This document shows positions 1 through 64,000 of a stretch of DNA of 64,000 bases, piece by piece. Made by a program: the position numbers and the translations under genes. The notes below the pieces were generated by a model that saw only the letters and a list, made by a program, of their open reading frames with translations, had not been told where the DNA came from and did no database searches. Source of the DNA: Terriglobia bacterium (GTDB lineage Bacteria; Acidobacteriota; Terriglobia; JAJPHL01; JAPKYU01); NCBI GenBank assembly GCA_965223005.1, contig CBDCVK010000005.1, positions 64,001 through 128,000 of the forward strand, in the 5' to 3' direction. The stretch's first letter is position 1, and every line of letters begins with the position of its first letter.

Positions 1-5
1 TGTCG

Positions 6-2453
6 GTGCGTTTGGTGCCCGCGAATCCAATATTGAGGGGAGCGAAGGCATCGCAGCGATTTCTGGTGCTGGGGAAATACGCCGACGGCCTCGAGCGCGA
101 CCTCACGAGCAAGAGCCAATTTTCGATCTCAAAGCCACGGATAGCCAAGGTTGAGTCAGCAGGACGAGTTATCGGGGTGGCTGACGGGAAGGCCGTATTA
201 ACTGCTTCCTTCAGCGGACGTTCTGCAAGCACTGGCATCAGCGTGGAGAGTTCGCAGCAAGAGCGACCATTCAGTTTTCCGCGGGCGATCGTCGGGATCT
301 TTACCAGGAAGGGATGCAACGGCAGTGGTTGCCATGGCGGAGTCAAGGGTAGGGGAGGATTCAAGCTTTCCTTAGGCGGCCTGGACCCTCGCGAGGATTA
401 CGAATGGATTGTGCAGGGGGGTACCTATCAGGTGTTGAGCCCGGATCCGGGGACCAGGATTCCGCGGGTCGATTCGAAGGAACCCGAAAAGAGTTTGTTG
501 CTGCAGAAGCCCACTTTCACTGTGCCGCATGGCGGGGGTGAGCGATTCAAGGTTGGCTCCCGCGAGTACGAAGCAATTCTCAGCTGGATTCGTAGTGGCA
601 CCCCCTATGGCCCGGACGATTCCCAAGAGGTCCACATTGAAAGATTGGAGGCATATCCCATAGAGGTTGTCCTAGACCCGAATGGTAAGCATCAACTCCT
701 GGTCAGCGCCCGGCTTTCCAACGGTCAGCAGGAGGATGTTACCGATCAGGTCCGGTACACTTCCAGCAATCCGGAGGTGGTGAAAGTCACATCCGGTGGT
801 TTGGTCGAAGCCGCAAGGACCGGCGAGACACCGGTGTTGATCCGGGCGGCTGGACGGACGGTAAGCGTCAGAGTTGGAGTCATTTCAAAGCTCATGTCGA
901 ACTACCCGGAGATACCGCGCAACAACTTCATTGACAAGTACGTTTTCGCCAAGCTGCGCAAGCTCAGCATCGTCCCCTCCGAGCTCGCCAGCGACGAGGA
1001 GTTTCTCCGGCGGGTGTGTCTTGACCTGACCGGGACGCTGCCCCCTCCCGCGCGCGTTCGGGAATTCCTCACCAGTAAGGATCCTGGAAAGCGAGACAAA
1101 CTGATTGAAGCGCTGCTGAACACTCCCGAGTACGTTGACTATTGGACGTTTCGGTTTGCGGACCTGTTCCGGGTCGCGCGCTATGCGCAAGGGGTAAATG
1201 GAAGATTTGCCGAGACCTATTGGGAATGGATCCGAGACAGCATCACAGAGAACAAGCCCTACGATCAGATGGCCCGCGAACGTCTTGCGGCGCAAGGTTA
1301 CAACGGTCCATCGCGGCACTACTTTGGGTTTACCGCTAAGGACCCCGAAAACCGGATGGCCGAGGAGCTTCGGGTTTTCATGGGACGCCGGCTGGACTGC
1401 GCTCAGTGCCACAACCATCCATTTGAGGCCTGGAGCCAGAATCAGTTTTGGGGCCTGGCTGCTTTCTTCGGCCGGATGAACATTGTCAAGTTTGGTCCTC
1501 AGGATGATGCGTACGGTTCGGTGCTGTATGACGACCCAAAGGGTGTAGAAATTGCTTATGGGGAAAAGGGGAAGAGTCGGAAAACTCTACATCCTCGCAC
1601 GAAGATGGAAGTTCAGCCGACATTCTTTGACCGCGAAGTTCTGCCGGCAGCGAAGCGGGAAGACTTGCGGCTGGAACTGGCGAAATGGATGACTTCTCAT
1701 CCTTACTTTGCCGAAGCCACGGTCAACCGGATGTGGGGTCGATTCTTCTCGCGAGGAATTGTGGAGCCGGTAGACGATTTCCTGTCTACCAATCCCCCGA
1801 CACACCCCGACCTTTTGCGGGCACTGGCCGAGGACTTTCGTGAACATGGATACGACTTGAAGGATCTCATGCGTAAGATTGTGAGTTCCAGAACATATCA
1901 GCTCAGCAGCCAGCCAAATGAAACGAATCGGGAGGACCAGATAAACTACTCCCATAGCATTCCCCGGGCTCTGGACGCTGAAGTTCTGTTGGACGCGATC
2001 TCCTACATTACGGGAGTGCCCGAAATTTTCGAACACCGCACCGACAATGACTACCCGGGAACAGCGCCCCCTGGAACCAGAGCAATCAACCTGAGGGAGG
2101 CCGACATCTACCCCCACCGGTTTTCCGACATGTACGGGCGTTCACTCCGTTACTCTGTGCCGGAGCGAAAGGTCGCGCCCAATCTGGTGCAGGCGTTGCA
2201 CATCCTGGTAGGCTCAACCTACACGGATAAGATCTCCAGGCCAGGTGGGCGGGTTGATCAGCTACTGAAGGCCGGTCGTTCAGACGCCGAGCTTATCGAG
2301 GAGCTCTACTTGCTCGCCCTCTCCCGGTTCCCGGCGGAGAAGGAAAAATCGAAGCTACTGAGGGCCACGTCTCAGGGATCCTCGCGTAAAGAAACCATCC
2401 AGGACTTGACTTGGGCGCTGGTCAGTTCTCGAGAATTCGCCGAGAACCACTGA
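6..2453 (+). CDS. DUF1549/DUF1553 (PSCyt2/PSD1) protein with Ig-like (Big_2) domains; probably 5'-truncated by the window edge
   Basis: 815-aa ORF still open at the window start. Motifs CNGSGCHG, FLRRVCLDLTGTLP, CAQCHNHP, VNRMWGRFFSRGIVEPVDD and NPPTHPDLL. Directly followed by a DUF1501 gene. Confidence 0.9.
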   Translation: MRLVPANPILRGAKASQRFLVLGKYADGLERDLTSKSQFSISKPRIAKVESAGRVIGVADGKAVLTASFSGRSASTGISVESSQQERPFSFPRAIVGIFTRKGCNGSGCHGGVKGRGGFKLSLGGLDPREDYEWIVQGGTYQVLSPDPGTRIPRVDSKEPEKSLLLQKPTFTVPHGGGERFKVGSREYEAILSWIRSGTPYGPDDSQEVHIERLEAYPIEVVLDPNGKHQLLVSARLSNGQQEDVTDQVRYTSSNPEVVKVTSGGLVEAARTGETPVLIRAAGRTVSVRVGVISKLMSNYPEIPRNNFIDKYVFAKLRKLSIVPSELASDEEFLRRVCLDLTGTLPPPARVREFLTSKDPGKRDKLIEALLNTPEYVDYWTFRFADLFRVARYAQGVNGRFAETYWEWIRDSITENKPYDQMARERLAAQGYNGPSRHYFGFTAKDPENRMAEELRVFMGRRLDCAQCHNHPFEAWSQNQFWGLAAFFGRMNIVKFGPQDDAYGSVLYDDPKGVEIAYGEKGKSRKTLHPRTKMEVQPTFFDREVLPAAKREDLRLELAKWMTSHPYFAEATVNRMWGRFFSRGIVEPVDDFLSTNPPTHPDLLRALAEDFREHGYDLKDLMRKIVSSRTYQLSSQPNETNREDQINYSHSIPRALDAEVLLDAISYITGVPEIFEHRTDNDYPGTAPPGTRAINLREADIYPHRFSDMYGRSLRYSVPERKVAPNLVQALHILVGSTYTDKISRPGGRVDQLLKAGRSDAELIEELYLLALSRFPAEKEKSKLLRATSQGSSRKETIQDLTWALVSSREFAENH

Positions 2454-2480
2454 AGGGCAGCTCGCAGTAAGGAGATACCA

Positions 2481-3842
2481 ATGGAAAAAGTAGGCTGTTT
2501 GCACCGTACCGAAGAGAATCTGAGCCGCCGCGCATTTTTGCGGGTGGGCAGCTTGACTTTCTTAGGCATCGGGCTGGCGCAGTATCTGGAAGCCAGGAGC
2601 TTGCTGCCGACTTCCAAGGCGAAGGCTCAGTCCTGCATCATGCTCTGGCTGGAGGGCGGACCGTGTCAGATTGACATGTGGGATCCAAAGACCAACAGCG
2701 CGTTTCGACCGATCTCCACGAATGTAGCGGGAATCCAGATTTCCGAACTGCTCCCGCGCGTAGCCCGGCACATGGACAAGTTGTCCATTATTCGCTCTCT
2801 TCACACCCTGGAGCTGAACCACACGGAAGCCACCTACTACGCGGTGACCGGCCATCGACCGAACCCAGCGATGGAGTTTCCCAGCCTGGGCTCAATCGTT
2901 GGCAAGGAATTGGGCGGACGCAACAATGTTCCTTCCTACGTCCTAGCTCCCAAATGGGAGCGGGATATAGCGACGTACGAGAGGCCTTTTAAGGCCGCTT
3001 TTCTTGGTCCCGAGTACGACCCTTTGATGCTGTCCGACCCGAACGTATGCGTGAAGCCGAAAAGTGGCGTCTGTCCGACACAAAGAGACTTTGAGGTTCC
3101 TGACCTGAAACTGCCAAAGGGAATCCCCGTTGAACGCTTGGGGCACCGACGTTCGCTTCTCAACATTGTCGATGAGATCTACCGGGAAAAGGTCAGCCGC
3201 GCCGAGCATGCCGCTATGGACAACTTTACGGAACAGGCGCTCAGAATGATCTTGTCCCAGTCCGTGAAGGAAGCTTTCGATCTCTCGAACGAACCGGAAA
3301 AGGCAAAAGATGCATACGGCCGCAACGGTTTTGGCCAAAGTGTATTGCTGGCCCGGAGGCTTGTGGAGGCAGGCAGCCGTTTTGTAACGGCGGCAGGATA
3401 CACGTTCAACTCCTGGGACTTTCATTCAGCCAACCAGGAGGGACATCAGAAACTGGTCCCTCATTTGGATCAAGCCTTGGCCACCCTCCTGGAAGACCTC
3501 GAGCAGAGGGGACTGTTGGAATCCACGGTCGTCCTTGCGATGGGGGAATTCGGCCGGACTCCCCATATCAATTCGGCGAATGGGCGCGACCACTGGCCCC
3601 ATTGCTGGTCCATGGTCTTAGGAGGCGGTGGCATCCAGGGCGGCCAGGTTATCGGCGCCAGCGATTCGAAGGGCGCCTACGTCGAAGACCGGATGGTGAC
3701 GATCGGAGACGTCTTTGCGACCGTGTACAAGGCACTCGGCATTGACTGGCACAAAGAGTATATGACTTCCATCGGTCGTCCGATTAAGATCGCCAACTCG
3801 ATTGACGATACAACTGCTCAGCCTATAAAAGGGTTGATCTAG
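2481..3842 (+). CDS. DUF1501 domain protein (Tat signal)
   Basis: N-terminal SRRAFL twin-arginine motif, plus WLEGGPCQIDMWDPK, LARRLVEAG, GEFGRTP and GRDHWP. RBS AAGGAG upstream. Confidence 0.92.
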   Translation: MEKVGCLHRTEENLSRRAFLRVGSLTFLGIGLAQYLEARSLLPTSKAKAQSCIMLWLEGGPCQIDMWDPKTNSAFRPISTNVAGIQISELLPRVARHMDKLSIIRSLHTLELNHTEATYYAVTGHRPNPAMEFPSLGSIVGKELGGRNNVPSYVLAPKWERDIATYERPFKAAFLGPEYDPLMLSDPNVCVKPKSGVCPTQRDFEVPDLKLPKGIPVERLGHRRSLLNIVDEIYREKVSRAEHAAMDNFTEQALRMILSQSVKEAFDLSNEPEKAKDAYGRNGFGQSVLLARRLVEAGSRFVTAAGYTFNSWDFHSANQEGHQKLVPHLDQALATLLEDLEQRGLLESTVVLAMGEFGRTPHINSANGRDHWPHCWSMVLGGGGIQGGQVIGASDSKGAYVEDRMVTIGDVFATVYKALGIDWHKEYMTSIGRPIKIANSIDDTTAQPIKGLI

Positions 3843-4008
3843 TCCGGCGACGAATACCCCAGGACAGAAGTCGCTAGACGAATCGCCCCGTCCGTAGGTA
3901 ACTCATCAAAGCGCAGGGGATATAAAGCAAGAATCAGGTCGGAAGCCACAGACCTACCTACGGATGGTCACGGGCTGGCACATTCGTGACTGGAAGAACG
4001 GTCCGCTG

Positions 4009-5034
4009 CTACTGGCGGCTATTTGATTGTCGGAATTGGTTGAACCGAGCGAAATGTTGATCCGCCAGCTCCTTTTCACCCACGCGGACCAAGACCAGAG
4101 CGAGCTGATAATGGGCGTCAGCGTTCCGAGCGTCTGAGCGGAGGACTGCTTCCAACTGAGCACGAGCGCCGGCCAGATTTCCCACTGCGGCCAATGCAAT
4201 GGCCAGTTTCACCTTCGCTTTGGCCCACCCCGGTTTTCGCAAAAGGGCTTCCTTGAGGTAATCGATGGCTTCCTGGGGGTGACCCTCTTTGAAGCGCAGG
4301 GCACCGAGGTTGAAATAAGGCCATTCGGATTTGACCGCCTGCTTCTGCTCCAGCTCAATGGCCTTCAGATAAGCCGCTCGCGCAAGGTCAAACTGCGCTA
4401 ATGCCTCGTGCGTCAACGCAAGATTGTTATGGGCCCTCATGCTGGTCGGCTCGATTTCCACTGCCCTTTGGAAGGCGCGCAATGCCGAAGGCATGTCATT
4501 CTCCGTATAAGCGAGCCTTCCCATATAGTAAAAAGCTTCGCCGCTTCCGGGGCTGAGCTCTGTCGCACGACGCAGTGAGACTTCGGCGTCCTGGTTTTTT
4601 CTTAGCATGAACTGACTCAATCCGAGAATCAACCATGCATCCCCGTTCTCGGGATCGAGCGTCGTGTAGTTCTGCATGGACAAGAATGATTGATAATATT
4701 TTCCCATGTTATACAGGATTCGGGCTCTAAGCAGGACTGCCGGGGTGTAGGAGTCGGACCGGCGCAAGATGGAGTCGAGAATCTCCATTGCCTTTTTCAG
4801 ATCTTTCCGTTCACCGTAGCATCGGGCAAGGCGAAAACGCGTCTCCAACGAACTTCCCGGAATCCCGTTCAGCAGTTCCTCGGATTCGCGGCATTGTTGC
4901 GCGGCCATCATTTGCGATGCTCGGGCGAGGGAATCTTCCGCAGACGGAGTTTGTGCCCACAGCGCTGCTGTTCCGAGGCAGAGCGAGACCAGTGCGCAGC
5001 AGACCGCCTGTTTCCATGGCCCAGGGCTTTTCAT
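4009..5034 (-). CDS. Secreted tetratricopeptide-repeat protein
   Basis: Signal peptide (..ALWA/QT) followed by successive 34-aa TPR-type helix pairs (AFYYMGRLAY, AHNNLAL, AHYQLAL). Confidence 0.85.
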   Translation of the reverse strand: MKSPGPWKQAVCCALVSLCLGTAALWAQTPSAEDSLARASQMMAAQQCRESEELLNGIPGSSLETRFRLARCYGERKDLKKAMEILDSILRRSDSYTPAVLLRARILYNMGKYYQSFLSMQNYTTLDPENGDAWLILGLSQFMLRKNQDAEVSLRRATELSPGSGEAFYYMGRLAYTENDMPSALRAFQRAVEIEPTSMRAHNNLALTHEALAQFDLARAAYLKAIELEQKQAVKSEWPYFNLGALRFKEGHPQEAIDYLKEALLRKPGWAKAKVKLAIALAAVGNLAGARAQLEAVLRSDARNADAHYQLALVLVRVGEKELADQHFARFNQFRQSNSRQ

Positions 5035-5145
5035 CCTCGTCTCTTCTGATTATACTCCTCACGGCGTCAAGGTCTTGCAGAGGCTGGCGTTTCCAATAGA
5101 CCTCTACGGGCCGCTATCAGGGCTATGATTTCACGGGAGGATGGT

Positions 5146-6210
5146 ATGGGCGATACAAGCAAATTTCGAATCGCATTTTCCGCCGACTTTCGGGATGAGA
5201 AGCAACAGCTCATTTTCCCGGATATTGGGTTGTCGCTGCTGGACGCCGAGCCGGGCGTGTCCTACGAATTCCTCAGCCCGTACCGGCCAGAGCACGTTCC
5301 CGAGCAGCTGGCCGGGTACGACGTTCTGATCACGGGTAAGCCTCGCGTCACAGCGGCTTCCCTGCGCGGTGTGGAGCGGCTGTGCGCCGTCGGGCGGTGC
5401 GGCGTCGGATACGACAACGTGGACCTGCAAGCCTGCACGGCGCAAGACGTGGCCGTGTACATCACGCCGGCCGGTGTTCGGCGCCCGGTGGCCGAGTCCA
5501 TTGTTCTTTTCGTCCTGGCTCTGTCCCATAACCTGGTTTGGAAGGACCATCTGGTCCGTCAGGGACGGTGGACCGAAAGTACTCGGCGACTTGGACGGGA
5601 ACCTCGTGGCCGCACAGTGGGCACGATCGGGATCGGAAATATCGCTTCCGATGCGGTCCGCCTCCTCCGCAACTTCGATGTCGCGCGGTTCCTGGCGTTT
5701 GATCCCTACGCGTCCGCCGAACATGCGGCTGCTGCTGGTGTTGAGCTTGTTCCGCTGGACACGCTGCTCGGGCTTTCCGACTACGTGCTAGTCAACTGCC
5801 CGTTGACACCGGAGACGCGCCGCCTCATCGGCGAACGTGAACTGCGCCTGATGAAGCCCGAGGCCGTGCTGATCAACACAGCTCGTGGCCCGATTGTGGA
5901 TGAGCCTGCCCTGATTAGCGCTCTGCAGAGCGGGAGGCTGCGTGCCGCCGCGCTGGATGTTTTCGAGAAAGAGCCACTCGATCCAGATTCGCCACTCTTC
6001 CACCTGGACAATGTGATTCTCACTTCGCACTCGATCTGCTGGACCGAAGAGGGTTTTCGCGACATGGGCCGAATCGACTGTGAGGGAGCGCTGGCGGTCC
6101 GCCGGGGGGAACCGCCGCTCAACGTCGTGAATCCGGAGGTGCTCGAGCGCCCTGGGTTTCGGCGCAAACTGGAGCTTTACCGAAAGGCGGGAAAGGGAGT
6201 CGGCACATGA
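5146..6210 (+). CDS. D-isomer-specific 2-hydroxyacid dehydrogenase (SerA-like family)
   Basis: Motifs GVGYDNVD, GIGNIA (Rossmann), INTARGPIVDE, AALDVFEKEP and ILTSH. Start placed at ATG 5146 after GGAGG; the ORF track starts at 5125. Confidence 0.9.
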   Translation: MGDTSKFRIAFSADFRDEKQQLIFPDIGLSLLDAEPGVSYEFLSPYRPEHVPEQLAGYDVLITGKPRVTAASLRGVERLCAVGRCGVGYDNVDLQACTAQDVAVYITPAGVRRPVAESIVLFVLALSHNLVWKDHLVRQGRWTESTRRLGREPRGRTVGTIGIGNIASDAVRLLRNFDVARFLAFDPYASAEHAAAAGVELVPLDTLLGLSDYVLVNCPLTPETRRLIGERELRLMKPEAVLINTARGPIVDEPALISALQSGRLRAAALDVFEKEPLDPDSPLFHLDNVILTSHSICWTEEGFRDMGRIDCEGALAVRRGEPPLNVVNPEVLERPGFRRKLELYRKAGKGVGT

Positions 6211-6288
6211 ATCGGTAAAACGCAACTGGCAGGCGGGCGAGATTCCCCTCGGGCAGATCGTGCTAGAACGATTCACTCTTGCCGAAAC

Positions 6289-7800
6289 TCACTGTTGCTT
6301 GTCCCCCTTCTTGAGCTTCTGAAAAAGGCTCAATGCTGCTCGCGCTTTTGCGCCGTCGCCCATCTTTCGATAGATGGTGGCCATTCGATAATGCGGAGTG
6401 GCATTCTCGGGGTCTAGCTCAACTACTTTGCGCAGGTACTGCAGCGCTTTCTGGTATTCGTCTCTGGAAGTGAAAATCCGCTCTACACCTAGATAAGCCT
6501 CCACCATCCTTGGATCGTATTCTAGGCTCCGCAGATAGTACTTTTCAGCCTCGTCGAGGCGCCCCCGAGTATAGAAAATCTCGGCGATTTCGTACAAAGC
6601 GCTCGGATGATTCGGGTCGAGCTGCAGCTCCTTTTCCAGCTCAGGAAGAGCCTCGTCGTCCTGGTCTTTTTTCCAGTACAGATTTCCGATCGCAAAGTGC
6701 ACGTTCCGCAGGTCAGGCCTCAGCTCGAGCGCCATTTGATACTCCCGGATCGCCTCTTCATCCTTGCCTGCATCTTCATAATATTGGCCCCGAAGCAGAT
6801 GGGCACGGTAGGAATCAGGATTGGCCGCGGCAACCCAAAGCGAAGCGAGATAGGAAAGCGCTTGGTGGTATTCGGCAAGAAAGAAGAGTGTTTCGCTGGA
6901 CTTACCTGACTCTTTTTCGAGCTTGCGCACGCGATTCCGATAAAGCTCCAATAGCTCCTGAATCTTCTCGCCAGGCGGGGGGTTATAAAGAAAGTTGGTA
7001 GAGCCATCGACCAAATCGTCTGGGACCGCGCCCACAGTGCTCACCACCGACGGGTCGGATTTCTTCTGCGCTACGGCTTGCAGTTTCTGGTTCAGGCGCT
7101 CATTCGCCGGCTGCGCCTGAAGAGCCCGACGGTAGGCGAGTTCTGCCTTCTCCCAATTGCTTTCCGCTTCGTAGAGGTGCGCCCGCGCCAGGTGAATGTG
7201 GTAGGAATCCTCAAACTCCTTCTGCAGGGTCCCGAAAAACTGTTTTGCAAGCTGTCCGTAGGCTTTGCTCAGGTGGTAATACACGTCCTGGTCGACCGAC
7301 TCAACCTTCGCAACTTTCTCCAAATGAAGAGCCGCATTACGGAAATCCGACTGCGCATAATAGGTGTAACCGAGGTATACGTGTACGGCGACATTGGAAG
7401 GATCGAGCGCTTCCGACTTCTTGAGGTGGCGAAGCGCGACTTCGTGCTGCCGGGCGTTGAAGGCGATTAGACCCAGGAAAAAGTTAGGGGCGCCCAAGTC
7501 GGCCTTCAGCTTGAGGGCCGTTTGGAACGACTTGACCGCATCATCCACTTGGCGCTGCTGGTAGTAAAGAGTCCCGAGATTCGAATGCGCTTCGGCCAAA
7601 TCGGGACGTAAGTGTATGATCTGCTCGTATTTCTCGATGGCGGTCTTGGCGTCGCCAGCTACCTGCGCCCGGTGCGCCTCCTGGTAGAGCGTCCGCAGGT
7701 CCGGCGGCCGGGCGGACACGTGCGTGCAGAAAAGAACGATCCCTGCGGCGGGCAACGCGAGCTTAATTGCGCGGAGGGACACCTGCAGGAGCGTGACCAT
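6289..7800 (-). CDS. Secreted tetratricopeptide-repeat protein
   Basis: Hydrophobic N-terminus and many TPR units (AEAHSNLGTLYY, NVHFAIGNLYW, PHYRMATIY). Start moved to ATG 7800 because an extended -10 lies at 7843-7851. Confidence 0.85.
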   Translation of the reverse strand: MVTLLQVSLRAIKLALPAAGIVLFCTHVSARPPDLRTLYQEAHRAQVAGDAKTAIEKYEQIIHLRPDLAEAHSNLGTLYYQQRQVDDAVKSFQTALKLKADLGAPNFFLGLIAFNARQHEVALRHLKKSEALDPSNVAVHVYLGYTYYAQSDFRNAALHLEKVAKVESVDQDVYYHLSKAYGQLAKQFFGTLQKEFEDSYHIHLARAHLYEAESNWEKAELAYRRALQAQPANERLNQKLQAVAQKKSDPSVVSTVGAVPDDLVDGSTNFLYNPPPGEKIQELLELYRNRVRKLEKESGKSSETLFFLAEYHQALSYLASLWVAAANPDSYRAHLLRGQYYEDAGKDEEAIREYQMALELRPDLRNVHFAIGNLYWKKDQDDEALPELEKELQLDPNHPSALYEIAEIFYTRGRLDEAEKYYLRSLEYDPRMVEAYLGVERIFTSRDEYQKALQYLRKVVELDPENATPHYRMATIYRKMGDGAKARAALSLFQKLKKGDKQQ

Positions 7801-7842
7801 AACGTTTGAGAAAGGGAATCGAACTTTCCTTGGACACACACG

Positions 7843-7851
7843 ATTATAACA
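7843..7851 (-). promoter_or_regulatory. Extended -10 promoter element (TGtTATAAT) of the TPR gene
   Basis: Perfect TGn-TATAAT on the minus strand about 45 nt upstream of ATG 7800. Confidence 0.55.
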
Positions 7852-7908
7852 CTATTGGTTGTCGGCCCCTCGTAGGCACCCCGCTGCTACATTTCTGCCA
7901 CACCCAAG

Positions 7909-9267
7909 TCAGCCGCCACCCTTCTGCAGATACAGCGTGCAAATCACGACCGCGAGTATGATGACGCTGCAGATCCACGAGATGACTCGCACCTGCGACC
8001 CGGGAGCCAGACCTTGCCGGCCGCGCTTATGAAACAGATAGATCACTGAAAATCCCAGCAGCGGAAGAAACACAGCGTGCAGGATCCCGCCAAACAGGAT
8101 CAGACCCACCGGTGTCTGGAGGAAAAGGAACGCCAGCAGGAAAACTGCGGCCAGAGAGATGGAGAGCCACCTGCACGACCGGTCCCACTGAGCAGGATCG
8201 GTCGCCGAGATCAGGCCGAGCTTCTTAGAGAAGTCGGCACTGAAGCGCGCCCAGGACGCGCAGGCGGCGACAAAGGTGGAATACAGGACCAAAAAGGCGC
8301 CCGTCATGAAGATCACGAAGCTCCACTGCCCGAAGGACTCCGTGAAAATCTTTGAGAGCGCCAGAGCAACGTCCAGGCCTTCCAGGTTCGCTGCATCGGG
8401 TTGGGTGCGGTGCAAAATGGCCGCCCCCAGCAGATAAAACACAATCGTGATCAGAGTGTAGGTGGCCGCAGAGACCATGATGTCTCTCCGCATAACGGCA
8501 ATCCAGCCCCGCGCGCGCTCCCGCCACTCCGGAGTTTCCTCGGGCGGCCCGATGTAACGGCCGTAGCCTTTTTCCAGACACCAATAGGTGTAAAAGATGA
8601 TTTCCGGCGCGGCGATGCCGGTGATGCCGAATGCGGAGAGCGCGATGTACATGCTTGCTGAGGGCAGTTCAAACCGCAGCCCGGAAATCAGTTCCGACCA
8701 GCGAATGGCTAGCTGCGTGCTCTGCGTCAACGCTAGAGCTACGCACATCGATAACGAGAACAACGCGACCATCGAAATGAACAGTTTTTCGATCCTGGCG
8801 TAGGTGCCGAACCACAGGAATAGGATGGTAAGAGCGGTGAGCGCCAGGGCCCAGAAGGAGACGCTTCCCACTCCGGTCGCAAGTGCCGCCGTGGTCGCTG
8901 CCATCCCAACCACACCGGCTGCTGGCAAAATATTGAGGATGAAATAAAGGAACAGTAGCCAGGTCCACAACGAGAGCCCGCGCACCCGTGGGCCGGGAAG
9001 AAAGGAAGTGGCGTCGAGCAGGGTGCCCCCTGAGGTGATCACGTAGTAGGCCCATTGCTCTTGAATGATCACCTTGACTAGGCATGAAACGATGACCAAC
9101 CAAAGGACGACAAATCCTACCTTGGCGCCGAGCAGGGTGGTCGTTACGAGTTCGCCGGAGCCGACGATTGTTCCAACGATAATCACGCCAGGCCCGATTG
9201 AGCGCAGCGAATTCAGCCATCCGGTGGGTGGGTACTTGACGAACGGCTGCCCACCCGGTAACGCCAT
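7909..9267 (-). CDS. Nramp-superfamily (YcsG-like) membrane transporter
   Basis: About 11 hydrophobic segments and the motif IGPGVIIVGTIVGSGEL. Lacks the DPGN metal-binding motif of true MntH. Start estimated at ATG 9267; the ORF track starts at 9330. Confidence 0.8.
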   Translation of the reverse strand: MALPGGQPFVKYPPTGWLNSLRSIGPGVIIVGTIVGSGELVTTTLLGAKVGFVVLWLVIVSCLVKVIIQEQWAYYVITSGGTLLDATSFLPGPRVRGLSLWTWLLFLYFILNILPAAGVVGMAATTAALATGVGSVSFWALALTALTILFLWFGTYARIEKLFISMVALFSLSMCVALALTQSTQLAIRWSELISGLRFELPSASMYIALSAFGITGIAAPEIIFYTYWCLEKGYGRYIGPPEETPEWRERARGWIAVMRRDIMVSAATYTLITIVFYLLGAAILHRTQPDAANLEGLDVALALSKIFTESFGQWSFVIFMTGAFLVLYSTFVAACASWARFSADFSKKLGLISATDPAQWDRSCRWLSISLAAVFLLAFLFLQTPVGLILFGGILHAVFLPLLGFSVIYLFHKRGRQGLAPGSQVRVISWICSVIILAVVICTLYLQKGGG

Positions 9268-9880
9268 GCTCCTGACTTCCCTGTCTTTCTCGCAGAAGAT
9301 TCTTCCGGGGGCACTTTCCGCGAAAGGCAATACGAGTCTCAGGCTTCGAGCAGCGGCCCAACTATCGTGCGCTCGCTACCTCTGCCCAGCCTTGTGGCTG
9401 CACGAAAGCTTCCCTTGGCCCAGGCCAAAGGTTAAAGATTAGAGAAAGAGAATGTAGCAAACGCGCTGTCTTTCTTGCAGAGCTCCTGCGTGTCGCGAAT
9501 CGCACTTAAGATGACTGGCCTGCGTCGACGGACCTTCCTGGACTGACAATCGGTATTGTAGGCGCGCTTAGAGAGAAAGCGGTAGTCCAAGAGTCCGGCA
9601 CCCTAGGCTCACCCTCCGGCGCGCTGTTAGGCGCTGAGCTTATAATCAACGAGGTTCCCTTGGAACGTCTGCCTGGAGCCTTTCGGGGTAAAGAGACTTG
9701 AATAGCGCATCCGAGAAAGGGAAGATTATGCAGTGGACCCGCCGTCTACGGAGAGGCCGGAGAGGAGTCGCTGAGCGAAGATGCATTGCGCCCTGTTCTC
9801 TCATATGCAGGCAAACAGCCTAAGGGTCTGCCCTGCAACGAGGCCATAGGAGAGGCCGCGTCTACGTCAGGAAAGCACTG

Positions 9881-10516
9881 ATGGATATTCATGATCTTTA
9901 CCAACCGTTTCTGCGTTATTTCCGCAGCAGAAGGATGCGACATTTTCAAGAACTGTTTTCTGCAAATATGAATACGACCATTCTCGATGTGGGCGGAACA
10001 GGCTTCAATTGGTCCCTTCTCCCAATCTCTCCGCGACTCACAACTTTGAACCTTCCAGGGCAGATTGAGGAGGCGGATGCGAGTGTGATCGCAGATGGCC
10101 GATGTTTGCCTTTTAAAGACAGGGCTTTTGACATCGTGTTCAGCAACTCGGTGATCGAGCATCTTGGAGACTCAGCCAGTCAGGAGGCGTTTGCCCGAGA
10201 GATTGCTCGCGTTGGCCTTGGCTACCATGTCCAGACGCCGAATCGCTTGTTCCCGTTTGAACCCCATCTCCTTACTCCTTTCGTTCATTATTTGCCCAAA
10301 AAGTGGCAGCTGCGTCTTCTGCGCAATTTCACTGTCCTGGGATGGGTCACCAGACCTACGCCAGAATATTGCCAAGAGTTCATCAAGGAGATTCGGCTTT
10401 TGGACTACACCCAGATGGCTTGTATGTTTCCGGGAGCGCAGATTTACAGGGAGCGATTCTTGGGGCTCACCAAATCCCTGACTGCAGTCAAACCCCCCGA
10501 TGAGCAAGGTGGTTGA
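9881..10516 (+). CDS. Class I SAM-dependent methyltransferase
   Basis: ILDVGGT (motif I), ADGRCLPFKDRAFDIVFSNSVIEH and VQTPN. Confidence 0.88.
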   Translation: MDIHDLYQPFLRYFRSRRMRHFQELFSANMNTTILDVGGTGFNWSLLPISPRLTTLNLPGQIEEADASVIADGRCLPFKDRAFDIVFSNSVIEHLGDSASQEAFAREIARVGLGYHVQTPNRLFPFEPHLLTPFVHYLPKKWQLRLLRNFTVLGWVTRPTPEYCQEFIKEIRLLDYTQMACMFPGAQIYRERFLGLTKSLTAVKPPDEQGG

Positions 10517-10537
10517 TGAAGTTCACTGGCCTCTGAC

Positions 10538-10624
10538 GCAGCTATCCTGGATGCCTCGTTCCAACTGGTGACGGCGCAGAACCCGGTGCGTGCAGGAGAC
10601 ACGCTGCAGATCTTCTGCACCGGC
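10538..10624 (+). pseudogene. Short remnant resembling the TIGR03437 (Solibacter-type C-terminal) domain
   Basis: Reads AAILDASFQLVTAQNPVRAGDTLQIFCTG, with in-frame stops just upstream and no start codon. Resembles the NP(A/V)xxGDxxxx(F/Y)xTG signature as remembered. Confidence 0.5.
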
Positions 10625-10697
10625 CGTTCAGCGTGGGCACATTTGTGGCACAGACAGAAAAAGGAGCCGTAATCAATTGAGCAGAAAAGGGGAAAGC

Positions 10698-10784
10698 TGG
10701 TGCGGAGAGGGGGATTTGAACCCCCACGAGGTTGCCCTCGCCAGCCCCTCAAGCTGGTGCGTCTGCCAGTTCCGCCACCTCCGC
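10698..10784 (-). tRNA. tRNA-Leu(GAG)
   Basis: Reverse complement is GCGGAGGTGGCGGAACTGGCAGACGCACCAGCTTGAGGGGCTGGCGAGGGCAACCTCGTGGGGGTTCAAATCCCCCTCTCCGCACCA: cloverleaf, long variable arm, anticodon GAG, encoded CCA. Lies in its usual position after secG. Confidence 0.97.
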
Positions 10785-10900
10785 ACTTGAAGGATTCGGC
10801 CCGATTATACCAAAAGCCCTAGACGAGCAGCGGAAACCCTCCTTGCCCGCTTGGTGGAGGCCTCTGGCGTTACTTTGGCGGCGGCGCAGGCGTTGCCGGG

Positions 10901-11254
10901 CTACTGCGGCTGGGGTTGCGGTTGCGGCTGAACCGGCGCCGCGGGTTGGGGCGCTTGTTCCGAGCCGGCCGGTTCGGTCGTTTCTTCCTGCGCGCTCTCT
11001 TCCAGCACTGAGCCTGGGCCGACCCGTTGCGTGGCCATGATAGTCAGCGTCAGAGAAGTCAGCATGAAGAGGATGGCACAGGCGGTGGTTGCCTTGGAAA
11101 GCAGAGTGGCGGCGCCGCGTGGCCCAAAGGCCGTCTGGCTGCCCATGCCGCCGAAGGCGCCGGCCAAGTCGGCCGCCTTCCCGCTTTGCAGCAGCACCGC
11201 CAGAATCAGCACCAGGCAAACCAGCACGTGAAGGATGATCAGAAAGGTATACAT
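10901..11254 (-). CDS. secG: Preprotein translocase subunit SecG
   Basis: VLLQSGKAADLAGAFGG loop between two TM helices; tpiA-secG-tRNA-Leu synteny. Confidence 0.95.
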   Translation of the reverse strand: MYTFLIILHVLVCLVLILAVLLQSGKAADLAGAFGGMGSQTAFGPRGAATLLSKATTACAILFMLTSLTLTIMATQRVGPGSVLEESAQEETTEPAGSEQAPQPAAPVQPQPQPQPQ

Positions 11255-11278
11255 CGTGTTTGGGTCCAGGCCTTCGCT

Positions 11279-12028
11279 TTAGAAATTCACAATTGCCGCA
11301 AACGACTTTGCCTCCAGACTCGCACCTCCTACCAGCGCTCCATCAATGTCGGTCTGGGCCATCAAGCCCTTGATGTTGTCCGGCTTGACGCTGCCGCCGT
11401 AGAGGATGCGCTGGCGGTCTGCCACCTCCCGGCCAAAACCGGCTGCCACCACGGAACGAATGAACCCGTGCGCCTTCTGAGCGATTTCCGGCGTGGCCGT
11501 CCGCCCGGTGCCGATGGCCCACACCGGCTCGTACGCGATAATTATACGGGCAAGTTCGGCAACGGTCAAACCATCCAGGCCCTTTTCACCCTGTTGCTTG
11601 AGCACTGCTTCGGTCCGGCCCGCCTCGCGTTCCTTCAGTAGCTCACCGATGCAGACGATGGCTTCCAGCTCCGCCTCCAATGCGGTACGAATTTTCTTGT
11701 TCACTGTCTGATCCGTCTCCCCGAAGTATTGGCGCCGTTCCGAGTGCCCAATAATGGCGAAGCGGCAGCCAGCTTCGGCCAGCATCGGTGCGGAGACCTG
11801 CCCAGTAAAGGCGCCCTGCTTTTCCCAGTAAATGTCCTGCCCCGAGATGCCCACACGGGAGCCGCGGGCTAGCTCCACCGCTGTTCCGATAGCGGTAAAC
11901 GGCGGGGCGATGGCAATCTCGGAATGGGTGGAATTGGCCACCAGGGGCAGGAACTCGAGGAAAAACTGCTTGGTCTCAGCGAGCGTCTTGTACATTTTCC
12001 AATTGCCGGCGATCAGGGGAACGCGCAT
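11279..12028 (-). CDS. tpiA: Triosephosphate isomerase
   Basis: AGNWKM, IIGHSERR, AYEPVWAIGTG, YGGSVK and LVGGASL. Start ATG 12028 after GAGGAG. Confidence 0.98.
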   Translation of the reverse strand: MRVPLIAGNWKMYKTLAETKQFFLEFLPLVANSTHSEIAIAPPFTAIGTAVELARGSRVGISGQDIYWEKQGAFTGQVSAPMLAEAGCRFAIIGHSERRQYFGETDQTVNKKIRTALEAELEAIVCIGELLKEREAGRTEAVLKQQGEKGLDGLTVAELARIIIAYEPVWAIGTGRTATPEIAQKAHGFIRSVVAAGFGREVADRQRILYGGSVKPDNIKGLMAQTDIDGALVGGASLEAKSFAAIVNF

Positions 12029-12187
12029 CAGTCGGGTCACCTCCTCAAGAAAACTGGTCCCGCAGTCCAGTTGCACCCGGATTCTCCACGATCCCGCAGA
12101 TGTTGAGCGCGATCAGGATCACCCGCTCGAATCGTGGCATAATCGGCACGTGTGTCAATGTAGCACGTTGCGGAACCGAGGTGCTCG

Positions 12188-13093
12188 ATGAACGTGTTCC
12201 TGACTGGCGCCACCGGCTTCGTCGGGAGCCACCTGGTGAAAGGGCTACTGGCCGCCGGCCACAGAGTGCGCGCACTGGAGCGCTCGATGGGCAAGGCCAG
12301 GACCAGTGCGCCCGGCATCGAATATGTCCCCGGCGACATTCTGCAGGCAGCCTCCCTGCGGGACGTGATGCCAGGTTGCGACGCCGTCATCCACCTGGTA
12401 GGGACTATCGCCGAGGCGAAGGGAGCCACGTTCGAGCGCGTCCACCACGAGGGCACCCGCAAGGTGGTGGCTGTGGCGAAAGCCAGCCGCATCCGTCGCT
12501 TCGTTCACATGAGCGCGCTGGGCACGCGCCCCAACGCGGTCGCCGCCTACCACAAGACCAAGTGGAAAGGGGAAGAGGCGGTCCGGGCGTGCGGCATCCC
12601 TTGGGTCATTCTGCGCCCTTCCATAATTTACGGGCCAGGGATTTACGGTCCCGACGACGGCTTCACCACCCACATGCTCGAACTGATGCGCAAAGCGCCG
12701 CGGCGGCCTATCGTTGGTAGCGGACAGTACCCGGTTCAGCCCATATACATCGAGGACGTGGTGGATTGCTTCGTCCAATCGCTCACCAACGACGCGGCGC
12801 TAGGACGCGAAGTGGCCCTAGCGGGGCCACGGGCCATGCCGATTGAGGAGATGCTGGACGCACTGGCCGACGCAGCCAGCATCCGAAAGGGGAAAATTCA
12901 CCTGCCCTTTTGGTTGATGTACGCCAACGCCGCGCTTCTGGAAGCCTTCCTTCCCTTCCCGCCGGTGACCCGCAACCAGTTGACGATGATGCGAGAGGGC
13001 TCCACTTGCGACACCGCCCCGATGCTCACGACCTTCCGTATGAAGCACTGGACGCTGGAGGAAGGCTTGAAGCAAATGAAGTTTGAGGCATAA
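12188..13093 (+). CDS. NAD-dependent epimerase/dehydratase, complex I NDUFA9-like atypical SDR
   Basis: TGATGFVG, HMSALG, YHKTK (YxxxK), ILRPS and QPIYIEDV. Confidence 0.88.
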   Translation: MNVFLTGATGFVGSHLVKGLLAAGHRVRALERSMGKARTSAPGIEYVPGDILQAASLRDVMPGCDAVIHLVGTIAEAKGATFERVHHEGTRKVVAVAKASRIRRFVHMSALGTRPNAVAAYHKTKWKGEEAVRACGIPWVILRPSIIYGPGIYGPDDGFTTHMLELMRKAPRRPIVGSGQYPVQPIYIEDVVDCFVQSLTNDAALGREVALAGPRAMPIEEMLDALADAASIRKGKIHLPFWLMYANAALLEAFLPFPPVTRNQLTMMREGSTCDTAPMLTTFRMKHWTLEEGLKQMKFEA

Positions 13094-13132
13094 GGGCTGG
13101 CAGCTTGTGGCTTGTGGTAGGCTTGGGGTGCG

Positions 13133-14044
13133 ATGCCGCTGCCGGCCACGATCAAGATTGGGACCGCCGGCTGGTCCTACGCCGACTGGGTGGGCCCTGT
13201 TTATCCGCGCTTCCGACATCCTGGCTTCCACCAGGCGGCCTACTTGGCCCAGTACTTCGATACTCTGGAAATCAACACTTCCTTCTATCGGCCCGTCCGC
13301 CCTGAGCACGCCCGGCTGTGGGCCCTGCGCGTGGCTTACAACCAGCGCTTCCTGTTCACTGCCAAACTCCACCGCTCCTTCACCCACGACGGCAATGCCG
13401 GCCCCGAAGAGGAGCGAGCATTCCGGGCCATGGCCGACGTGCTGATGGAGTCGGGGCGATTAGGGGCGGTGCTGGCCCAATTCCCCTGGTCCTTCAAGCA
13501 CACGGTGGAGAACCGGGCCTATGTGGGCGCGCTGCTGGAACGCCTCCGCGACTACCCGATGGTGGTGGAGATGCGGCACGGCGACTGGCTCTCCCGACCC
13601 TTCCTGGAACTCTTGAACGAACACGGCGCCGGCTTCTGCAATATTGACCAACCCACGCTGTCCCACGGCATGGGCCCCAGCGCCGTGCTCGCGGGCCGAA
13701 TTGGCTACATCCGCTTTCACGGGCGCAATTATCAGTCCTGGTTCGCCAATGGCGAAACCGAGTCGCGGCATGAGCGCTACAATTATCTCTACTCACCGGA
13801 AGAGATGGAGCCGTGGCGAAAGCGGATCCAGCAGGTGGCCGCCGGCGCGCATACCACTTACGTCATTACCAACAACCACTACCAGGGAAAGGCAGCCGCC
13901 AACGCCCTGCAACTGATCAGCATCCTGCTAGGCAAGCCGGTCGAGGCGCCAGCAACTTTGGTTGAAGTCTACCCGGAACTGGAGTCGTTTGTCGAGACGG
14001 AGCTTCCCGCCCAACAGGCCCTATTCGCAGCCCCCCATTTGTAG
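13133..14044 (+). CDS. DUF72 domain protein
   Basis: IGTAGWSY, EINTSFY, LAQFP, YIRFHGRN, RYNYLYS and NNHY. Confidence 0.92.
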   Translation: MPLPATIKIGTAGWSYADWVGPVYPRFRHPGFHQAAYLAQYFDTLEINTSFYRPVRPEHARLWALRVAYNQRFLFTAKLHRSFTHDGNAGPEEERAFRAMADVLMESGRLGAVLAQFPWSFKHTVENRAYVGALLERLRDYPMVVEMRHGDWLSRPFLELLNEHGAGFCNIDQPTLSHGMGPSAVLAGRIGYIRFHGRNYQSWFANGETESRHERYNYLYSPEEMEPWRKRIQQVAAGAHTTYVITNNHYQGKAAANALQLISILLGKPVEAPATLVEVYPELESFVETELPAQQALFAAPHL

Positions 14045-14200
14045 CCAGCGCGGGGGGCGTAGCGTTTCGAAATACAACCAATTTCCCATTTTGGAATAGT
14101 CCTGCCTAACCACGGCCTGGTCTCGCACGAATTTTAAAAGAGTTGCAAGCATGTCACGGCGGCGGCAATCGGCTAGCGAAGTGCCTAACTCAAGGCTGTC

Positions 14201-14665
14201 ATGCGCGCGAGAAGCTGGGCCGCTTTTGCAGTGCTGAGCGTCGTCATCCTGGTGTACTCGACCGATTTCCTCACTGGAGAAAGCGCTTATTTGGCAATGG
14301 TGGAATCCCTTTCGGGGAAGCCGGTCGACGTCGAGGACGACCTCACCCTCTTCGGGCACACCGTTTTTCGCAAGAGCAATCATGTCGTGGCCTTTTTCTT
14401 GCTGGGGCTGAGTACGATTCCCTTCAGAAAAGTGGCCCGCGACGCTCGCCGCCTCGCTGTTTTCTGTTGCGCCAGCGTCGCGCTGGCCTCCGAGACGATC
14501 CAGGTATTTTCTGTGTTTCGCCATCCGGCGGCGTACGACGTGGCTCTGAATCTGGCCGCCGCGCTGCTCGGGCTTTGGCTGGTGTTTCACCCGCCCCGCT
14601 TTCTGCGCACGGTGTCCAGAGATAACTTCCCGCTCGCGCGCCTCCGGGCACACCCCACTCGCTAG
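14201..14665 (+). CDS. VanZ family membrane protein
   Basis: RKxxHVVAF, SETIQVF, R..A..DVALNLAAA and 4 TM segments. Confidence 0.75.
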   Translation: MRARSWAAFAVLSVVILVYSTDFLTGESAYLAMVESLSGKPVDVEDDLTLFGHTVFRKSNHVVAFFLLGLSTIPFRKVARDARRLAVFCCASVALASETIQVFSVFRHPAAYDVALNLAAALLGLWLVFHPPRFLRTVSRDNFPLARLRAHPTR

Positions 14666-14767
14666 CAACGTGTCCGGCATCTCCCTTGCTACTGGCTTGT
14701 AGCGCCGCCGTCCCGGCGGCCCGGTGCGGAATACATCTTCAGCCGGGCACAGCAGCCGGGCACAGCA

Positions 14768-16099
<1,332 letters not shown>

Positions 16100-16317
16100 A
16101 ACAGACTCCAAATTCGAACCTGCGCCCCTATCATGGGCGATTGTCGCCGGTTTGGGCAAGGTTTTTGATACGCCTCCCGGCCCCTCCGCCGGCGGGCCGC
16201 GCCCACTCTCCGGCCGGCAGTTACCTCACCCGTTCCCATAGTCAGTCCAGACGGGCTGATGGTAGAATGGCGGCGACTTCGGCGCGGCGGGCAAGCGCGT
16301 CGGGCACGAGGTGCGAA

Positions 16318-17496
16318 ATGCAATGTTCTGTCGCGACAAGGACCGCCTTCTCCCACGCTCTGTGGCTGCTTCTGGTACTCGGGACCGTACAGGCGGCCCA
16401 CGGTCAAGGTTCCCTCCAGGTGCGGGATCCGCTGCCGGTCCCTGACCTTCCCGGCTACAAAACACTGAAGGGCGACTTCCACATCCATACCGTTTTCTCC
16501 GATGGCCAGGTGTGGCCGACCGTGCGGGTCATCGAGGCCTGGCGCGACGGTCTGGATGTGATCGGGCTGACGGACCACGTCGACTCCCATATCCACGCCG
16601 GAGACGTAAAGGTGGACGGCACCCGCTCCGATGCTCTGGCCCGTCCGCTGGCCGACGAATTGGGCCTGATCCTGATCCAGGGCCTAGAAATCACCAAGAC
16701 GCAGCCGCACGGGCCGACGCACTTCAACGCCCTGTTCGTCACCGACCCCAATGCCCTGAATGTACCCGACCTATTCGAGGCACTGCGTCGGGCGCGCGCT
16801 CAGGACGCCTTCGTTTTCTGGAACCATCCCGAGTCTGGCGTCGCAAAACCGGAGTGGTTCCCACCTGTCGCGGCCGCCCACCAGGAAAAGCTGTTTCAGG
16901 GCATGGAACTGGTGAATGGGACCAATTTCTATGCCGGGGCCTATCCGTGGATTGAAGAGAAGAAACTGACGATTATTAGCACCAGTGACAGCCACGATCC
17001 AATGCCGCCCCGCATCGTGAGTGGGATCCGACCCATCACTCTGCTGTTTGTGCGCACGGCCGATGCTGCTGGCGTCCGCGAGGCGCTGCTGGCCCGCCGC
17101 ACAGTGGCCTGGATGGGTGGTCAGCTCTGGGGCGCGGAGTCCTTCCTGCGCGGGCTTTGGCAAGCCGCGGTGACGGTGGAGAACCCTGAGCTGAACTATC
17201 GCGGTCGCGGCACTTACCTGGCCCTCCGCATCCGCAACAACTCCGCCATCGGCTTCCGTCTTCGCGTCCGGCAGGCGCCTGACTGGTTCAACCTCCACAC
17301 CAACCTGATTCCCGCCGGCACTTCGGTGTTCTTCCCGTACCTTGCCCGCGGGGCACCCGAAGGCACCCATCGCTTCGAATTGGAGTTGGAACTCACCAAC
17401 ATACACACTGGCCCGGGACGCAACCTGGTGGTGCGCATGCCTCTCAGTGTGAACATCGGCCGTGAGGCAGCGCGGACCCTAGTAGGACCCCGCTAG
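16318..17496 (+). CDS. Secreted PHP-domain metallophosphoesterase (Sb-PDE-like)
   Basis: GDFHIHTVFSDG, LTDH, WNHP and SDSH metal-binding motifs; signal peptide. Start ATG 16318 after GAGGTG. Confidence 0.85.
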   Translation: MQCSVATRTAFSHALWLLLVLGTVQAAHGQGSLQVRDPLPVPDLPGYKTLKGDFHIHTVFSDGQVWPTVRVIEAWRDGLDVIGLTDHVDSHIHAGDVKVDGTRSDALARPLADELGLILIQGLEITKTQPHGPTHFNALFVTDPNALNVPDLFEALRRARAQDAFVFWNHPESGVAKPEWFPPVAAAHQEKLFQGMELVNGTNFYAGAYPWIEEKKLTIISTSDSHDPMPPRIVSGIRPITLLFVRTADAAGVREALLARRTVAWMGGQLWGAESFLRGLWQAAVTVENPELNYRGRGTYLALRIRNNSAIGFRLRVRQAPDWFNLHTNLIPAGTSVFFPYLARGAPEGTHRFELELELTNIHTGPGRNLVVRMPLSVNIGREAARTLVGPR

Positions 17497-19391
17497 GAAT
17501 TGGGGAGCGCCTGCGGGGGCCGGGTGATCTGGCCCTGGTAGGCTTCGTCCAGGATAATCCTGTTCTTGACAATGGTTTCGCCGGTGGAGCGGTCCAGCTC
17601 GACCCGCGACTTCATGTAATCACCCAGTGCCCGTACGACGGCGCCCTCCGCCTCGGCCAGATCGCGTTGCGCCTGGATGACCAGGAAGATCGTGGCGGCG
17701 CCGAACTGGAACTTCTTCTGCTCGGCGTCCAGGGTACGCTGCTGCAGCTCCCGCGCCTTCCGGGCGGCGTCCAGACGGACGCGGTTCTGCTGCAACCCAA
17801 TCACCGCATTACGCACCTCGGCGCGCACCGTGTTCTCCAGTTGGCGCAGTCGCAATTGCGCCTGCCGCTCCTCGACCTGGGCCTGAGCGGCGTCAGCCTG
17901 CGCGGCCCGGTTCTTGATGGGGATGCTGATTTGCAGCCCAAATGCGTAATCGGGGAAATCGCCGCCGAACATCTGGTTCAGCGACCTGCCGAGGCCGCCT
18001 CTGAATTGCTCCGCAATCTCGACCGGCTCGCCCGTGATCGGACTGGTACCGGCCTGGCCACCGATCCCGCTGCCTCCCCAGTAGGCGAAGGCATCCAGTG
18101 TAGGAAGCATGCCGTTCCTCGCTGCCCGGATGGAGATTTCACGGTTGCGCAGGTCAATGCGGGATTGGGACAACTCGGGCCGGGCTGACAAAGCCGTTCC
18201 AATCAAGTCCTGAACGGGCACCACCGGCTCGACCGGCGGAACAGTGATGCGATCGGTGGGTACAACGCGAGCCGCCCCCAGCCCCGGATCGCTCAGGTCG
18301 CGCAGCACTATGTTCTTCAGCGAAGTTTCCAATTGCTGGGCCGTGGTCTGGGCCACGATCAGGTCCTGGCGGGTCCGCGCCACCTCGGCCTCGGCCCGCA
18401 CGATCTCGATAGGGGCCAGCGTGCCAATCTCCACTTGGCGCTGGTTGTCTTTGTGCAGTTTCTCGGCTACCGCGACGAACCGCTCGCGCACTTTGACGTC
18501 CTCCAGGGTGCTAACCAGGTCCCAGTAGAGATTTTGGACTTGGGTCACCGTCAGAATGACCTGCTGTTTGAACACCAGGTCGCTGACCTCTCGGTTGTTC
18601 TTGGCGATCCGGATGTTGCGCGTGTTGGGGCCGAAGCCGAAGCCCTGCAACAGCCGCTGCGTGATCTGGAACTGGTAGTTGGCATTGATCCGCGGGTTGA
18701 TAGTCTCCGTTCGGTTGGTCTGACGACCGTTGTTCCACCCCAGGCTCAGTGAGGTGCCGCTGTGGAAGGCCTGCTGGTAGGTGAAATTGGCCGTCCCGGT
18801 GTTGGTTTGCAGCTGGTCAACGCCCAGGAACTGTGAGAAGAAGAAGCTTGTGATGGGGGTGGTGCGATGGTTGATGTTGAGGTTGGCGGTGACCACCGGG
18901 TCGAAGCTGCCGATGGGGGCGCCACCGCCCAACGCCGAAGTCACCAATCCTCCGGCGCCCTGGCCCACACCGCCGGCAGCGGTTCCTGTACCTCCCTGGG
19001 CACCTGCGCCGCCGCCGCCTCCACTAACATCCGAGGCACCGGTCACCGTCGTGCGCACGCCCCGGGGCGAGGCCCCGGCCTTGGTGCGCAGAATATCCAG
19101 GTCAGCGATCCTCGGGTTGTAGCGCTGGATGGACACGTCCAGATTATTCTCCAGCGCCAGCGAGATGGCGTCGCTCAGCGACAGAATCAGCTTGCCTTCC
19201 CGAAGCAGGTCCTCGACCCGCCCGGAGTTGCCCAGCACCGGTGCGGGTATCCCCATAGGCCGGTAAGACGAAAGAAAATTAGGAAAGGCGGAGTAGCCCT
19301 TCGTATAGTCCGGTTCCTGGGCCACCAACAGCAGCGGCTGGAGCACCAACCCGGCGATCAGCAACACGACCCATGCTCTCATCATAGACAT
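17493..19391 (-). CDS. TolC family outer membrane efflux protein
   Basis: Signal peptide, LSDAISLALENN and two OEP repeats (VQNLYWDL, RPEL, AEQKKFQFGAAT). Confidence 0.9.
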   Translation of the reverse strand: MSMMRAWVVLLIAGLVLQPLLLVAQEPDYTKGYSAFPNFLSSYRPMGIPAPVLGNSGRVEDLLREGKLILSLSDAISLALENNLDVSIQRYNPRIADLDILRTKAGASPRGVRTTVTGASDVSGGGGGAGAQGGTGTAAGGVGQGAGGLVTSALGGGAPIGSFDPVVTANLNINHRTTPITSFFFSQFLGVDQLQTNTGTANFTYQQAFHSGTSLSLGWNNGRQTNRTETINPRINANYQFQITQRLLQGFGFGPNTRNIRIAKNNREVSDLVFKQQVILTVTQVQNLYWDLVSTLEDVKVRERFVAVAEKLHKDNQRQVEIGTLAPIEIVRAEAEVARTRQDLIVAQTTAQQLETSLKNIVLRDLSDPGLGAARVVPTDRITVPPVEPVVPVQDLIGTALSARPELSQSRIDLRNREISIRAARNGMLPTLDAFAYWGGSGIGGQAGTSPITGEPVEIAEQFRGGLGRSLNQMFGGDFPDYAFGLQISIPIKNRAAQADAAQAQVEERQAQLRLRQLENTVRAEVRNAVIGLQQNRVRLDAARKARELQQRTLDAEQKKFQFGAATIFLVIQAQRDLAEAEGAVVRALGDYMKSRVELDRSTGETIVKNRIILDEAYQGQITRPPQALPNS

Positions 19392-19606
19392 GAACCTCTT
19401 CCTGTGTGTTTTATCAGGCCTTGTGTCTGGTTTGGAAAGGACACAGTAGTCTTCCTAATACAAAAGGGGACAGACAAACATTCCGCGATTTCAACAACTT
19501 GGCCGCAGACCCGCTCTTGCTCCCGCGGACCAAGGGCGAACCTTTTCATGCTAGCATCCACTCACTCACCTTGACAACGCAGAGTAGCTCGAATAGAAGC
19601 AATTAC

Positions 19607-20182
19607 GTGTCAAACCCCGAACAAGTGCGGAAGTTGTTGGAGGAAACGGGCGCGCTGCTGGAGGGCCACTTCCTGCTGTCGTCAGGGCTGCACAGCTCGC
19701 ACTACCTGCAATGCGCCCGCCTTTTGGAAGATCCCCAACGCTCCGAACACCTGGGTCGTGCGCTGGCCGAGAAGTTTGCCGGCCAGATGGTTGATCTGGT
19801 GGCTAGCCCAGCGGTGGGAGCGCTGATCATCGGCCACGAGGTGGCCCGCGCCGCTGGGGCGCGCTTTATTTTCACCGAGCGCGACGCCAGCGGGCAGGCG
19901 GCCTTGCGCCGAGGCTTCCAGGTGATACCCGGCGAGCGTGCGCTGGTGGTAGAGGACGTGGTCACCACCGGCGGTTCCACCCGCGAGGTGCTGACGGTAC
20001 TGCGTGCCGGAGGCGCCGAAATCCGCGGTGTGGCAACCATCGTGGACCGAAGCGGTGGCCACGGTGATTTCGGCGTCCCCCTGGTCAGCCTCCTGCAATT
20101 GTCTCTCCCCACCTGGGCCTCGGACCAGTGCAACCTTTGCCGCCAGGGAGCTCCGCTGGAAAAGCCCGGCTCACGCCGCTAG
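19607..20182 (+). CDS. pyrE: Orotate phosphoribosyltransferase
   Basis: GHFLLSSGLHS, PRPP-binding VVEDVVTTGGS and IVDRS. Start estimated at GTG 19607. Confidence 0.95.
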   Translation: MSNPEQVRKLLEETGALLEGHFLLSSGLHSSHYLQCARLLEDPQRSEHLGRALAEKFAGQMVDLVASPAVGALIIGHEVARAAGARFIFTERDASGQAALRRGFQVIPGERALVVEDVVTTGGSTREVLTVLRAGGAEIRGVATIVDRSGGHGDFGVPLVSLLQLSLPTWASDQCNLCRQGAPLEKPGSRR

Positions 20183-20191
20183 TGGTGAGTC

Positions 20192-20953
20192 ATGCGTGCG
20201 ATCAAGCTGACGCTCTCCTACGATGGGAGCGAATTCCACGGCTGGCAAATCCAGCCGCGCGAGCCGACCATCCAGGCCACGCTGATGGAAGCAGTGGAAC
20301 GGGTCATTGGCACACGCGTGCCAGTCGATGCCAGCGGGCGCACGGATGCTGGTGTGCATGCGCTCGGGCAGGTGGCCAGCTTCCACACGCATGCCACCAT
20401 CCCGGTGGCCAACCTGGCCAGAGCGCTCAACGGCAAGCTTCCCCACAGCATCCGGGTGCTGGCAGCCGAAGAAGCTCCCGCCGGCTTCCACGCCCGCTTC
20501 CAGGCGCGCTCCAAGACTTACCGCTTTCGCCTGTACCGCGCCGAGGTTTGCCCGCCCTACCTGTGGCGCTACGTGCACCACTTTCCTCACACGTTGGATG
20601 AAGCGGTGACGATAGCCGCGGCTCCGCTGTTTGAAGGCACCCACGACTTCACCGCAATGGCGTCTTCCGAAGGCCGGGGCGGGGCGAGTCCCGAGGATGT
20701 CCCTGAGGAATCCAAGACCCGGATCATCCATGAGTCCAGTCTCACGCGGGAAGCGGAGGAGTTGGTGTACACGGTGAGAGGCAGCGGCTTCCTTCACCAC
20801 ATGGTCCGAAACATGGTTGGCACGCTGCTGGAGGTTGGCAGGGGGCGGTTGGCCGCAGACCAGATCCCCAAGATTCTGGCTGCGCGGGACCGCACCGGGG
20901 CCGGACCTACTCTGCCCGGAAAAGGCCTCTGGCTGGTTTCCGTGAAATACTAA
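20192..20953 (+). CDS. truA: tRNA pseudouridine(38-40) synthase
   Basis: YDGSEFHGWQ, SGRTDAGVHALGQ, FHARF and FLHHMVR. Confidence 0.97.
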   Translation: MRAIKLTLSYDGSEFHGWQIQPREPTIQATLMEAVERVIGTRVPVDASGRTDAGVHALGQVASFHTHATIPVANLARALNGKLPHSIRVLAAEEAPAGFHARFQARSKTYRFRLYRAEVCPPYLWRYVHHFPHTLDEAVTIAAAPLFEGTHDFTAMASSEGRGGASPEDVPEESKTRIIHESSLTREAEELVYTVRGSGFLHHMVRNMVGTLLEVGRGRLAADQIPKILAARDRTGAGPTLPGKGLWLVSVKY

Positions 20954-21018
20954 GAAACGTCACACTTCACTCATAATTCGTAATTTGTCTTATGGTGAAA
21001 TCCATCAATCCCGCGACC

Positions 21019-21060
21019 GGCGCGGATGAGCGGCCTGCCGGGCGCGATCCGCGCCTTGTT
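21019..21060 (+). terminator. Possible intrinsic terminator after pyrE-truA
   Basis: GGCGCGGAT...ATCCGCGCC 9-bp inverted repeat followed by TTGTT; the U-tract is weak. Confidence 0.35.
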
Positions 21061-21164
21061 CCACCGCAAACTATGAGAGACTGAAGAAGCCATAGCGGCC
21101 GGCTTTAGCCTGCCTCTACATGGCACCCTGAAGGTTGCCATTACGGAACGAAAGGAGAGCCTGG

Positions 21165-21455
21165 ATGGCCGTCAAACCCCGCACGACTGTTGAGAATCCT
21201 CCCGTTTCGGAATTGCTGACCACCCTGTCCAGCGGCCAGAAAGTGAAGCGCCGCACCCTGCGAATGCGTGCCTGCAACGAAAAGGACGCCAAGGACAAGC
21301 TCTGCTGCGGGCACCTGAAACGCTGGCGCGGCTTCGGCGACGAGGTCAAGAAAACATTTGGCGAGAATGCCGAAGTCTACCGCTGTGAACGTTGCAAGAC
21401 GCTCTACCTGCCCCACACGTCGGAGGAACCCCGCACCGCCATCCTTTCTTTCTAG
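21165..21455 (+). CDS. Small hypothetical protein with probable Zn-binding Cys/His residues
   Basis: RBS AAGGAG before ATG 21165; pattern C..CCGHLK..YRCERC. Confidence 0.75.
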
Positions 21456-21487
21456 GTGGCTGGCAGGTCGGCGGGAACTGTGGCCGT

Positions 21488-21940
21488 ATGGCAAACAAAA
21501 GGCACCTTGAGCTTCTGGAGATAGAGGAAGTTGAACGATGGAACTTCATACGCGCGCAGAGGCCGAAAGTAATCCCGGATCTCGGGGCGGCAAGTCTTCC
21601 AGGCGCGGACCTCCGGTCTGCTGATCTGAGCAAGGCAGACCTCAGCGAGGCCGACCTCTCCGGCGCTAACCTTGAAGAAGCGGATCTCAGCGGAGCAAAC
21701 CTTAGCAAAGCGTCGCTCGTCGGGGCGAACCTTTGCAGGGCGAATCTGACCGACGCGAACTTAAGCTACGCGAATCTCAGGAGCGCAATCTTCACCGCCG
21801 CAAACCTTCAAGGTGCGGATCTTCGCCGGGCCGACCTCAGTAAGGCGGATCTCGAAGTAGCCGAAAATGTCACAACAGAACAGGTTGCTTCAGCGACCAC
21901 CGATGAAGACACACTGCTTCCAATCTATTTAGAATTTTGA
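21488..21940 (+). CDS. Pentapeptide repeat protein
   Basis: About 17 A(D/N)Lxx units after a typical 'WNxxR...PDL' N-terminus. Confidence 0.9.
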
Positions 21941-22139
21941 ATTGCTCCGCTGTCTTTCGCACCGATGGTTATCCACTTCTGTCGCATCCCCTTTCACTTC
22001 GGCCTTCAAAAACGTTCGCCCCATCCCTGGAATAGGGAGACGTGCGTGATGGCTTGGAGTCCCATAGCCTGAGGTTTGAGACTCGAGGCTTGGGAGCGGG
22101 AAGGCGGAGCCTCCTAATCCCGTGCTAACATGATCGGGC

Positions 22140-23372
22140 ATGCTGGCAAGCTCCACTGCCGCTCCGACAACCGAGACGATAGCGGTGCTGGCGAGCCGCG
22201 CAATGGTAGCCCGGGCGCTGGAGTTGATCGCGCAAGAGGCGGACTGGATTACTGACCGGCATGTCGAATTCACCTCGATCCCGGCGCCCACCTTTGCGGA
22301 ACAGGCTCGGGCCGATTACTTCTTCCAGCAGTTCAGCAAACTGAAACTAGACTGCGTGCGGCGCGATGCTGCCGGCAACGTGTTGGGCGAACTGCGAGGC
22401 ACCGCGCCAGCGCGGCAACGGCGCTTGTTAGTGCTGAGCGCCCACCTGGATACGGTTTTCCGGCTATCGGATCGAATCGAGGTCCACCGCCACAACGGGC
22501 GCATCTACGGCCCAGGAATCACCGACAACGGTGCCGGCCTGGCGGCGCTGCTGGGCGTGGCGCACGTCCTGCACCGCGCAAACCTGCGCCTGCGCGACAA
22601 TTTACTGTTGGTGGCCAACGTTGGGGAGGAAGGAGAAGGCAATCTCCACGGCATGCGCCACTTGCTTGAGCAGAAAGAAATCTGCCGGCAAGCGCGTGCT
22701 GTTCTGGTGTTGGACGGGGCCAGCGTGGACCACATCACCGCCTCCGGCCTGGGCAGCCAGCGCTTCCGGGTCACCGTTGAGGGCCCCGGCGGGCATAGCT
22801 GGAGTGACTTTGGCCTGGCAAACCCCATCTACGCCCTGGGATCAGCGGTGGCCCGCTTCGCCCAAATTTCCGTCCCCAAGCAGCCGCGCACTACGTTTAA
22901 CGTCGGTGAAATCCAAGGAGGCACCAGCATCAACTCGGTTCCCTCGTTCGCCTCCATCAAGGTGGACATCCGGTCCGGTTCGGTGGAGGAGATCCGGCGG
23001 CTGGCGGCCATTTTGGAACGCGTAGTCCGGGGGGCGGTGGAAGAGGAGAACCAGCGCGCACAGGGTGACAGGCTCACCTATCAGGTTCAGGATATCGGCG
23101 AACGCCCCGCGGCCGAGCTGCCGCAGAACGCTCGCATCCTGGAAACGGTGCGGGCAGTGGACCGCTATCTGGGGATCCCCTCGCGTGTCGAGCGCTCCTC
23201 TACCGACGCGAATATTCCATTGGCGCTAGGCATCGAGGCAGTTTCCCTGGGTGGGGGCGGCCAAGGGGGCGCGACCCACTCCCCGCAGGAATGGTACGAC
23301 CCGGCTCGTCGCCAACTCGGGCTCGAGCGCATCCTGCTGGCTTTGTGCGCGCTGGCGGGGGTGGACAGCTAG
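22140..23372 (+). CDS. M20/M25/M40 family metallo-hydrolase
   Basis: SAHLDTVF, GPGITDNG, GEEG, GPGGHSW, STDAN and HSPQEW. Confidence 0.9.
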   Translation: MLASSTAAPTTETIAVLASRAMVARALELIAQEADWITDRHVEFTSIPAPTFAEQARADYFFQQFSKLKLDCVRRDAAGNVLGELRGTAPARQRRLLVLSAHLDTVFRLSDRIEVHRHNGRIYGPGITDNGAGLAALLGVAHVLHRANLRLRDNLLLVANVGEEGEGNLHGMRHLLEQKEICRQARAVLVLDGASVDHITASGLGSQRFRVTVEGPGGHSWSDFGLANPIYALGSAVARFAQISVPKQPRTTFNVGEIQGGTSINSVPSFASIKVDIRSGSVEEIRRLAAILERVVRGAVEEENQRAQGDRLTYQVQDIGERPAAELPQNARILETVRAVDRYLGIPSRVERSSTDANIPLALGIEAVSLGGGGQGGATHSPQEWYDPARRQLGLERILLALCALAGVDS

Positions 23373-23413
23373 CCGTTGCCTCGCAACCAGTCTTTTGCCT
23401 CTGGAGTACTGCT

Positions 23414-23541
23414 TTCCGCTTACTGCCCCGTGTGGCTGGCCCTGCTCGCTCTGCACCCAATCAGCGTCCTGTCCCGGAAGGGGGGGAATGCGCACCGATT
23501 TTGGGGGAGGCAAAACCATTGGTTTCCGCCGAGCATCTTTA
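23414..23541 (+). repeat. Copy 1 of a diverged ~125-bp duplicated upstream region (copy 2 at 26239-26363)
   Basis: Core AAACCATTGGTTTCCGCCGAGCATCTTTA (23513-23541) is 28/29 identical to 26335-26363. Upstream blocks TTCCGC.TACTGCC, CTGGCCCT, CACCCAATC and CTGTCCC are also shared. Confidence 0.85.
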
Positions 23542-23623
23542 CGGGACGTGCGCACCCTGCCTTGTGCGGGCGGAAGCCTGAGATGGCATCCGGCAGCCGT
23601 GAAGAAAAGGTGGGACGGACATC

Positions 23624-26236
23624 ATGAAAGGAATCAAGCTGTACCCGGCCGTGGTCGTGCTGGGCATCGCTTTCCTGTTGATCGAGTCCGTCTTCTGGGC
23701 GAGCGAGCAGAACCAGCCCTTGGAAGTTGCCGTGCGGATGATTCTGCTGCGCACCTCCGAAGAGGCGCGGCAGGTTCTGGCGAACCTCCAGCGCGGAGAG
23801 GACTTTGCCGAGCTGGCGAAAAAGCACTCGATCGATTCCACCGGGCCAGCGGGCGGCTATCTAGGCAAAGTGAAGCTGTCGGACTTACGCCCCGAAATTC
23901 AGGAGGCCTTGAAGGAGCTGCCTGCGGGGCAGGTGTCCGGGGTTGTCGAAACGTCGAGCGGCTACATGATCCTGAAGATGCTTAAAGAGGAAGCGGAGAG
24001 CACCGAAATCGAGAGCGCGCAACCCGCCCCGGAGCGCCGACTGACCACCGACGTCTCGGGAGCTGGAGAAGTTCAATACCTGTTTGAGCGCATCCAGAAG
24101 CCAGTCGGCTGGGAACAGGATTTGCAAACCATCTGCGCGATTAAGATCATGGCGGTTCGCATCGGATTTCAAGAGTTGGAAAAATATTTGGCAGAGGCCG
24201 AGAACGGAAGCGCGAGGCAGGTGGGGGACGCTGGACTCTTGGGTGTCTATCAGACACTGGCTCAGCAGTGGGCACACCGTGGGGATTTCGATCAAACGAT
24301 CAAGTATTTCCAAGCGGCGTACGAGCAGGCTGTCGCCCGCGGCGACAAGGAGGTTCTACTGGAATTGGAGGAGAAGCTGGGGATTGCCCACCTGGGATTG
24401 GCACAGGCTGAGAACCTGGTACCCAGCGCTCGCGTCAAAACCTGCATGTTCCCGATGCGTGGCAGGGCGCAGCCGGAGCAGACCGCCAATTGGGAGGCCG
24501 CCATCCGGCATTTTCTCAAGTTCCTGGAGCAGCAGCCGGAAGACCTGGAGGTGAGATGGCTGCTGAACCTTGCCTCCATGGCCTCGGGCAGGCACCCCGA
24601 GGCTGTTCCCAAGCAATACCGGATTCCTCTTGCGCCCTTTGAGTCCAAGGAAGACGTGGGCCGCTTTGTTGACGTGGCCCCTGTGGTGGGGGCCGACACC
24701 TTCAACACGGCCGGCGGAGCGATTGTGGATGACCTGGACAGTGACGGACTGCTGGACATTGTGACCAGCGCAATGGACCCTTGCGCGCCGATGCGCTACT
24801 TGCACAACAGCGGGACGGGAACCTTCACCGACCGAACCGCGCAGGCCGGGCTGATCAATCAGCTTGGCGGGCTGAACATGGTCCCGGCCGACTACAACAA
24901 TGACGGCTGCCTGGATATTCTGGTGCTCCGGGGCGCATGGGAACTGCCCATGCGCAACTCGCTGCTGCGCAATAACTGCGACGGAACCTTCACCGACGTG
25001 ACCCGCACGAGTGGGGTGGCGGTGCCCGCCACTTCCACGCAAACCGCTGCCTGGGCCGACATTGATCTGGACGGCAACCTGGACCTGTTCGTGGGCAACG
25101 AACGCTCTCCCAGCCAGCTTTTCCTCAACCAGGGCGACGGGACCTTCGAGGACATTGCGCCCGCCGCCGGCGTGGACCGGGTCATGTTCACCAAAGCCGT
25201 CGCTGCGGGCGACTACGACAACGACGGCTACCCGGACTTCTACGTCTCAAATGGATTTGCAGAGAACTTCCTCTTCCACAACAACCGGGATTTAACGTTT
25301 ACCGACATGGCCGAACCTTTGCGAGTGCAACAACCCATTTTCAGCTTTCCGATCTGGTTCTTCGACTATGACAACGATGGCTGGCTGGACCTGTTCGTCT
25401 CCAGTTACTATGGCTCAATCGTGGACATCGTCGGCAGTTACTTGCAATTACCGGTGGAGGTCGAGACGCTCAAGCTCTACAGGAACACCGGCTCGGGCTT
25501 CCAGGATGTGACCAAGGAGGTTCAGCTGGACCGGATCTTCACGCCTATGGGGGTCAATTTCGGCGACCTGGACAATGACGGATTTCTCGATTTCTACCTG
25601 GGGACCGGCAGTCCCTCCTACGCAGTGCTAGTTCCAAACGTGTTGTTTAGGAATCACGACGGGAAGTATTTCGTGGATGTCACCGCTTCCTCGGGGACCG
25701 GCTGTCTTCATAAGGGACATGGGGCGGCCTTCGCCGACATCGACAACGACGGCGATGAAGACATTTTTATTCAGATGGGCGGCATGGTGCCGGGCGACAG
25801 GCATGGGAACTTGCTCTTCAGAAACCCCGGGCACGGCAACAACTGGATCCGTCTGCGGCTGGTGGGCGTGAAGACGAACCGCGGGGCCATCGGGACCCGC
25901 ATCAAGCTTGGCGTGCGGACGCCCGAGGGTGGGCGCCGCTTCATTCACCGCCTCGTCGGCAGCGGTGGATCGTTTGGCGCCTCCCCGCTGGAGCAGCACA
26001 TCGGGCTGGGCAAGGCTGGCAGCATCGAAACCCTGGAAATCTGGTGGCCCACCAGCGACACGCGGCAGGTGTTCCACAACGTCGAGGTAAACCAGTTCCT
26101 GGAAATCAAGGAGTCGGAGAAAACATTCACGGCAGTCGAGCGACCCTCCTTCTCATTGGGAGAAGAGAGCCGGAGGCACCCCACAAGGCGCGAACCCCCA
26201 TTGTCTCCGTCTTCGAGAGTCGAACGAAAACCCTGA
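23624..26236 (+). CDS. PpiC/parvulin-like domain + helical (TPR-like) region + FG-GAP/CRTAC1 repeats + ASPIC/UnbV fusion protein
   Basis: N-terminal GEDFAELAKKHSID..GGYLG...VETSSGYMILK (rotamase fold); repeated DYDNDGxxD motifs; C-terminal HIGLG...EIWWP. Confidence 0.85.
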   Translation: MKGIKLYPAVVVLGIAFLLIESVFWASEQNQPLEVAVRMILLRTSEEARQVLANLQRGEDFAELAKKHSIDSTGPAGGYLGKVKLSDLRPEIQEALKELPAGQVSGVVETSSGYMILKMLKEEAESTEIESAQPAPERRLTTDVSGAGEVQYLFERIQKPVGWEQDLQTICAIKIMAVRIGFQELEKYLAEAENGSARQVGDAGLLGVYQTLAQQWAHRGDFDQTIKYFQAAYEQAVARGDKEVLLELEEKLGIAHLGLAQAENLVPSARVKTCMFPMRGRAQPEQTANWEAAIRHFLKFLEQQPEDLEVRWLLNLASMASGRHPEAVPKQYRIPLAPFESKEDVGRFVDVAPVVGADTFNTAGGAIVDDLDSDGLLDIVTSAMDPCAPMRYLHNSGTGTFTDRTAQAGLINQLGGLNMVPADYNNDGCLDILVLRGAWELPMRNSLLRNNCDGTFTDVTRTSGVAVPATSTQTAAWADIDLDGNLDLFVGNERSPSQLFLNQGDGTFEDIAPAAGVDRVMFTKAVAAGDYDNDGYPDFYVSNGFAENFLFHNNRDLTFTDMAEPLRVQQPIFSFPIWFFDYDNDGWLDLFVSSYYGSIVDIVGSYLQLPVEVETLKLYRNTGSGFQDVTKEVQLDRIFTPMGVNFGDLDNDGFLDFYLGTGSPSYAVLVPNVLFRNHDGKYFVDVTASSGTGCLHKGHGAAFADIDNDGDEDIFIQMGGMVPGDRHGNLLFRNPGHGNNWIRLRLVGVKTNRGAIGTRIKLGVRTPEGGRRFIHRLVGSGGSFGASPLEQHIGLGKAGSIETLEIWWPTSDTRQVFHNVEVNQFLEIKESEKTFTAVERPSFSLGEESRRHPTRREPPLSPSSRVERKP

Positions 26237-26238
26237 CC

Positions 26239-26378
26239 TTCCGCCTACTGCCTTGCTGTGTCTGGCCCTTCTCACCTACACCCAATCTTGCCTCTGTCCC
26301 TGCAGGGGAAATGTGGGGGAATTGCGTGGCGACGAAACCATTGGCTTCCGCCGAGCATCTTTAAACTAGTGGTATAAT
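26239..26378 (+). promoter_or_regulatory. degP upstream region: repeat copy 2 with an ECF-like promoter motif, plus an extended -10
   Basis: GAAAC-N17-CATCT at 26334-26360 (ECF-type spacing) and TGgTATAAT at 26370-26378. Confidence 0.6.
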
Positions 26379-26426
26379 GCACTTGAAGTTAAGGTCTGCG
26401 TTTTTCTTGATGAGGAGTATACCCCG

Positions 26427-27992
26427 ATGAATTCCAGGTTGGACGAACTGGTAGCCGGACTGCGCCGGCAAAAGTGGGTCTCACTGGCCCTGGTTTCGTT
26501 GACGCTGGTCGTGGGCATCGCAATTGGGACCGTCGTAACCCGAACGGTGGGCGCCCTGGACCGCTCGGTGGCCCCAGGGGCCAGTCCCCTGTCCATCCAG
26601 TCCCCGGCTCAGCTCTCTTCGGCCTTTGTGCAGATCTCCAAGGCAGTCCGGCCCACGGTGGTCAACATCAACACATCGGCCACCGTGAAACAGCCGACGC
26701 CCCGCCGCCGGCGGAGCCCTCGGGAACGCGAGCGTCAGGACCCGTTCGAAGAGTTCTTCGAGCGATTCTTTGAAGGGCCGTCTGCACCCGAAAGTGGCGT
26801 CCAGCAGCGCAGCCTGGGCTCCGGAATCTTGGTGGATGGAAATGGCTATATCCTGACCAATCGGCACGTCGTCGAGAGAGCGGATCGCATCCAGGTGAAA
26901 TTGTTCAACGATCCTAAGCAGTACAAAGCCAAGGTGATTGGTTCGGACAAGGAAACCGATCTGGCCGTCATCAAGATCGACGCCAAGACGTCCCTGACGC
27001 CAGCCAAGATGGGCAACTCCGACGGCATCCAGGTCGGCGACTGGGTGCTGGCAATTGGTAGCCCATTCGGCCTGGAGGAGACCGTAACGGCAGGTATCAT
27101 CAGCGCCAAAAATCGCGACCTGGTTGGTGCCCAACAGTTTCAGCACTTCTTGCAGACCGACGCGGCCATCAACCCCGGCAACAGCGGAGGCCCGCTGGTG
27201 AACATGGTCGGTGAGGTCGTGGGAGTGAACACGGCCATCGCCACCAACCGCGGCAGCTACCAAGGCGTGGGCTTCGCCTTGCCTTCCAACACGGCTGTCT
27301 ACGTCTACAACCAGATCATCGAACACGGCCGCGTGCCGCGCGGTTCCATCGGCGTGGAGTTCCAGGGCCAAAGCTCGGAAAACGAAGCTTTGCTGCGCAG
27401 TTTCGGCGTCAAGGGCGGCGTGATCATTAATCAAGTGATGCCTGGCTCCCCGGCCGACCAGGGTGGGCTGAAGTCCGGCGACGTGATCGTCGCCGTGGAC
27501 GATACCCCCATCCTCTCCGGCGACGAACTGGTCTCCAAGATCTCCGAAACTCCGGTCGGCGAGAAAGTTCGCATCAAGTACGTCCGCGATGGCAAGAAAG
27601 CGAAGACCAGTATCACCGTCGCCGAGCGTACTGAAGTCTTCAAGGAATTATTGGGCGGGCAAGAGGAGGAGCTGCAGCCCGAAGAGCCTACTGAGGCCAA
27701 GTTCGGCCTGACCCTGCAGAATCTCACCCCGCGGCTGGCCAGCCGTCTGGGACTCGGCGACGAGGAAGGCGTGCTGGTGACGAAGCTGGATCCAGGCAGC
27801 TTCGCCGGAGACGTGGGCTTGCTTCGCGGTGACCTGATCGTCGAACTGCAGCGGGAGCCCGTCCGCTCGGTGGAGGATTTGCGCCGAATTCAGCGTGGTT
27901 TGAGCTCTGGAGACGATGTCGTCTTCAAGATACTGCGCCGCGGACTCCGCCGACGAATGCAGACCCTCTTCCTGGCAGGCACACTGCCCTAG
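26427..27992 (+). CDS. degP: Do/DegP (HtrA) family serine endoprotease with two PDZ domains
   Basis: Catalytic triad motifs LTNRHVV, DLAVIK and TDAAINPGNSGGPL; two PDZ domains; N-terminal TM segment. Confidence 0.93.
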   Translation: MNSRLDELVAGLRRQKWVSLALVSLTLVVGIAIGTVVTRTVGALDRSVAPGASPLSIQSPAQLSSAFVQISKAVRPTVVNINTSATVKQPTPRRRRSPRERERQDPFEEFFERFFEGPSAPESGVQQRSLGSGILVDGNGYILTNRHVVERADRIQVKLFNDPKQYKAKVIGSDKETDLAVIKIDAKTSLTPAKMGNSDGIQVGDWVLAIGSPFGLEETVTAGIISAKNRDLVGAQQFQHFLQTDAAINPGNSGGPLVNMVGEVVGVNTAIATNRGSYQGVGFALPSNTAVYVYNQIIEHGRVPRGSIGVEFQGQSSENEALLRSFGVKGGVIINQVMPGSPADQGGLKSGDVIVAVDDTPILSGDELVSKISETPVGEKVRIKYVRDGKKAKTSITVAERTEVFKELLGGQEEELQPEEPTEAKFGLTLQNLTPRLASRLGLGDEEGVLVTKLDPGSFAGDVGLLRGDLIVELQREPVRSVEDLRRIQRGLSSGDDVVFKILRRGLRRRMQTLFLAGTLP

Positions 27993-28086
27993 GAGGTTTT
28001 CGAACCCTCCCGCTTGGGCAGGAGAATAGCCAGCCGTCGTGGCGGATCAGGACAAGGGAGCCGTCGCAAGGTTGCGGTTGGCCGCT

Positions 28087-28551
28087 ATGTCCGGTAAAGC
28101 TTCCCGGTACTTCGCGTCAATTCTAGCCGGTTTGGTGCTGGCCGCCGGTGCCTCAGCCTCGCTGGCCCCACCGGCCAAGGCCTCCCCAGCAAAGAAGGTT
28201 TCCAGCAGCAGCAAGAAAACCTCAGTTGCCCAGAACAAGCGTTCCCGGCGAAAAACCCGGCGACGCGCTGTCCGCCGGCGGCGCCGGCGGGTGGTGCGTG
28301 GCCAGAGAGTGCCCACAGCTCAGCGTATCCGCGAAATCCAGCAGTCGCTGAGCCGAAGCGGTCATTACGACGGAAAGCCGACCGGCAAGCTCGACTCTCA
28401 CACGGTGGCCGCCCTGTCAGACTTTCAACAGGCCCAGGATCTGAAGCGGACCGGAAAGCTGAATGCCCTGACGTTGAAGAAACTGGAGCAGTATGGATTG
28501 CCGCCGCACTCCCGCGCCTCCGTGGCGCCACCCCCGCGAGCGGACCCTTAG
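28087..28551 (+). CDS. Exported protein with Arg-rich linker and peptidoglycan-binding (PGBD) domain
   Basis: Signal peptide, then IREIQQSL..GHYDGKPTGKLD..TVAALSDFQ...L..TG..NALTL. Confidence 0.8.
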   Translation: MSGKASRYFASILAGLVLAAGASASLAPPAKASPAKKVSSSSKKTSVAQNKRSRRKTRRRAVRRRRRRVVRGQRVPTAQRIREIQQSLSRSGHYDGKPTGKLDSHTVAALSDFQQAQDLKRTGKLNALTLKKLEQYGLPPHSRASVAPPPRADP

Positions 28552-28666
28552 CCCCGGCTTGCCCCCGCCCCCGCGCTGCATTTGATGGGGTGGCCCGGCG
28601 CGCCCTCTCCGGATCCTTTGCTCTAGCCCACTTTCCCGGGTATGCTATCGCCAAAGCAGCGTGCCC

Positions 28667-29461
28667 ATGAATTATCTGATCTTCGACATTGAGACGTATC
28701 CGGACAAACCCCTGGTAGAGGCCGTGTACGGCCACAGCTACGCCAGCGTGAAGGAGCAATCGAACCGGCTGCTGCACCCATTGTTCCACATCCCCATCGT
28801 GATCGGCGGGCTAGTTTGTGACGAGAACCTGCGCATCCGCAGTTTCGGGGCCATGTCCGGCGATCCGGACAAGGAGCGCGAAACCCTGCAATTCTTCTGG
28901 GAAACGTTCGAGCGTTACGGTGGCGGCCGGCGCAACCCGCCGCCGGTGCCGGGCCCCGAATGCGCGTTGGTCACTTTTAACGGGCGCAGCTTCGACCTGC
29001 CGGTGATCGAGCACCGCTCGCTGCGGTACGGGATGGGCTCAGTTGATTACTTCACCGCGCGGGACAAATTCAACAATTACCGCTACCGCTACGCGCCGGA
29101 GTTCCACTTCGACATTGTCGAGTTCCTCACCAACTTCGGAGCCGCGCCCAAAGCCTCCCTGGACGCGGTAGCCAAGCTGGTCGGGCTACCCGGCAAGACC
29201 GAGATGGACGGCGCCGAAGTGGAAGGGGAATACGAACAGGGGAACCTGGCCGGCATTGCCGAGTACTGCATGGCCGACGTGGCCCTGACCTATCTCGTTT
29301 TCCTGCAATGCCAGCGCATGCGCGGCTTGCTGCGTCCGAGTGCGGATGCCGCGTGTGCCGAGGCGCTGGAATATTTCCGCGCTCAACTGGATGCGCGGCC
29401 TTTCCTGATCGACCTGGTGCGGGCTCTGGAAGGGCGCCTGGCGCCCTCAGCGCAAACGTAG
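28667..29461 (+). CDS. Stand-alone DEDDy 3'-5' exonuclease (PolB-exo-related)
   Basis: Exo I FDIET, Exo II TFNGRSFD, Exo III YCMADV. Confidence 0.88.
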   Translation: MNYLIFDIETYPDKPLVEAVYGHSYASVKEQSNRLLHPLFHIPIVIGGLVCDENLRIRSFGAMSGDPDKERETLQFFWETFERYGGGRRNPPPVPGPECALVTFNGRSFDLPVIEHRSLRYGMGSVDYFTARDKFNNYRYRYAPEFHFDIVEFLTNFGAAPKASLDAVAKLVGLPGKTEMDGAEVEGEYEQGNLAGIAEYCMADVALTYLVFLQCQRMRGLLRPSADAACAEALEYFRAQLDARPFLIDLVRALEGRLAPSAQT

Positions 29462-29594
29462 ACAGGCCTAGAACAGGCTGGACTTCCATCTGGCGCGTAT
29501 ACCTTAGGGACCCCTTGATTCCAGCTTTATTGCGCGCTGCGAGAAGGCCCGGCCCTGTAGCAGGGCGAGCCGGCGCGGCACGCTGAGTTCGCTT

Positions 29595-32500
29595 ATGGGA
29601 GCTACTGACATCCGCAAGCCCAATGGCAACCGTCGGCGCAGTCCGCGCCTGGCTCGCGTAGTGGAGGTGGAAATCGCGGGCCGGGGAGCCGACGGTAAAG
29701 TTCTGGTGGAATCCACCTCTACGTGCGACATCAGCCGGCATGGCGCCAGCCTTACCGCTCGGACTGCGTTTCCTCGCAGTGCGCCGCTGGCCATTCGCCG
29801 CTCCGGAGGCAAGCCTGCTCTGGCCCGGGTGGTTTCGGTGAAGTCGTGCTCCCAACCTGGCCTACAGCAGCTCGGAGTGAGATTCCTGGAGGATGAAAGT
29901 TACTGGGAGCACGGATTCCCTCCCGACTGGCAAGACAAGGATGCTGCAGCGGTGGAAGATGAAAAACCAGCCGAGGAACCTGCCGCGGCGCACCAGCGCG
30001 TTCATGCGCTGGACGAATCGCTGGAGAGAGTCCTGCGCAAAGGCGAAACGCTTCGCGCACAGGCCGAGACGATGCTCCGGGAGTTTGCCGAACAGATGGA
30101 AGCCGCACGGCGGCAAGGGGTTAGCGCGCTGGCGCCCCAGCTGGACTTGCTGGCTGCCCGGAAGAACATCGCCAGAGAGGAGCTTACTGACCAGGGGCGG
30201 TGCGCAGCGGAAGCCATCCGCGCCCAGGAGGAACGCGCCGGCGCCTCCTTGGTCCGGCAGGCGGCCGGGACGGAGGAAAAGATTGGGAAACTGGCCCAGC
30301 AATTCGAGGCCGCAATGCAGGCGGCCCTGGAGAAATATCAACAGACGCTAGCACAGGAAGGCAGCAAGGCCCAGGAAATCGTGGTGAGCTCGGCCGCCAG
30401 CTTGGAAGCGCACCAGCAGGGGGTGGCCGAACTGGAAGCGCAGTCCGCCAGCTGGCGCGAGCAGATGGCAGCCAGTCTGAACAGCCTGCGGCAGGACGCA
30501 GAGCGGATCACCCACAGAAGCCGCGGCGAAATGCATGGGGCGTCCCTGGCCAGCATCCAGGAATTCCGAAAACTGACACCACAACTCGTCGACGAGGCGT
30601 CCCGCTCGTTCGCCGCGGTGCTGGGCGAACAGAAAAGCGCTGCCACTCGCTGGATTGCCCAGTCGCTGGAGACTGCCCGGGCTAATTTCACCGAGCTGCA
30701 AAACGCCTCGCGGGCAACACTGGCCGAGCACGCGGGGCAGGGGTTGGAGCAGTTCAAGACGTCGCTCCAGAAGCGCTTGCGGGAGGCCAAGGAGGCCGGC
30801 TCCGCCGAGGCCGCGGCGGTCGAAGCACGCCTGCAGCGGGTACGTACCTCCCTGCAAGAATTGGCGAAGTGGTCAGAACGGGCAATTTCCAGCACCCAGG
30901 AAAAGCTGTCGGCGACGACAGGCCAAGCCGAAACCCACTTGCGGGAGACCGCCACGCGCCACCTCCGCGAACTGGGAGAGGCTGCGGCAAAGGCGTTCGA
31001 ACGTCTCGAGCAGCAGGCCGAATCGCTCAAGACCGGTGCCGCTGAAGCCACCCGCCAGCTCGGTGAGCAGGCGCGCGACGTGCAGCAGATGCGTCTCACG
31101 CTGGATCAGAGCGCCGAGCAAAAGCGGGAAGCACTCGACGCCCTGTTCAGTTCGCTGACGAATCGATATGACCAGCGGAAGGAGGCCTTGGACCGACTCC
31201 TGGAAACCTTGGAAAATGGCCGCGCCGACCTGCGCGCCAACCTGGATTCGCTGCGGACCTGCACGGAGGAGAACCAAGCACAGATCGAGCGCTTCGCCGC
31301 CGGGCAAGAAGCGTCACTGAAATCCAGGACGCTGGAGCTGGAGCAGAAACTGCGGGCCGGCGCCCTGGCGCTGGAAAAAGAGCTGCAGGAGCGCGCCGCG
31401 AGGCCGCTCGAATCCCTCCGCAACGCCTTTTCAGCCGGGCTGGGACAGGCCGCCGCCCATGCGCAGCAGAGATTCAGCCAGACGCTGGCCGCAGAAATGG
31501 GAAAAGCCGTCCCGCGTGTCGCCGAACTGGCCTCGACCCTGGATCGCCACACCGAAGAGCGTTGCAAGGAGCTGGGGGCGGTGTCGGCCGCTCTTGCGCA
31601 GCGGCTGCATCAGGTGCGTCAGGAAGTGGAAGCCAGCGCGCAGGCAGGCGTGGAGCACCTGGCCCAACATGCTGCGGACACCGAGCACTCGGTCAAGCAA
31701 GCAGCCCAGGACGCTGTGGGCGCGGTCGCCGACAGTAACGCGAAAGCTGCGACTGCCGGAGGAGAAATTCTGGACGCTATCCGGCAGACACGCGCTTCCA
31801 TGACGCGGGAGGGAGCCGAGATGGAAAACCAGGCCCGGCAGAGGCACCAGCGGCTGGAGGCGCAATTTGCCGGATTTTCCTCGGCTCTGGAGGATAAACG
31901 CACCAGCCTGATTTCCTTCTATTCCAGTGTGGACCAGACCAAAGCAGAACTGGCGCTGTCGGTGGCCGCCGCGGAGCGGCGGGTGGAAGACGCGCGCACG
32001 GCCTTGGACGAGACACATCAGGAAATGCAGGCTGTGCTGGACAGACGCGCCGAAGCCCTCACCACTCGCCACCACCAGAAACTAAAAGAGTGGCTGAATG
32101 CGGGTCAACGAGAGATTGGAGCGGTGGGCGAGGCTGCCCAGGAAGTTTTCCAGGCGCGGATCCGCTCCGCCTTGGACCGCACCCTCGAGCAAGCAGAGAA
32201 ACGCCTGGAGCAGGCTGGCGGCAGCCGGGTGGCAGGCCTCGAGCGCTCCGTCGAAACCCTCCGCCGCGACTACGAGCGGCGCCTGCAGCATCTGGCACAG
32301 CAGTACGAGGAAGCTTGCCAGAAGCAGACGCGGATGCTCACGGACTCCGTGGCCGATGCGGCCGTCCCGGTCCGCGATCAGACGCAACAGATGAGCCGCA
32401 CCGCCATCGAGCGGGTTCGCGAGGCACATGAGATGCTGTTGCGGGAAACTCCCGCCCGAGTGGCTCAGGCTGAGGCGGCCTTCCGGCAGAGCCTGGAGCG

Positions 32501-32654
32501 GATTCTCGAGCAGGCTCGGGAAGAAGCATCAGCCACGTTGGCGACCCTCTGCTCGCAGTGGGTGGCGCGGAGTGAGTTGGAACTGCGGCGGCGCCTTTAC
32601 GAGGCTCAGCAGAAGCCGATACCGCCAGGCAAGGCGGAGGCGGAAAGCGCCTAG
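29595..32654 (+). CDS. PilZ-domain protein with ~880-aa helical/coiled-coil tail
   Basis: RRRSPR (RxxxR) and DISRHG (DxSxxG) at the N-terminus. The remainder is A/E/Q/R/L-rich and poor in Pro and Gly. Confidence 0.8.
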   Translation: MGATDIRKPNGNRRRSPRLARVVEVEIAGRGADGKVLVESTSTCDISRHGASLTARTAFPRSAPLAIRRSGGKPALARVVSVKSCSQPGLQQLGVRFLEDESYWEHGFPPDWQDKDAAAVEDEKPAEEPAAAHQRVHALDESLERVLRKGETLRAQAETMLREFAEQMEAARRQGVSALAPQLDLLAARKNIAREELTDQGRCAAEAIRAQEERAGASLVRQAAGTEEKIGKLAQQFEAAMQAALEKYQQTLAQEGSKAQEIVVSSAASLEAHQQGVAELEAQSASWREQMAASLNSLRQDAERITHRSRGEMHGASLASIQEFRKLTPQLVDEASRSFAAVLGEQKSAATRWIAQSLETARANFTELQNASRATLAEHAGQGLEQFKTSLQKRLREAKEAGSAEAAAVEARLQRVRTSLQELAKWSERAISSTQEKLSATTGQAETHLRETATRHLRELGEAAAKAFERLEQQAESLKTGAAEATRQLGEQARDVQQMRLTLDQSAEQKREALDALFSSLTNRYDQRKEALDRLLETLENGRADLRANLDSLRTCTEENQAQIERFAAGQEASLKSRTLELEQKLRAGALALEKELQERAARPLESLRNAFSAGLGQAAAHAQQRFSQTLAAEMGKAVPRVAELASTLDRHTEERCKELGAVSAALAQRLHQVRQEVEASAQAGVEHLAQHAADTEHSVKQAAQDAVGAVADSNAKAATAGGEILDAIRQTRASMTREGAEMENQARQRHQRLEAQFAGFSSALEDKRTSLISFYSSVDQTKAELALSVAAAERRVEDARTALDETHQEMQAVLDRRAEALTTRHHQKLKEWLNAGQREIGAVGEAAQEVFQARIRSALDRTLEQAEKRLEQAGGSRVAGLERSVETLRRDYERRLQHLAQQYEEACQKQTRMLTDSVADAAVPVRDQTQQMSRTAIERVREAHEMLLRETPARVAQAEAAFRQSLERILEQAREEASATLATLCSQWVARSELELRRRLYEAQQKPIPPGKAEAESA

Positions 32655-32665
32655 ACGCCGCACAA

Positions 32666-34354
32666 CTAATGTACTTGGGATCTGCGCTCCTGGTATCTCT
32701 GGTGGGCCGCACGCAGCAGTTGATCTAGCGGATCCGTCTCCGCAATCTCTTCTGAAATAGTTGCCCCCCATCCCCTTTCGGATCCTCGCTCCTGTACTCC
32801 CTGCTCGGCTGGCAGCTCAACCGAGTCCAGCACTTCACCTATTGGTTCCGTCTCTAAAATCTCTCCCGCGGCGTTCTCTGCCACCATGGTCGTCCCCAAT
32901 TCCACTTCCGGTCCTCGGGCCTCTTCTCCCTGCACGGCTGGAGGCTCAGCGAAACTCAACGCCTGCTTCAGTAGTTCCGGCTCCGGAATCTGTTCCGCGG
33001 CGCTCTCTGCCACCATGGTCGCCCCCAATTCCACTTCCGGTCCTTGGGCCTCTTCCCTTTGCACGGCTGGGGCCTCAGCAGAACGCAACACCCGATCGAT
33101 TGGTTCCGTCTCCGCAATCTCCTCCGCCGTGGTCGCCCCTAATTCCCTGAACTTGCGAACACTGGGTAGAAGCCGGGATTTTAGAGAACCAAGAGTCTTA
33201 TTGAAGGCGTCCACCGCGTCATCCAGCGCTGCGCGCAACTTGCTGAAGTGATCCCAAAAAATAGAAACACGTTCGTAAACTTCTTTCCCCGCCTCGCTGA
33301 TCTCACGCGCGTTCGCGGCGACGGCTTCTTGTCGCCATCCGTAAGCGGCTGCTTTCAGAAGAGCGATCAGAGTCACCGGGGTCGCAATGAGCACCCGGTT
33401 TTCAATTGCGTGTTCCACCAGAGAAAGATCCCGGTCGACGGCAGCACTAAAGAATGGCTCTCCCGGAAGGAAAAGCACTGTGAATTCGGGAGCGGCGGCC
33501 AGCCCTTCCCAGTAGGCCTTGGAGGACAGCTGGTCCACGTGGCTCCGCACGTGCTTGGCATGGAGGGTGAGAGCCGAGTTCCTTTCCTCGTCCGTGTTTG
33601 CCTCCACCGCGTCAAGGTATGCGTCAAGCGGCACTTTGGAATCCACAGGGACGGAAAGGCCACCGGGCATGTGCACGACCATGTCGGGACGGCGATATCG
33701 ACCATCTTCGGTATTCACCGTGGGTTGTTCCGCGAAGTCACAATGCTCTGCCATCCCCGCAAGTTCCGCGGCACGCCGCAACGTCAGTTCTCCCCAACGG
33801 CTGCGAACATGCGGGCGCCGTAGCGCAGAAACCAGGTTTGCCGTCTCCCGTCGGAGAAGGTCTTGTGTTTCCCCAATCCCTTTCAGCAAACCCTGCAGGT
33901 CTCCATATGCTCTTTGGCGCTCGCCTTCAATCGACTGCAGATGTCCTTCGTACCTAGTGAGCGCCTCGGCAAGCGGTTTGACCAGCGCCTCAACCTCTGT
34001 CCTGCGCTGCTTCAGGTCTCCTTCCGCCTCGCCCCGGAGTGTGCTGAACTTTTGGGTCGCGAGGTCAAGAAACGCTTCGTTGTTGGTTTTTAACGTCTGA
34101 GCCGCGTGTTCGCTGAACTCGGCTGATAGTTGAGTGCGGGCTTCCTCTATCAATTTTTCCTTCTCTCGCAGTATTTGTTGCTGTGATGTAAGAAAAGCCT
34201 CCGAGGTTGCCTTGCTAAGTTCCGCCTCCTGCAAACGTTCTTGGAAGGACGGGGGAACGCGATCGCGAGTGAGCACCCAAGTGAAGAGGCCGCCGACTAG
34301 GACTCCGGCAAGCAGACTAAGCGCAATCGCGACAAACGCTACAGATACACTCAT
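32666..34354 (-). CDS. rmuC: DNA recombination protein RmuC with repeat-expanded acidic C-terminus
   Basis: N-terminal TM and coiled coil; WGELTL, RPDMVV, VDSKVP, FTVLFLPGE and PVTLIALLK. Confidence 0.92.
   Translation of the reverse strand: MSVSVAFVAIALSLLAGVLVGGLFTWVLTRDRVPPSFQERLQEAELSKATSEAFLTSQQQILREKEKLIEEARTQLSAEFSEHAAQTLKTNNEAFLDLATQKFSTLRGEAEGDLKQRRTEVEALVKPLAEALTRYEGHLQSIEGERQRAYGDLQGLLKGIGETQDLLRRETANLVSALRRPHVRSRWGELTLRRAAELAGMAEHCDFAEQPTVNTEDGRYRRPDMVVHMPGGLSVPVDSKVPLDAYLDAVEANTDEERNSALTLHAKHVRSHVDQLSSKAYWEGLAAAPEFTVLFLPGEPFFSAAVDRDLSLVEHAIENRVLIATPVTLIALLKAAAYGWRQEAVAANAREISEAGKEVYERVSIFWDHFSKLRAALDDAVDAFNKTLGSLKSRLLPSVRKFRELGATTAEEIAETEPIDRVLRSAEAPAVQREEAQGPEVELGATMVAESAAEQIPEPELLKQALSFAEPPAVQGEEARGPEVELGTTMVAENAAGEILETEPIGEVLDSVELPAEQGVQERGSERGWGATISEEIAETDPLDQLLRAAHQRYQERRSQVH
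32700..33150 (-). repeat. Intragenic tandem repeat (about 4 units of 38-43 aa) in the rmuC 3' end
   Basis: Units begin ELGATT / ELGATM / ELGTTM / GWGATI. DNA 32871-32942 is nearly identical to 33000-33071 (129-bp period). Confidence 0.85.
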
Positions 34355-34371
34355 CTCAGTCCCTTCCTCAC

Positions 34372-34683
34372 CTAGTAGGGCAGCCGGGCCAGCAGCTTCC
34401 CGAGCGCCCCGCGTTGCTCCCCCGACAGCGCCTCAAACTCGCCGGCAAACCCGGTGCCGGTGATTCGCCGCACCTGGCAGGGCAGACGAATGGCTTCGGC
34501 GCCCGAACCCAGAGTGATCTGGACCTCAGCTTCTGCCGGAGGCGGCGAAGCCGCTTCGACGAAGATGCTGTCCTGGCTCAATTCGGTGGCCTCGCCGGTG
34601 ATGCGCCGGCCTTTCCACTCAGCGGCTACGGCTTCCCGCAGCCTGCAACGTCCCCGTTCTCGCCGGTCAATGTCCTCGATCAT
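34372..34683 (-). CDS. Stand-alone PilZ domain protein
   Basis: DRRERGR RxxxR motif; second motif degenerate (ELSQDS); PilZ-like beta pattern VRR....GFAGEF. Start ATG 34683 after GGAGG. Confidence 0.75.
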   Translation of the reverse strand: MIEDIDRRERGRCRLREAVAAEWKGRRITGEATELSQDSIFVEAASPPPAEAEVQITLGSGAEAIRLPCQVRRITGTGFAGEFEALSGEQRGALGKLLARLPY

Positions 34684-34788
34684 GCCTCCACCTCGCGCAC
34701 CCATTGTAGCGCGCCCCGATCGATTCAGGCGCCTGTTCTTGTCCGTCTCCGGAGCCCCACCGCCGCCATAGATTCAGGAGCAGGAGAT

Positions 34789-35228
34789 CTAACTTTCAAC
34801 ATGCTGCTTCAGTCCTTGTAGGAGTTTCACCATTCCCCTCCTGTAATACGCCCGTACAAAGACTGCATCGAGAAGCTTCCCCAATGGACCAAATTTGAGC
34901 GTGTATCTCGGCGACACGGTGATTGCTGTTTCCTCGCCTTGGGCTTCGAGCACGAATCTTATATCCGCTGTCTTGAACGGGAGGTTTGTCCCGACAATTC
35001 GCATTGTCAACTCTTCACCTGGCCTCCAATCAACACCTTTTCATCGAGATAATTCTTTCCGCCTAGCTCACAACGTCGTCCTGAGCCTACTCCGGTTTCT
35101 CCAGTCGTTGTCTTTCGAGAAGAAACAACTCCAGGATTCCATTTGTATATGGACCCTATATCGGCCAGGGCATCCCAAACCGCCTCTTTGGGGGCGCTAA
35201 TTCGAATCTGTTCCGCGAAGGCACTCAC
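34789..35228 (-). pseudogene. SRPBCC (polyketide cyclase/START-like) gene split by a 1-nt frameshift
   Basis: First half IRISAPKEAVWDALAD...WNPGV. Restoring one base near 35034 gives EKV-x-DWRPGEELTMRI, joining the two ORFs 35007..35270 and 34789..35010. Confidence 0.8.
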
Positions 35229-35299
35229 CGTTTCATCTCTACTCTTGCGTGGAAGCGACCTGAGCAGCAACCTCTGACCATTTTAGCGTTTTGCCAGCA

Positions 35300-36313
35300 C
35301 TACCGCGCTCGATCCTCGTCCGGGATCAGGCGCAGGACCAAAGTTTTCTCCGGCAGCTCCATTTCCCGGGGACAGCGCCAGGGCCGGGGACAACGCCAAG
35401 GACAGAAGACTGCTGGCCCGGCGCGCAGTTCTCTGTGCGGCGTCTCCACAATGACGTGCTGCTTGGCGGAGACGATTCGCGACCGCCGCAGCTGTCGCCC
35501 GTTCTTCCGGAGACTTAGATAATCGCCCGGCAGAGGCCGGATGTTGGGTGGGGGCAGGCAGACGTAGGTATCCGGTAAGTGTGTGCGCACCAGCGATTCG
35601 AGCGGCAGCGGGTACTCTACTGGCCGCCGCCTATTGAGCTTTGCAGCACGGCCTCCGGGGTCTGTTTTCAGTTCCCACAGGTCATGCCCCAGCGACTGGA
35701 ACTTGTGCACCAGAACCCACCGCAAGCCACCCCGCTGGCTGCGAAAGTAATTCCACGGAAGCGTGTCGGACAGGACCTGGTCGGTATTGGCACACCCGCC
35801 ATGATCATCAAGCGATGCTTTAATCTTGTCCAGTAATAGCTTGAAAGCGCTCACTCTGTTCCTGGTCGATACACCTCCCTCCGCCGCCCTGTAAGCCAAC
35901 CCAAGTTGCCCCCGCAGGTGTGGCCCGAAGGCCTCTCGCACTGTACAGGCTGGAGCCTGGTGACGGGCGTCGATCCCCATGCGCACTCCGGAATCCGCAT
36001 CCGTCGCCGGCCCCACTTTCACGAGCAGCAAGCCTGCCCCGTGCCGCTTCAGCACCGCCCGCCTTCGGGGCGGAATCCGTGCCCCATCTGGCACGGCGAC
36101 GTAGGATTCCCAAACGTAGCGCTTGTTGCGCCCAGCCTGGCGAACCGCGCCGCGCGAAAACCAGGGCTTCAACTCCACGGCCACAGTCACGGGCTCGCGC
36201 ACCGCCAGCAGGTCCACGTAACCACCGTGTGGCGCGGGCACCTCGGCATACACGGCATAGCCCGTGCTCTCGAAGTGCCGCTTCAGCGCCGGATACAAAT
36301 CGGCTTCCCGCAT
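35300..36313 (-). CDS. Hypothetical protein with N-terminal PD-(D/E)XK nuclease-like domain (DUF2161-like)
   Basis: MREADLY..LK..F...GY.VYAEV....VDLLA.....AVELK and Q.....YVAVP motif pattern. Confidence 0.7.
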   Translation of the reverse strand: MREADLYPALKRHFESTGYAVYAEVPAPHGGYVDLLAVREPVTVAVELKPWFSRGAVRQAGRNKRYVWESYVAVPDGARIPPRRRAVLKRHGAGLLLVKVGPATDADSGVRMGIDARHQAPACTVREAFGPHLRGQLGLAYRAAEGGVSTRNRVSAFKLLLDKIKASLDDHGGCANTDQVLSDTLPWNYFRSQRGGLRWVLVHKFQSLGHDLWELKTDPGGRAAKLNRRRPVEYPLPLESLVRTHLPDTYVCLPPPNIRPLPGDYLSLRKNGRQLRRSRIVSAKQHVIVETPHRELRAGPAVFCPWRCPRPWRCPREMELPEKTLVLRLIPDEDRAR

Positions 36314-36511
36314 CGCTGCTGAATGTACCCCGACGCGCTGCTACTTGTGCCCTCTCACCGAGTGACGCCTAAGGCACTTTTCCCCCAGGCAGCAGCGGGA
36401 GCGGAAGAAGGATTGAAGCGCCCCTGGGGCTGGGAAGGAATCCCTAGCGTTAGAAACCAAGGCCGAATGTGTTTGTGTAGCAGTCTTCGACAGGCCTCCA
36501 CCCGCCACTGC

Positions 36512-37945
36512 TCACTCGTGTTTCACGGGCAGCGGGCCTTTGTGCTTCCAAAGTCGTTCTTTGAGCCGAGGAAACAGTTTCAGGGCGTTGTCGCGCAGGA
36601 TGTTGCGGCCGATCCTGCGCGCATCCTTCTCGCGCAGCTGGCCGCTAATGACTTTTTCGGCCAGGACCTCAGCCAAGCAGCGGAGGCTAAATTCCGTCGA
36701 AGCGTAGACACCCTCGGCGTATTCGGTGTCAGCACCCCACATGATCCGATCCGACGGAATAATATCGAGCCACTCGTGAAACGCTCGCTTGGCGACCGTG
36801 GTGCTGATGAGCGGCAGCCAGCAGGAATCGAGCCACACATTGGGCGGATGCGGCGCGGCGGCAAGAATCCGACGAAAGGCAATGGCCGCTGTCTCGCTCA
36901 CCCAAGGGTAGCCGCCGTGGAACAGGATGAACTTGGTCCGCGGATTGGCATTTATGAGGTCAACCAACAAAAGTGGGTTCGAGGGCTGGAGGTGGTACCC
37001 CGTGTGGATTTGAAAGGGCAGGTCGTACTTGGCGCTCAGCTCGACCAGCCGCCACATCATGAAATCCTCGAAGCCCTTGATCTCCTCAGCCGACAACTCC
37101 TTTCGAGGCCGGCCGAAAACGCGAGCCGCCCGCTCCTTGTCGACATTTTCAAAGTGAAGGCTGCGCTGGGTGTGTACTTTCAGCCCGACCGCTCCATGCT
37201 CCTTGGCGGTTTGGAAGGCACGATCCACCACCACGAGATAGTCGTCCAGTGACTCCACCTTCAGTCCTCGTTCCCGGGCGAAGCGGTAGGGATCAGATGA
37301 AGAAGTTGGCGGGCTGAACGAAACTGAAGGTTCTTTGAACTCAGCGGAGTGGAATCCGTTCAATAGAAACCCCACTCTGAAGATGATGACCTCAAACGGA
37401 TGGTAGAGCTTGAAATCAAGCGGCGCCCAATAGCGATCGTTGAGCATCAATTCAATGTTGGACCGCTCGGTGATGACCTCGTACAGCCACTTCTTGTTAC
37501 GATAGTTCTCAAAGATGCGCCGGTCCAGCGAGGCTGCCTGTTCGTCCGTGATGCTGTTGAAGTCGATACCATAGAGATCCTGGAATGCGGGGAGCATATA
37601 GCGATATTGGCTCAAAGCCCGCGCCTCATCAAAGTCGCCCTTGGCTCGCGACCACCACTCCTTAAAAGGTTCACCAGGCTTCCACGGAGTGAGCCGCCGG
37701 TAGAGTTGGTAATAAGAGCGCGACCAAATGCCATAGAGGTTGATGCCGCGGCCATGTTCCGTCTCGACGTAAGGAGGCAACTGATCAAACGGCCGGATGT
37801 GATTGTGGGTGTCGATAATCGGCACGGTATCCAGAAATGCCTTGATTCGCTGGTAGGCTGCGGTGTCGCGGGTGGCCTGACCCGTGGCTGCAACAGGAAG
37901 TGATAGAAAGCAGCAGACGGCGGCAGTAAGTATGCATCTTGGCAC
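36512..37945 (-). CDS. Exported amidohydrolase-superfamily protein
   Basis: IIDTHNH, FQIHTG, LFHGGYPW and MWGAD. Start GTG 37945 after AGGAG gives a clean signal peptide. Confidence 0.85.
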   Translation of the reverse strand: MPRCILTAAVCCFLSLPVAATGQATRDTAAYQRIKAFLDTVPIIDTHNHIRPFDQLPPYVETEHGRGINLYGIWSRSYYQLYRRLTPWKPGEPFKEWWSRAKGDFDEARALSQYRYMLPAFQDLYGIDFNSITDEQAASLDRRIFENYRNKKWLYEVITERSNIELMLNDRYWAPLDFKLYHPFEVIIFRVGFLLNGFHSAEFKEPSVSFSPPTSSSDPYRFARERGLKVESLDDYLVVVDRAFQTAKEHGAVGLKVHTQRSLHFENVDKERAARVFGRPRKELSAEEIKGFEDFMMWRLVELSAKYDLPFQIHTGYHLQPSNPLLLVDLINANPRTKFILFHGGYPWVSETAAIAFRRILAAAPHPPNVWLDSCWLPLISTTVAKRAFHEWLDIIPSDRIMWGADTEYAEGVYASTEFSLRCLAEVLAEKVISGQLREKDARRIGRNILRDNALKLFPRLKERLWKHKGPLPVKHE

Positions 37946-37976
37946 GATTTGCTCCTGTTTCACTTTAGCCGGCCTT

Positions 37977-38025
37977 TTAGCCGGAATTAGCTTCTTGGCT
38001 CTCCGGCGGTTGAGAATATACACCC
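37977..38025 (-). repeat. 49-bp promoter/hairpin segment, copy 1 (copy 2 at 47102-47150)
   Basis: 41/49 identical by eye. The minus strand reads -10-like TATATT, then a GCCGGAG...TTCCGGC stem. Confidence 0.8.
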
Positions 38026-38261
38026 GTTTGCGCCCCAGTCGTGCCCTCACTGCCAGGCGAGAGGGGAATCGAACTGCTCAGGAGTGCTCAGGATGCACCG
38101 TGGCGATATGAGCTTGAACCGACAGGGTGGCTGGTGTATGCTGTTGAGTAGAAGAGAGGAAACTCAAATCGGAAATTCCCGCTAGAGGCGCTGCCCCATG
38201 AAGGAGACATCAGGAACGCGCAGGGTTGGCGAGCCGTGCGAAAGCAAACTTAGGAGAAACG

Positions 38262-40853
38262 ATGTACTTTAGGCCCCGAGCAGTCCTTCTTGGCTTGGTG
38301 CTTGCCGGCCTCTGTCCACTTCTGAGCCTGGCGTGGGCAGGTGCGCCGGAGGTCGATTTTCGTCGTGACATTGAGCCGCTTTTCCGGTCTCGCTGTTACT
38401 TGTGCCACGGCTCCAAGCAGCAAATGCACGGGCTGCGGCTCGACCGTCGCCAGGACGCGCTGCGCGGCGGCGAATCCGGCCCACTCCTCCAAGCCGGGAA
38501 CAGCAGTGCCAGCGAGTTAATCCTGAGAGTAACGGGGCAGGCCGACAGGTCGCCCATGCCCCCCGTGGGCGAGCGCCTGACAGCGGAAGAGATTGCCACT
38601 CTCCGGGCGTGGATTGACCAAGGAGCGCCCTGGCCGCAGGAGGAAACAGCGGCGGCGACCGACCAGGAAGCCGATGGCGGTCAGTCGACGCACTGGTCGT
38701 TGCGGCCAATTCGCAGGCCGCCTGTTCCAGCCACTCGAAGCTCGGAAGGGGTACTCAACCCGATCGACGCGTTTATTCTTGCCCGGCTCGAGGACAAGGG
38801 AATCCAGCCATCGCCCGAAGCCGACAAACGAACACTCATTCGGCGCCTTAGCCTTGATCTGATCGGGCTGCCGCCCTCCCCCGACGAGGTCGACCAGTTC
38901 CTGGCCGACGAGGGCCGGAATGCGTACGAGCGTCTCGTGGAGGATCGTTTGCTGTCGCCGCACTTCGGAGAAAAATGGGCCCGGCACTGGCTCGACCAGG
39001 CACACTATGCCGACAGCGACGGTTACGATCGCGACCTACCTCGGCCGCATGCTTGGCGCTGGCGGCACTGGGTCATCGAGGCGCTGAATCGCGACATGCC
39101 GTTCGACAAGTTCACAGTCGAACAGATCGCCGGGGACTTGCTGCCCAACGCCACACCCGACCAAAAAGCGGCTACGGGTTTCTTCCGCAACACGCTCTCC
39201 AATCGCGAGAGCGGGGCGAAGTTAGAGGAGTTTCGCTTCGAGAAGATCGTCGATCGCGCGAACAGTCTGGGGACGGTCTGGCTCGGACTGACGGTCGCCT
39301 GCGCCCAATGCCACAACCACAAGTACGACCCGATCAGCCAGAAGGAGTATTACCAGCTCTTTGCCTTCTTCAATACGGCGGAAGAGCGCGACGTCGAAGC
39401 CCCCTTGCCAGGTGAGTGGGGTCCTTACTTGAAACATCGGGACGAGTACCACCGCAAGCGTGACGAACTGCTCGAGAAGTATGGCGTGACCGAGATCCAG
39501 CCGGAATGGGAGCGGCGCCTGATTGCCGCCTACGAGAACCCCGGTAAGTGGACCATCTGGGACGAGGTTTATGAAAATTTTGAGAAGAAGGTCGATCACG
39601 GCCTGAGGTTCCTCAGGATCCCCGCCGCGCAGCGCACGCGCCAACAGCAGGACGCGGTCACCAATCACCTCCTCAAGTATTATCACCAGGTGATTGGAAA
39701 GGAGGCTTATAAGGAGCGAGGATTCCCTGAATGGAACAAAGAGTTGCTCGCGCTCCGAGCCTCCTTCCCAAATATCAGCATGGCGCAAACGATCACCCAA
39801 AGCCCAGAGTCCCGGACAAATCACATTCACGTGCGTGGAAGCTACCGCGCGAAGGGGGTCGAGGTGAGCCCGGGCACGCTTGGCGTGTTGCATCCGTTTT
39901 CCCCGGCAGGTCCGGAAGCTTCGCGCCTGGATTTGGCCTACTGGATCGTCTCGCGGGAAAACCCGCTGACAGCTCGGGTCATCGTGAACCGTATCTGGCA
40001 GGAGTATTTTGGGCAGGGCCTGGTGACGACCTCGGACAACTTTGGGACCCAGGGCGAGAAGCCTTCCCACCCCGAGTTGCTCGACTGGCTGGCGTCGGAG
40101 TTTATGGATAGCGACTGGAGTATGAAGCGAATCCATAGGTTGGTGGTGACGTCGGCCACCTACCGGCGATCGTCGAAAGCGCGACCTGAGCTGGCGGAGC
40201 GGGACCCCGGCAACCGCTTGCTCGCCCGGCAGACTGCGTTTCGCCTTCCGGCGGAACTGTTGCGGGACTCCACCCTCGCGGCGAGCGGCTTGTTGTATCC
40301 GGCGGTGGGTGGCCGGAACGTTTTCCCGCCGCAGCCTGACTCCGTACTCGAGCTCAAACTGGGCTATGATCCGGTTTGGGAAGAGAGTCGCGGCAAAGAT
40401 CTCTACAGGCGCGGCCTCTACATTCACTTCCTGCGCACTTCGCCCTATCCTTTGCTTCAGAATTTTGACGCACCCGACGCGACCACGGCTGCTTGCCGCC
40501 GGGAACGCTCCAATACCCCCTTACAGGCGCTGAACCTGCTGAACGATCCCGTGTTTTTCGAAGCCGCGCAGTTTCTGGCGCTTCGGATTCTGAAGGAACT
40601 GCCCGCCGCCTCGTTTCACGACCGGCTGGACTATGGCTTCCGGTTGTGCCTGGCCCGGCCGCCGTCCGCAAATGAGTCGGAAGTGATGCTGTCGTATCTC
40701 ACTCGACAGAAAGCAATCCTCGAAAAGGAACCCGAATCCGTAACCGAGTTACTGCCTTGGGATATCGACGGGACAGATCAAACAGAAGCGGCGGCCTGGG
40801 TCGGCCTCAGCCGGGTGCTGCTGAATCTGGACGAATTCTTGACGAGAGAGTAG
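38262..40853 (+). CDS. Planctomycete cytochrome c (PSCyt1) + DUF1549 + DUF1553 (PSD1) protein
   Basis: CYLCHG and CAQCHNHKYDP heme motifs, LIRRLSLDLIGLPP, PSHPELLDWLA and NTPLQALNLLND. Start ATG 38262 after AGGAG. Confidence 0.93.
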   Translation: MYFRPRAVLLGLVLAGLCPLLSLAWAGAPEVDFRRDIEPLFRSRCYLCHGSKQQMHGLRLDRRQDALRGGESGPLLQAGNSSASELILRVTGQADRSPMPPVGERLTAEEIATLRAWIDQGAPWPQEETAAATDQEADGGQSTHWSLRPIRRPPVPATRSSEGVLNPIDAFILARLEDKGIQPSPEADKRTLIRRLSLDLIGLPPSPDEVDQFLADEGRNAYERLVEDRLLSPHFGEKWARHWLDQAHYADSDGYDRDLPRPHAWRWRHWVIEALNRDMPFDKFTVEQIAGDLLPNATPDQKAATGFFRNTLSNRESGAKLEEFRFEKIVDRANSLGTVWLGLTVACAQCHNHKYDPISQKEYYQLFAFFNTAEERDVEAPLPGEWGPYLKHRDEYHRKRDELLEKYGVTEIQPEWERRLIAAYENPGKWTIWDEVYENFEKKVDHGLRFLRIPAAQRTRQQQDAVTNHLLKYYHQVIGKEAYKERGFPEWNKELLALRASFPNISMAQTITQSPESRTNHIHVRGSYRAKGVEVSPGTLGVLHPFSPAGPEASRLDLAYWIVSRENPLTARVIVNRIWQEYFGQGLVTTSDNFGTQGEKPSHPELLDWLASEFMDSDWSMKRIHRLVVTSATYRRSSKARPELAERDPGNRLLARQTAFRLPAELLRDSTLAASGLLYPAVGGRNVFPPQPDSVLELKLGYDPVWEESRGKDLYRRGLYIHFLRTSPYPLLQNFDAPDATTAACRRERSNTPLQALNLLNDPVFFEAAQFLALRILKELPAASFHDRLDYGFRLCLARPPSANESEVMLSYLTRQKAILEKEPESVTELLPWDIDGTDQTEAAAWVGLSRVLLNLDEFLTRE

Positions 40854-40855
40854 CC

Positions 40856-42289
40856 ATGACTCCTGAAAATTTTCTCCAAATCGACACACGCCGCCGGTTT
40901 CTTCGAGATTGCGCCGGTGGCCTGGGCATGATCGCCCTCGGAAATCTACTGACCGAGCGTGGGCTGACGGCGGCCAGCGAAGTGCCCCGCCTGGACCATC
41001 TGGCCCCTAAGCCGCCGCATTTCCCCGGCACAGCAAAGAATGTCATCTTCATGTTCCAGGCCGGTGCGCCCAGCCAGGTGGATCTGTTCGATCCCAAGCC
41101 CGGATTGCAAAAGTGGGACGGAAAACCCCTTCCGCCATCGATGACGAAAGACTTGAAGCTGGCCTTCATCAAGCCCACTGCCAAGATTTGGGCCAGCCCG
41201 CGGAAATTTAAACGTCATGGCCAGAGCGGGATGCAGTTTTCCGATTTGCTGCCGAACCTTGCCACTCACGCGGACGACTTTTGTATGGTCCGATCCATGC
41301 ACACCGAGGCGTTCAATCATACGCCGGGGGAAACGCTGTTCATGACCGGATTTCAACTCGCCGGCCGGCCCAGCGTCGGCGCGTGGACGGCCTACGGCCT
41401 GGGCAGTGAGTCGCGAGATCTGCCCGCGTTCGTGGTTCTTGGCTCGGGAAAAAGCTTGAGCGCCGGCGCAATCAATTGGTCCAGTGGATTTATGCCCTCG
41501 ACGTATCAGGGTGTGCCTTTCCGCCGCAGTGGCGATCCCATCCTCTACCTTTCGAACCCACCTGGAGTGAGCCCCCAGACTCAACGCGCCGGGCTGGATG
41601 CACTCCGGGATCTCAACCAAATCCACCAGGAGGAAACCGGCAACGTTGAAATTGCCTCGCGGATCGCGTCCTATGAATTAGCCTTTCGAATGCAGGCTTC
41701 GGCTCCGGAGTTGCTGGATTTTTCCAACGAGCCGCAGCACATTCTCGATATGTACGGGGTCCACCAGGAGATCACAAAACCGTATGCCACCAACTGCCTG
41801 CTGGCGAGGCGCATGGTCGAGCGAGGGGTTCGCTTCGTGATGCTGGTTCACACCAGCTGGGATGATCACGATAATTTGAACAAGAATCTGACCAAGAATT
41901 GCCAGATTACCGACCAGCCGGCAGCGGCACTGATCAAGGATCTCAAGCAACGAGGGCTCCTCGACAGCACCCTCATCGTTTGGGGCGGTGAGTTCGGCCG
42001 CACGCCTATGAGTCAAACCACCCGACCCGGCGACGAAGGCCGCGATCACCACCCGGATTGCTTCACTGTCTTGGCTGCCGGCGGAGGGATCAGGGGTGGC
42101 CAGATCGTCGGCGAAGGCGATGAACTAGGCCTGAACATCGTCGAAGACCCTGTGCACATCAACGATCTACACGCCACCATGCTCCACTGCCTGGGCTTCG
42201 ACCACACCAAGCTCACTTATCGCCATATGGGCCGCGATTTCCGGCTCACCGACGTTGGCGGTACTGTCGTGCAAAAGATGCTGGCCTGA
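40856..42289 (+). CDS. DUF1501 domain protein (Tat signal)
   Basis: TRRRFL, GAPSQVDLFDPKP, CLLARRMVERGVRFV, GEFGRTP and GRDHHP; begins 2 nt after the upstream stop. Confidence 0.93.
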   Translation: MTPENFLQIDTRRRFLRDCAGGLGMIALGNLLTERGLTAASEVPRLDHLAPKPPHFPGTAKNVIFMFQAGAPSQVDLFDPKPGLQKWDGKPLPPSMTKDLKLAFIKPTAKIWASPRKFKRHGQSGMQFSDLLPNLATHADDFCMVRSMHTEAFNHTPGETLFMTGFQLAGRPSVGAWTAYGLGSESRDLPAFVVLGSGKSLSAGAINWSSGFMPSTYQGVPFRRSGDPILYLSNPPGVSPQTQRAGLDALRDLNQIHQEETGNVEIASRIASYELAFRMQASAPELLDFSNEPQHILDMYGVHQEITKPYATNCLLARRMVERGVRFVMLVHTSWDDHDNLNKNLTKNCQITDQPAAALIKDLKQRGLLDSTLIVWGGEFGRTPMSQTTRPGDEGRDHHPDCFTVLAAGGGIRGGQIVGEGDELGLNIVEDPVHINDLHATMLHCLGFDHTKLTYRHMGRDFRLTDVGGTVVQKMLA

Positions 42290-42580
42290 ACGAAGAGGCG
42301 AATGACTTGGTCTTCCTGCCGAAAGCGACGAACTAGCAAAGGGCCTGGCCCACACTCGGGCCATCCGGGCCAAGCACGCCCAAGATAACCCGATCAAGAT
42401 AACCTGACAGAGATAACCCCGAGAAATGGAACAGAAATAGGCTATCTGCAAAGCAGGTCTTTCAGCCAGGATTCCTGACCTGTTGTCCTTTGCCAACAGG
42501 TCATCCATAGTAGTCCTGAGGAGCAGATTGGCCGTAGGGACCCGAAATTTGTTCGCGCTTGCTTCCGCAAGTAAGGCCCG

Positions 42581-45500
42581 ATGACGAGAAGAGTGATCGC
42601 AATGGCCGGCAAGGACAACGCTTGGTTGCTGGTGGGTTTGCTGTCGCTCACCTTGTGGGCCTTCGCGGGAGAGTTCGCCTCGGCGCAGACGCCGGGCTGG
42701 GAGACTTACATGGAGGCGGCTACCAAGGCCTATCGGGAAGGCCGATACACCGAGGCCGAGAAGCAGCTCAAGGCTGCCCTGAAAGAAGCGGAAGCTTTTA
42801 GGCCAGAGGATCCGCGCCTGGCCACGAGCCTGAACAACCTGGCGGGGCTGTATCACGCCCAGGGCAAGTACGCGGAAGCCGAGGCGCTGTTGAAGCGCTC
42901 GCTGGCGATTCGGGAGAAGGCTCTGGGGCCGGAGCACCCCAACGTAGCCACGAGCCTGAACAACCTGGCGGAGCTTTACCGTGCCCAGGGCAACAACGCG
43001 GAAGCCGAGGCGCTGTTGAAGCGCTCGCTGGCGATTCGGGAGAAGGTTCTGGGGCCGGAACATCCCAACGTAGCCACGAGTCTTAGCAGCCTGGCGGGGC
43101 TGTACCACGCCCGGGCCAGCTACGCGGCAGCCGAACCGCTCTTCAAGCGCGCGCTAGCGATCCAGGAGAAGGCTCTGGGACCGGAGCATCCCAGCGTAGC
43201 CACGAGTCTCAACAACCTGGCGGCGTTTTACCAGGCCCAGGGCCACAACGCGGCAGCCGAACCGCTCTTCAAGCGCGCGCTGGCGATCCAGGAGGAGGCT
43301 CTTGGGCCGGAGCATCCCGATGTGGCAAGGAGCCTCAACAACCTGGCGGGGCTGTACCAGGCCCAGGGCCACAACGCGGCAGCCACACCGCTCTACAAGC
43401 GTGCGCTGGCGATCCGGGAGAGGGCTCTGGGGCCGGAGCATCCCGCGGTGGCCACGAGCCTCAGTAACCTGGCGGAGTTGTACCGCGTCCAGGGCAACAA
43501 CGCGGCAGCCGAACCGCTCTTCAAGCGCGCGCTGGCGATTCGGGAGGAGGCTCTGGGGCCGGAGCATCCCGACGTGGCCCGGAGCCTCAACAACCTGGCG
43601 GGGCTGTATCACGCCCAGGCCAACTACGTCGCGGCCGAACCGCTCTTGAAGCGCGCACTGGCGATCCAGGAGAAGGTTCTGGGGCCGGAGCATCCCGACG
43701 TGGCCCGGAGCCTCAACAACCTAGCGGGGGTTTACCGCGCCCAGGGCAATTACACAGCAGCTGAACCGCTCTTGAAGCGCGCGCTGCCGATCCGGGAGAA
43801 GGCTCTGGGGCCGGAGCATCCCGATGTAGCCACGAGCCTCAACAACCTGGCGGAGCTTTACAACATCCAAGGCAACAACGCGGCGGCCGAACCGCTCTTC
43901 AAGCGCTCGCTGGCGATCCGGGAGAAGGTTCTGGGGCCGGAGCATCCCGATGTGGTCTCGAGCCTCAACAACCTGGCGGAGCTTTACGACATCCAAGGCA
44001 ACTACGCGGCAGCCGAACCACTCTACAAGCGTTTGCTGGCGATCCAGGAGAAGGTTCTGGGGCCGGAGCATCCCGATGCGGCCCAGACCCTCAACAACCT
44101 GGCGCGGCTTTACCGTGCCCAAGGCAACGAGGCCGCAGCCGAACCGCTCTTCAAGCGCTTGCTGGCGACCCGGGAGAAGATTCTGAAAGTGGCGCAGGCC
44201 GGGCCGCAGTCCAGGCCCGCCTCCACGGCTCCCCTGATCGCCTTTGTGGATGAGACGGCCCGCTCGGACGTCAACTTCAAGACCGCGAACAGCAAGACCT
44301 CTGAGAAGTACCTGATGGAATCGATGGTGGGCGGCGTGGCGATGCTGGATTTCGACGCCGACGGGCTGCTGGACCTGTTCCTGGTGAACGGGGCGGCCTT
44401 GGCGGACCCGATGCCGGAAGGCGGCCAGCCCGACAAATCCGAGCCGCGCTATTGGAACCGGCTGTACCGCAACGACGGGGACGGAACCTTCACCGATGTC
44501 ACGGAGGAAGCGGGCGTGGCGGGGCATTCCTACGGGATGGGGGCGGTGGCGGGCGACTATGACAACGACGGGCATGCGGACCTGTACGTCACCAATTACG
44601 GGAACAACATCCTGTACCACAACAACGGCGACGGCACCTTTCGCGACGTGACAGAGCAGGCGGGCGTCGGGGGCGGGGGCTGGTCAGCCAGCGCCGCCTT
44701 CCTTGACTATGACCGCGATGGCCACCTGGACCTGTTCGTCACGCGCTACGTGGTCTGGGACTTCCAGCTGAGTCCGTTCTGCGGGCCGTGCAAACCCGGT
44801 TACCGCGCGTATTGTCACCCGGACCGTTTCCGGCCCATTTCCCACCTGCTCTACCGTAACAATGGCGACGGCACCTTCACCGATGTGTCTGGGCCATCGG
44901 GAGTGGAAGCCTCGCTGGGAAAAGGGCTGGGCGTAGCGGTGCACGATTTCGACCGCGACGGCTGGCCCGACATCTTCGTGGCCAACGACTCGTTCCCTCA
45001 GCAGCTGTTCCGCAATAATGGCGACAATGGCGACAGCACCTTCACCGAGACGGCCCTGCCGCTGGGCCTGGCTTATGACGACGACGGGAAAACGTTTGCC
45101 GGGATGGGGACTGACTTCGGCGACTACGACAATGACGGCTGGCCCGACATCTTCGTCAATGCCCTGGCTGCTCAGCGCTATGCGCTGTTCCGCAACGATG
45201 ACGGCTCGTTTGAGTACGCCTCAGGGCCCACCGAGGTCGCCCGCATCACGCTGTTGCACTCCGGCTGGGGCACCAAGTTCGTCGATTTCGACAATGACGG
45301 CTGGAAGGACCTGATGGTGGCCCAGGGCCACGTGATGGACAACATCCACTTGCGGCAGACCTTCGCGCGCTATCTGGAGCCGCTGCTGCTGATGCGCAAC
45401 CTGGGCGGCCGCTTTGAGAATATATCCAAGCAGGCAGGCCCGGCCTTCCAGGTCCCGCTGGCCGCCCGTGGCGCGGCTTTCGGCGACCTGAACAACGATG

Positions 45501-45880
45501 GCCGGCCGGATATCGTAGTCAGTATCCTGGACGGCCCGGCGCTGGTGCTGCGCAACGCCAGCCCGCCGGAGAACCACTGGCTGCTGGTGAACACGGTGGG
45601 CACGCGCAGCAACCGGGAGGGCATCGGGGCTGCGCTGCGCCTGGTGTCGGGCTCCGGACGCGAGCAGCGCGCCTTTGTGAGCACCGCAGGCAGCTACATG
45701 TCCTCCAACGACAAGCGCGTCCACTTCGGCCTGGGGAGTGAGCGGACCATTCGCCTGCTGGAGATCCGCTGGCCCAGCGGAGTGGTGCAGCGGCTGGAGG
45801 GAGTCCAGCCTAACCAGATCCTGACGGTGCGCGAGCCGGAGCGCACCGAATCTGCCCCTCCACAGCCAGCTTCCAATTGA
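42581..45880 (+). CDS. Secreted fusion of 11 kinesin-light-chain-type 42-aa TPRs with CRTAC1/FG-GAP and ASPIC/UnbV domains
   Basis: ATSLNNLAxLY...LGPEHP units followed by DYDNDG repeats and VHFGLG...IRWPSG. Confidence 0.9.
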   Translation: MTRRVIAMAGKDNAWLLVGLLSLTLWAFAGEFASAQTPGWETYMEAATKAYREGRYTEAEKQLKAALKEAEAFRPEDPRLATSLNNLAGLYHAQGKYAEAEALLKRSLAIREKALGPEHPNVATSLNNLAELYRAQGNNAEAEALLKRSLAIREKVLGPEHPNVATSLSSLAGLYHARASYAAAEPLFKRALAIQEKALGPEHPSVATSLNNLAAFYQAQGHNAAAEPLFKRALAIQEEALGPEHPDVARSLNNLAGLYQAQGHNAAATPLYKRALAIRERALGPEHPAVATSLSNLAELYRVQGNNAAAEPLFKRALAIREEALGPEHPDVARSLNNLAGLYHAQANYVAAEPLLKRALAIQEKVLGPEHPDVARSLNNLAGVYRAQGNYTAAEPLLKRALPIREKALGPEHPDVATSLNNLAELYNIQGNNAAAEPLFKRSLAIREKVLGPEHPDVVSSLNNLAELYDIQGNYAAAEPLYKRLLAIQEKVLGPEHPDAAQTLNNLARLYRAQGNEAAAEPLFKRLLATREKILKVAQAGPQSRPASTAPLIAFVDETARSDVNFKTANSKTSEKYLMESMVGGVAMLDFDADGLLDLFLVNGAALADPMPEGGQPDKSEPRYWNRLYRNDGDGTFTDVTEEAGVAGHSYGMGAVAGDYDNDGHADLYVTNYGNNILYHNNGDGTFRDVTEQAGVGGGGWSASAAFLDYDRDGHLDLFVTRYVVWDFQLSPFCGPCKPGYRAYCHPDRFRPISHLLYRNNGDGTFTDVSGPSGVEASLGKGLGVAVHDFDRDGWPDIFVANDSFPQQLFRNNGDNGDSTFTETALPLGLAYDDDGKTFAGMGTDFGDYDNDGWPDIFVNALAAQRYALFRNDDGSFEYASGPTEVARITLLHSGWGTKFVDFDNDGWKDLMVAQGHVMDNIHLRQTFARYLEPLLLMRNLGGRFENISKQAGPAFQVPLAARGAAFGDLNNDGRPDIVVSILDGPALVLRNASPPENHWLLVNTVGTRSNREGIGAALRLVSGSGREQRAFVSTAGSYMSSNDKRVHFGLGSERTIRLLEIRWPSGVVQRLEGVQPNQILTVREPERTESAPPQPASN
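42821..44185 (+). repeat. 126-bp intragenic tandem repeat, 11 units
   Basis: GCCACGAGCCTGAACAACCTGGCG recurs at 42821 and 42947, and variants continue every 126 bp. Confidence 0.95.
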
Positions 45881-46019
45881 CTGGGATGTCCTTAGTGACC
45901 TTTTCCAGGATAAGCCGTCCGGACGGCTTCGACCATAGCAAAGCCGGTCGGTACTCTGGCTTTCTGATCTTCTAAATCCCTCAAAGGCCCCTGAAGGGTG
46001 ATCCGACCGTACGCCACCC

Positions 46020-47018
46020 TCAATAAACAACCTTCACGGAACGCCCTGTTTTCAGTGACTCCTCGGCGGCGTTGGCTAAGATCAATGCGCGGCGACCGTC
46101 CTCGAAGCTGGGGGACGGCGTGCAGTCTTGTTCAACTGCATCGATGAATGCGTTGACCTCATGCAGGTAGGATTCCGAGTAGCGTTCCATAAAGAAAGGC
46201 AGCAGTGGCTCACGGGCGGCGGTCGCCTGCTTCCCGTAACGCTCAACCGTGGTCGGGGTCCGGTTGTTGGAAAGCACCATGCCTTCCGAGCCAAAGGCTT
46301 CGACCCGCTGGTCATAGCCGTAGACCGCGCGCCGCGAACAGTTGATTTGGCACAGGGCGCCGGACTCCATTTTCATGGTGACCATTGCGGTATCGACATC
46401 TCCCAAGGAAGCGATTTTCGGGTCAACCAGGACGCTGGCCATCGCGCTAACCTCGGTAGGCTCCTCGGCCACAATGAACCGCGCCAGGTCGAAATCATGG
46501 GTCATCATGTCACGGAACAGACCACCGGAGCCTTTGAGATACTCGAGAGTGGGCGGCACAGGGTCGCGGCTCGTGATAATGAGTTGCTCGATGCGTCCGA
46601 TATCACCGTTCTGAACCGCATCACGGACCGCGCGATGGCTGGGATCGAAACGGCGGTTGAAGCCGATCTGGATCGTCGCGCGGCAATCGCTGATCTGGTC
46701 ACGGCACTCGTTGACGCGGGCAATGTCCAGACCGATCGGCTTTTCGCACAATACGGCTTTACCGGCTTTGGCCGCCTTGGCTATCAGATCGACATGCGTA
46801 TCCGTAGCGGAGGCGAGCAGCACCGCGTCCACAGTGCCATCGGCCAGTACCTCAGCGATATCTGGTGCCGCCCTGGCGCCGGTCTGCTCGGCCAGCTCGC
46901 GCGCCGCCGGTTTATAGATGTCATAGACGTAGGCAAGGTCGACGCGCGGATTGGCAACCAGGTTGGGCGCATGTATACGGCCGATGCGACCGGCGCCGAC
47001 TAGCCCGAATCGCAACAC
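46020..47018 (-). CDS. iolG: Inositol 2-dehydrogenase (Gfo/Idh/MocA family)
   Basis: GAGRIG, CEKP, GFNRRFD, ITSRDP, SGGLFRDMMTHDFD, YGYDQRVE and FFMERY. Confidence 0.9.
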   Translation of the reverse strand: MLRFGLVGAGRIGRIHAPNLVANPRVDLAYVYDIYKPAARELAEQTGARAAPDIAEVLADGTVDAVLLASATDTHVDLIAKAAKAGKAVLCEKPIGLDIARVNECRDQISDCRATIQIGFNRRFDPSHRAVRDAVQNGDIGRIEQLIITSRDPVPPTLEYLKGSGGLFRDMMTHDFDLARFIVAEEPTEVSAMASVLVDPKIASLGDVDTAMVTMKMESGALCQINCSRRAVYGYDQRVEAFGSEGMVLSNNRTPTTVERYGKQATAAREPLLPFFMERYSESYLHEVNAFIDAVEQDCTPSPSFEDGRRALILANAAEESLKTGRSVKVVY

Positions 47019-47101
47019 CTGGTGGCTCCTCGAGAAGCGTCCACCCCATCGGATAAGCGCTGTAGTTGGAGATACAAAGCCAAAGAGCCCGCTGTTAGGC
47101 C

Positions 47102-47150
47102 TTAGCCGGAATTAGTTTTTTGGCCCTCCGGCACTCGCGAGTATACACCC
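47102..47150 (-). repeat. 49-bp promoter/hairpin segment, copy 2
   Basis: TTAGCCGGAATTAG...CTCCGGC...TATACACCC is shared with 37977-38025; -10-like TATACT on the minus strand upstream of iolG. Confidence 0.8.
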
Positions 47151-47306
47151 ATCGGCGGTCCATGGGGCGACCTGCCCACGGACTCAGCCGGCGAACCGCA
47201 AGACTTAAAGCCATACTTGTTGCGAAATCCTCTTCGCTCCCGAAACCATCGATGACGCTCCGGGCTATACTCGCCAGCAGTTGGTAAACTCTAGCCGGGA
47301 GGCGCT

Positions 47307-49319
47307 ATGGAGTCGGGGCCAGACGCGAATCTATCTGAAACCCAAACACCGAAGCTCGTGGAGGCTGGCGCGCTCCGTCCCTGGACGACCGGGGATTTGC
47401 CCCCCGCACCAGAAGGCGGCTTCACCTATTTAAAGAAAGCGGTCGGGCCGGGACTGCTGTTGGCGGGCGCTTGGTTGGGCGCTGGAGAGTGGCTGTTCGG
47501 ACCGGCGGTCTCGGCTCAATATGGCGCCGTCCTCCTGTGGCTGGCCGCCCTCAGCATCGGTACTCAGCTGTTCGTTAACCTCGAAGCGATCCGATACACG
47601 CTCTACACAGGCGAACCCATCTTCGTCGGATTTTTCCGGACTCGGCCGGGCCCGCGGCTCTGGACCCTCTTCTATGTGATTTTATGCCACTACATGATCT
47701 GGCCTTTCATGGCCGCCAATGCCGCGGTTCCGTTGGCGGCGGCCATCCTCGGCCATCTCCCCGGCGACGCCACGATCACCCTAGTTGGATTCCCGATCTC
47801 CGAGAGCGCGTTCGTCAAGGTCCTGGGCTACTGTGTGTTCCTGGGAGCATTCGTCCCCCTGATTTTTGGAGGAACCGTTTACAGGGTGATCGAGTGGCTC
47901 ATGGGCGCCAAGGTGGTTCTGGTCCTAGGTTACTGCATCATCATCACCGCACTGATGGTTCCGGGCAACATTGCCTGGGAAGTAGTCCAGGGCTTTTTCC
48001 GGTTTGGCACGGTGCCGCTGCGCGCCGAGACGATTGTCCTGGATCCCCACTTCACCCTCACCGAACACGATGGGCCGTCCGTTTATACCGTGAGAGGTAC
48101 GCTGGAGGATGGCCAGCCATTGGTAACCTCTTTCATCGTCCGCACCGGGGAAAATGAGCGGAGCTTCGCGATGGGCGACAGCATGGACGGGCAAGGAAGA
48201 GCAGAAGGCGGCGGTTCCCCCGATCTTCAACCGCGATATCAACGGATGGTTGCCGCGGCGATGGCCCGCGTCGAGCAAGGGGGGTTCTTTGTCCGGCACC
48301 GGCAGGGAGAGAAAATCCTTGTCGTCGAAGGTGACGTGGAATCGGACGGGAGATGGATGCCGGTAGCGTTTTCGGCGCGGGAGGGCGATCAGCTGTCAAG
48401 CTGGACAAAGCTGGAAGAAATCCCTGAGCCGCTGGCCTCGACGTTCACGGAGCTGGTCCGCAATCGGGGTGTCGAGCATAAAAACCTCCTCGGCTACCTG
48501 TTTGGCGGTGGTCAGCTTCCCGACCTGGACTGGGCGCTGCTGGCCGCCTTTGCCTCCGTCGCCGGAGCGGGCGGGATCACCAACGCTCTCCTCTCAAATT
48601 GGGTGCGGGATAAAGGCTGGAGAATGGGAGCTCGCGTGGGGGCTATCCCCAGTGCCGTTGGCGGGGGACGGGTTACCCTTTCCCATACCGGCCAGGTCTT
48701 TCCCCTCAGTGCTGCGAACCTGGTCCGCTGGCGCGGCTGGGTCCGCCACATGTGGCGCGATCAGGCCGGCCTCTGGATGATCGCCTCGCTGTTGGGCATG
48801 GCGCTGCCCTGCATGATCTCCTTGCGCTTCATCCGTCACGCCCCGGTGGTGGGCGACCGAGTTGCGGCCATGACGGCCGGAGCTATGGCGCAACAGTATG
48901 CCGACTACGGACAACTTCTCTGGGTCCTGACCTTGCTTTGTGGCTTCCTGGTGCTGGGTCCCGGGCAGGTGACTTCAGCCGACATGATCCCCCGCCTCTG
49001 GACAGACCTTCTCTGGGTATCGAATAAGAAGGCGCAACGGCTGCAGGGAAACCAGGTCAAGTATGTTTACTATGGCATCCTGGTTGTGTACGGACTCTGG
49101 GGCGTGTTCTCGCTGGCTTACCTCGATCCTCTGCAGATCGCCAAGATTGGAGCGGGCCTCGGGAATATTGTTCTGGCGGCTACCGCTTTCCACACCTTCT
49201 ACACCAATCGCGTTTTTCTGCCCCCACCGCTGCGATCCCACTGGATCGTGCAATTGGGACTGCTGTGCGCCGGCCTCTTCTCCCTCGTACTCAGTGCAAT
49301 TGTGATCGCCAGAGTGTAG
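47307..49319 (+). CDS. Nramp-superfamily-like transporter with a large soluble insertion
   Basis: VGPGLLLAG..LGAGEWLFGP, RYTLYTGEP and RDKGWRMG motifs; about 165 hydrophilic aa inserted mid-protein. Confidence 0.8.
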   Translation: MESGPDANLSETQTPKLVEAGALRPWTTGDLPPAPEGGFTYLKKAVGPGLLLAGAWLGAGEWLFGPAVSAQYGAVLLWLAALSIGTQLFVNLEAIRYTLYTGEPIFVGFFRTRPGPRLWTLFYVILCHYMIWPFMAANAAVPLAAAILGHLPGDATITLVGFPISESAFVKVLGYCVFLGAFVPLIFGGTVYRVIEWLMGAKVVLVLGYCIIITALMVPGNIAWEVVQGFFRFGTVPLRAETIVLDPHFTLTEHDGPSVYTVRGTLEDGQPLVTSFIVRTGENERSFAMGDSMDGQGRAEGGGSPDLQPRYQRMVAAAMARVEQGGFFVRHRQGEKILVVEGDVESDGRWMPVAFSAREGDQLSSWTKLEEIPEPLASTFTELVRNRGVEHKNLLGYLFGGGQLPDLDWALLAAFASVAGAGGITNALLSNWVRDKGWRMGARVGAIPSAVGGGRVTLSHTGQVFPLSAANLVRWRGWVRHMWRDQAGLWMIASLLGMALPCMISLRFIRHAPVVGDRVAAMTAGAMAQQYADYGQLLWVLTLLCGFLVLGPGQVTSADMIPRLWTDLLWVSNKKAQRLQGNQVKYVYYGILVVYGLWGVFSLAYLDPLQIAKIGAGLGNIVLAATAFHTFYTNRVFLPPPLRSHWIVQLGLLCAGLFSLVLSAIVIARV

Positions 49320-49426
49320 CGCCGGAACAAGGGGCAGCGACGGCTAGGGTTCGGCTCCTTTCTCCTTCTCGGGTTCGACTGGCGGCCTCTCGAGGCCAGT
49401 AGGGAGTGCGCGCCGGCAGTTCCTTA

Positions 49427-49487
49427 GTAACCGAGTTGCTGCCTTGGGATATTGACGGGACAGATCAAACAGAAGCGGCGGCCTGGG
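49427..49487 (+). repeat. Isolated 61-bp copy of coding sequence 40740-40800
   Basis: 59/61 identical, same orientation, in an intergenic position. Confidence 0.92.
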
Positions 49488-49560
49488 CGAGAAGTATCAC
49501 CCGCAAGAGGAAAGGCGCGGAGGAGAAACCGAGCATACGCCGTCCTTGGTGGAACTAGAG

Positions 49561-50838
49561 CTATTCCATCAGAACCGCCGGCAGCCACAGCACCAAGCTC
49601 GGGAAGAGCGTGATAAGCAGCATGACGGCAACGTTCGCTGCAAGAAACGGAGCCGCGCCGCGAAAGATCGAGCCGATGCCGAGCTTGGAAATCGCTGCGC
49701 ACACGTTCAGGCAATTGCCGACCGGCGGGGTGCAGGCGCCAACGGCCAGGCCGGAGACGAGGATGACGCCGAAATGAACGGGCGAGATGCCGGCCTCGGT
49801 CACCGCTGGCAGGAAGACGGGCGTCAGCAGCAGAATCGCTGGGCTCACGTCGATCACCGTCCCCGCGACCAGGATTATCAGGCCGATGACCAATAACGTC
49901 GCCGTCGGCCCCAGACCGAGCTCGACGACGAAGGCGGCGACAGCCTCGGGGACGCGCTCGAGCGCCAGGACCCAGATGTAGACCTGCGAAAAGGCGATGA
50001 TCAGCATGATCTTGGCGCTGGTGAGCCCGCTTTGACGTAGGCATTCTCGGAAAGCGCCGAACGTCATCACGCGGGTCGCGAAGAAGCCGATGACCAGCGC
50101 GTAGAGCACCCCCAAGGCCGCCGATTCCGTCGCGGTAGCGACGCCGAGAACGACCGCGCCGACGACGAAGAGGGGCATCGCCAGCACTGGCGCCGAGCGG
50201 CCCGTCTCCCGGATTGCGTGACGCCATCCCGGCGCGACTTCTTCACGCGGGTAGTCCCGCCGCCGAGAGATCACCACCGTCATGCCCAACTGGAGGACGC
50301 CGATTAGGATGCCGGGAATGACGCCGCCGAGAAAGAGCCGTCCGACAGACACCTGTGACACCACCGCGTAGAGCACCATCGGGATGCTGGGCGGAATGAT
50401 CATCCCCATTGTTGACGACGCGACCGTAATCCCGCTGGCGAAGTCGGCCGGGTAGCCGCGTTTCTTCATCTCGGGGATCAACACGGAACCGATCGACGCG
50501 GTATCGGATGCAGACGAGCCGGAGATCCCGCCGAACAGCATACTGGCAAACACGTTGACCAGGCCCAGTCCGCCTTTGAGACGGCCGACGAAGAGCGAGC
50601 CGAAATCGAGCAGACGCGCCGTGATCTGTGCGGCGTTCATCACGAGCCCCATGAGAATGAACAAAGGCAAGGTGATCAAGGCGTAGGAGTCCATCCCGGC
50701 AAACAGCCGCTGGGGTAGGACCTGGACCAGCGCCGGGTCGTCGACCAGGAAGAAGACGAGAGCGGACAACCCTAGCGAGTAGGCAACCGGCACGCCGAAA
50801 GCGATCAGGATCAGCAGTGCGGCGAGTAGGACCAGCAT
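49561..50838 (-). CDS. dctM: TRAP transporter large permease
   Basis: GGISGSSASD, IIPPSIPMV, TATESAA and TPPVG. Confidence 0.95.
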   Translation of the reverse strand: MLVLLAALLILIAFGVPVAYSLGLSALVFFLVDDPALVQVLPQRLFAGMDSYALITLPLFILMGLVMNAAQITARLLDFGSLFVGRLKGGLGLVNVFASMLFGGISGSSASDTASIGSVLIPEMKKRGYPADFASGITVASSTMGMIIPPSIPMVLYAVVSQVSVGRLFLGGVIPGILIGVLQLGMTVVISRRRDYPREEVAPGWRHAIRETGRSAPVLAMPLFVVGAVVLGVATATESAALGVLYALVIGFFATRVMTFGAFRECLRQSGLTSAKIMLIIAFSQVYIWVLALERVPEAVAAFVVELGLGPTATLLVIGLIILVAGTVIDVSPAILLLTPVFLPAVTEAGISPVHFGVILVSGLAVGACTPPVGNCLNVCAAISKLGIGSIFRGAAPFLAANVAVMLLITLFPSLVLWLPAVLME

Positions 50839-50842
50839 GACG

Positions 50843-51343
50843 TCACACCCGGGAAGTCCCGCGGTCTCCCTTCAGCGTCGTTGCGATCCCGATCAGACAG
50901 TAGACGACTGCCAGCCCGCAGCCGACCGGGACGGCGAGTTGAGCGACGATCCGCGGCGCTTGCGTAGCCGGCATCAGGTAGCCGCCGGTCACGGCGATCC
51001 ACCGCAGGCTCTGCCAGACGACGACGCCGTTGATGAGCGCGACCAGCGCGAAGGCGAGGCCGGCGGCCGCACGGCGGGCTCGTTCGCCGAGCTTGTCTAC
51101 GAGGAACGTGACGGCGATGTGCTCGCGGCGCCCCGCCGCTACGGCGGCTCCCAAGGCAGTCGCGTAGACGAAGAGAACCGTCGCGGTTTCGTTGGCGCCG
51201 ACGATGCCCGTATTGAACAGGTACCGCAATAAGGTCGTCGTAGCGATCAGCCCAAGAAAGACGAGCAAGCAGAGCGCCACTGCCGCCTCGAGCGCCCGGC
51301 TGAGAGCCGCCTCCAACCTGTACAGCGACTGCATGACGGTCAC
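50843..51343 (-). CDS. dctQ: TRAP transporter small permease
   Basis: 4 TM segments, RY..N, and HIAV motifs; lies between dctP and dctM. Confidence 0.9.
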   Translation of the reverse strand: MTVMQSLYRLEAALSRALEAAVALCLLVFLGLIATTTLLRYLFNTGIVGANETATVLFVYATALGAAVAAGRREHIAVTFLVDKLGERARRAAAGLAFALVALINGVVVWQSLRWIAVTGGYLMPATQAPRIVAQLAVPVGCGLAVVYCLIGIATTLKGDRGTSRV

Positions 51344-52344
51344 GGAGCTTCCCCGCGCGCGACGCGGCGAGCCTCTTCGATCTCCTCCCAGGTAAAGTAC
51401 CCCTTCTTGACGAAGTGTTCGTAAACGGCTTGCGTTTTCTCGCGGAACTGCTGGAGCGCCTCGACGGTGACGTAGTTGACCTCGAGCTTGTCGGAGAGCC
51501 GCTTGATGTAATCAGCCTCACTCTCGCGGTTCAGCCGATCGCTGTATCGGATCGCTTCGACCGCGACTTGGTCGAAGAGAACTTGCAGCTCCTCAGGCAG
51601 AGCTTCATACCAATCGAGATTGACGATCAAGGGGTCGGGGCCGGTGCTGTAGTTGGTGACGGACATGTACTTTTGGACCTCGTAGATCTTCGTGTCCCAG
51701 ATGTTCGAGAGCGCGTTGTCTTGGCCGTCAATGACCCCGGTCTTGATCGCCTGATAGACCTCGATGAAGGGGATCTCCTGCGGATTCGCGCCGAAGGCTT
51801 GCGCGGTGACGATGTAGACCTCCAGCGGTGGGATGCGCAGCTTGAGGCCTACGAAATCGCTGGGCGACCGAATCGGCCGAACGCTCGTCGTGTGAGCGCG
51901 AAAGCCCTGGGAGATGCCGCAGGCCGGAATGTGGAAGCCGTTAGCACGCGCTTCGCGGTTGATGCGGGCGGTGAAGTCGCTGTAGATCAGCCGAAGCGCC
52001 TGGTCCCAGTCCTCGACCAAGAACGGCAGCAGGAAGAGATTGTACTTGGGGTTGGCGTCGGGGAACAGACCGCCGCGAGTGCCTTGCAAGATGCCGGTGG
52101 CGACCATGTCCATCATCTCCCGGTCGTTGCCTAGGACGCCGGAAAAATAGTCTTCGACCTCGATCTTGCCGTCCGTTCTGCGTTCCAGTTCGCGCTCGAA
52201 GAACACCATTGACTCGCTGCGCGGATGCTGTGCCGGTTGAGCGTGGGCGTAGCGGAAACGGTACGTAGAGTCACGGCCGGAGCATGCTCCGAGGGTGACC
52301 GCGAGAAACACAAAGACGATGGCGCGATTACGGATCAAAAACAC
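51340..52344 (-). CDS. dctP: TRAP transporter substrate-binding lipoprotein
   Basis: Lipobox LGAC, GLKLRIP (conserved carboxylate-binding Arg) and EVYQAIKTGVIDGQDN. Confidence 0.93.
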   Translation of the reverse strand: MFLIRNRAIVFVFLAVTLGACSGRDSTYRFRYAHAQPAQHPRSESMVFFERELERRTDGKIEVEDYFSGVLGNDREMMDMVATGILQGTRGGLFPDANPKYNLFLLPFLVEDWDQALRLIYSDFTARINREARANGFHIPACGISQGFRAHTTSVRPIRSPSDFVGLKLRIPPLEVYIVTAQAFGANPQEIPFIEVYQAIKTGVIDGQDNALSNIWDTKIYEVQKYMSVTNYSTGPDPLIVNLDWYEALPEELQVLFDQVAVEAIRYSDRLNRESEADYIKRLSDKLEVNYVTVEALQQFREKTQAVYEHFVKKGYFTWEEIEEARRVARGEAP

Positions 52345-52431
52345 CTTCCATGCCCGCAGAGCCTTGGTCTAGTCTATTCTAAAAGCTTATCCGTGCGGGC
52401 TCCGCCCGGTCAGGAGAGCAAGGATAGCCAA

Positions 52432-53322
52432 GTGAAGACTGTTGGAGTCGTCGGCCTGGGAGACATGGGCCTAGCCATGGCAAAGAACGTCTTGGCGGCC
52501 GGATTTCCGCTGGTCGGCTTCGACCTGCGCGAAGAGCGACTCGCCGCTGTTGAGGCCGCCGGCGGGCGGCGCGCGGCGAACTGTGCGGAGCTAGCAAAGG
52601 CCAGTGACGCAATGTTCGTCATGGTGCTCAACGGCGCCCAGGTGCGCGATGTGGTGATCGGGAATGACGGCTTGCTGGCCGGCCTCTCGCCGTGGAAGAC
52701 CGTCATCGTCTCGGCGACCATCATGCCGGCCGAAGTGCGGGCGCTCGAAGCGCCCGTGGCCGAAAAGGGCGCCTGTCTGATCGACGCGCCTGTAAGCGGC
52801 GGAAAGTCGGGAGCCGAGGGTGGCTCCTTGACGCTGATGACCGCCGCCAAGGCTGACGTCCTGGAAGCGAACCGCGACGTGCTTGAGGCCATTTCGAAAG
52901 TGGTTTTCCACGTTGGCGAAGAGATCGGGCAAGGCCAGACCGTCAAGGCCGCGCTGCAAGCATTCATCGGCGCGACGTTCGCGGCCATCTTCGAGTCACT
53001 CGTCCTCGGGCACAAGGCCGGCGTCAAGGGCGAGATGCTGTTCAACGTATTCCGTTCGAGCGCCGTCGGCAGCCCGCTGTTCGAGAACTGCGCGCGTCTC
53101 ATCATGGATCGCAGGTTCAAGGGGACGGGTAGCCATATCGGAACGATGTATAAGGATCTCGGCATTACGATGAGTCTCGCGCGCGAGACCGGCGCAGCTA
53201 TGTTCACCACCAGCGCCGCCTACGAGCTGTTCCAGGCGGGAATCTCGAGGTTTCCCGACGAGGACAATTGGTCGGTCGTAAAATTGCTCGAGGAGATTGC
53301 CGGCACGAAAGTGACTTGGTAG
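52432..53322 (+). CDS. Beta-hydroxyacid dehydrogenase (3-hydroxyisobutyrate/L-threonate dehydrogenase family)
   Basis: VGVVGLGDMG, DAPVSGG, GQTVK and KDLG. Start GTG 52432. Confidence 0.88.
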   Translation: MKTVGVVGLGDMGLAMAKNVLAAGFPLVGFDLREERLAAVEAAGGRRAANCAELAKASDAMFVMVLNGAQVRDVVIGNDGLLAGLSPWKTVIVSATIMPAEVRALEAPVAEKGACLIDAPVSGGKSGAEGGSLTLMTAAKADVLEANRDVLEAISKVVFHVGEEIGQGQTVKAALQAFIGATFAAIFESLVLGHKAGVKGEMLFNVFRSSAVGSPLFENCARLIMDRRFKGTGSHIGTMYKDLGITMSLARETGAAMFTTSAAYELFQAGISRFPDEDNWSVVKLLEEIAGTKVTW

Positions 53323-53335
53323 AGAGGGTCGATGG

Positions 53336-54202
53336 ATGGGGAAGCTAGGAGTTATCACCGACGGCATCAGCCGCGAATTCGAACACGCACTCGAAGTCAT
53401 GAAGGAGTTCGGGCTGAGGTACGCCGAACTGCAGTTTCTCTGGGACAAGGAGGTTGGGGATCTCGACGACGCACAAATGGCGCGGGCGCAAAGCCTGATC
53501 GAACAGTACGAGATGGAGATCTGCTGCATATCTCGCCACAACTTCGCGGGGATGCTCGTGGGACAAACCGAGGTCGGCGACGAAGCCCACTCCCGTCACA
53601 TGGCGGCGCTCGGGCGTTGTATCGAAATGGCGAACGCGTTGAGCTGTGGCTTGGTTCGGATCATGAGCTTTCGCAAGGAGATGATCCTGTTCGGTTCCGG
53701 CGGCGCCGAGGTCTGGAACGTCAGCAACGGAGCCTGGGACAAGCTGAAGAGGTTGCTGGCGCCGGCCATCCGGCTCGCCGAGGACGCTGGAATCACTCTT
53801 GTCGTCGAGACGGGCAACAACGCGATGATCACCTCAGGCTACCTCGGCCGCAAGCTGGTCGACGAGATGGGCAGCAACCATTTGAAAATTCTCTGGGACC
53901 CGGGCAACAGTCTCTACTGCGCCGAGTCGGCCTATCCGGACGGATACGAAGCGCTGCGGGGGGGCTACTTCGGCCATTTGCACATCAAGGACTGTCGGGT
54001 GGACATTCCCAGGGCGACGGTCGAGCAATGCCGCTTCGGTGGGGGTCAGATGGCGCCGTACTTTGAAAACCTCGCGGCCGCTCTCGAGCGCGACGGCTAC
54101 GAGGGGGTGGTGTCGTTTGAGAGCGTTTATCGACCCGAAGGTAGAACGTTTGAGGATGGGTTCCGAGCGTCTTTTGAAAGGTTCAGCAGGATTTTCGGAT
54201 AG
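53336..54202 (+). CDS. Sugar phosphate isomerase/epimerase (xylose-isomerase-like TIM barrel)
   Basis: Metal-ligand motifs LVVET, WDPGN, HLHIKD and VSFE. Confidence 0.87.
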   Translation: MGKLGVITDGISREFEHALEVMKEFGLRYAELQFLWDKEVGDLDDAQMARAQSLIEQYEMEICCISRHNFAGMLVGQTEVGDEAHSRHMAALGRCIEMANALSCGLVRIMSFRKEMILFGSGGAEVWNVSNGAWDKLKRLLAPAIRLAEDAGITLVVETGNNAMITSGYLGRKLVDEMGSNHLKILWDPGNSLYCAESAYPDGYEALRGGYFGHLHIKDCRVDIPRATVEQCRFGGGQMAPYFENLAAALERDGYEGVVSFESVYRPEGRTFEDGFRASFERFSRIFG

Positions 54203-54212
54203 GAGGAATGGC

Positions 54213-55505
54213 ATGAGGAGGGTTCTCTCACGTTTCGGTTTGCTGGCAGTCTGTGCGTGGGCCGTCATTCTCCCGGCCCAGCAACTGAAGGAGCTTAACA
54301 GGGACATCAACTACGACGAGAGCAAGATTGTCCCCTACGACCTTCCGGCCCTGCTGATTTCGGCGGAAGGCAAGGCGATCAAGACGGCGGAAGAGTGGAG
54401 GCACGTGAGGCGTCCGCAGATCCTGTCTCTATTCTCGAATCTCGTTTATGGGCGCGTGCCTGTGCCTGCCGACCCGATCAAGACCGACTTCACGATCGAG
54501 GCCGTGGACCGGAACTTCATGGGCGGCAAGGCCGTTCGCAAACGGGTGTTGATTCGCTTTCGGAACCGACACGGCGAGTCGCGCATGACGGTTCTGGTCT
54601 TTGTACCGACGCAGAAGAAAAAGCCCGCCCCCGCCTTCATGATTCTGAACTTCATTAATCACGAACACGAATTGCTCGAGGTCGATCCGAGCAATCCGAC
54701 GATGCTCAGAATCGGTTTGCCTCTCGGGGAGATTTTGGACCGCGGGTACGCCTTCGTGTCGGTCTATCATGCGGACCTTGTCGCGAACAACGAAGTCGAC
54801 TTCCAACGCGGCCTCTATTGGAGGTTCTTCCACCCCGAGGAAACAGGCCCCCCCAAGGAGGCCATCCATCGGTTGTTCTACAAGGAAGGGCAGAGTTTCC
54901 CCAATGCGGGCGAGTGGGGCGTGCTAGCCGCCTGCGGATGGGGAGCGATGCGCGCACTGGACTACCTCGAGACTGATGACGAGGTCGATCACACCCGGAC
55001 GTTGCTGATGGGCCATTCCAAGCTGGGCAAGGCGGCGCTGTGGGCCGCCGCGCAGGACGAGCGTTTCGCCCTGGCCATCTCCGTTCAATCCGGGTGCGCC
55101 GGAGCAGCGCTCTGGCGCCGGAGAATCGGCGAGACGCTCCAGAAGATGAGCAGCCGCTTCCCATATTGGCTCTGCGAGAACGCACGGAAGTTCGTCAATC
55201 GCGAAGACGATTTGCCCGTCGACCAACACATGTTGCTGGCGTTGATGGCTCCGCGGCCGGTTTACGTCGCAAGCGCGGTGGAGGATGGTTGGGCCGACCC
55301 GCGAGGAGAGTATTTGTCCGCGTACCACGCGAGCGAGGTATATCGGCTCTTAGGAAAGAGGGGCCTGGAGTCGGAAGCGTCTCCCCAGCCCGAGCAACCG
55401 ATCATCGAGAGTGAGGTCGGATACCACATTCGCCGCGGCGGTCATACGATCAAGCTCTACGACTGGCGCCGCTTTCTGGATTTCGCGGATCATCATCTGA
55501 GATAG
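54213..55505 (+). CDS. Secreted CE15-like (glucuronoyl esterase-type) alpha/beta hydrolase
   Basis: NYDESK, WGAMRALDYL, nucleophile motif GHSKLGK, SGCAGAAL, LPVDQH, WADPRGE and GYHIRRGGH. Start ATG 54213 after AGGAGG. Confidence 0.85.
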   Translation: MRRVLSRFGLLAVCAWAVILPAQQLKELNRDINYDESKIVPYDLPALLISAEGKAIKTAEEWRHVRRPQILSLFSNLVYGRVPVPADPIKTDFTIEAVDRNFMGGKAVRKRVLIRFRNRHGESRMTVLVFVPTQKKKPAPAFMILNFINHEHELLEVDPSNPTMLRIGLPLGEILDRGYAFVSVYHADLVANNEVDFQRGLYWRFFHPEETGPPKEAIHRLFYKEGQSFPNAGEWGVLAACGWGAMRALDYLETDDEVDHTRTLLMGHSKLGKAALWAAAQDERFALAISVQSGCAGAALWRRRIGETLQKMSSRFPYWLCENARKFVNREDDLPVDQHMLLALMAPRPVYVASAVEDGWADPRGEYLSAYHASEVYRLLGKRGLESEASPQPEQPIIESEVGYHIRRGGHTIKLYDWRRFLDFADHHLR

Positions 55506-55674
55506 ACTGGCGAAACGGCCCACATCCCGCCTGAAGCTTCCAGCCGAAGGGCTGGACTTCGTTCACGACCCCATCCCGGTCCAGGCGGACGTGGTCGCGC
55601 ATCTCGTCCTGTTTGGAGAAATCCACAATGGCCATGTGCCTCTCGGGTTTGAGCGCCCTGCGGAGGCTGTCCAT
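55506..55674 (-). pseudogene. 3' remnant of a class I SAM methyltransferase
   Basis: SLRRALKP..HMAIVDF....HVRL....V.NEV...GWKL matches the C-terminal part of the fold; the SAM-binding N-terminal half is missing. Confidence 0.55.
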
Positions 55675-55700
55675 TCACTTGTCGTCTAGTTTTATTTGTT

Positions 55701-55964
55701 TCAAAGGTGGGAGTCGGAACAAGCCGCATTTGCCCTTCGCAGATGGACAGCTTGGTGGCAACTGGTGCAGAGAGTGATCAGATTTTGCTCAGCATCATCT
55801 CCTAGCCTGCTTCGTGACTGAATGTGGTGCACCTGGAGTTCAGCAATTCGTCCGCAGTACTGGCAGCGCCAACCGTCGCGCTCTAACACGTGCCGGCAAA
55901 GGCGGCGGTAAGATTCCGAGTTAAGCCGGAACCGGGGACGCCTGGGAAACGCTGGAGTCATCAA
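55701..55964 (-). CDS. HNH endonuclease
   Basis: VLERDGWRCQYCG....VHHI........D...NLITLCTSCH; ATGA overlap with the upstream gene. Confidence 0.92.
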   Translation of the reverse strand: MMTPAFPRRPRFRLNSESYRRLCRHVLERDGWRCQYCGRIAELQVHHIQSRSRLGDDAEQNLITLCTSCHQAVHLRRANAACSDSHL

Positions 55965-56695
55965 GCTACTCTTGCCTGCTCCAGAAACTTTTCCCTCTGG
56001 GGAAGCGGCAAGAACTCAAACAGGTGACACAGAGAGAAAAGCAGAGCGTTCGGGTTGCCCTTCTCTAGGTTGGCGCCTGACAGAAAGTCGGCGCAGATCA
56101 TCTCCAAGCAGTAACCACGGGATTTGTTTGTCCCGAGCATCAGGGCAGCTGTCTCCAGGGCCTGCTCCACTACCGGCAGCTGGCTCTTGTACAGCTTGAA
56201 GTAGATCAGTTCCCAAGGCTCGGTTTCCTTTCCGTTCAGATGGCGCTCAACCTCCCGTTTGAATTCTTCTTTTGGCAGGGAGTGCGCTTTGTGCAACCAG
56301 GTTGCACAATCGAACCCCTGCCTCTCCGAGCGGGCCACCTTGACCAACTCTGCCGCCTTGCTCCAGCCCACCTGCTTCAACTCCCGCTTCACCGTTTTTG
56401 GCAGGTGCTCGTGGATCGCCATCAGGTAATAGGCCTTGCGCCTGGATTCGGGGAAGCGCTTCTCTAGGAACTCGTCGAAGCAGCTGAGTTTGTCGAGCCG
56501 CCAGTACTGGCCGGTGCGGACCTCGCACAGGTAGCGACCCAAATCGACAAAGCGGCTGTCCCGCTCGCGCTCCATGCTCTGCTCCCAGGCTAGGATCACG
56601 TCGATCTTGGCCAACACGAACAGCGCCCGGCGGCGGTTCAGCTTCGGTGGCTCTAGCGACTGTCCGTTAGCCCTCAAGTTGGTCAAGCCATGCAA
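55961..56695 (-). CDS. Hypothetical helical protein, apparently a separate gene ancestrally and now in frame with the upstream nuclease
   Basis: C-terminal ~240 aa of ORF 55961..57580. Possible own TTG start at 56695 (GGAGG 9 nt upstream) or 56686. Confidence 0.65.
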   Translation of the reverse strand: MHGLTNLRANGQSLEPPKLNRRRALFVLAKIDVILAWEQSMERERDSRFVDLGRYLCEVRTGQYWRLDKLSCFDEFLEKRFPESRRKAYYLMAIHEHLPKTVKRELKQVGWSKAAELVKVARSERQGFDCATWLHKAHSLPKEEFKREVERHLNGKETEPWELIYFKLYKSQLPVVEQALETAALMLGTNKSRGYCLEMICADFLSGANLEKGNPNALLFSLCHLFEFLPLPQREKFLEQARVA

Positions 56696-57478
56696 GGTCG
56701 CTGGCCTCCGGTCTGCGGTGGAGCCGGGCCTGAACCAGCTCCGGGCGGTCCGGTGGAGGCCACCAAGCCCCAGGTAGGAGCAGCTGAGGCAGCCGTTCTG
56801 GGGGAAGCGGATGCCGCTGTGAGGTAGGAAGTGGGCAGTCTCGATCTGGCCGATGCTCTGTTGGACCAACTGCGAGAACTCCTGGCGTTGCTCTTCGCGG
56901 ATCGAAGTCCGCAGGTACTGGATTTCGGGCAGGCGTTTACGAACGAACACTATCAGGGCGACTTCAGCCATACCGCTGACCCAGGAGTAGCAGACCAGCT
57001 GTGGGTCAAGTGCCAGCAGGCCCTCGGGTTCCTCCGGGTAGCGGCTGCTGGTGGTTTTCCACTCGATCAAGCAGCGTGTGCTGTCCAGATACCCGAGGGC
57101 ATCGATATAGGCAACGAAGTCGTTCCCATTCGTAAGTTGCCGCCCTAGCTTGGCCTGCAGGTTGCGGCGAGGCTGGCGAATGCGGATGCGGTCATCCTGA
57201 GCGAACCGTTCCAGCAGCTGCACGCCCTGCCGGACCATTCGGTCCCAGCTATCGCCACTGGCGTATTCCAGAGGGGTTTCGCGATAGGCTTCCCACTCTT
57301 CGAATAGGACTGCAACGCTGTCCTCGCGGCGGAAATAAGCCGCCAGGGCCTTCTCAAATACCCGCCCGAACAGCATGCTGGCCCGGGTCTCCTTCTCCCG
57401 CCAGCCGTCCAGATAGCGGTGGCGGTAGCGACGAGGGCAGCCCAGGTAATGGCTGATCTGGGTGTAGCTATAGGTCAT
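56667..57478 (-). CDS. Cas4/RecB(AddB)-like PD-(D/E)XK exonuclease with a frameshifted 3' end
   Basis: YSYTQI..YLGCPRRY, YID, IEWKT, QLVCY and CLSC. The expected last Cys and a natural-looking tail are disrupted or out of frame. Start ATG 57478. Confidence 0.85.
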
Positions 57479-57911
57479 CGCTCTTATCCACGTCCTCACT
57501 GCTACCCACGGTGACAGCAGAAAGTTCCACCCACTCTTCCGCCGGGGCAAATCCATCCAGGTTGAGGTAGGAACGACCATTCACGTTAGCGTGTGAGACC
57601 TTGACTACGCCCCGAAGGCCCATGAGAGCTTTCTCGTCGACCACGTCCTGGCCCAACAGTTCAGCGTCGTAGCCAAAGTCCTTCAGAAACCAGTTCAGCT
57701 TCCACAGGGCCTTGGCGGTACAGTAGAGCCGCCCGGACAGCGTCCTTCCGGCAAGCTCCTCGGGCTCGAGAATAGTCAAGCGAAGAGCAAAGAAGGGCTT
57801 CTGTGGATGGTAGCGGTAGAACACTCGCCCGATCTCGACCAGGAAAATCCCGTCCGGGATGTGATCTCCGTTCCGTGCCTCCTGGTGCAGGCCTGGGATG
57901 TGACGTTTCAT
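57468..57911 (-). CDS. Hypothetical protein, DUF669/phage-SSB-like
   Basis: IPDGIFLVEI start, beta-rich core, ALWKL..FLKDFG helix and acidic tail; position between the SSAP and the exonuclease. Confidence 0.55.
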   Translation of the reverse strand: MKRHIPGLHQEARNGDHIPDGIFLVEIGRVFYRYHPQKPFFALRLTILEPEELAGRTLSGRLYCTAKALWKLNWFLKDFGYDAELLGQDVVDEKALMGLRGVVKVSHANVNGRSYLNLDGFAPAEEWVELSAVTVGSSEDVDKSDDL

Positions 57912-58690
57912 GACTTAGCCTCCTGGGGCCGGGCGTAGCTGTTGAGTTGGCAGAGCAACCCGGCTCGGTCCTTGGTAGCCCGTTCAGCGAGGTTGTTAAT
58001 GAAAGCCTCGACCTGCTCCGGGGTGGCGGCGCGGAGATTCTCGGTTCCGCAAAAGTCAGCGGCGTAGAGTTTGACCAGGGTGGGGTCGAGTCGGTGCTGG
58101 CGGATCAACTGGCACAGCCGGTCGCGCAGCCGTGGGCGGCCATTCCTAGACACCGTTTGCGCTGCTGCCACAGGAGTTTTCGTGGACACACGGCCGGGCT
58201 CGATCTGAGAGGAGGAGGATCCGAGTTCCTCCACCGAGCACAGGCCGATGCCATAGGCCTTTCGTAGAGCCCGGTTGACGGCCCGGGTCTCGGCCATTCG
58301 CATCTCAGCCCCGCGGACAAGGTCAGAAACGTTGGAGGGATCGGCATCCCCGTAGCCGACGAACCCCCGGGAGCCAGGAGATTTATAGACCGTGGCCTTG
58401 AACACCCACCGGCTGGCGGCTGGGTCGCAGAACTCGCGCACCGGCTGGACTCGGATGCCCGAGCAACGATTGCGGTCGGCCAAGCGCAGGAGGCCAGCAT
58501 GGGTGACATACCAACGACCATCCAGAAAATGAACTTCACCCACTGCCACTGAAAATAGATACCGGGTGGTAAGTCTTTCTAGCCCTTCGCCCTGAACTTT
58601 GCCGATTCGGCCAGGCCAAAGCTGCCTGGCCAGCCGCAGATTCTTCCTAAACTGCGCTTGGCTTTGGGAACTCCTTGATCTCATATGCAT
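57908..58690 (-). CDS. Putative single-strand annealing protein (Rad52/Sak-like)
   Basis: YVTHAGLLRLA, WVFKATV, FVGYGDA and MAETRAVNRALRKAYGIG..SVEEL pattern typical of phage annealases. Start is 58690 or 58684. Confidence 0.65.
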   Translation of the reverse strand: MHMRSRSSQSQAQFRKNLRLARQLWPGRIGKVQGEGLERLTTRYLFSVAVGEVHFLDGRWYVTHAGLLRLADRNRCSGIRVQPVREFCDPAASRWVFKATVYKSPGSRGFVGYGDADPSNVSDLVRGAEMRMAETRAVNRALRKAYGIGLCSVEELGSSSSQIEPGRVSTKTPVAAAQTVSRNGRPRLRDRLCQLIRQHRLDPTLVKLYAADFCGTENLRAATPEQVEAFINNLAERATKDRAGLLCQLNSYARPQEAKS

Positions 58691-58691
58691 T

Positions 58692-58777
58692 TCTATTACT
58701 ATCTATTACAATAGCATACATTTCCCATCTGGCTTGTCAAGAGATTTATTGGCAGGATGAAGAGTTCCTCTTACAAT
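58692..58777. promoter_or_regulatory. Back-to-back sigma70-type promoters with tandem TCTATTAC boxes
   Basis: Minus strand TTGACA (58735-58740)-N16-TATGCT; plus strand TTGGCA (58749)-N17-TACAAT (58772); TCTATTAC at 58692 and 58702; AT-rich. Confidence 0.6.
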
Positions 58778-58786
58778 CATCAACCG

Positions 58787-58987
58787 ATGAAGAAAGATGC
58801 TCTCCTGGCGTTTCGAATTCCGGCTGGTCTGAAGAAAGGTTTGCAGGACGTGGCGAAGCGCGAAGCGCGAAGCATCTCGCAAGTATGCGAGATGTTACTG
58901 ACTCTTGGGGTAGAGGCCTACGAAAACGAGGGTCCCAAATACGTCCAGCGCTTCCTCACCCAACGGCGACCGAGGTCGACGGACTAG
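58787..58987 (+). CDS. Ribbon-helix-helix transcriptional regulator
   Basis: LAFRIPAGLKKGLQDVAKREARSISQVCEMLL (beta-alpha-alpha pattern). Start ATG 58787. Confidence 0.8.
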   Translation: MKKDALLAFRIPAGLKKGLQDVAKREARSISQVCEMLLTLGVEAYENEGPKYVQRFLTQRRPRSTD

Positions 58988-59170
58988 TAGAGAAATAGCA
59001 GATCAGGGAACCTGCCGGCTCGCAGAGTCTAGCCAGACCGGCGAAATCGACCGCGCCCACCATTCGTTGTTGCCTTGACTCTCACCATCACAGGATGTAG
59101 TATAGCGAAACAAAGGCGAAGTAGAGAGAGAGAGGCGATTGTCCTCCCGTGCAACCGGAATGCATAGCGG

Positions 59171-59247
59171 AAAACTACAAAACGAACTCTTCGCCGTTCG
59201 CAGGTAACTGTCTGATTGTAATAGGAATACTTGGCTTTGGAAAGGTT
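59171..59247 (+). repeat. ~77-bp imperfect direct repeat, copy A
   Basis: Identical 19-mer AAAACTACAAAACGAACTC, then GTAACTgTcTGATT, TAATA and AAGGTT shared with 60267-60344. Confidence 0.9.
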
Positions 59248-59256
59248 GAATGAGCA

Positions 59257-60210
59257 ATGTCAAACACAGGCCCCAAGGACGCAGAAACCCCACATACAGA
59301 AGCTACCGCTGGGGGAACGGGACGGAAGAAAGCTGGCACGCTGGCTCTCACAGTCCATGGAGCGACCGGCCCAAGGACTAAGCGGGGGAAACGGAAGTCG
59401 CGCTCTAACGCAGTCAGGCACGGTATCTTCGCCGTAGGGTTTCTCCGTGGGCGGGAGTCACGTGCTGAATACAACGCCCTCGTCAATGACTTGGCCGATT
59501 CGTTGCAGCCTGTCGGAAAGATCGAGGAGATCCTGGTCGAAAAACTGGCAATGACACTGTGGCGCCATCGGCGTGTGTTGCAGGCCGAGGCGGCAGAGAT
59601 CGCCAGAGAAACCTACACCATCGAGGATGAGGAATTGAACGGTGGAGCGATCAGCAGGAAAACGCCGGTCGGGAACCTCGGCTTGATTAAGGGGGCCATG
59701 GCCACCCATGACGAAGTCAGTCTTGCGGCAGCCGCTCTTCTCCTTGAAAAGCTCCGGGACCAAATTCGGGAGAAGGGACTTGACTGGGAGCGCGACCGAA
59801 ACACGCTGAAATCTGTGTACGGCACGCAATCAGCACGTGAGGGGCTCGATGAGGATCCCCTCGGCGAATTGGCGGATAAGTACCGCGAGATTGCTCTATC
59901 GGGAAAAGCGCAGGGTGCAGCGGCCGAATGCAAGGGGGAATTTACTGAGTTGATTGTCGGCTTGGTCGAGGAGGAGATCCAGCGGCTGGAGCAACTCTTC
60001 GATGAATGGAACAGCCGCGCTATGGAGCGCCTCAAATTGCAAAAAACTACCGTCTTGGTCCCACAGCAGCAAGTGGCGGATCGCCTGCTGCGCTACGAAG
60101 GAGCTCTGGATCGGGCTTTCGACCGCACGCTCGCCCAACTGGAGCGGCTGCAGCGCCTGCGGTCGGGACAACCAACTCCACCGCCACTCAACATCAATGT
60201 ATCTCGATAG
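59257..60210 (+). CDS. Uncharacterised protein of the (S)TGPRT-x-GK-x-NA-x-(K/R)HG ... LLRYE type
   Basis: 317-aa ORF with HGATGPRTKRGKRKSRSNAVRHG, PVGKIEEILVEKLA..LWR.RR and LLRYEGALDRAFDRTLAQLERLQ. Confidence 0.85.
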   Translation: MSNTGPKDAETPHTEATAGGTGRKKAGTLALTVHGATGPRTKRGKRKSRSNAVRHGIFAVGFLRGRESRAEYNALVNDLADSLQPVGKIEEILVEKLAMTLWRHRRVLQAEAAEIARETYTIEDEELNGGAISRKTPVGNLGLIKGAMATHDEVSLAAAALLLEKLRDQIREKGLDWERDRNTLKSVYGTQSAREGLDEDPLGELADKYREIALSGKAQGAAAECKGEFTELIVGLVEEEIQRLEQLFDEWNSRAMERLKLQKTTVLVPQQQVADRLLRYEGALDRAFDRTLAQLERLQRLRSGQPTPPPLNINVSR

Positions 60211-60266
60211 GGTAGAGGATTCCCCTGTATGGTTCCACTAGCGCTTTCGGAGACATGGCTAAGGGC

Positions 60267-60344
60267 AAAACTACAAAACGAACTCCTCCGCAGATAGCAC
60301 GTAACTATTTGATTTTAATATGACTAGTAGCCTCGGACAAGGTT
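60267..60344 (+). repeat. ~78-bp imperfect direct repeat, copy B
   Basis: Same 19-mer as copy A; TAACTATTTGATT is an exact match to the IHF consensus YAANNNNTTGATW. Confidence 0.9.
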
Positions 60345-60391
60345 CGGTCGGGGCGGCACATTCCGCTCTTACGTGGGCCATTGTTCAACAC

Positions 60392-60429
60392 GAAGCTGCT
60401 TTCTTCCTCATGAAGCTGCTTTCTTCCTC
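60392..60429 (+). repeat. Perfect 18-bp tandem duplication separated by AT
   Basis: GAAGCTGCTTTCTTCCTC-AT-GAAGCTGCTTTCTTCCTC. Confidence 0.9.
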
Positions 60430-60596
60430 GGCCTCAGCCCGGTGAGGATTGAGAACATTCCTCCACCTTAGCCTCAGACTTGCCGCCCCCGGCTTCGAGG
60501 TACACGGCGTAATGTGGGAGCAGGCGCGAGCACTTGAGCGGGTGGGCGCCACCAGGGCGCATTTCTCGGCTAGTGGTGCTGTCGGCTAAACCACGC

Positions 60597-60638
60597 ACAA
60601 AAAAACACTTGACACAAGAAATTATACTATCCTATTAT
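60597..60638 (+). promoter_or_regulatory. Sigma70-type promoter of the TonB-dependent receptor
   Basis: A-tract, then TTGACA (60609-60614)-N18-TATTAT (60633-60638); RBS GAGGAG before ATG 60690. Confidence 0.6.
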
Positions 60639-60689
60639 TCCTCCAGTTTTGGGCGGAAAGTCTAGCTTACGAACAGAGGAGTTTTGGTC

Positions 60690-63600
60690 ATGAGGAAGAG
60701 CCTGTCTTTTGGCTTGGTTTTTGTGTTGGCATTCGCGCTGAACTTGCAGGCACAGGGTGAGCGCGGAACGATTCGGGGAACAGTGCTGGATCCCACGGGA
60801 GCGGCTGTCCCCGGAGCCACAGTCACAGTCACCAACATTACCACGGGCGTCGCCTTATCAACGACGACCAGCGGCTCCGGCCTTTACAACGTTTCGAACC
60901 TGCGGCCGGAAACCTACATCGTGGCGGTGGAGCTGTCCGGCTTCAAGCGCGCGGTGCAAGACGGCGTCGAAGTCAATGTGGCTGCTGTGGTGGGCTTAGA
61001 CTTCACGCTGGAACTGGGCGCGGTGGCCGAAAGCGTGGAAGTGACGGCGGCGGCGCCACAACTGAGAACCGAAACCACCGAGATCGGGACCGTCATTCCT
61101 CAAGTCGTGTTGACAGATCTCCCTCTGGCGGTTGGAGGCGGCGGCCGGTCTCCGCTTCAATTCATTTTCCTGACGCCGGGCGCCTCTTCGGGCGGCACCT
61201 CTGCCCCTGACGGGAGTAGCAGTTCGCAGATTGGTAGTACCTTCTTCCAAAGAATGAATGGTGGCCAGGTCTTTTCGATGGAAATGAACTTGGACGGCCT
61301 GAGTATGCAAGCGGGGGTGTGGGTCAATACCGGCCGGGAATTGAGCTTCGCGCCGGAAGCGATTCAGGAAGCTTCCATGGCGGAAGGCACCAGCACGGCG
61401 GAGACCAGCTCCGGTGGTGGTATGGCACGTTTCACCACAAGGTCCGGAACCAATGAGTTTCACGGCAACCTGTATGAATTCTGGCGCAACGACTACTTCG
61501 ACGCGAGCGGTTTCTTCAATGCAACGCCCCCGAAGCGGCGCTGGAACGAGTATGGATTTAGTATAGGCGGCCCTATCCTTAAAGATAGGCTCTTCTTCTT
61601 TGTGAATCAGAACTGGTTCCGACGCAAGGATGCCGGAGGGAGCGATTTTCTTTCGGTGCCAACTGCCGCCGTCAAGGGTGGCGATCTTTCTGTGCTGCTG
61701 GGGGCTGAAATCGCGCCTGGCGTCCGGGAGAACCAGATCTACGATCCGTTAACCACCCGCACGGTGGGAACCGACATCGTACGCGACCCGTTTCCCGGCA
61801 ACATCATCCCATCGGACCGGATCAGTCCCATATCGCGGAGCATCAATGGCTTTCTCGCCAGTCCAACGAGTGCGGGCGAGTTCAACAATTTCCTGTCTGT
61901 GTCCGAGCCGAGGCAGCAATTCTATAAAAACACCTTTAGAATCGATTATCGGGTTACCCAAAGTCACAGCGTCTTCTTCATGAGCAATCTGTCTCCCCGG
62001 GATGCTATGGACATAAGTGCCATCCCCTTCCCGCACGGCCAGAACCGAACGGGGGGTTCCCACAATAGGAACATTCGGACCGCCTGGGACTATGTGCTCT
62101 CGCCGACGGTGACCAATCATTTGGCGGGCGGTTTCAATCAGAACCCTGAGACGTACTTCATCGTGGGCCATGGAGACGGGTGGTCTGAGACTCTGGGCTT
62201 CGGCAGGCGCGGCGAGCAGGGGCAGGCGCCCTTCACCGGCCTCCATGACGGCGCGTTTCCCGACATCACCTTTGGGGCTGGAAGCTATAGCCGAATTAGC
62301 GGCTCCGGGGGCTCGATCGATACGAACACGCAGTTTTTTCAAAACATCTGGGTTTTTTCGGACACTCTGACGGTGCTTCGCGGCAAGCACAACATCAAGA
62401 TCGGTATGGACTTCCGCTCCATCCACGTGGACCAGTTTTCGGCTCCCAGCAACGGACGTTTTACTTTTGAGCGGACCCAGAGTGGACAACCTGGGCTGGC
62501 CGCAACGGGCCATTCTTGGGGGAGCTTCTTGTTGGGTGATGTCAACACGGCTGGGCTGCTGGACCCGGCATTTAATCCCGGCGGACTATCGAAGTCTCGG
62601 GTCAATATGTTGGGATTATATTTCCAGGATGACATCAAGATCACCCCGACCTTCACTCTGAACCTGGGTCTGCGGTGGGATGCCTTCACCCCCATGCGCG
62701 ATGTGAATGATAACTGGTCGGTGCTGGATCTCAACCTGCCCAATCCTGGCGCCGGGGGACGACCTGGTGCGCTGGCGTTTGCCGGTCAAGGCCCGGGACG
62801 CATTGGAAAGAGCCGTGTGCCGGGCGCGGATAAGGTGGATATGACCAACTTTGCTCCGCGCATCGGGATCGCCTGGAGGTTTGCGCCGAGCACGGTACTT
62901 CGGGCCGGATACGGGGTCCACTACTTTGGGACGATGATCCACATGGCCGGCAACCTGCGGCGCTCGGGGTTAGGCTTTGAGGCCCTTCCCAGTTTCATAT
63001 CGCCCGATGCCGGCCTCTCGCCTGCTTACAACTGGAGCGATCCCGCGAATCTGGGATTTCCAAACTATGCCCGGCCTCCGCTTATTGATCCGGCCTTCGC
63101 CAATGGCAGCCGCGCCTGGGAGTTTCACGATACCGACAAAATACCTTATAGGCAGGAATGGAGCTTCAATGTTCAGCATCAGTTGCCCGGCAACTGGCTC
63201 GTCGACGTCGCCTATGTGGGCAACAAGGGAACGCGGCTGACGAGCGGTGTGTTTAATCAAAACCAGCTCAATCCGAGCTTCCTCGGGCTGGGGAGCGACC
63301 TCGGCCTGAGCTTTCAAAACGACGCTGCGGCTATCGGGGCTCTCGGCTTTTCGCCTCCGTACGCAGGATTCGAGGGCACCCTGGGCCAGTCCTTGCGGCC
63401 TTTCCCGCAGTACTCCCTGGTCGGGACCGTTGGGGACATCGGCGGGGACTCGATTGACGCGGTTGGCATCGGAAACTCAACTTTCCACTCATTCCAAGCA
63501 AAGGTCGAGAGACGCCTCACGGGGGGCCTATACCTGCTGAGTTCGTTCCGCTGGTCCAAGATGATAACCGACTCGGATTCCAATTGGGGCGCCTTCTGGT

Positions 63601-64000
63601 CGCCACGGTCTCGCGACTTCTATAACCGGCAACTGGAAAAGGCGCTTGCGCCTTCCGACATCGCGGCGCGATGGGTCACGGCGTTCATGTATGAATTGCC
63701 GTTCGGTCCTGGAAAGCTGCTAGGCGGCGGGACGACCGGCGCTACGGCCAAGGTGCTAGGCGGCTGGCAGCTCACCGGGGCCCTGACCTACCAGACGGGA
63801 AATCCGATCCAGGTGATTGCCCCCAATCTCGTGGGCCTGTTTACTCGCCGCCAACTTCCCAACGTGGTTTCGGGAATAGATCAGCACGGGATCTCCAGCG
63901 GTTTCGACCCCGGCATCGGTCTCGCGGAGGCATCACGCGACAAATTCCTCAACGCATCTGCTTTTGAGAACCCCGAACCCTTTACCTTCGGAAACGGGCC
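60690..64000 (+). CDS. TonB-dependent receptor (Oar-like) with N-terminal carboxypeptidase-regulatory-like domain; runs off the window end
   Basis: Absent from the ORF track, consistent with no stop in the window. Hand translation gives MRKSLSFGLVFVLAFALNLQAQGERGTIRGTVLDPTGAAVPGATVTVTN, and later SGTNEFHG, YFQDDIK..TLNLGLRWD and NFAPRIGIAW. Confidence 0.92.
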   Translation, partial: MRKSLSFGLVFVLAFALNLQAQGERGTIRGTVLDPTGAAVPGATVTVTNITTGVALSTTTSGSGLYNVSNLRPETYIVAVELSGFKRAVQDGVEVNVAAVVGLDFTLELGAVAESVEVTAAAPQLRTETTEIGTVIPQVVLTDLPLAVGGGGRSPLQFIFLTPGASSGGTSAPDGSSSSQIGSTFFQRMNGGQVFSMEMNLDGLSMQAGVWVNTGRELSFAPEAIQEASMAEGTSTAETSSGGGMARFTTRSGTNEFHGNLYEFWRNDYFDASGFFNATPPKRRWNEYGFSIGGPILKDRLFFFVNQNWFRRKDAGGSDFLSVPTAAVKGGDLSVLLGAEIAPGVRENQIYDPLTTRTVGTDIVRDPFPGNIIPSDRISPISRSINGFLASPTSAGEFNNFLSVSEPRQQFYKNTFRIDYRVTQSHSVFFMSNLSPRDAMDISAIPFPHGQNRTGGSHNRNIRTAWDYVLSPTVTNHLAGGFNQNPETYFIVGHGDGWSETLGFGRRGEQGQAPFTGLHDGAFPDITFGAGSYSRISGSGGSIDTNTQFFQNIWVFSDTLTVLRGKHNIKIGMDFRSIHVDQFSAPSNGRFTFERTQSGQPGLAATGHSWGSFLLGDVNTAGLLDPAFNPGGLSKSRVNMLGLYFQDDIKITPTFTLNLGLRWDAFTPMRDVNDNWSVLDLNLPNPGAGGRPGALAFAGQGPGRIGKSRVPGADKVDMTNFAPRIGIAWRFAPSTVLRAGYGVHYFGTMIHMAGNLRRSGLGFEALPSFISPDAGLSPAYNWSDPANLGFPNYARPPLIDPAFANGSRAWEFHDTDKIPYRQEWSFNVQHQLPGNWLVDVAYVGNKGTRLTSGVFNQNQLNPSFLGLGSDLGLSFQNDAAAIGALGFSPPYAGFEGTLGQSLRPFPQYSLVGTVGDIGGDSIDAVGIGNSTFHSFQAKVERRLTGGLYLLSSFRWSKMITDSDSNWGAFWSPRSRDFYNRQLEKALAPSDIAARWVTAFMYELPFGPGKLLGGGTTGATAKVLGGWQLTGALTYQTGNPIQVIAPNLVGLFTRRQLPNVVSGIDQHGISSGFDPGIGLAEASRDKFLNASAFENPEPFTFGNG

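Follow-up and report, generated by a model that had tools for sequence, protein, structure and literature searches.

A conserved 18-nt DNA box beside genes of an unnamed protein family in Terriglobia: a possible gene-and-repeat partnership

A 64,000-nucleotide stretch of DNA from a Terriglobia bacterium (positions 64,001 to 128,000 of contig CBDCVK010000005.1; hereafter the window) contains a gene for a 317-aa protein that lies between two direct repeats, which raises the question of whether the repeats belong to the gene, to the DNA around it, or to neither. The flanking repeats of ~77 bp that had been described there were recovered by blastn (59171-59247 against 60267-60344, 77% identity over 78 nt) and by a repeat search (27 nt of 89% identity at a spacing of 1096 nt); the gap between copy A and the ATG is 9 nt, and 56 nt separate the stop from copy B. 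The 19-bp core said to be identical in the two copies was confirmed as an exact 19-mer, AAAACTACAAAACGAACTC, at 59171-59189 and 60267-60285. With up to three mismatches allowed, these two were the only matches that the window contained, whereas 100 shuffles predict 0.01, and the whole genome yielded three core matches versus none for a reversed control; both results count in favour of a partnership between gene and repeat. A degenerate third core had been placed at 59106, where the CRAAACRAAC pattern does not match, copies A and B being its sole matches; a third core (copy C, one mismatch) is at window-equivalent position 65757, just past the window end and ~5.5 kb downstream. Homology of all three genomic copies begins at the same core nucleotide, and their three left flanks are unrelated, which also counts for a partnership. 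A minus-strand terminator-like hairpin (59201-59182) is confined to copy A. The coordinates of the features are collected in Table 1.

Table 1. Features of the window discussed in the text (positions are those of the window).
Feature	Position	Strand	Basis or remarks
HNH endonuclease gene, 86 aa	55701..55964	-	PF01844, E 3.7e-13; PHROG HNH families
PD-(D/E)XK (Cas4-like) nuclease gene with C-terminal extension, 539 aa	55961..57580	-	PF12705, E 1.6e-14; PHROG exonuclease, phrog_17202
p147, conserved island gene, no assigned function	57468..57911	-	no family match
p260, conserved island gene	57908..58690	-	phrog_22961 (function unknown), E 1e-7
Arc/ribbon-helix-helix-like repressor gene, 76 aa	58757..58987	+	phrog_3431, E 5e-7; weak TraM match
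Sigma-70-like promoter candidate upstream of box A	59075..59103	+	TTGACT-17-TAGTAT, 9/12 matches, consensus match only
Box copy A	59171..59247	+	19-bp core (59171-59189), 15-nt variable spacer, then GTAACT... box
ORF, 317 aa	59257..60210	+	all-helical model; family without a name
Box copy B and rest of segment X	60267..60408	+	X common to copy C
20-nt tandem duplication	60381..60420	+	where segment X meets the receptor's native upstream sequence; single in copy C
TonB-dependent-receptor-like outer-membrane barrel gene	60684..64000, runs off window	+	PF25183, E 2.7e-172; PF13620; PF00593

The protein itself could not be assigned to a named family. Searches of Pfam, NCBIfam, PHROG and PADLOC returned no family (and no PADLOC defence family), and the sole match of a profile search of the PDB, a 39-residue similarity to an annexin, was rejected as spurious. 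A Foldseek search of the PDB and BFVD with the structural model gave no match at E ≤ 0.001, which counts against a partnership, and the model contains no recognisable DNA-binding or catalytic fold. The RHG and RY residues had been proposed as catalytic positions; such a role remains speculation because no recombinase fold was found. Two stretches of the protein are conserved, a basic N-terminal motif (TGPRT..GK..S..NA.KHGIF) and a C-terminal helix (RYE..L.R.FDRTL.QLERLQR). A search of the ESM Atlas returned unnamed clusters only, and the superfamily comprises 30,228 clusters at 50% identity (E ≤ 0.001), in agreement with the earlier description of a large, often multi-copy and uncharacterised family.

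Homologous loci, whose proteins are merely 35-55% identical, were searched with a model of the repeat. On comparison of these sequences, the core emerges as an 18-nt DNA box, AAAYTRCAAAACGAACYY, that is conserved and specific in its orientation, with an information content of ~1-2 bits at each of the 18 positions and ~0 in the flanks. The model matched copy A at E 0.007 and found the box in 75 of 118 loci, with 81 of the 84 matches on the strand of the gene. The core is thus constrained and recurs beside homologues, as had been suspected, and the recurrence counts for a partnership; the 43 of 118 family loci with no box within the locus sequence examined count against one. The box usually lies downstream of the stop (15-430 nt after it in 54 of 117 loci) and sometimes upstream, as in the closest relatives (L104, L105, L106, L108, L109 and L047), where it is 60-250 nt before the ATG. 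Most copies carry a second, weaker half-site, TTAGC or GTAAC, at a fixed distance after the box. In seven distant members the reading frame runs through the box, which encodes KLQNEP at the C-terminus, and this again favours a partnership. A seemingly covarying RNA hairpin after the box (GCTAAGT-N15-ACTTAGC) was considered and rejected: RNAalifold, given 55 instances, predicted 0 pairs, and in the proposed stem 53.9% of cells are paired versus 55.2% in shuffles. Rfam covariance models had no match at the box in 13 loci (E ≤ 1). Literature searches found no such repeat described in Acidobacteria, and a search for the motif string retrieved only unrelated primers.

The box is also dispersed in some genomes. 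In a 301-genome sample of the class, 18 genomes carry at least four copies of the 13-mer core, and up to 33. Every one of the 18 has a family match (17 of 17 if the unpublished genome G101 is left out), compared with a base rate of 114 in 301 from a search that scored at most seven candidates per genome; this counts for a partnership, with the association at genome level confounded by phylogeny, since the family occurs in 81 of the 96 genomes of families f6 and f7. Genomes G007 and G033 hold 1-2 family genes and 27-33 boxes. In G033, 12 of 13 sampled boxes are inside a 300-500-bp dispersed repeat, a further point for a partnership, and most of the printed copies have, by eye, an inverted box-like sequence ~100 nt downstream. 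Two observations on the immediate relatives count against it: the family gene is single-copy in the window's own genome, alongside only three boxes, and relatives of the same genus or family carry neither element (protein family in 0 of 6; core in 0 of 3 within the genus).

A different arrangement is seen in genome G023, in which 36 stand-alone family genes form discrete units with island genes nearby in 0 of 36. Among ten paralogue pairs, chosen by their similar protein ends, eight are 90-97% identical over 636-945 bp, and in six of the ten the similarity extends only 2-3 nt beyond the ORF; units of this kind count for a partnership. Neither a target-site duplication nor a terminal inverted repeat was found at the ends of these units or at the window copy. 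The 36 copies are mostly without a box (one clearly box-like sequence and two weak ones), which counts against a partnership.

The right-hand repeat proved not to be private to the ORF. The core of copy B makes up the first 19 bp of a 4.1-kb duplication (60268-64341 versus 65758-69815, 87.7% identity) that includes the upstream region and the TonB-receptor gene, the first of two paralogues. Copies B and C are 95-100% identical over 60273-60870, except for the 15-nt spacer and the 20-nt duplication. In the same-genus genome G001, segment X is missing upstream of the orthologous receptor gene, where homology starts only at 60409. Box C would have arisen when the right end of the island was duplicated together with the adjoining receptor gene. 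Inside the TonB gene, 63247-63285 resembles the core plus the copy C spacer, as a pseudo-target or by coincidence.

On its left the gene adjoins a conserved and in some genomes multi-copy phage-like island of ~4.9 kb with the order HNH, Cas4-like nuclease, p147, p260 and Arc-like repressor, of which the 317-aa ORF is an optional last gene. HNH, the leftmost recognisable island gene, has homologues in 10 of 117 related loci, the nuclease in 27, p147 in 24 (50-66% identical and always between nuclease and p260) and p260 in 40. The p260 protein, which may be a Rad52-like annealing protein, had no match among PDB sequences. The repressor gene diverges from the nuclease operon, with sigma-70-like divergent sites at 58713-58777, and its homologues are found upstream of the family gene in 19 of the 117 loci. 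No integrase, capsid or terminase gene lies within the 4.9 kb. Homology of the left flank to G001 ends at 55522; in that genome part of the island (55741-58497, 87% identical) sits elsewhere and the two flanks are on different contigs, a rearrangement that leaves no empty site with a single repeat in G001 for comparison with the window.

In genome G064 the island is present 12 times (88-93% identity over 2.7-2.8 kb) and the nuclease ~12 times. Six of the 12 islands carry a box; four of these six are without a family gene, and further copies are scattered off the islands (L210-L215). The link that had been drawn between the protein and its flanking repeat is plausible. The occurrence of the box without an adjacent family gene counts against a partnership, since the box could then belong to the island or to another factor.

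The best explanation for these observations, which we hold tentatively, is a partnership of protein and repeat comparable to that of a transposase and its MITEs, or of a RAYT and its REPINs. Recognition of the box would fall, probably, to the invariant basic N-terminal domain of the protein, and the protein would recombine or duplicate DNA bounded by boxes, or control these processes; the 1.1-kb unit may itself be mobile. In Terriglobia-type Acidobacteriota of soils the box accompanies the 317-aa family and a small phage-like mobile island, and it has become a dispersed repeat in some of the genomes. In the window the gene is flanked by box A, which belongs to the island, and by a second box, B, which lies where the island ends on the right.

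A somewhat unlikely alternative is that the box belongs to the island as a subterminal cis site, which might be one of its ends, serve in packaging or as an origin, or be the target of its nuclease and annealing machinery, and that the 317-aa gene is unrelated cargo which tends to sit beside that end, the bracket having come from cargo insertion next to a box. The box-bearing G064 islands that lack the ORF fit such a site, as does the position of the box in that genome, 260-900 nt to the right of the repressor gene and right before unrelated genes. Gene orders also look permuted, with the ORF followed by HNH and nuclease in L119, the order box, ORF, nuclease, HNH in L108, and the box to the left of the nuclease in L138, and, judged by their tail lengths, several long metagenome contigs run only ~60-450 nt beyond the gene. 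However, loci such as L047, L062, L064, L104 and L109 have the box beside a family gene with no island gene within at least 2.4 kb, and this counts for the partnership instead. The in-frame box of the distant family genes, the dispersed G033 and G064 copies away from island genes and the island-free family units of G023 also speak against a site that belongs to the island.

It is likewise unlikely that the box is a promoter or operator element, for instance the -35 region of a promoter that is ECF-type or specific to the element, or else the sequence to which the Arc-like repressor binds. The ORF would then be driven or controlled from copy A, B and C would lie upstream of the receptors, and the 'repeat' would be two sites of one regulon. 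In L104 and L106 a Shine-Dalgarno-like sequence follows the box, which sits 62-63 nt ahead of the ATG, GAAC and GTTA/GTAA are, by eye, a promoter-like 15-17 nt apart in the window's clade, co-oriented genes lie downstream of copies A, B and C alike, and a repressor gene is adjacent in 19 loci. However, at most loci the box comes after the gene and the next gene is convergent (for example L053, L055, L057 and L081; L189 and L192 in G064). The receptor has a sigma-70-like site of its own (60609-60638, 11/12 matches) 340 nt downstream of box B, and its G001 orthologue is without the box segment. Inverted pairs and 27-33 copies would be unusual for such a regulon. Sigma-54 and sigma-70 readings of the box were rejected on inspection, since the spacing does not fit; box A, moreover, is downstream of a promoter-like site and would be in the 5' leader if the candidate at 59075..59103 is used. 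Were the box a mere promoter or operator, it would be a useful regulatory motif and otherwise an ordinary finding.

A bolder form of the partnership is doubtful. In it, the 317-aa superfamily would supply a new class of bacterial mobile DNA with its trans-acting protein for DNA recognition or recombination. Single-gene units, represented by the 36 sharp-ended G023 copies, would mobilise both themselves and box-only repeats of the MITE/REPIN type, and the fold would be unrelated to the DDE, HUH, serine and tyrosine enzymes.

In the original prediction, A and B are the attL/attR-type ends of a 1.1-kb cassette that can be excised or amplified and that the encoded protein recombines with the help of IHF; this now appears very improbable. 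The identical 19-bp core in direct orientation fits such a cassette, as do two further independent elements with a box on both sides of the gene (the L170 group and L176, with spacings of 1498 and 1393 nt), but the core is all that the paired boxes of these two share. Including the window, only three independent elements are two-sided, and an upstream/downstream repeat of >10 bp above background was found around the gene in 0 of 20 homologous loci, so that bracketing by repeats is not a feature of the family. The IHF box was present as reported, with an exact consensus (WATCAANNNNTTR) in copy B at 60302-60314 on the minus strand, the sole one in the 64 kb, and one mismatch in copy A; it is also found in copy C. 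Its conservation and significance did not hold up, however: the match is absent in the close relatives L047, L105, L108 and L109, and 0.52 are expected per window by chance, with at least one in 43 of 100 shuffles. The att-site layout of core plus IHF site was not borne out. The neighbours of the gene are nucleases and a repressor, with no tyrosine or serine recombinase in or beside the unit, and copy B is common to copy C within a much longer duplication. When Logan contigs of four runs were aligned to 54000-62000, one contig spanned 58476-60753 intact, and the predicted 1096-bp circle or deletion joint was not found in these assembled contigs, where rare forms drop out; terminal overlap (15-200 nt) was seen in 0 of 51 whole metagenome contigs carrying the gene. 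Taken with the spread of the box, this suggests a gene-plus-repeat partnership rather than a private excisable cassette.

A one-off local duplication or chance similarity without function would be in keeping with the three copies in this genome and with the closer resemblance of A and B to each other (77% over 78 nt) than to boxes elsewhere, but it is refuted by the same 18-mer in dozens of unrelated contigs with strong strand bias and by its multi-copy state in 18 of 301 genomes.

The tentative partnership can be compared with several known systems. One of them is that of REP sequences and REP-associated tyrosine transposases (REPIN-RAYT; PMC3116915, PMC3337134). In common with these systems, a short conserved sequence lies on either side of a protein gene, of which there are one or a few, and recurs across the genome, one gene faces many repeats (1-2 genes to 27-33 boxes in G007 and G033), and inverted doublets ~100 nt apart occur in G033. 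The flanking copies here are direct; the genome of the window has only three copies in all, and relatives have up to 33. RAYTs are small HUH/Y1 enzymes, whereas the window protein has 317 aa, is all-helical and shows no HUH motif or fold match. In further contrast to REPIN-RAYT systems, the box is not palindromic, the window copies are direct, the copy numbers are far below those of typical REP families, and the distribution is patchy, the genus itself having none elsewhere.

Insertion sequences with their MITEs, especially insertion sequences without inverted ends in which the ORF reaches the end of the element, resemble the ~0.9-kb, single-gene, sharp-ended units of G023 (36 copies), where homology ends 2-3 nt past the ORF and box-only repeats exist elsewhere. 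Unlike insertion sequences, the ORF has no DDE, DEDD, HUH, serine or tyrosine transposase family or fold, target-site duplications and terminal inverted repeats were seen at neither the window copy nor the G023 units, and the gene is single-copy in the window's genome; the repeat search also returned no inverted repeat around the ORF. An integron cassette shares the single ORF between two direct, recombination-site-like repeats, usually after the ORF and on the same strand, but the R''/L''-L'/R' paired structure of attC is absent (0 pairs by RNAalifold), no integrase was found among the neighbours scanned, and arrays were not seen. The island recalls a phage recombination module (an exonuclease and annealing protein with an Arc/Cro-type repressor) in its PD-(D/E)XK exonuclease, HNH nuclease and divergent Arc-like repressor; it differs in having no integrase, capsid or terminase in 4.9 kb and in reaching 12 copies in one genome.

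The mobile DNA of Acidobacteria has been little studied. One outcome is the description of a small phage-like island, present in 12 copies in one genome, in which neither an integrase nor a transposase could be recognised. If the pairing of protein and box is real, an unnamed superfamily of 30,228 clusters would be tied to a defined 18-nt DNA element, which would open proteins now listed only as 'hypothetical' to direct experiment, and a gene-and-repeat system in Acidobacteria would join the short bacterial list that includes IS/MITE and RAYT/REPIN.

Two exact copies, A and B, of the 19-mer AAAACTACAAAACGAACTC (the core) lie 1096 nt apart on either side of an uncharacterized ORF, with 9 nt between the end of copy A and the ATG and 56 nt between the stop codon and the start of copy B, all as the original prediction described. 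A repeat search of the window returned a 27-nt pair at this spacing with 89% identity, and blastn carried the similarity to ~78 nt at 77% identity (59171-59247 against 60267-60344). Besides these copies, the 64-kb window contained no core match with up to three mismatches (0.01 expected from shuffles). A degenerate third core proposed at 59106 was rejected, as it falls outside the predicted pattern, which fits copies A and B alone. The genome-wide count did yield a third core, copy C (locus L003), with one mismatch, 5.5 kb downstream and just past the window edge. The proposed IHF consensus WATCAANNNNTTR has a single match in the window, exact, at 60302-60314 on the minus strand within copy B, and such a match is at chance level, with 0.52 expected per window and at least one in 43 of 100 shuffles.

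Core copies and genes of the island in and beside the window
Feature	Position	Strand	Size	Remark
HNH endonuclease				first in island order, upstream of ORF
PD-(D/E)XK Cas4-like nuclease			539 aa	second in island order
p147			147 aa	third in island order
p260			260 aa	fourth in island order; phrog_22961
Arc-like repressor			76 aa	last before ORF; divergent from preceding island genes
Core, copy A	59171-59189		19 bp	
ORF	59257-60210	+ (gene strand)	317 aa	
Core, copy B	60267-60285		19 bp	
Core, copy C	65757 (start)			beyond window

The ORF matched no Pfam, NCBIfam, PHROG or PADLOC family. A word-indexed search returned 378 relatives of its protein, all unnamed or 'hypothetical' and none with a Pfam domain, and when 1.84 billion cluster representatives were searched in full with a profile, the superfamily came to 30,228 clusters at E <= 0.001, of which 15,258 remained at E <= 1e-10 and 1,126 at E <= 1e-30; the original prediction had likewise described such proteins as common hypotheticals. 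The closest ESM Atlas clusters were unnamed and came from Acidobacteriota, Actinomycetota and Pseudomonadota. With the single ORF protein as query, the family was matched in 17 of 61 relatives and in none of the six genomes from the window's own taxonomic family. Aligning 26 members revealed two conserved parts: an N-terminal motif (TGPRT..GK..S..NA.KHGIF, then ES..EY...LQP.G..EE.LVEKLA..WR.RR...AE.AEI) and a C-terminal helix (LDRLLRYE..L.R.FDRTL.QLERLQR.R.GQP.PP). The AlphaFold2 model (mean pLDDT 73) has nine helices and no sheet. Foldseek searches of PDB and BFVD with this model gave no match at E <= 0.001, and therefore no recombinase, transposase or nuclease fold was recognizable; the top rows (E > 0.03) were pore-forming helical bundles and coiled coils. 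As catalytic positions, RHG and RY are candidates only.

The flanks of family genes were compared at 37 genome loci titled MAGs of Acidobacteriota or Terriglobia, one Verrucomicrobiia MAG and 80 metagenome loci. A profile of the conserved 18-nt form of the core (the box) matched at 75 of 118 loci, the window included, with 81 of 84 matches on the gene's strand; AAAYTRCAAAACGAACYY, allowing up to three mismatches, was found on that strand 15-430 nt past the stop codon at 54 of 117 loci. Information content over 85 distinct instances was ~1-2 bits at each of the 18 positions and ~0 in the flanks. The box is real, conserved and strand-specific, and it is genetically linked to a very large unnamed protein family. 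Directly 3' of it stands a weaker TAAGT, and an ACTTAGC-like half-site follows at a distance of 25 nt from the box; for the clade that includes the window, the half-site is GTTAGC or GTAACT and the distance 14-15 nt. The consensus of the two half-sites is an inverted repeat, which compensatory changes do not maintain. An RNA stem formed by them was rejected (RNAalifold predicted 0 pairs, and pairing occurred in 53.9% of cells vs 55.2% in shuffles), and Rfam had no match at the box. Seven distant family members have the box in frame at the protein C-terminus, where it is read as KLQNEP...

The ORF is the last gene of a phage-like island. Homology to G001, a genome of the same genus, ends on the left at 55522, and the left neighbor is a glucuronyl-esterase-like housekeeping gene, which places the island at ~55.5-60.4 kb (55523-60408, ~4.9 kb). 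Some 140 bp at its left edge (55535-55673) match G001 twice and G003, also of this genus, once, at 82-88% identity. No integrase or transposase was found in the window's island. Wherever the flank is long enough, the same island genes, 50-75% identical, stand in the same order upstream of the family gene (p260 at 40, the nuclease at 27, p147 at 24, the repressor at 19 and HNH at 10 of 117 related loci); the order is permuted in a few loci (L119, L108, L138). Some genomes have several copies of the nuclease gene, with 19 matches in G062, and genome G064 holds 12 copies of a 2.7-2.8-kb unit of HNH, nuclease, p147 and p260 genes (L184-L195; 88-93% identical), followed on the right by variable sequence. 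A box is present in six of the 12, two with a family gene and four without; in these four it is found to the right of the repressor gene, at a distance of 260-900 nt, with unrelated genes beyond it. Hence the box marks the right end of this small island, multi-copy in some genomes, where the ORF is optional. These copies would suit an explanation that assigns the box to the island and takes the family gene for cargo; this we consider unlikely, if deserving of attention, with the island-free copies of the gene in genome G023, described below, on the other side.

That the box is a promoter or operator is likewise improbable. It lies upstream of the gene in the closest relatives of the window protein (L104, L105, L106, L108, L109, L047, L122), 62-63 nt 5' of the ATG in L104 and L106 with a Shine-Dalgarno-like sequence between, as such a role would have it. 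However, the box is often followed by a convergent gene (L053, L055, L057, L081) for an ordinary enzyme, and therefore it is not simply the next gene's promoter. In one subclade of metagenome loci (L129, L132, L135, L141, L163), a GC-rich, terminator-like hairpin with a T-run is found immediately 5' of the family gene's Shine-Dalgarno sequence and start codon.

The box has also spread as a dispersed repeat in genomes encoding the family. G064, with three family genes, has 15 box matches, 14 of them on one strand (reversed control, 1 + 1); by coordinate comparison nine lie inside island copies and the others in a 420-470-nt non-coding repeat elsewhere. Within the box-bearing repeat, a few hundred nt 3' of the box in four places, this genome carries a 1.7-1.8-kb element (L186 7031-8771, L187 7237-8977, L210 5498-7312, L211 4194-5864; 97-99% identical), as if the element targeted the repeat; it encodes a 494-aa ORF that in L069 carries DDE transposase domains. 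The 13-mer TRCAAAACGAACY was present at four or more copies in 18 genomes of a 301-genome class sample (33 in G007, 27 in G033, 15 in G268 and 10 in G188, among others); single matches are at chance level, since ~0.6 are expected per 5-Mb genome and reversed-control counts are similar. A family match was found in all 18 multi-copy genomes (17 of 17 without the unpublished G101) vs 114 of 301 overall, a tally that includes the unpublished G258 and G298 and scores at most seven candidates per genome; phylogeny confounds this association, given that 81 of the 96 genomes in families f6 and f7 encode the family. In G033, 12 of 13 sampled boxes lie within a 300-500-bp repeat, and most of the copies inspected have an inverted box-like GGCTTCGTTTTG ~100 nt after the box, i.e., an inverted doublet. 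At G229:C148:6454-6475 two copies of the 13-mer box core, one on each strand, overlap by TGCA to give a perfect palindrome.

Genome G023 (8.8 Mb) contains 36 matches to the N-terminal ~80 residues of the ORF protein, all distant family members (L009, L022, L084-L103, L196-L209), with no island gene within 1.5 kb of any of them. Ten paralog pairs were compared, picked for similar-looking protein ends: eight were 90-97% identical over 636-945 bp, homology ended 2-3 nt past the ORF in six of the ten, and in several it began 40-114 nt before the ORF. The copies represent discrete, duplicated single-gene units, and units of this sort with sharp ends exist in at least one genome. Fifteen of the 36 copies carry a GTCACGCGAGTTC-type motif at the left end, in most of these 155-256 nt before the conserved domain, and a clear box-like sequence accompanies only one of the 36. 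An Ala-Ala C-terminus (DNA end GCCGCNTAR) was seen in 16 of 22 proteins examined.

The original prediction proposed that the ORF and its repeats could be an excisable or amplifiable, att-type 1.1-kb cassette. The exact repeat pair is what such a cassette would have, and the core does recur beside homologs; however, bracketing is no family feature. The longest word shared by the 300-nt flanks on the two sides of the gene was 7-10 nt in 20 homologous loci, as in mismatched pairs, vs 19 nt in the window, and boxes on both sides were found only in the window, in the L170/L171/L178 element and in L176, the latter two having the core alone in common. One public-run contig covers 58476-60753 unchanged. 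Neither the expected 1096-bp circle junction nor any other joint skipping or returning across the unit was present over 54000-62000 in contigs of four public runs, from which rare forms drop out, and none of 51 whole metagenome contigs with a family gene had a terminal overlap. Such a cassette is very unlikely.

Self-comparison revealed that 60268-64341 is duplicated at 65758-69815, with 87.7% identity over 4.1 kb; the block comprises an upstream region and a TonB-dependent-receptor-like outer-membrane barrel gene (PF25183, PF13620, PF00593). Homology begins exactly at the core, so that copy B makes up the opening 19 bp of a long duplication. Identity between B and C is 95-100% over the first 600 bp and 70-95% in the receptor gene bodies, which suggests gene conversion or recent copying. 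Exceptions to the near-identity are the 15-nt spacer after the core (5-6 clustered differences) and GAAGCTGCTTTCTTCCTC, a 20-nt tandem duplication at 60381-60420 in B, single in C, where the segment common to both copies (60267-60408) joins the receptor's native upstream region. Contigs without these 20 nt map in two runs and may derive from copy C. On its left, copy C adjoins a 70-bp receptor-gene fragment 93% identical to 63194-63265, and together with the second receptor copy this occupies window-equivalent 65688-69815; three unrelated left flanks (the sequence 3' of the repressor gene, that 3' of the ORF and a fragment from within a receptor gene) therefore join the core at the same nucleotide. 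Inside the receptor gene itself, the sequence at 63247-63285 (AATCAAAACCAGCTCAATCCGAGCTTCCTCG) aligns with the core and spacer of copy C; this could be coincidence, or the site could act as a pseudo-target in box recombination. Upstream of the receptor ortholog in G001, homology starts only at window position 60409; the 140 bp with box B (60268-60408) are missing, and the core occurs in none of three same-genus genomes. The reading of the repeat as a functionless duplication is, with the box conserved at other loci, effectively refuted. The remaining probability falls to explanations outside those considered here.

The box, its linkage to the family, the island, the dispersal and the single-gene units together point, tentatively and with somewhat less than an even chance, to a partnership of family protein and box, like that of transposases with MITEs or RAYTs with REPINs. 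Gene-and-repeat partnerships of this kind are already known, and the ORF protein fits none of the enzyme families of their known drivers. The REP/RAYT side of the comparison draws on PMC3116915 and PMC3337134. Literature searches on the box found nothing, the motif string matching unrelated primers only and general searches returning empty. It is doubtful that protein and box represent a previously unrecognized mobile-DNA class. If they are partners, the basic N-terminal domain would be the likely reader of the box, and the box-gene-box arrangement of the window would have come from recombination or insertion at the box of the island's end rather than from a private duplication.
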